A DNA stretch of 22,789 bases from the NCBI GenBank assembly GCA_965371515.1, contig CBDUYR010000045.1:1-22789 (forward strand), read 5' to 3'. This document shows, one piece after another, positions 1 through 22,789 of the stretch. Origin of the DNA: an uncultured bacterium. Lineage in GTDB: Bacteria > Krumholzibacteriota > Krumholzibacteriia > Krumholzibacteriales > Krumholzibacteriaceae. The notes beneath the pieces were generated by a model. It worked only from the letters and a program-made list of their open reading frames with translations. It had not been told where the DNA came from and made no database searches. Made by a program: the position numbers and the translations under genes. The stretch's first letter is position 1. Every line of letters begins with the position of its first letter.

Positions 1-111
1 CTGGAACAGTACTTTTACACCTTATCATACTGTCCCATTTTCGGGGTCCACTATAATACGCACGTTTACATGATTTCTAGTTATGATGAAAAGGTGGGTG
101 ATACGCCCTAG
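1..111 (+). CDS. 3' end of a hypothetical protein entering from outside the window
   Basis: Frame 1 is open from base 1 (LEQYFYTLSYCPIFGVHYNTHVYMISSYDEKVGDTP) to TAG at 109-111; the repeat at 117 follows immediately. Confidence 0.55.
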   Translation: MEQYFYTLSYCPIFGVHYNTHVYMISSYDEKVGDTP

Positions 112-116
112 ATTTT

Positions 117-143
117 CGTATAACAGAGTGTTCGTGGCTGCAG
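117..143 (+). repeat. Direct repeat copy 1, resembling an attC left half (R''/L''-like)
   Basis: CGTATAACAGAGTGTTCGTGGCTGCAG is 25/27 identical to 575-601 and starts 5 nt after a stop codon. Confidence 0.75.
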
Positions 144-213
144 GTCTGGCGACCCGGACGGTCACTTCACGGATACTCACGATGCTATCTGAAATACTGC
201 GAATAGAAAAAAA

Positions 214-260
214 TTGACCTGCGATTTTATATAACCCTATAATTCACCTCATGTTATAAT
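214..260 (+). promoter_or_regulatory. Sigma70-type promoter(s) upstream of the small lipoprotein gene
   Basis: TTGACC (214-219)-N18-TATAAT (238-243) with an upstream A-tract; a second perfect extended -10, TGtTATAAT, at 252-260. Confidence 0.6.
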
Positions 261-313
261 AGAATGATCGCAAAACTGCGGCCAGTCATGGATAGCCCTG
301 AAGAAAATCAACA

Positions 314-544
314 ATGAGGAGTGAGCTGATGCTTAGGATTCTTATTGTTATATTGGCTTTAGCCTCAATAGCGGCGTGTACAGAGACAACTACTGATAGT
401 TCAAAGAAGAAGCTTACTCAGCATGAAAGAGACAGTATCCTTGCTGAGTCGGATCTGCCGGGAGCAAACGTCGTCGGGAAGGCTATAGAAGTATCAGATT
501 CCTCGACTGCACGAGCCAAGCGGCTAGATGAGCAGTCTGACTAG
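314..544 (+). CDS. Small lipoprotein, function unknown (start 314 or 329)
   Basis: Hydrophobic N-terminus ending in the lipobox IAAC, then a short polar mature part. Confidence 0.8.
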   Translation: MRSELMLRILIVILALASIAACTETTTDSSKKKLTQHERDSILAESDLPGANVVGKAIEVSDSSTARAKRLDEQSD

Positions 545-574
545 AGTGCGAAAAGTTCTACGAGGACTGTCCTA

Positions 575-601
575 CGTATAACAAAGTGTTCGCGGCTGCA
601 G
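575..601 (+). repeat. Direct repeat copy 2, resembling an attC left half
   Basis: CGTATAACAAAGTGTTCGCGGCTGCAG, 30 nt after the stop of 314..544. Confidence 0.75.
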
Positions 602-621
602 TTCTTTGACCTTTCGCCGAG

Positions 622-1059
622 ATGACATTTGTCGCAGAGACCGCCAGAGCGTTGGAGCCTGCAATATCCTGTGATAAACGACACGTCGCATTTGTGGAGG
701 TAGAGCGTGTCGAAAAGGAGTATTTTGATACCTTATGGATCTGTAATGTCGAAAGCGGTTCTCTGGAAAAACTGTACAGAGGACCTGGAAAGGCGAAAAA
801 TCGAGGCGTAAGTGAATTGTCATGGTCTTTCGATGATTATCATATTGGAATGTTCTTTTCACCAGAGGCATTGGTGTTAGAAATTCAAAATCCAGACATC
901 ATTCATAAGGTCAGAGGAATAGATTTTAACTGGATTGGAAATAAAATGATTGTATTTACTCAAGGAAACGATATGTATCTGTATAACTTGGATACCAGAA
1001 AAAGGGAATTATTCTTGGAAGAAGCTTCAAAGCCTATGTTTTTATGGAAGAACAAATAG
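622..1059 (+). CDS. TolB/WD40-like beta-propeller protein, probably 5'-truncated
   Basis: PD40/TolB-like blades (PAISCDKRHVAFV, LWICNVESG, LSWSFDD, FNWIGNKMIVFT). No signal peptide or clear SD; in-frame TGA at 607-609 just after the repeat. Confidence 0.6.
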   Translation: MTFVAETARALEPAISCDKRHVAFVEVERVEKEYFDTLWICNVESGSLEKLYRGPGKAKNRGVSELSWSFDDYHIGMFFSPEALVLEIQNPDIIHKVRGIDFNWIGNKMIVFTQGNDMYLYNLDTRKRELFLEEASKPMFLWKNK

Positions 1060-1073
1060 GAGATAAAATCTAT

Positions 1074-1763
1074 ATGTTTAAACCAGCTGCTATTGCAATA
1101 CTAATGGGCAATATTTTACTGTTATTTAGCTCTGCCGGGCGAGTGAGCGAAGCAAACTCCTGTAAGCAATCGTCATATGATGTAATGTCTGTGCTGATTC
1201 AAGAGGAATACGGAATTGATTTCAAAATTATTCTTATCAACAGTGAAACCGAATCCTGGTGTTTAGGCACTCACCTGGACTTCCTCCAAGAACAGTGGCC
1301 AGAACTCAGAAGAGAGACAATAGATTCTCTTATAACTAGAAATAGCGGCATTTCGCAAAAGCTGGAAGCGAAATTCAAGATTTCAGTCGACTACATGCTA
1401 ATATCGGAAATCGAATACCTTGAAGCTCTTCAAGATAGTTCGGATCATTCAAAGGACAAGATATTTATGTCCAATGGGGATACCAGCCTCTCAGTTGAAG
1501 AATACGATGAAGCTTATTATGATTCGCTAATGCCCGATTGGGATAATTTCGATGAAATGCATCCAGACGCCCAAGGTTATTTAACGTTTTCCAGAGTTGG
1601 ATATGATTCGGAGTACATGCAAGCCCTGCTGATATATTCTAATGCCTATCGCTGTAGTGGAGATCGAGTGCGTCCGAAAACAAGGAAAATCGCTTACTTC
1701 AAAAAGCGTAATGGATCTTGGGAATTAGTAGGTGTTTCGCGAAGAGTATCAGCAATGTATTGA
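1074..1763 (+). CDS. Secreted hypothetical protein, paralog of 1768..2388
   Basis: AGGAG SD before ATG 1074; signal peptide; C-terminal HPDAQGYLTFSRVGYD...ALL...FKKRNGSWELVG. Confidence 0.8.
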   Translation: MFKPAAIAILMGNILLLFSSAGRVSEANSCKQSSYDVMSVLIQEEYGIDFKIILINSETESWCLGTHLDFLQEQWPELRRETIDSLITRNSGISQKLEAKFKISVDYMLISEIEYLEALQDSSDHSKDKIFMSNGDTSLSVEEYDEAYYDSLMPDWDNFDEMHPDAQGYLTFSRVGYDSEYMQALLIYSNAYRCSGDRVRPKTRKIAYFKKRNGSWELVGVSRRVSAMY

Positions 1764-1767
1764 TATT

Positions 1768-2388
1768 ATGTATCATCTGATTATGAAAATTGCTGTAACA
1801 GCGGCGATCCTCAGTATGTGCTTTCTTGGCGGCTGCGCCAAGCCGTACGCCGAGCCAAATCTTCCGTACGAAGACGAGACCGAACGAGAAGAATACTCTA
1901 TCTATTCACTCAGTATCGAGCATATCTACATGCGCAATCTGCTCTCGAATCACAAGAGCGAAATCGGGTCGATTGTCATAATCTCTGAGACAAACGAACT
2001 TATTGAGTACTGGAGGGACGAGTTTGTCGACGACATCGAGAACGAGGGTATACCGGAAAATGTTATCGAGAACTGGAGGAAGGAAAACGAATCCACAGAG
2101 TTCCTTAAGCGAAAATTCAATTTGTTATACGAGTATCATCTGGTGACAAGAACCGAACTGGATGGGATTGAAGACGTCAGTTTCTTCAGAGAGTTTTACA
2201 GGCGATATCCGGATTCAAATGGTTTGATATCGGTCTCGAAGATCGGGTTTGACAAGGCGAAGAATACGGCATTGATCCACCTGATCCACAGTTACGGCAC
2301 ACTGGGAGCGACTTACAACTTCATTCTGTTGAAGAGGACTGACGGTGCATGGGGTGTTGTGCGGAGAATATCGACTAGTGGTTTGTAG
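1768..2388 (+). CDS. Lipoprotein, paralog of 1074..1763 (start 1768 or 1783)
   Basis: Lipobox LGGC; C-terminal YPDSNGLISVSKIGFD...ALI...LLKRTDGAWGVV. Confidence 0.8.
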   Translation: MYHLIMKIAVTAAILSMCFLGGCAKPYAEPNLPYEDETEREEYSIYSLSIEHIYMRNLLSNHKSEIGSIVIISETNELIEYWRDEFVDDIENEGIPENVIENWRKENESTEFLKRKFNLLYEYHLVTRTELDGIEDVSFFREFYRRYPDSNGLISVSKIGFDKAKNTALIHLIHSYGTLGATYNFILLKRTDGAWGVVRRISTSGL

Positions 2389-2405
2389 GCTCGAGCGTGG
2401 ACTAT

Positions 2406-2449
2406 AAAAAAGTGAGGGAATATAAGGGTTGCGGGCTTATATCCCCTCA
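2406..2449 (-). terminator. Intrinsic terminator on the - strand
   Basis: 14-bp stem 2413-2426/2436-2449 with a 9-nt loop; its one irregular pair is G-U on - (A-C on +). The A6 at 2406-2411 gives the U-tract on -. Confidence 0.8.
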
Positions 2450-2623
2450 GTGCCGATTCGGATTGCAGTCAAAGAAGACAACTCAGCAACCATACTAATC
2501 GAAGGATACGTATCTTGCCATTTATAATGACTCACTATCGGTATCCTGAAGTCCCGTAAAGGGCTCTTCTCATTAATTATTAATATTTGTAGCTGCTGCC
2601 TCCTTGATTGAGACCTCATCGAC
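2406..2623 (-). ncRNA. Candidate ~215-nt structured non-coding RNA, family unassigned (possibly 6S-like)
   Basis: Bracketed by a - strand promoter (2630-2657) and terminator (2406-2449); the 5' and 3' parts pair in nested helices with many G-U pairs that work only on the - strand. Confidence 0.6.
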
Positions 2624-2629
2624 AATGAA

Positions 2630-2657
2630 AGTATAGGCGGATTATCGATTTTGTCCA
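2630..2657 (-). promoter_or_regulatory. Sigma70-type promoter for the candidate ncRNA
   Basis: TGGACA (2657-2652)-N16-TATACT (2635-2630); predicted +1 near G2623. Confidence 0.6.
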
Positions 2658-2682
2658 TGCCCGGGTTCACGCTCCGACCGGA

Positions 2683-2710
2683 TTGACAAAGACGCCGGTT
2701 GTGATATACT
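2683..2710 (+). promoter_or_regulatory. Strong sigma70-type promoter, divergent from the previous one
   Basis: TTGACA (2683-2688)-N16-TATACT (2705-2710) with an extended -10 TG at 2702-2703. Confidence 0.75.
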
Positions 2711-2794
2711 GAATACGTTCATGAAAATCAGGGAGCTGCCTGGTTCTTTCTGACAGCGACGATTGCAATTATCTAACAAAACGACTGCAGTACA

Positions 2795-3352
2795 ATGAGC
2801 TTTTTACCAATAGTAGCATTATTTGCCCTCGTATACTGGTTGAGCAACAGACTGAGCCGACCCGCCCCTCAGCCCTACGTGGAACCGAAGTACTGGGGAA
2901 TATCCATGGAGAAGCTTATCGAACTGGGCGATTCGTGCGATCTCCTGATAATCGGTCAGATTGAAAATCTCGAAAACATCGATGTCGAGAGAAACATGAT
3001 GGGGGCAAAGCATAACTTCTTAGAGGTTCATCTCGACGTAAGGGTAGAATTCCCCGAGGAAATGAAGGATGACGATGCAGTGATCAATTCCTGCCATTTC
3101 ATGCAGCAGGGCAGCCTGGGGGAGAACGCGAAATTGTCAGGACTCCACCCCGAACTGAATGACACGGTCTGTCTTGGATTGTTCATGAGATCTGAGAAGA
3201 ACGGTGTCTTCTATCTTGGATCGAACAGTCCTTTCTACAGGATCAGAAACGATGAGTGGATGCCGTACACCAGGAGAAACTGGATCGATATTATCCCAGC
3301 GGAGAAACCGATCATCGGTGATTTCACCGATTCCGGCTCAAGTATCCACTAG
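2795..3352 (+). CDS. Hypothetical protein with an N-terminal membrane anchor
   Basis: 185-aa ORF with a hydrophobic N-terminus (FLPIVALFALVYWL); no family recognised. Confidence 0.7.
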   Translation: MSFLPIVALFALVYWLSNRLSRPAPQPYVEPKYWGISMEKLIELGDSCDLLIIGQIENLENIDVERNMMGAKHNFLEVHLDVRVEFPEEMKDDDAVINSCHFMQQGSLGENAKLSGLHPELNDTVCLGLFMRSEKNGVFYLGSNSPFYRIRNDEWMPYTRRNWIDIIPAEKPIIGDFTDSGSSIH

Positions 3353-3461
3353 AGGTTCAGTCAGATTATCCATACAGTCCAAGTTTCAGTAGTAATTTCT
3401 GCGGGAATATCGTACAAGTTTTTATAAATCGAACGTGCAAGACAAAATGAAAGGAGATTTG

Positions 3462-3905
3462 ATGGCCTGCCCCGAATGTTACAGCAAGGATCCGCGAGTG
3501 ACTCCGATTCTCGATCCGGAGAGTTGTCTTACAACTCACCGGCAGTATGTCTGCTCCACCTGCGGAAGGTGCATCTGCGCGGAAGCGGATTCCCAGAACA
3601 AATACAGGATCAAGTACCCGTTCAATTCACTGGAGATAGCCAAGCTGTATCTAAGGGCCGCTGAAGCGATCTATGAGGGCCCCTGCGAGATCTACGAGAT
3701 TGAATACTCGAACGGCCGCAATCTGTACAAGATCTTTAAGAGCAAGGAGGACGTGCTCGCCTATCTTAAGAAAAACTCGATGCAGAGTTGTCCTTCGGAG
3801 GAGCCCCTGTACAGGACCAAAACGTACAAGCCGCATAACAATTCCCAGGTGAGAAAGCTCAGGGCGGACGAGATCGCGAAGTATCTCGAAGAGAAAAATG
3901 GATAG
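3462..3905 (+). CDS. Cys-rich conserved hypothetical protein, probably metal binding
   Basis: AAGGAG SD before ATG 3462; CPEC...H.QYVCSTCGRCIC and PFNSLEIAKLYLR motifs. Confidence 0.8.
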   Translation: MACPECYSKDPRVTPILDPESCLTTHRQYVCSTCGRCICAEADSQNKYRIKYPFNSLEIAKLYLRAAEAIYEGPCEIYEIEYSNGRNLYKIFKSKEDVLAYLKKNSMQSCPSEEPLYRTKTYKPHNNSQVRKLRADEIAKYLEEKNG

Positions 3906-3982
3906 CGCTGAAGAAATCGAAGAGTCTGAAGATTAAGCGTAATATCGGACGATCTGCGTCAATCCGGGCAGGATTTGATCGC

Positions 3983-4606
3983 ATGTACAGGAAGCTCGAT
4001 CTGAAGAAGGAATACCGGGAACTGTATAGTCCTCCAGGCAGGGATCCTGTGGTCGTAGATGTTCCTCCGCTGAAATATCTCATGATAGACGGAATCGACG
4101 CCGAGCCGGGGAACGAGGCCTTCCAGAACGCCATACAGGCACTCTTCAGCGTTTCATACAAGACTAAATTCATATCGAAGAAGCAGCTTGAGTCGGATTA
4201 CGTTGTTATGCCGCTGGAGGGATTATGGTGGGCGGACGATATGAACGACTTTATCGCCGGAAAGAAGAAGAACTGGCGCTGGACCCTCATGATCCTGCAG
4301 CCGGGATTAGTCACACTGGAGATGATAGACGGTGCGAAAGATGCATCGGGAGGCAAGGCGCCGGCGGATTCTCTCGAAAAGCTCCGGCTGGATGAGCTAC
4401 ACGAGGGATTATCAGCCCAGATCATGCATATCGGTCCGTATTCGGAGGAACACGGGAACATCATGAAGATCCACGAGCTCATAAGCGGTGAAGGCGGGAG
4501 CTTTGAAGGGACCGCACAGAAGCACCACGAGATCTACCTCAGTGATTTCAGAAAGACGGCGCCTGAGAAGCTTAAAACTGTTTTAAGACAGCCGTTCATC
4601 ATATAG
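3983..4606 (+). CDS. GyrI-like small-molecule-binding domain protein
   Basis: KLDLKKEYRELY, YVVMPLEGLWW, HIGPYSEE and HHEIYLSDFRKTAPEKLKTVLRQP motifs. Confidence 0.9.
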   Translation: MYRKLDLKKEYRELYSPPGRDPVVVDVPPLKYLMIDGIDAEPGNEAFQNAIQALFSVSYKTKFISKKQLESDYVVMPLEGLWWADDMNDFIAGKKKNWRWTLMILQPGLVTLEMIDGAKDASGGKAPADSLEKLRLDELHEGLSAQIMHIGPYSEEHGNIMKIHELISGEGGSFEGTAQKHHEIYLSDFRKTAPEKLKTVLRQPFII

Positions 4607-4614
4607 AATATCAC

Positions 4615-4770
4615 ATGAAGCGGATACTGCCGCTCATCCTGATCATAATGTCCCGGAAGAGGGACATCGGGGGCGTGATCCTGCACTTCGCGCTGACCCT
4701 GATACTGTTTGTCGCTGCTATTCTGACGGGAAGGCATCGGAAAAAAGACGGCGAAAAAGAAAATTTCTGA
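4615..4770 (+). CDS. 51-aa membrane mini-protein or internally deleted gene remnant
   Basis: MKRILPLILIIMSRKRDIGGVILHFALTLILFVAAILTGRHRKKDGEKENF nearly fills the gap between its neighbours; not in the ORF track. Confidence 0.55.
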   Translation: MKRILPLILIIMSRKRDIGGVILHFALTLILFVAAILTGRHRKKDGEKENF

Positions 4771-4791
4771 AGCGGGAGGGGGTAAACAGGT

Positions 4792-5358
4792 ATGACGGAC
4801 AGGAACAGGGCGATCGCCGGGTCGACGATCATTCTGTTAACGACTTTTGTATTGGGCCTTCTGCTAGCAGTGCTGCGCAAGGGCCCGAGCGCATTCTCCA
4901 ATCTTAATCTTGCCTACATGTTCATTGCCTTCTGTTTCGCAGGCGCAGCTTTCTATTCGGTCCTGAAATACCGCAGCACCCGCGATATGGTGTTTTCCGT
5001 ATTCATTGTGACGCTCGTACATCTTCTCATCTTCAGGATTACCGAGCCGAGGTACTTCATCGAGTTTTTTCTGTACTATGCGGCGCTTGGTGCCGCCGTG
5101 CTGATCTACTATAAAGCGATCGTTCCCCGCATGGGCCGGGTAAGGATCGGGAAATTCATATTGCTGGCCGTACTTATTGTGGTTATCTATTCGGCCGCGA
5201 CGGTCATCGCGTCACTCTTCTCAAGCGGCAGGAGCCTGTCGCAGAGTCTTAACGGTATAATTACCGTTCACAGCCTTACCGGTATCACACTTGGGCTCGG
5301 ACTCGAGATCGGGGAACTGCTGATAGAGAAGTTACTGTCAACGCCCCTGGAAAGATGA
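4792..5358 (+). CDS. Integral membrane protein with about 6 TM segments
   Basis: GGAGG upstream; repeated hydrophobic helices. Confidence 0.8.
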   Translation: MTDRNRAIAGSTIILLTTFVLGLLLAVLRKGPSAFSNLNLAYMFIAFCFAGAAFYSVLKYRSTRDMVFSVFIVTLVHLLIFRITEPRYFIEFFLYYAALGAAVLIYYKAIVPRMGRVRIGKFILLAVLIVVIYSAATVIASLFSSGRSLSQSLNGIITVHSLTGITLGLGLEIGELLIEKLLSTPLER

Positions 5359-5364
5359 TTGGAT

Positions 5365-6008
5365 ATGTTCGGAAACATACCGACCAGGCTTGCCAGATGT
5401 GTATCCGCGGGAATCCTGCTGGCTGTCATCATGACCATCGCCGCTCCACCGGGCGAGGCCTCGAGCCTGTTCAGCGTTGGAGCGGGACATGCCAGATTCA
5501 GAGATTCGAAGGCGTTGATCTGGGATCCCTCATGGTACCTGACCGGCACCTTCTTTTTCGATGTCAGACCGGGCCTGCAGCTCGGCCTGTCGATGAACTA
5601 CTACTTTCTTCAGCCCAGACCGGCCAGCGATTTCTTCGGGGTTGGAGTTATGTGGGAGGAACCTGAAGGCGACGGTTGGATGTTTTCCATGGTGCCGGCC
5701 GTAAGGATTCCATTTTCGCTAGGCGATGACGGATTGACGCAGGTATACCTGCAGGGCGGCATTGGATGGTACCACCTCGATATGGATTTGCTGTACTCTG
5801 GTCGTGTTCTGGTGCCTGAAGGTGAGGATATCGAAAAAAGGATCACAGCCAAATGGGACAAACCCGGGGTGGACGGAAGGTTCGGTGTTGTGACAAGGCT
5901 CAGCGGCGCCTTTTTCTGGAGATATCTCCCAGTATGAGCGTGATATTTACAGATGATGAATCTACATGGTCTTTAAATGCGTATATTGCGATGAGCATGA
6001 AGTATTAG
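5365..6008 (+). pseudogene. Outer-membrane beta-barrel protein, frameshifted at the T5 run 5911-5915
   Basis: Signal peptide and amphipathic strands (VYLQGGIGWYH). The frame stops at 5937, but another frame from 5916 reads LEISPSMSVIFTDDESTWSLNAYIAMSMKY* to 6008, supplying the last two strands and a terminal aromatic residue. Confidence 0.75.
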
Positions 6009-6045
6009 CCGTAGCGTTTATCAGTGATCCACTGAAGGAGATAAC

Positions 6046-6564
6046 GTGATCGAAATAAGACCTGAACGTCCAGGCGATGAAGAAGCCATTGCCGAAATCA
6101 ACAGACTCGCATTCGACGGGGAAGAGGAGGTGGGAATAATCGCCGGGATCAGGAGTTCTGAATTCTTCATCCCCGAACTCTCGCTCGTCGCCGAATCGGA
6201 CGGCAGGATCATAGGGCATATCATGTTCAGCCTCATCAACCTTATCCGGTTCGACCAGCCGGCTGAAACGATTCTCAGCCTAGCACCAATGGCCGTTGAC
6301 CCCGAAGAACAGAACAGGGGTACCGGTTCGGCCCTTGTACGGGCAGGGATGGAGATTGCGCGAGAACTCGGTCACAGGATCGTCATAGTTATAGGCCACT
6401 CCGGATATTATCCGAGGTTCGGATTTGAGAAGGCGAGAATACACGGGTTCGAAATCGGGATCGATGTACCTGACGAGGTTTTCATGGTGGCCGGGCTGCA
6501 ACCCGGCGCTTTGCAGGAATCGGGGGGCATGGTACAATTCTCTCCGCCGTTCAACATGTCCTGA
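6046..6564 (+). CDS. GNAT N-acetyltransferase, YhbS-like
   Basis: IRPERPGD, LSLVAESDGRIIGHI, LAPMAVDPEEQNRGTGSALV and VIGHSGYYPRFGF motifs; AAGGAG SD with GTG start. Confidence 0.92.
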   Translation: MIEIRPERPGDEEAIAEINRLAFDGEEEVGIIAGIRSSEFFIPELSLVAESDGRIIGHIMFSLINLIRFDQPAETILSLAPMAVDPEEQNRGTGSALVRAGMEIARELGHRIVIVIGHSGYYPRFGFEKARIHGFEIGIDVPDEVFMVAGLQPGALQESGGMVQFSPPFNMS

Positions 6565-6591
6565 AAACAGGTCGGAAGGATCGTGAGGCTC

Positions 6592-7098
6592 ATGAAGAGA
6601 CTGGCAGTCATCATTTCTATTATACTGATAATGACTGGATGTAGCGGAGAGTACGCTGACGACGAAGTGCAGCCCATCAACACCCTCAACGATGCGGATA
6701 ATCCCGAGATTGCAATAGCGAGGGACATGCTGGCCGCAACATTGAACTACGATATCGACCGGTTTGTCGAGCAGAACCGTCCCAAACTCGAAGTATGTTT
6801 CCTCAGCATTCTCGACTCAGATCCGGCAGACGAGCTTCTTGCACGGCTGAAGGGCGCGAAGCTCGAAGTGCACAAGTTTTCCGAATGGACCACATATTTC
6901 AAGAACGAGGACGGGCAGCCGATCATGCCCACGCGGTTTTTCACGATATCGGTAAGGGATGTCCGGATTATCGATTCCACCCACGCCGAGGTGGATACAA
7001 GCTGGAATGCTTCGGGTATCTCGATTCCGGGCGAGACATTCATACTGGAAAAGATCGCCGGGACATGGCGGGTGACAGGTACGAGATTGACATCGTGA
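6592..7098 (+). CDS. Lipoprotein, function unknown; related to 9214..9717
   Basis: MKRLAVIISIILIMTGC lipobox; FLSILDSDPADELL; C-terminal FILEKIAGTWRV. Confidence 0.82.
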   Translation: MKRLAVIISIILIMTGCSGEYADDEVQPINTLNDADNPEIAIARDMLAATLNYDIDRFVEQNRPKLEVCFLSILDSDPADELLARLKGAKLEVHKFSEWTTYFKNEDGQPIMPTRFFTISVRDVRIIDSTHAEVDTSWNASGISIPGETFILEKIAGTWRVTGTRLTS

Positions 7099-7130
7099 TC
7101 CGTCACTTTACGTAGACGACAGGGTAACGT

Positions 7131-7700
7131 GTGGAACAACCGACGCTCGAGACAGAAAGGCTGATCCTCCGACCATTCGTGGGCATTGACGCGCCCCGGA
7201 TAGCGGAGCTCGCCGGCAACGCGGAGATAGCCGACACGACCTTGAGGATCCCGCATCCCTACACGGCCGGAATGGCGTCCCAATGGATCGGTACACACGA
7301 AGCGATTCGTGACAAGGGGCTGGCCCTCTTCTATGCGATCGACGACAAGGAGAGAGGGGAGCTGGTCGGCAGCACTGGAATCGACATCGATCTTCTGCAG
7401 AGCCGGGCCGACATAGGATACTGGATCGGCAGGGAATTCTGGAACAGGGGGTATGCGACGGAGGCGGCTGAGAAGCTGCTGGGATACGCGTTCACCGTCC
7501 TGAGGCTTCACAAGGTCGTATCTCACCATTTTGCGCGCAATCAGGCATCCGGGCGTGTGCTGGAGAAACTCGGCATGAAACGCGAGGGCCTCCTCAGAGC
7601 CCATCTTCGAAAGTCCGAAGCATGGGAGGATTTAGTCGAGTACGGCATACTTGACACCGAGTACGAACAGCTCGAAGCCGGACTGCAAAGGAGTGGATGA
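7131..7700 (+). CDS. GNAT acetyltransferase, RimJ/RimL family
   Basis: LETERLILRPF, IPHPY, IGYWIGREFWNRGYATEA and NQASGRVLEKLGMKREG motifs. Confidence 0.93.
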   Translation: MEQPTLETERLILRPFVGIDAPRIAELAGNAEIADTTLRIPHPYTAGMASQWIGTHEAIRDKGLALFYAIDDKERGELVGSTGIDIDLLQSRADIGYWIGREFWNRGYATEAAEKLLGYAFTVLRLHKVVSHHFARNQASGRVLEKLGMKREGLLRAHLRKSEAWEDLVEYGILDTEYEQLEAGLQRSG

Positions 7701-8359
7701 TGTACTGTAGAAAATGCGGCACATTGAATTCTGACGACGGAAATTACTGCGCAAAATGCGGCAGCCCGCTGATGGACTCCGCTGGACCGGCACAATCGAC
7801 CGATAAGGATGCCGCAGGCGGCTCCCTCAACGTTCCGCCTGCGCCAAATAGGATAAAGCCCCCTCCGCCGCCTGCGGTGCCGCCGGGCCATACAAGGCTG
7901 GCCCCGCCCCCGGCATTCCGGCCGTACTACGCTGGATTCTGGAAGAGATTCGCTGCTTATTTCATCGACGAGATCATACTTTCCTTCATCGGCATCATGA
8001 TGATGCTGGTTGTGGTCACCATAGTTGGAGTGCCGATGGGGCTTTCAGGTGTAGACGAAGACATCATTGCACCGCTGGTAATGATGTACTTTGGAATCAC
8101 CGAGTTGCTGCTCAGCTGGCTCTATCACACGGTACTCGAAAGCTCCGGCAGGCAGGCCACCCTGGGGAAGATGGCCATGGGTATAGTGGTCACAGACATG
8201 GAGGGCAGGCGGATCTCGTTCGGCAGGGCCAACGGCAGGTTCTGGTCGAAGATCCTGTCCGGACTGTTTTTATCGATAGGATATATAATCGCCGGATTTA
8301 CCGAGAGGAAGCAGGCGCTGCACGATCTGATTGCGGCGACCCTCGTTGTCAACAGATGA
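7697..8359 (+). CDS. RDD family membrane protein with N-terminal zinc ribbon and Pro-rich linker
   Basis: CRKCG...YCAKCG; YAGFWKRFAAYFID; QATLGKMAMGI; KQALHDLIAATLVV. Confidence 0.92.
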   Translation: MMYCRKCGTLNSDDGNYCAKCGSPLMDSAGPAQSTDKDAAGGSLNVPPAPNRIKPPPPPAVPPGHTRLAPPPAFRPYYAGFWKRFAAYFIDEIILSFIGIMMMLVVVTIVGVPMGLSGVDEDIIAPLVMMYFGITELLLSWLYHTVLESSGRQATLGKMAMGIVVTDMEGRRISFGRANGRFWSKILSGLFLSIGYIIAGFTERKQALHDLIAATLVVNR

Positions 8360-8381
8360 CCTTCAACGCGAGCGAGTGACG

Positions 8382-9161
8382 ATGAAATCTGAAAAACACG
8401 GCGATTATGGCCGGACCCCCGCGATATTACTGCTCATTTTCATGCTGATCCTGTTTTTGCCGTCTATGGGATGCGTTCCCCCCAAAACGGATGATTTCGG
8501 CGAATACGAGGGGGACGATTCCATCTTCGACGATGTCGAGGAAGCGGAACAGATAGCCCTCTACATGGACGACGATGTTGTTCTGAACAGGTTCCTGCTG
8601 AAGAGGGTCTTCTACGACATCACCCTGATCAGGGGCGCGTTCGGCAGGGAGATCGAAACGGTGTATTACATCAGATTCAAGCCACCCTGCAAGGACGGCA
8701 GGATTATGATCGTATTCGACGAGGAGAGTTTTCCGACCGTGCTCGACGGCGAATATGTAGAATGGACGGAACTCAACGACCGGTACCTGCCATACGACGT
8801 CAAGACGGTCAACAGGCTAAGGAAGGTCTATCTTTATTTCGATGGCTTGCTCGATTATCGTGCGCTGGCGGGCAGGTACGCCGAGCTTCCGCATGTTACT
8901 TCCGCAACGTGCGTAGGACCGTTAGGCGACTCGCCGAACATATATCCCCGCAGGACGGACACCGGTATCGACTACCTTTTCAGGGACGCATGGGGAACGT
9001 GCTCGGCGGGATGCTCGAGCAACGAGTTCTACTACTTCGTATGCGAGAACGACGACGCTGTCTATGTCGGACACTGGAACCCCCAGGAACGCACGAAACC
9101 TCCCGAGTGGTGGCCGGCCGCGAAAAAGTGCCTTCCAGAAGAACTCAGGGAGAAATTCTGA
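8382..9161 (+). CDS. Lipoprotein, function unknown, with a WGxCxAGC motif
   Basis: Hydrophobic stretch ending SMGC; C-terminal DAWGTCSAGC. Confidence 0.78.
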   Translation: MKSEKHGDYGRTPAILLLIFMLILFLPSMGCVPPKTDDFGEYEGDDSIFDDVEEAEQIALYMDDDVVLNRFLLKRVFYDITLIRGAFGREIETVYYIRFKPPCKDGRIMIVFDEESFPTVLDGEYVEWTELNDRYLPYDVKTVNRLRKVYLYFDGLLDYRALAGRYAELPHVTSATCVGPLGDSPNIYPRRTDTGIDYLFRDAWGTCSAGCSSNEFYYFVCENDDAVYVGHWNPQERTKPPEWWPAAKKCLPEELREKF

Positions 9162-9213
9162 TCATGAACCTGGATGACCGCCCCGGTGTGCTGAAGAATC
9201 GAGTGGAGGAATA

Positions 9214-9717
9214 ATGAACAGGATGATCATCCTTACCGTTCTGACGGTGATTGCGTCGACGTGCTGCATGACGGGCTGCAAGGAACAGCTCCAGGCATAT
9301 CCTCCTTCGCTGGAAGGTGACGAGCTCGTCGTAGCGACAGCGCTGCGCCGCCATATGTACAATCATCACGAGAGGTTCGGATACGACTACAAATATGTAT
9401 ACATAACCGTGCTCGGATCTGATCCAAGCAGGGACTTCATAGACTATTTCAGCGACCTCTTTTCTCAGGTGCTGCCGGGATCCAGGATGAAGGAATCAAG
9501 GTACGGATATGAGAACCTCCCGGAGACCAGGGGCGTATGGGTCCGATTCGAGGTGGTCGATTTCGAATCTGTTTCGGAGCAGGAGGCATGGGTAACATGC
9601 CAGGCCTTCGAATACAAAAGGGAGAGTCCGGCCGTCAAGTACAGGATGCTTCTGCAGGACGAACAGTGGAAAGCGACCGACATCATCGGTATTCAGAGCG
9701 AAAAGATCCTTCAGTGA
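9214..9717 (+). CDS. Lipoprotein, function unknown; related to 6592..7098
   Basis: GGAGG SD; lipobox MTGC; YITVLGSDPSRDFI; C-terminal YRMLLQDEQWKA. Confidence 0.82.
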   Translation: MNRMIILTVLTVIASTCCMTGCKEQLQAYPPSLEGDELVVATALRRHMYNHHERFGYDYKYVYITVLGSDPSRDFIDYFSDLFSQVLPGSRMKESRYGYENLPETRGVWVRFEVVDFESVSEQEAWVTCQAFEYKRESPAVKYRMLLQDEQWKATDIIGIQSEKILQ

Positions 9718-9812
9718 CGGCGGTCGGAGCGTTGACCATTATGGGCGGCTGCGAGCCGCAGCTGCGCGTACACATTCATGCCGCCCTCAATCCCGGATGC
9801 TCCAGGCAGGAG
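9714..9812 (+). pseudogene. Internal fragment of a carboxymuconolactone decarboxylase (AhpD-like) gene
   Basis: TAVGALTIMGGCEPQLRVHIHAALNPGCSRQE matches the CMD pattern AALTAxGxxxPQLxVHIxxALNxGxxxxE; both flanks are missing. Confidence 0.75.
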
Positions 9813-9860
9813 GCCGGGACTGATCCGGTTCATCCGAAAACCACGCCTCTCAATAAAATC

Positions 9861-9886
9861 TGAAACCAGAACACCGGCCGGACGTA
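9861..9886 (+). promoter_or_regulatory. ECF sigma promoter (SigW-like consensus) upstream of signal peptidase I
   Basis: TGAAAC (9861-9866)-N16-CGTA (9883-9886). Confidence 0.6.
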
Positions 9887-9936
9887 GAAAGAGATAGAAA
9901 CGTTCGGGCGGCCGGGTATGGTTTGAGAGGAGAGGT

Positions 9937-10587
9937 ATGAGAAAGATCGTACAATTCCACCGCAGCAGGGATTTCGTTTTTTACTCCGTCTTCCTGCTTG
10001 TTCTCATTTGTATCAGGTCATCGGTATTCGCAAGCTATCACGTGCCGACAGGATCCATGAATCCCACGATCCTCGAAGGCGATTTCTTCTTCACCAACAA
10101 GCTCGCTTACAGGCTGAAAGTCCCTTTCACGAAGACCAGCGTATTCGAATGGGGCGTTCCTTCCAGGGGCGAGATGGTTGTTTTCAAGTTTCCGGAGAAC
10201 GAGAGGAAGCTGTACACGAAGAGGGTCATCGGAATCCCGGGCGACATCATCGAAATGCGGGGCGGCCGTCTGATCGTAAACGGCCGGACAGTCGACCGCA
10301 GAGCGGCAGGCACAAAAGACGGCGTATCTTTCTACAGGGAGTTGCTTGCCGGCAGGGAATACACTATCCAGCACATTCCTGGGAAAGGGTATATGGCCGA
10401 CATGCCGCCGGTCATGGTACCAGAAGGGTATATCTTCATGATGGGAGATAACAGGGACAACAGTTACGACAGCAGGGCGTGGGGATGCCTGCCTCTAGGC
10501 AACGTGGAGGGGGAGCTGATCGTAAGATGGTTCTCGTTCGACATGAAGGTCATGCGCCCGAGATTCGAGAGGATAGGACTCATCTGA
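9937..10587 (+). CDS. lepB: Signal peptidase I (S26)
   Basis: Catalytic Ser box VPTGSMNPT, Lys box YTKRVIGIPGD and box E MGDNRDNSYDSR; one N-terminal TM segment; GAGGAG SD. Confidence 0.95.
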   Translation: MRKIVQFHRSRDFVFYSVFLLVLICIRSSVFASYHVPTGSMNPTILEGDFFFTNKLAYRLKVPFTKTSVFEWGVPSRGEMVVFKFPENERKLYTKRVIGIPGDIIEMRGGRLIVNGRTVDRRAAGTKDGVSFYRELLAGREYTIQHIPGKGYMADMPPVMVPEGYIFMMGDNRDNSYDSRAWGCLPLGNVEGELIVRWFSFDMKVMRPRFERIGLI

Positions 10588-10624
10588 CGACCAGGCATGA
10601 TCTCATATCGTTCAGCCCGCGGTG

Positions 10625-10661
10625 CAGCCGGGAGCCGAAAGGCCCCGGCTGTTTCCGTTTT
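10625..10661 (+). terminator. Intrinsic terminator after lepB
   Basis: CAGCCGGG-A-GCC-GAAA-GGC-CCCGGCTG hairpin followed by TTTCCGTTTT. Confidence 0.7.
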
Positions 10662-10740
10662 GGGTCGAATCGCGTTGATTGGAGAGGGCCGGGCGGTGTA
10701 GTATCGCCACAGTGAAACATGCATGAGAAAGGACCTGACG

Positions 10741-11496
10741 ATGAATATAGATCTTACCGGAGTAAGAGCGCTGGTCACCGGCGGCAGCAGCGGCATCGGC
10801 GAGGCAATATCCATAACACTGGCCGATAGCGGGGCGGTCGTAGCCGTCCATTACAATACCGGGGGCGAGAGGGCCAGGAAGATGGCAAAAGAGTTCGGTA
10901 ACGGATCCGAGGCCTTCGGGGCTGATCTTCTCGACCCAGATGCCGCAAGCAACCTGTTCATCACGGCGGCGGAGGCACTCGGTGGTATCGACCTGCTCGT
11001 GAACAACGCCGGCATCTTCATACCGGCGCACACGGAAAGCGGGCACGGCGAATGGATGAATACATGGGAGAGAACGCTCGCCGTCAACCTCACCTCGGCA
11101 GGCGTCCTCTGCAGAGAGGCGATAGAGCATTTCAGGGGGCGCGGAGGGAGGATCGTCAACATCGCGTCGAGGGCGGCGTTCAGGGGAGAGACGGCAGAGT
11201 ATCTCGCCTATGCGGCATCAAAAGGTGGCATGATCTCTCTGAGCCGCTCAATCGCCAGGTCGTTCGGTAAGGAGGGCATAAAGTCGTTTGCCATCGCGCC
11301 CGGTTACGTCCGCACCCCGATGACCGAGGAGTATCTCGAGAGGCACGGGGACAAGATGGTGGCGAACGAACTGGCGCTCGATGAGATGACAGACGCAGAT
11401 GACGTTGCTCCGCTCGTTGCGTTCATCGCATCGGGAAAGCTCGACCACGCGACCGGCTGCACTATCGATATCAACGGGGGAAGCTACATCCACTGA
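10741..11496 (+). CDS. Short-chain dehydrogenase/reductase (FabG-like)
   Basis: TGGSSGIG, NNAG, catalytic YAASK and DINGG motifs. Confidence 0.95.
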   Translation: MNIDLTGVRALVTGGSSGIGEAISITLADSGAVVAVHYNTGGERARKMAKEFGNGSEAFGADLLDPDAASNLFITAAEALGGIDLLVNNAGIFIPAHTESGHGEWMNTWERTLAVNLTSAGVLCREAIEHFRGRGGRIVNIASRAAFRGETAEYLAYAASKGGMISLSRSIARSFGKEGIKSFAIAPGYVRTPMTEEYLERHGDKMVANELALDEMTDADDVAPLVAFIASGKLDHATGCTIDINGGSYIH

Positions 11497-11513
11497 GGAT
11501 TCGATACGGGGCC

Positions 11514-12848
11514 CTATATATCGCTGAGAAGCACGTTTTCCGGCGAGTTTTCCATGGCATCGCCAAACGAGTCAACGATGGCGGCGAGCCTGGCGAACTG
11601 CGGAGATTCCTTTACCGGAACATTGCCGCTTCCAATCTTCTCGAAAGAATCGAGTACGCACTTCACCGAGAAGTATTTGATATCGCATGCCGGTTGAAAT
11701 GCCGAATCCTGTCCCTTTTTCCTTTCCGTCTTGGAGAACATCCCGGTACTGGTCAGCTCTGAAAGGACCTGCCTGACCAGCCGTATGGGCATCCCGAGTT
11801 CCTCGGCGATCTCCACAGCGGTCATGGGCGGCAGGCCGTCGGCGAAGTTCCTGATCACCTTCCAGACTACCGTGAGACCGAGCAGTTTCTTGCTTCGCCA
11901 GCTGATATGGAGGGAGTCGATCTCGGACTTGTACGTATTTACATTCTGAATAGCGAATGAGATCTCGGCCCCGAGAAGGATGATCAGCCAGCTCATCTGG
12001 ATCCATATCAGGAAAAGAGGCAGTGCGGCGAGGCTTCCGTATATCGCGTTGTACTTCGCCACACCGATCTGGAAGACCACATATGTCCACTGGATAAGTC
12101 GGTACAGCGATCCTGCGACGACGGCTGCGAAGAAAGAGGACTTGAAACTGACTTTCGTGTTTGGAAGCACGATGTAGATGAATGTCAGCAGTCCCCAGAT
12201 CAGAAGGAAGGGCAGGATATTAAAGAGAAGCCACGTCAGCGGGCCCTCCGCTTCCCTGAGGATGGTACTCGAGAGGAATGCCGTGAACTTGGCGGCGATG
12301 AATCCCGACATGCTGCTGTACACGATGAAGCCAACCGTACACACGATGAGGATCGAAGTATAATCGCTGAACTTCCGGACGATGCTGCGATCCTTGTGGA
12401 TGTTCCATATATCATTGAACGCCGCCTCGAAGTTCCCGAGCACCTTGAGGAGGGTATAGAGAAGGATGATCAGTCCGGCGCCCGCGATAACTCCTCCCTG
12501 CGTGTTTTCCAGAACCGAATTGGAATATTCAACGACCTTATCTATAACGAGTTTCTGGCTGGGATAATCATTGTAGAGTGATTCCACGATCACCTTGTCG
12601 TATCCGAATCCTTTCGCGACTCCGAATACGATTGCGACTACGGGGATGATCGACAGAAGTGTGTAATAAGTCAACGCCGAGGCTCTGACGTTGCATTTGT
12701 CCTCCTGGAATCCCTTCAGCGAGAGGATGAGGATCCTCAGCTGATTGACGAGCAGCGCCCGCATCCTGGATAAATCATCCAGGCGCATCCTCCATATATC
12801 GATGGTGAGGAAGGTGATTGTTTTCTTGATCCCGTCTATTGGATTCAT
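11514..12848 (-). CDS. YihY/BrkB family membrane protein with C-terminal winged-helix domain
   Basis: ASALTYYTLLSIIP, FNDIW, LPNTKV, YNAIYGSLAALPLFLIWIQMSWLIILLGAEI; HTH-like EIAEELGMPIRLVRQVLSEL; GGAGAG SD before ATG 12848. Confidence 0.92.
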   Translation of the reverse strand: MNPIDGIKKTITFLTIDIWRMRLDDLSRMRALLVNQLRILILSLKGFQEDKCNVRASALTYYTLLSIIPVVAIVFGVAKGFGYDKVIVESLYNDYPSQKLVIDKVVEYSNSVLENTQGGVIAGAGLIILLYTLLKVLGNFEAAFNDIWNIHKDRSIVRKFSDYTSILIVCTVGFIVYSSMSGFIAAKFTAFLSSTILREAEGPLTWLLFNILPFLLIWGLLTFIYIVLPNTKVSFKSSFFAAVVAGSLYRLIQWTYVVFQIGVAKYNAIYGSLAALPLFLIWIQMSWLIILLGAEISFAIQNVNTYKSEIDSLHISWRSKKLLGLTVVWKVIRNFADGLPPMTAVEIAEELGMPIRLVRQVLSELTSTGMFSKTERKKGQDSAFQPACDIKYFSVKCVLDSFEKIGSGNVPVKESPQFARLAAIVDSFGDAMENSPENVLLSDI

Positions 12849-13093
12849 CGCTCTCCCCGGGCAGACGTGAATGGCCATTACAGATCGAATCATAGAATGG
12901 AAGCGCCGCCGTTACAAGTCGAATGTGCCGGGTCGCCGGGGAGCGATATTTATTCTGGAAACGTGACACCGGTCGCATATATAATATCGGTTCGAGCGAT
13001 GGGGGATCTAAATATCTTCCATGGAAGCGGATCTCATCAACGCAGCCGCTTTCGCGGCCCCTTTCGAATGGCGGCGCGGACAGGAGCAGGGAC

Positions 13094-13705
13094 ATGTTTG
13101 AATCACAGTGGGCCTTCGCGATCTTTTCGATCATAGCCGGGGCGATAGTCTGCTTCTGGGGTTACAGCATCTTCAAGGTCGTTCTGGGAGTGGCGGGATT
13201 CATAGCCGGCGCCGTGCTTTTTTACTACTTTGGCGCGAACTATACGGCGAACATGGTAGTCCTCGTGATACTGGCGATTTTCGGAGGGATGATAGGCGCT
13301 TCGCTCTCCGTGGCATTTTATTTCATCGGGCTCTTCCTGCTCGGCGCTCTGGCCGGCTGGCAGCTCGGGTTCCTGATAGCAATTGCGATCAACATCGAGT
13401 TCGTCATCATCATACCGATTACCGCGGCGATAGTTGCCGGCATCCTCGCCTGCTTCTTCCAGAAGCCGATCATCATCATCTCGACAGCGTTGATCGGTGC
13501 GTGGAGCGTCGTGACGGGCGGCTTCTATTTCTTCGGCACCGGCATAATTCCGAGCGACCTCTTCCGAGATCCGTTCATGCTGGTCGAAAGCCTTCGTGAG
13601 ACGAATCCGGTCGTGATACTCGCCTGGATTGCGCTCAGCATAGCGGGGATGATCTTCCAGTTCAGTTGCCGCGGACTGCGAAAGATCGGTGAGGAAAGGA
13701 AATAA
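13094..13705 (+). CDS. DUF4203 (TMEM198-like) membrane protein
   Basis: GAIVCFWGYSIFK...GFIAG, Gly-rich TM helices and STALIGA motif; AGGAG SD before ATG 13094. Confidence 0.85.
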   Translation: MFESQWAFAIFSIIAGAIVCFWGYSIFKVVLGVAGFIAGAVLFYYFGANYTANMVVLVILAIFGGMIGASLSVAFYFIGLFLLGALAGWQLGFLIAIAINIEFVIIIPITAAIVAGILACFFQKPIIIISTALIGAWSVVTGGFYFFGTGIIPSDLFRDPFMLVESLRETNPVVILAWIALSIAGMIFQFSCRGLRKIGEERK

Positions 13706-13770
13706 AGGATGGAGTACAGGAGAAAGGTCAAGACAGAGTCGGAGTACTCGATTGTGGGGAGGGCCCTACG

Positions 13771-14280
13771 ATGATCGAAATTAGACGGGCCACGTCCAGA
13801 GATCTGCCCGCGATCACGGAGATATACAACGACGCGATACTCAACACAGTCGCGACATTCGACCTTGAGACGCGGTCCGAGGAGTATATGCAGCTCTGGC
13901 TCGAGCGGCACGGCGAGAGTTTTCCCGTAATGGTCTGCTCGTTCGAGGGGAAGATCGTCGGATATGCATCACTCAACGAATATTCACCGAAGAAAGCGTA
14001 TGCCTCGACGGCCGAGGTGTCGGTCTACGTTGACAGGGACAGCAGGGGAAGGGGATACGGGCGTACACTCCTCGGGGCGATAATCGAAGCCGCTGCCGAG
14101 ACAGGGATCCACGCCCTGATAGCGAGGATCACGGAGGGAAACGATATCAGCGAGCACCTCTTCAAGTCATTCGATTTCACGCATGCAGGCAAACTCAAGG
14201 AGGTAGGCACGAAGTTCGGGCGACTGCTCGACGTTGACCTTTATCAGAGGATCGTGGAAGATCTCAGGAGGAAACCATGA
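13771..14280 (+). CDS. GNAT acetyltransferase, phosphinothricin/YncA (MnaT)-like
   Basis: DLPAITEIYNDAI, ATFD, AEVSVYV, RGRGYG and KEVGTKFGRLLDV motifs. Confidence 0.93.
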   Translation: MIEIRRATSRDLPAITEIYNDAILNTVATFDLETRSEEYMQLWLERHGESFPVMVCSFEGKIVGYASLNEYSPKKAYASTAEVSVYVDRDSRGRGYGRTLLGAIIEAAAETGIHALIARITEGNDISEHLFKSFDFTHAGKLKEVGTKFGRLLDVDLYQRIVEDLRRKP

Positions 14281-14477
14281 ACAGGAGATTTGCCGCGTGG
14301 ATGATGCTTGCCGCGATTCTTGGCGTCGTCGCTGGCGGCTGCGCACGACTGTTCGCGTTCAGGGCCCACGAGAGAATCCCCGGATCGAAGCTTATAATTG
14401 CGGAGAGATCAGGGCATTCAATGGGAGAGCCCGAGATAGAGAAGGCTCTTCTAGAAGCGGTCCGTGAGTTCGAATAA
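14277..14477 (+). pseudogene. Internally deleted lipoprotein proline iminopeptidase-like hydrolase (signal peptide fused to C-terminus)
   Basis: Lipobox AGGC is followed almost directly by AFRAHERIPGSKLIIAERSGHSMGEPEIEKALLEAVREFE, the typical peptidase S33 C-terminus with the GHS catalytic His; the nucleophile region is absent. Confidence 0.75.
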
Positions 14478-14490
14478 AGGGAGTGTGAAG

Positions 14491-15150
14491 ATGAGCGGAG
14501 AATATACTGTCGGCGTAGAGGGGTGGCTCGCCTGCGCGTGGCATGTGATTAAAATGCGCCCGAATGTGATCCTGCGAGGTCTTGCCATCATGCTCCTCTT
14601 TGCCCTGCTCTGCATCGGGCTCGGCATGATGCCAGGCGGAAGCGCAATGGTGCTCATTCTTCAGATAACGGTCGGCCAGGTACTCCAGGCCGGTTGGTAT
14701 CTCTTCTGCCTGAGGCTGGTGCGCGATGAGGACGTCTCGCCGACCGTGATGTTCGAACCGTTCAGGCGATTCGTCCAGGTCTGGCTCGTCACAATCATCA
14801 TTCCACTTATCATCGCAGCAGGATTGCTGTTCTTCATCGTCCCAGGCCTCTATCTGTGGGCGAGGTTCGGCATGGGGATATTCGCCGTGGTCGACAGGAA
14901 GCTGAATCTGGACGAGGCTCTCAATTTCAGCACGAGGATTACGGAGGGCAACAGGCTGCAGATTCTCCTTCTCCACCTGATCATGGCGGTCCTGGGCATA
15001 CTGCTCGTCATACCGAGTGTCCTCGAGATGGGGAACCTCGGAGTAATCACTTTCCTGGTCTACCTGTTTTTCCTGACCCCGCTGTCCGGGATAGCATACG
15101 CTGCCGCGTACGACAGCCTGGTCGAGACGAAGGCCGGGGAGGAGGCATGA
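14491..15150 (+). CDS. Integral membrane protein (DUF975-like)
   Basis: GLLFFIVPGLYL and ALNFSTRITEGN motifs; about 5 TM segments. Confidence 0.8.
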   Translation: MSGEYTVGVEGWLACAWHVIKMRPNVILRGLAIMLLFALLCIGLGMMPGGSAMVLILQITVGQVLQAGWYLFCLRLVRDEDVSPTVMFEPFRRFVQVWLVTIIIPLIIAAGLLFFIVPGLYLWARFGMGIFAVVDRKLNLDEALNFSTRITEGNRLQILLLHLIMAVLGILLVIPSVLEMGNLGVITFLVYLFFLTPLSGIAYAAAYDSLVETKAGEEA

Positions 15151-15953
15151 GCGGAGACGTCGCATTCGCCTTTCTCCTTACCGTACTGGCGGGGCTTTCC
15201 ACCGGCATCGGGAGCGCGATCGCATTTCTCGCGCGCCGCACGAACAGGAAACTGCTCTGTCTCTCTCTCGGGTTTTCTGCCGGGGTGATGATATATGTCT
15301 CGATGATCGAGCTTCTCGGGACCGCGAGAGAATCGCTGACCGCGGAACTGGGAACAGCGGGGGGCAACTGGGTGGTGATCGTTTCTTTCTTCGGCGGGAT
15401 GCTGGTCGTAGCCGGAATCGACAGGCTCGTTCCCTCTTACGAGAACCCGCACGAGGCGCACATGCTCGAGGAGATGTCGGACGAGGCGAGGGAGAAGGAC
15501 CCGAGGCTTCTGCGGATGGGGGTCCTGTCGGCCCTGGCAATCGCCCTGCATAACTTCCCCGAGGGTATGGCCACATTCGCCGCAGCGCTCAAGGATCCGG
15601 CCCTCGGCGTCTCGATAGCGATAGCCATTGCGATTCATAACATACCGGAGGGCATCGCCGTGTCGGTGCCTGTATTCTATGCCACAGGTGACAGGAAGAA
15701 GGCGTTCGGCTGGTCGTTCCTCTCCGGGCTCGCCGAGCCTGCCGGGGCGGTCATCGGTTACCTCATCCTCGCGCCGTACCTCAACGAGACAGTGTTCGGG
15801 ATCCTCTTTGCGTCGGTGGCGGGCATCATGGTGTTCATATCATTCGACGAGCTTCTTCCCGCCGCGGAAGAGTACGGCGAGCATCACGTCGCTCTCTACG
15901 GCCTTCTCGCCGGCATGGCGATGATGGCCGTCAGCCTCGTCCTGCTGCAGTGA
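15147..15953 (+). CDS. zupT: ZIP family zinc transporter
   Basis: AGLSTGIG, SAGVMIYVS, ENPHE, HNFPEG, HNIPEG and ISFDELLP motifs; GGAGG SD with ATGA overlap. Confidence 0.95.
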   Translation: MSGDVAFAFLLTVLAGLSTGIGSAIAFLARRTNRKLLCLSLGFSAGVMIYVSMIELLGTARESLTAELGTAGGNWVVIVSFFGGMLVVAGIDRLVPSYENPHEAHMLEEMSDEAREKDPRLLRMGVLSALAIALHNFPEGMATFAAALKDPALGVSIAIAIAIHNIPEGIAVSVPVFYATGDRKKAFGWSFLSGLAEPAGAVIGYLILAPYLNETVFGILFASVAGIMVFISFDELLPAAEEYGEHHVALYGLLAGMAMMAVSLVLLQ

Positions 15954-16047
15954 CGGTCCTTCGCGTCAGCACTGAGCGCCGGTGAGCTCGTTGTATGCCG
16001 CCTCGACGCCGGCATCGAGCATGTATTTCCGTAGATCGGCTTATCGA

Positions 16048-16076
16048 TTGTAAAGCGAGCTTGCGGACTGTACCAT
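16048..16076 (+). promoter_or_regulatory. Putative sigma70 promoter for the cupin-DUF169 cluster
   Basis: TTGTAA-N17-TACCAT, about 45 nt upstream of ATG 16122. Confidence 0.45.
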
Positions 16077-16121
16077 TGAGCGGCATTGAGATTCAGAATT
16101 CTGAAAACAGGAGCGGCGATC

Positions 16122-16469
16122 ATGGACGACAAAAAGAAAGGGCTCGAACCGGGTATAGCACGGTCGGCCTCCACGCTGGCTGAGTACCAGGAAGGATCGG
16201 TAGTCAGCAGGACGGTCATCGAGAAGAAGACAGGTACGGTCACCGTCTTCGCGTTCGACGCGGGAGAGGGCCTCAGCGAACATACGGCCCCATTCGACGC
16301 GCTCGTACACGTCATCGACGGCAAGGCGCAGATCACTATCTCCGGAGAGATGATAGAGGTCGGCACAGGTGAGATGATAATCATGCCAGCGGGGAAGCCG
16401 CATTCCCTGAGGGCGGGAGAGAGTTTCAAGATGGTGCTGATCATGCTCTGGGATAAGTCGGGGAAGTGA
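16122..16469 (+). CDS. Cupin domain protein
   Basis: YQEGSVVSRT, FAFDAGEGLSEHTAPFDA and MPAGKPHSL motifs; AGGAG SD. Confidence 0.92.
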   Translation: MDDKKKGLEPGIARSASTLAEYQEGSVVSRTVIEKKTGTVTVFAFDAGEGLSEHTAPFDALVHVIDGKAQITISGEMIEVGTGEMIIMPAGKPHSLRAGESFKMVLIMLWDKSGK

Positions 16470-16503
16470 GAGAGAAGATGATCTTGTGCAGAAAGGAGAC
16501 GAA

Positions 16504-17226
16504 ATGCAGCGCGATCCTTCCGAATTCCTTCGCATCGCAGGCATCGATCTGCCTCTGATCGGCCTCTACGATGCGCCCTCAAAGGAGGAGTTCGAGCCGG
16601 TCCTGGAGCCGAAACCAGGAAAGCATGTATGCGTGTTCGCATTCTATAAGGGCTGGTTGAAGGGTCAGACCGCCTCGTTCTCGAAGGAGGCATTTGGCTG
16701 CGGCGGCTGCGGGCGTAACCTCCTTGGTATAGAGACGATGCCGCGCGAGGCGTTCATCGATTTCCTCTACGGCAAGGAGGGTCTGAAGGCCTCACGCGAG
16801 TTGATGGAGGAGTGGATCGACGCGATGAAACCATACGAGCCGGAGCACGATTTCATCCTGATCGGGCCGATGAAGGAAAGCGAATACGATCGACTGAAAT
16901 CGGTAACATTCCTCGTAAATCCGGACCAGTTGGCTCTGATGGTCTACGCGGCCCAGTATCATGCCGCGCCGGGCGATCCCGACCCGATAAAGGCCCCGTT
17001 CAGCGCGGGATGCGGTCAGCTCCTGTCGATGTTCGACGATGTTTCGGTGCCGCAGGCGATAATCGGCGCTACGGACGTTGCGATGAGGCAATACCTGCCG
17101 CCCGGCATCCTGGCTGTCACAGTGACAAAGCCGATGTTCGAGAGGATCTGCTCGCTCGACAAAGACAGCTTCCTCTACAAGCCCTTCTGGCAGGAGCTCG
17201 TAAAGGCGAGGGGCGGCAAGGTCTGA
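16504..17226 (+). CDS. DUF169 family protein
   Basis: GCGGCG, VTFLVNPDQL, PFSAGC and AIIGATDVAMR motifs; AAGGAG SD before ATG 16504. Confidence 0.82.
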   Translation: MQRDPSEFLRIAGIDLPLIGLYDAPSKEEFEPVLEPKPGKHVCVFAFYKGWLKGQTASFSKEAFGCGGCGRNLLGIETMPREAFIDFLYGKEGLKASRELMEEWIDAMKPYEPEHDFILIGPMKESEYDRLKSVTFLVNPDQLALMVYAAQYHAAPGDPDPIKAPFSAGCGQLLSMFDDVSVPQAIIGATDVAMRQYLPPGILAVTVTKPMFERICSLDKDSFLYKPFWQELVKARGGKV

Positions 17227-17260
17227 CGGCAATCGACAGTTAGTCATATGGAGGCGACTT

Positions 17261-17683
17261 GTGGAAGAGATCAGGAACAAGATCATGAGTATCATCGGGC
17301 AGCCTTTCGTGGCAAGCCTGGCGACGGTGACTGAGGATGGCAACCCATGGAGCAGGTACGTCATGGGCATCGGTTCGGACGACATGACGATCCGCTTCTC
17401 GACATTCATAAGCGCGCGGAAGGTCAAGCAGATCGAGAGCAATCCCGAAGTCCACATGAACTGCGGCGTTCTGGACCCCAGTAAATATGACTACTACATT
17501 CAGGTGCAGGGTAGAGCCGAGATAACGACCGACAAGGCCGAAAAAGACGCCTTCTGGAACGACGAACTCTCGAAGATCTTCAAGGGTCCGGAAGATCCGA
17601 ACTATGCGATCATCATAGTCAGACCGTATCGGATCGAGGTCAATACATTCGGCAGTTTCATCCCCGAGATCTGGGAGCCCTGA
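17261..17683 (+). CDS. Pyridoxamine 5'-phosphate oxidase-like FMN-binding protein (general stress protein 26 type)
   Basis: LATVTEDGNPWSRYV, RKVKQIESNPEV, FW...FKGPEDPNY motifs; GGAGG SD with GTG start. Confidence 0.9.
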   Translation: MEEIRNKIMSIIGQPFVASLATVTEDGNPWSRYVMGIGSDDMTIRFSTFISARKVKQIESNPEVHMNCGVLDPSKYDYYIQVQGRAEITTDKAEKDAFWNDELSKIFKGPEDPNYAIIIVRPYRIEVNTFGSFIPEIWEP

Positions 17684-17708
17684 TCGAACGGGACAGGGAA
17701 GGTGCGAT

Positions 17709-18821
17709 ATGAGAACTCGAATGATGCCCGTTATCGCCGTGCTTCTGGCGGTCTGCGCCGGGGCAGCGTTTGCCGGGAATCAGACGATCGCCTGCCTCGA
17801 AAAGCATGCTCTCACGGAGGAAACAGCGTCGGGATTCGCGCGGATAGCGCTTCACTGCGTGCACAGGGAATTCCCCAACAAGCCGGGCCACGTGATGAAC
17901 GACAGCACCGAGGTGGCAGGCCCGGCGGTTCTTCACCCGGCCTTCTACGGATGCTTCGACTGGCACTCGTCCGTACACGGTCACTGGATGCTTGTCCGGC
18001 TCCTGGGGCTCTTCCCCGACATGACCGGGGCACCGGATATAAGGAATGCCCTCGACGAGAACCTCTCTGCGGAGAACATCCTTGTCGAGGCGGAGTACTT
18101 CGGGCAGAAGAACAGGGCCTCTTTTGAGCGCACGTACGGATGGGCCTGGCTTCTCAAACTGGCCGAGGAGGCCGGCCGCTGCCCAGATCCGGCGGCGAGG
18201 GAATGGGAAAAGAACCTGCAGCCGCTCGTCGACGTGATCGTCGAGAACTACTTCGAATTCCTTCCTAAGCAGACATACCCGATAAAGAGAGGGGTGCATC
18301 CCAACACCGCATTCGGGCTCTCTTTCGCGCTCGACTATGCGCGGTCGACGGGAAACATGGAACTCGTTAAAATCATCGGCGACGCCGGCAGGGACTATTA
18401 TTACGGATGTATCTCCGCCTGTCCGGCCGGATGGGAGCCTGACGGCGACGATTTCTTTTCCCCGTGCCTGATGATCGCCGACCTTATGACGAGGATTCTT
18501 CCGCAGGACGATTACGTGAAGTGGCTCAAGAGGTTCATGCCGGAGCTTCGTCACGGTCTGCCCGAATCACTTCTCGAGCCGGTAGAGGTCTCTGACAGAA
18601 GCGATCCGAAGATCGTCCACCTCGATGGTCTCAATCTCAGCCGGGCGTGGTGCATGAAAAGGATTGCCATGGCCCTTCCCGATGACGATCCTCGACGGGA
18701 GATCCTCGAGGATGCGGCCTGCCTGCACGCGGAAGAGGCTCTGGCGCATGTCGCGAGCGGTAACTACGAGGGGGAGCACTGGCTCGCCTCGTTCGCCGTG
18801 TTCCTGCTGGCCGGGGAGTGA
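17709..18821 (+). CDS. DUF2891 family secreted protein
   Basis: LHPAFYGCFDWHSSVHGHW, FERTYGWAWLL, HLDGLNLSRAW and YEGEHWLASFA motifs; signal peptide. Confidence 0.92.
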   Translation: MRTRMMPVIAVLLAVCAGAAFAGNQTIACLEKHALTEETASGFARIALHCVHREFPNKPGHVMNDSTEVAGPAVLHPAFYGCFDWHSSVHGHWMLVRLLGLFPDMTGAPDIRNALDENLSAENILVEAEYFGQKNRASFERTYGWAWLLKLAEEAGRCPDPAAREWEKNLQPLVDVIVENYFEFLPKQTYPIKRGVHPNTAFGLSFALDYARSTGNMELVKIIGDAGRDYYYGCISACPAGWEPDGDDFFSPCLMIADLMTRILPQDDYVKWLKRFMPELRHGLPESLLEPVEVSDRSDPKIVHLDGLNLSRAWCMKRIAMALPDDDPRREILEDAACLHAEEALAHVASGNYEGEHWLASFAVFLLAGE

Positions 18822-18825
18822 TCCC

Positions 18826-18945
18826 ATGAGGTCCATAGCGTTCTACAAATCGATGGGATTCGGGGAGATCAAACCGTACAGGTTCAATCCGATCTGCGGT
18901 GCAGTCTATCTCGAGCTCAATCTCGGCGGGGGTGACGGAAAGTGA
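18826..18945 (+). pseudogene. C-terminal remnant of a GNAT acetyltransferase
   Basis: MRSIAFYKSMGFGEIKPYRFNPICGAVYLELNL matches the GNAT end AxxLYxSxGFxEIxPYRxNPxxGAxYxELxL; the acetyl-CoA motif A is missing. Confidence 0.8.
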
Positions 18946-19532
18946 GCTGGAATCCGCCCGTCAGCCATTCAGTCTGCACGAAGGACGAAGCGAGAGAGAT
19001 CGTCGGCGTTCGTGACAGGTTCTGGGTATCGATCTGCTGGTGCAGGGATGAGAAGGGCAAGTGCGTCAGATCGCCGATGGAAGTCTGCCTCAGTTTCAGC
19101 GATGACTCACCGGCCAATCCCGCGGGGATGAGGGAAATCTCCAGGGACGAAGCGCTGACACTGATCGACGACTCCCGGGAATGGGAACTTGTTTCGCGGA
19201 CGTTTGCGAGAAAGGGAGGCGACGTTGCAATCGAGGGTATCTGCTTCTGCTGCGACGATTGCTGCGCTTTCTTCACCGAACGTACTGAAGACAAACCGGC
19301 GCGCGGCCGGTTCATCGAGAGTACGATCAAGGGGTGCTGCTCGTCGTGCGGTATGTGCGAGAGGGCGTGCAGATTCGGAGCCCGCGTGATGGACGAGGGG
19401 GAGCTTGTCATCATCAGGCACAGGTGCTACGGATGCGGCATCTGCGCCGATACCTGCCCGACGAACTGCATAGAGATGGTGCCGAGGGCACAGCGGCTGT
19501 CAGAAACCCCGCACGACGCCCTGGGTCACTGA
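18942..19532 (+). CDS. 4Fe-4S dicluster-binding protein
   Basis: CxCR...C...PxEVCL, ICFCCDDCC, and two ferredoxin motifs (CSSCGMCERAC, CYGCGICADTCP). Confidence 0.9.
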   Translation: MSWNPPVSHSVCTKDEAREIVGVRDRFWVSICWCRDEKGKCVRSPMEVCLSFSDDSPANPAGMREISRDEALTLIDDSREWELVSRTFARKGGDVAIEGICFCCDDCCAFFTERTEDKPARGRFIESTIKGCCSSCGMCERACRFGARVMDEGELVIIRHRCYGCGICADTCPTNCIEMVPRAQRLSETPHDALGH

Positions 19533-20689
19533 TTCGATCCGACACGATCAGGTACGGGGATCACAGTCTTTTCAGTATAGATCACACCGCGTTCGTTAAG
19601 CCCGGCGAACATGTACTCCACACACTTCGCATCTTCGCCGATGAACTCGGGCGCGATGATCCCTTTTCTTTTATAAATGCCTCCGGCGAGCATCCTCAGC
19701 GCCATAGTCGCCGTGTACCCGGTCGTCCGGGCCATGGAATGTACGCCGGAGGCTTCGTCATGCCTGTCGAACAGGTCGAATTCGTATCCTGCCGCCGCCC
19801 CGTCTTTCGTCCCTTCCACGATCACCTTCATGACGGTCAGGTCGCGATCGTCTTCGGAGAGTTCCCATAACGGGAAGAGAAGCCTTGCCGTGAAATCGAG
19901 CGGCCTGATCCTTGTGCCGTTTACCTCGATCTCCTCGGTCGAGAAGAATCCCGATTCCCTGAGCACCGCGATCTTCTCGATGTGTCCGGGGTAACGGAGT
20001 GTCTTTTCCTTCATGTCGGGGATGTCCAGCGTCGCGGCGAGAGTCCTCAGCCCGTCACTGTTGAAAGACTCGAGGGTCCCGATGCCGGGGAAGTCGAGAT
20101 ATTCGGGATCGGACAGGGCCGGGCGGATGACCAGCCGGCCGTTCTCGACGTATCTTGCAGGCCTCGTGTATTCCTCTATCACATCTATCGGGGAGAAACC
20201 GGCCTTGTACTCCCAGGGCCAGATCCTTCTGAAGGGAAGCCCTCCGACGTAGATCAGTACGCGCAAAGCCTCGTCGAGCCTGCGGGCGGCGTACGAGACG
20301 AGCACGTTACTCATGCCGGGCGCCACGCCGCAGTCGACGATCGCCGTAACGCCCCGCTCGCGGGCGAGACCGTCGAGGGTGAAGGGGTCCTCGGGAAAGA
20401 AGGCGATGTCGACCACATCCGTACCGGTCTCGATGACAGACCGAAGGACCGAGTGGCCCATAAACCCCGGCGTAGCGTTGATCACATAGTCCGAATCGGC
20501 GGCGAGCTCCTTAACCCTTTCGCTGTCCGAAAGGTCGGCCTGGATCTTGCCGATACCGGGGAATTCGTCCAGTTTCGAGAGTGCCCCGCCGCTGATGTCG
20601 GCGACGCTGACCTCGAAATCCCCGTCAGCCGCAAGGTCCCTCGCCATCGGTCCTCCCACGAGCCCCGCGCCAAGTATGATGATTTTCAT
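19526..20689 (-). CDS. Saccharopine dehydrogenase family protein (lysine 6-dehydrogenase-like)
   Basis: GAGLVG Rossmann motif, DCGVAPGMSN, YVGGLP, EKTLRYPGH and SMARTTGY; AGGAG SD. Confidence 0.93.
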   Translation of the reverse strand: MKIIILGAGLVGGPMARDLAADGDFEVSVADISGGALSKLDEFPGIGKIQADLSDSERVKELAADSDYVINATPGFMGHSVLRSVIETGTDVVDIAFFPEDPFTLDGLARERGVTAIVDCGVAPGMSNVLVSYAARRLDEALRVLIYVGGLPFRRIWPWEYKAGFSPIDVIEEYTRPARYVENGRLVIRPALSDPEYLDFPGIGTLESFNSDGLRTLAATLDIPDMKEKTLRYPGHIEKIAVLRESGFFSTEEIEVNGTRIRPLDFTARLLFPLWELSEDDRDLTVMKVIVEGTKDGAAAGYEFDLFDRHDEASGVHSMARTTGYTATMALRMLAGGIYKRKGIIAPEFIGEDAKCVEYMFAGLNERGVIYTEKTVIPVPDRVGSNQ

Positions 20690-20785
20690 ATCGATCTCCT
20701 GTCACATGCGTTGCCGGCCGGTACAGTCCGGCCTGAGGTAAGTTCGCTTCAGAATTTCAATCGGGAATATTTGAATCGTGAGAAA

Positions 20786-20875
20786 TCAAAGGCCGCTGAA
20801 GCGGTTGAGGTACCCCAGCAGAAACCGCCAGGTATCCGAGATCGATCCGTGAGGTATGCGCGAACAGGGATTCAT
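20786..20875 (-). CDS. Possible 29-aa leaderless upstream ORF
   Basis: MNPCSRIPHGSISDTWRFLLGYLNRFSGL*; the ATG coincides with the predicted +1 of the promoter at 20882-20909. Confidence 0.3.
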   Translation of the reverse strand: MNPCSRIPHGSISDTWRFLLGYLNRFSGL

Positions 20876-20881
20876 ATACTG

Positions 20882-20909
20882 ATATTAACATCGAAACGGG
20901 CCGTGTCAA
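20882..20909 (-). promoter_or_regulatory. Sigma70 promoter for the dehydrogenase
   Basis: TTGACA (20909-20904)-N16-TAATAT (20887-20882) with a TGn extension. Confidence 0.65.
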
Positions 20910-20967
20910 CCCGATTCGGGCGGTTGCACGAAGCCCGGATCGTCATGAAATGTGTTGAATGCAATCA

Positions 20968-20985
20968 AGATAATAATTATTATCT
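20968..20985. promoter_or_regulatory. Perfect 18-bp palindrome, Fur/PerR-like operator
   Basis: AGATAATAATTATTATCT; overlaps a possible TTGAAT-N17-TATTAT promoter for mscS. Confidence 0.6.
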
Positions 20986-21042
20986 GTTCCACTATTCAAT
21001 GAAGAAAGACGTTTCGATACCTTAACCTCTGGAGGAATGAAC

Positions 21043-21858
21043 ATGGAGGACTGGACTGTATTTCTCGTCGATTTTGGAAGGAACTACGGACTGAAGATCG
21101 TCGCGGCGATCGCGATACTGATCATAGGACGTATCGCCGCCGGCATCTTCAAGCGCATCGTAATAAAGATCCTGAAGAAATCGAAGACCGACGATGCGAT
21201 AGTCTCGTTCGTCGGAAGCATCGTCCACACAACGATCATAATCTTCACCGTGCTCGCCGCCCTGTCGAAGTTCGGCATCCAGACGGCGTCGTTCGTCGCG
21301 GTGCTCGCCACGGCCGGATTCGCGATAGGCTTCGCCATGCAGGGCTCGCTATCGAGCTTCGCAGCCGGCGTCCTGCTCCTCGTCTTCCGTCCGATCAAGG
21401 TCGGCGATTACGTCGAGGTAGCGGGCGTGGCCGGTACGGTCAAGGAGATCAAGCTGTTCAGCACGATCGTCGCCACGCCGGACAACGTCAAGATCTTCGT
21501 GCCGAACAACAAGATCAACGGAGACATCATCAAGAACTACGCCGGGTACGACGAGCGCAGGATTAACATGGTCGTGGGAATCGGCTACAGCTCGCCGATC
21601 GATAAGGCGCACGAGATTATGAAGAATATCGTCGCGGCCGACAGCCGGATCCTCGCCGAGCCCGCGGTCCAGATCGCGGTCGCCGAGCTTGCAGATTCGA
21701 GCGTCAATTTCGTGCTCCGTCCATGGGTCAAGAAAGAGGACTACTGGGCAGTCAAATTCGATCTGACCGAGAAGATCAAGAAGGAATTCGACGCCGCCGG
21801 TATCTCGATACCGTTCCCGCAGACGGACGTCCATCTCTACAGGGAAGAGACTGCCTGA
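21043..21858 (+). CDS. mscS: Small-conductance mechanosensitive channel
   Basis: GIQTASFVAVL, GFAMQGSLSSFAAG, RPIKVGDYVE, LADSSVNF and GISIPFPQ motifs; GGAGGA SD 6 nt before ATG 21043. Confidence 0.95.
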   Translation: MEDWTVFLVDFGRNYGLKIVAAIAILIIGRIAAGIFKRIVIKILKKSKTDDAIVSFVGSIVHTTIIIFTVLAALSKFGIQTASFVAVLATAGFAIGFAMQGSLSSFAAGVLLLVFRPIKVGDYVEVAGVAGTVKEIKLFSTIVATPDNVKIFVPNNKINGDIIKNYAGYDERRINMVVGIGYSSPIDKAHEIMKNIVAADSRILAEPAVQIAVAELADSSVNFVLRPWVKKEDYWAVKFDLTEKIKKEFDAAGISIPFPQTDVHLYREETA

Positions 21859-21880
21859 GAAATGCCCGAAAGGAGAGTTT

Positions 21881-22789
21881 ATGAGACCGAGGATTATTGT
21901 GGTCCTGGCCGCCCTGCTGATCGGCATCCCTGCGGCGCTGAACGCGGCCGAGCCATGGAAATACGTCATGGAGACCGATCTGACACTGACCCAGAGCTAC
22001 TACAGCGATAACTGGACGGGGGGAGAGGTCGGCAACATCACATGGGTGTGGAACTTCAACCTCTTGGCGGCAAAGCAGTTCGCCGAGAACTGGAACAACA
22101 GGAACACGCTCAGGCTTAAATACGGGATGACGCACAGCCAGGAATCGGAAACGGGTAACTGGCGCCATCCGGAGAAATCGGACGACCAGATCGATTTCGA
22201 GACGGTATTCCGCTACACGAAATACAAATCGGTCGACCCGTACGGCTCGGTACGTCTGGAGAGCCAGTTCCAGGACAGGAGCGATCCGGAGCAGTACCGC
22301 TATGTCAACCCGATGAGGTTCACCGAATCGGTTGGTATAGCGAAGGTCCTGACCAAGACGGAGGACAGGCACTGGCTGATGCGGTTCGGCGTGGCGGCCA
22401 GGCAGGTCGTCGACAGGGACGTGCTCGACCCCGCTACTTCGGCGAGAAGCACGGTGACCCAGCACGACGAGGGCCTCATGTTCGACACGGACTATCGTTT
22501 TCCGTTCGCGGACGGGAAACTCATATATTCCGGCAAGCTCAACGTCTACCAGGCGCTCGCCAACTCCGAATCGGAAAATCTCGTCGGCCAGGTGAACAGC
22601 GAGTACTGGAAGACTCCCGACGTCAGGTGGGAGCACAACCTGTCAGTGGGAATCACCGGCTACCTTGCCGTGAACCTCTACGTTGATTTCCGCTACGACA
22701 AGGACGTCGATCTCGCCGGGCGCTTCAAGCAGACGCTTGGACTGGCCCTCGTCTACAGGTACGGCAATATCGAGGAGGAGGAAGGCTAG
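21881..22789 (+). CDS. DUF3078-like outer-membrane beta-barrel protein
   Basis: Signal peptide; TQSYYSDNWTGGE, KSDDQIDF, RYDKD and FKQTLGLALVY motifs; AAGGAG SD. Confidence 0.85.
   Translation: MRPRIIVVLAALLIGIPAALNAAEPWKYVMETDLTLTQSYYSDNWTGGEVGNITWVWNFNLLAAKQFAENWNNRNTLRLKYGMTHSQESETGNWRHPEKSDDQIDFETVFRYTKYKSVDPYGSVRLESQFQDRSDPEQYRYVNPMRFTESVGIAKVLTKTEDRHWLMRFGVAARQVVDRDVLDPATSARSTVTQHDEGLMFDTDYRFPFADGKLIYSGKLNVYQALANSESENLVGQVNSEYWKTPDVRWEHNLSVGITGYLAVNLYVDFRYDKDVDLAGRFKQTLGLALVYRYGNIEEEEG

Follow-up and report, generated by a model that had tools for sequence, protein, structure and literature searches.

The window, by which we mean the whole stretch of 22,789 nucleotides analysed here, comes from an uncultured member of Ca. 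Krumholzibacteriota (genome G000) and carries on its minus strand a non-coding RNA (ncRNA) gene flanked by a convergent and a divergent protein gene. The features of the locus are given below, where fractions of nine refer to the distinct homologues described later.

2406 to 2623, minus strand: ncRNA gene, 218 nt including the terminator; +1 predicted at G2623, both ends being placed from the promoter and the terminator.
2652 to 2657, minus strand: −35 hexamer TGGACA of a sigma-70-type promoter (TGGACA in 8/9 homologues, TAGACA in 1/9).
2630 to 2635, minus strand: −10 hexamer TATACT (TATACT or TATAAT in 9/9), behind a spacer of 16-17 nt with variable sequence.
2618 to 2623, minus strand: 5' strand of P1, pairing with 2457-2452; G009 forms its own 11-bp version with other letters (MFE prediction).
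2595 to 2610, minus strand: 5' strand of P2, the long closing stem, pairing with 2482-2466; 7/16 pairs changed on both sides, 2/16 invariant.
2570 to 2590, minus strand: variable AU-rich segment, prone to indels and in weak pairing with 2502-2492; 1/21 columns invariant, mean identity 0.53.
2548 to 2569, minus strand: hairpin P4 with a bulge on its 5' side; 14/22 columns invariant, pairs formed in 100% of cases in the model alignment.
2504 to 2546, minus strand: sequence-invariant core of P5 (2546-2540/2510-2504), an 8x6 purine-rich internal loop of fixed length and P6 (2531-2527/2521-2517).
2486 to 2491, minus strand: GGUUGC, with GUUGC (2490-2486) invariant; candidate partner of the terminator loop, complementary but not covarying.
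2452 to 2482, minus strand: 3' strands of P2 and P1.
2413 to 2449, minus strand: terminator hairpin of 14 bp with a 9-nt loop (2435-2427) that holds an invariant CGCAAC (2433-2428); five relatives share 31-37 of its 37 positions with G000.
2406 to 2411, minus strand: terminator U tract (U6), kept in the homologues together with the hairpin.
1732 to 2388, plus strand: convergent neighbour, an ORF of 218 aa, lipoprotein-like by eye and without a Pfam family; context only.
2683 to 2710, plus strand: divergent promoter TTGACA-16-TATACT of the 185-aa gene at 2795-3352; context only.

An earlier note on this DNA had proposed a transcription unit on the minus strand between 2657 and 2406, and its sequence and coordinates were found to be correct. 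The promoter that it named, TGGACA-N16-TATACT, is present in G000 (TGGACA at 2657-2652, a spacer of 16 nt and TATACT at 2635-2630). Since such a match is by itself at chance level, with 7 promoter-like sites in positions 1-6000 versus 9.2 in shuffled sequences, conservation across homologues is needed as support. Indeed, T(G/A)GACA-N16/17-TATA(C/A)T sits 6-7 nt 5' of the first G in all nine homologues, and the hexamers are thus kept although the spacer drifts. At the other end, the proposed intrinsic terminator (2449-2406) consists of the 14-bp hairpin at 2449-2413 followed by U6 and is likewise conserved in the homologues; a simple terminator scanner had overlooked it because its 9-nt loop exceeds the permitted range of 3-8 nt.

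We then searched for homologues, as the same note had recommended, and recovered nine distinct sequences with conserved pairing and compensatory changes, from seven genomes in two genera of Ca. Krumholzibacteriota and two metagenome sequences. By blastn, nine of 61 genomes gave a match, of which seven were long (G000, five of the six genomes of the same genus, and G009 from a different genus) and two were short (G044 and G014); the short ones were dropped, since the covariance model gave no confirmation. This model, built from seven close sequences and therefore able to miss distant relatives, found the RNA in 7/61 relatives, in 7/151 genomes of the phylum (with stricter filters and 15 candidates scored per genome) and, at E<=2, in eight of 40 family genomes, the eighth being a hairpin-only match of 12.8 bits. 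Pattern searches gave the same count of genomes, with the P5-P6 core in 7/52 genomes of the order and the terminator in 7/208 genomes of the phylum. Scans of sequence collections returned 2 viral and 33 metagenome matches, and the covariance model confirmed 5 of these 35, three of which duplicated known sequences and were dropped, leaving two new ones. The terminator pattern gave 0 matches in the viral collection, plasmid and phage records gave none, and among the 10 matches in the genome-contig scan, the 5 outside the known set had no full-length covariance-model match. A search by synteny at 51 loci in other genera, centred on the lipoprotein-like gene or the CCA gene, yielded no homologue either. 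The RNA is single-copy in G000; in G004, the neighbour gene and the CCA gene are missing too, so that its blank is probably an assembly gap. Among the genomes searched, the RNA thus appears to be confined so far to two genera.

The predicted fold was evaluated on both strands against shuffled sequences, another check that the earlier note had suggested. As a result, the minus strand from 2623 to 2406 folded at −70.2 kcal/mol (z −4.33, 0/200 shuffles as stable), whereas the plus strand of the same stretch reached a z of only −1.14. All of the helices that had been named pair as written, and our count of 8 G-U pairs versus one A-C mismatch in these helices plus the terminator agrees with the original one. 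Without the terminator, the body gave z values of −3.4 to −5.6 in 9/9 homologues, and the RNA strand exceeded the opposite strand in 9/9. In a model-fitted alignment of the nine homologues, 93.7% of 504 cells were paired, versus 35-43% in slid controls, and seven pairs showed two-sided changes, a number reached in 0/500 shuffles; a plain MAFFT alignment gave the same seven pairs (1/500 shuffles). All of the two-sided changes lie within P2 (2610-2595/2482-2466) and most are contributed by G003 and G009; this structural evidence comes from only nine sequences that are related to one another. What is conserved in the closing stem P2 is its shape alone, its sequence being free.

Two of the proposed helices fared less well. 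The upper register 2598-2590/2492-2484 pairs in 88.9% of cells and in eight of the nine sequences, but it shows no two-sided change and fails in G009, the two-sided changes being found in the shifted register 2601-2595/2482-2476. The AU-rich helix 2585-2579/2499-2493 pairs in G000, but it belongs to the most variable stretch, which is prone to indels, and G009 lacks it; the centre of the G009 RNA is predicted as an open junction. The three-way junction with hairpin P4 recurs in 9/9 predicted folds. The invariant helices P4-P6 show no covariation, and it is folding energy and constant pairing that support them.

A comparison of codons with base pairs, also proposed at the outset, showed that the homologues conserve base pairs and no reading frame; no ORF is common to all nine. 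As for expression, 8 of the 10 metatranscriptome RNA runs listed contain part of the stretch, four of them with small shares that count as no evidence, and the relatives' copies occur in RNA libraries of all four studies compared, as unstranded contigs with no DNA control. In run X1, two contigs, each from a different relative, are contained entirely in the gene (2441-2610 and 2451-2607) with no loose ends, while the X4 and X6 contigs extend 83 and 57 letters past the terminator. Since the contigs show neither strand nor ends, they are evidence of presence in RNA libraries only, and transcription of the minus strand from 2623 to 2406 is a prediction. The X3 contig (2287-2467, strand not given) includes the complete terminator hairpin together with the end of the convergent gene; the mRNA of that gene may thus extend, in antisense, into the RNA locus.

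The neighbourhood of the RNA differs between the two genera. The 218-aa ORF adjoins it in all six genomes of genus g1 that have the RNA, but lies elsewhere in G009. The region of the divergent promoter aligns in G005, G006 and G003, where the 185-aa gene follows, but not in G002, G001 and G009. Within genus g1, the convergent lipoprotein-like gene is constant and the divergent genes vary. In G009, the RNA lies between genes for a CCA-type nucleotidyltransferase and a FadL-like protein, and only one of 30 CCA loci, that of G009, has a FadL-like gene beside the CCA gene. With two unrelated gene neighbourhoods, the RNA is independent of either. A tree of the CCA genes (30 rows, five shorter matches left out) placed G009 and g1 in a poorly resolved clade (22% of bootstrap trees), which is compatible with inheritance of the RNA from a single ancestor but does not demonstrate it. 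At the G009 locus (L008 1110-1455), the RNA and the FadL-like gene stand upstream of the CCA-type gene, where family members carry other genes, which would reflect a local rearrangement or an insertion.

The conserved order of promoter, RNA and terminator, the conserved fold, the missing coding signal and the independence of neighbours make this almost certainly a real, stand-alone ncRNA gene, and the unit is demonstrably under strong purifying selection. The original proposal of an unannotated, self-contained ncRNA, possibly of a new class, is thus borne out by its own promoter and terminator, compensatory structure, lack of conserved codons, lack of an Rfam match and two genomic contexts. 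Indeed, Rfam 15, the 6S model included, gave no match over the RNA when positions 1-6000 of the window were scanned. Rfam searches on seven short loci returned two chance eukaryotic matches of 14-15 bits, far below the cut-off. SRP, tmRNA and 6S genes are present elsewhere, which argues against a replacement of these housekeeping RNAs; contig C59 carries a motif that resembles RNase P RNA.

We compared the RNA with other known classes of structured RNA. Bacterial Y RNAs occur in genomes with a Ro60/TROVE gene, which is usually adjacent, retron ncRNAs are co-transcribed with a reverse transcriptase gene downstream, and CsrB/Rsm sponges occur with CsrA and carry GGA in hairpin loops. The new RNA resembles Y RNA and retron msr-msd RNA in its paired 5' and 3' ends and internal stem-loops. 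However, no Ro60/TROVE protein (PF05731) was found in G000, which is 99.6% complete, and the downstream gene is convergent and is not a reverse transcriptase gene, none of which lies beside the RNA; reverse transcriptases (PF00078) occur in three of five carriers, on other contigs and never at the RNA locus. The RNA also contains GGA words, but these are located in stems, and no CsrA (PF02599) was found in G000. Hfq was likewise not found in this genome, and ProQ was found in 0/5 genomes. RRM proteins occur in 5/5 genomes, carriers and non-carriers alike. Since a Bacteroides RRM protein binds single-stranded parts of sRNAs (PMC11697453, excerpt), RRM proteins are candidate partners for the AU-rich stretch only. 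The closest working analogy, without homology, is the raiA motif RNA, an orphan structured ncRNA whose conserved core is closed by a P1 helix and which is known from more than 2700 species, has two pseudoknots and, according to a section heading, is bound by KhpA/KhpB (PMC12968392, excerpt). Unlike raiA RNA, the new RNA is known from seven genomes, has one candidate loop contact, and has a closing stem that is variable.

The distribution of invariant positions is uneven. Pairs that never vary make up 15/20 in P4-P6 versus 2/22 in P1-P2 (Fisher p 2e-5, a value that is overstated because the sequences are related), and 13/14 stem columns of P5 and 9/10 of P6 are invariant. Conservation sits in the helices, the single-stranded AU-rich part being excluded as the most variable. 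In the terminator loop, 6/9 columns are invariant. While the terminator keeps 31-37 of its 37 positions, four-fold sites of the CCA gene are identical to those of G000 at 35-43% in four relatives and at 66% in G005, the closest one. The apical P4-P6 domain and the terminator hairpin keep their sequence even where synonymous sites are saturated. It is an odd pattern that a terminator is more conserved than the body of the RNA and that core helices are frozen at such distances, and it suggests either a partner that recognises specific sequence or a tertiary contact. The most conserved parts suggest protein binding or a folding of the RNA back on itself.

Concerning the latter, GUUGC and the loop CGCAAC, which are the two longest unpaired stretches free of variation, are complementary. 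A duplex of 6-7 bp is possible in every homologue, with −10.0 kcal/mol in eight sequences and −12.3 kcal/mol in G009, where one flanking pair is lost and another gained, and freeing the GUUGC strand costs 0.2-4.3 kcal/mol. The chance complementarity of a random 5-mer and 6-mer is 0.002, or 0.016 with G-U pairs, in a test that was chosen post hoc, after the match had been seen. No covarying pair links the two segments among the nine homologues, and GGUUGC has an alternative partner within the stem in eight of nine sequences, its unpaired status being dependent on the register chosen. A kissing contact of 6-7 bp between the terminator loop and GUUGC, which shows no covariation, is thus a tentative proposal that we regard as somewhat less probable than its absence. 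P5 (2546-2541/2509-2504) and the terminator stem (2445-2440) also share the word GGAUAY, and the 3' strand of P5 could pair with the 5' arm of the terminator; the shared word may mark a binding site that occurs twice, or it may permit a second pairing that would account for the invariance. Part of the terminator, from its loop into the 3' arm (2437-2422, minus strand), resembles what we take to be a stretch of the 3' major domain of 16S rRNA, probably by chance; a probe for that stretch gave no match in the G000 assembly.

We favour the reading that this is a new lineage-restricted RNA family acting via a folded, protein-bound surface, a view to which we assign about an even chance. The housekeeping polymerase would make an RNA of ~218 nt, in which the ~30-bp closing stem would pair both ends and form a handle, free in sequence, by which the RNA is shielded and its top presented. 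The functional surface would consist of P4-P5-P6, the domain of invariant sequence, and of the 3' hairpin. This hairpin would act in termination and in recognition alike, and the loop contact may bring it onto the GUUGC strand. The RNA would then be a folded ligand, as a decoy or a scaffold, for a specific protein that it sequesters or scaffolds, with no mRNA pairing involved. The invariance of P4-P6 and the hairpin could also stem from alternative pairings or from a pairing partner in trans.

Among the rival explanations, a decoy of RNA polymerase (RNAP), in which the closing stem and an AU-rich bubble would imitate an open promoter, be it in a second and divergent 6S RNA or in the manner of Ms1/CoRP, is unlikely. 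The earlier note had offered a resemblance to 6S RNA with a hedge, and this suggestion did not survive comparison. Like 6S RNA (RF00013, including B. subtilis 6S-1/6S-2), the new RNA is ~200 nt long with its own gene, and its ends pair in a long irregular stem around an AU-rich, weakly paired centre; its body of ~175 nt and the open junction of G009 fit a decoy as well. 6S RNA is an unbranched rod with a central bubble between two irregular stems, and is functionally defined by sigma-dependent binding of the RNAP holoenzyme, use as a pRNA template and release on pRNA synthesis; second 6S RNAs exist, and Rfam-based identification of 6S RNA is called tentative (PMC10578484, excerpt). The new RNA, in contrast, has a branched top with an extra hairpin and an invariant, attached terminator hairpin, and its would-be bubble is its least conserved part, with 1/21 columns invariant, whereas the central 5' segment of the lineage's own 6S RNA is invariant in 6/6. 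Furthermore, RF00013 detected canonical 6S RNA elsewhere in 6/6 carriers tested (66-82 bits), but gave no match at E<=10 at the locus of the new RNA in G000 and the five other carriers, and nhmmer searches of the six 6S RNAs of the lineage with the nine new RNAs, and the reverse, gave no match. By these sequence comparisons, the RNA is not 6S. Ms1 and CoRP are lineage-restricted, structured RNAs other than 6S that bind RNAP (PMC11077062, excerpt), and they share with the new RNA the narrow range and the structured, non-6S character, although the latter has no Rfam match.

A base-pairing sRNA acting in trans, with the exposed, invariant, C-rich terminator loop as its seed, seems improbable. OxyS pairs with fhlA through its terminator loop, and a plain terminator loop need not be as invariant as the present one. 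The loop sequence is also reported to matter beyond termination in OxyS, SdsR, RseX and ArrS (PMC11979758, excerpt), and RRM proteins, which bind sRNAs in Bacteroides (PMC11697453, excerpt), are present. However, those sRNAs belong to enterobacterial hosts that contain Hfq, whereas the new RNA is almost wholly paired, its frozen P4-P6 domain would be left unexplained, Hfq (G000) and ProQ (0/5) were not found, and no mRNA target emerged: at 2516 crude ORF starts of G000, the loop complement was observed 40 times versus 46.9 in shuffles, and the best duplexes between loop and target did not surpass those obtained with shuffled segments (crude gene calls from a single genome). An RNA-only machine, in which the terminator loop would kiss GUUGC of another copy to form dimers or rings, or would close a compact ligand-binding tertiary fold, is rather improbable. 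It would account for the complementarity of the invariant unpaired runs (−10.0 to −12.3 kcal/mol), and oligomers and cages are known to be formed by short RNAs in nature (bioRxiv 10.64898/2026.07.01.735769, excerpt; see also PMC12286853), but it has to contend with the lack of a covarying pair, the post hoc test and the register-dependent unpaired state, and a contact in cis would require a sharp bend between P1 and P2, where no conserved kink motif is apparent. That the locus is a cis element, serving as a terminator, switch or attenuator for its neighbours or as an antisense RNA against the convergent gene, is very unlikely. The X3 contig contains the hairpin along with the end of the convergent gene, and two others pass the terminator; nevertheless, every homologue has a convergent gene downstream, which is not the same one in g1 as in G009, no riboswitch family matches, and a nested antiterminator, rejected as unlikely, would cost 14-31 kcal/mol to force. 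Finally, an mRNA for a small protein or a type I toxin is highly implausible, even though type I toxin mRNAs are typically structured, with their ends paired, and an 18-codon frame from 2493 is open in 7/9 homologues. This frame is cut to 9 codons in G003 and has no start in G009, its changes at codon positions 1/2/3 number 6/7/3, with eight non-synonymous codons versus one synonymous-only codon, and no Shine-Dalgarno-like sequence precedes it by eye; the other candidate, a 60-codon frame from 2619, is open in 2/9.

Besides the favoured reading of a protein-bound surface, a bolder combination is conceivable, if fairly unlikely. The RNA might be a compact class that recycles its intrinsic terminator as a structural domain, the loop kissing GUUGC in cis or between copies and thereby locking a tertiary fold or an oligomer that would present the invariant three-helix head to a partner, possibly RNAP in a non-6S manner, in a phylum without Hfq, CsrA, ProQ and Ro60 where tested.

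The RNA is a new family of a known kind, the stand-alone structured bacterial ncRNA, and is missing from Rfam 15. Within the literature consulted, we found no report of an ncRNA from Krumholzibacteria or of a matching novel motif in candidate phyla; an earlier unnamed prediction, for instance in a supplementary motif table, is conceivable. A well-supported structured RNA family is thus added from a little-known, uncultured candidate phylum, although its narrow range of seven genomes and its missing partner limit its general weight for now. Since the size of 218 nt makes in vitro synthesis feasible, its structure, oligomer state and polymerase binding can be tested without culturing the host.

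Several minor observations were made in the same genome. The canonical 6S RNA of G000 lies at L001 1501-1687 (G000:C16:16398-16584) with 74.7 bits, between ORFs that, named by eye, presumably correspond to zapB-zapA and rny. Three reverse transcriptase genes, with open frames of 436-478 aa, were found on the very short contigs C153, C148 and C125 (L128, L131 and L132). Upstream of the RNA gene's convergent neighbour, the ORF at 1044-1763 (plus strand) appears to be its distant paralogue: neither has a Pfam family, and the former matches the G006 orthologue of the ORF at 1732-2388 with 31% identity over 72 aa, while the latter has weak relatives in 10 other family genomes. On the other side, the 156-aa ORF at 3435-3905 (plus strand) has no Pfam family but several CxxC pairs, is 80% identical in G006 and is usually followed by a GyrI-like gene; it may encode a zinc-binding protein.
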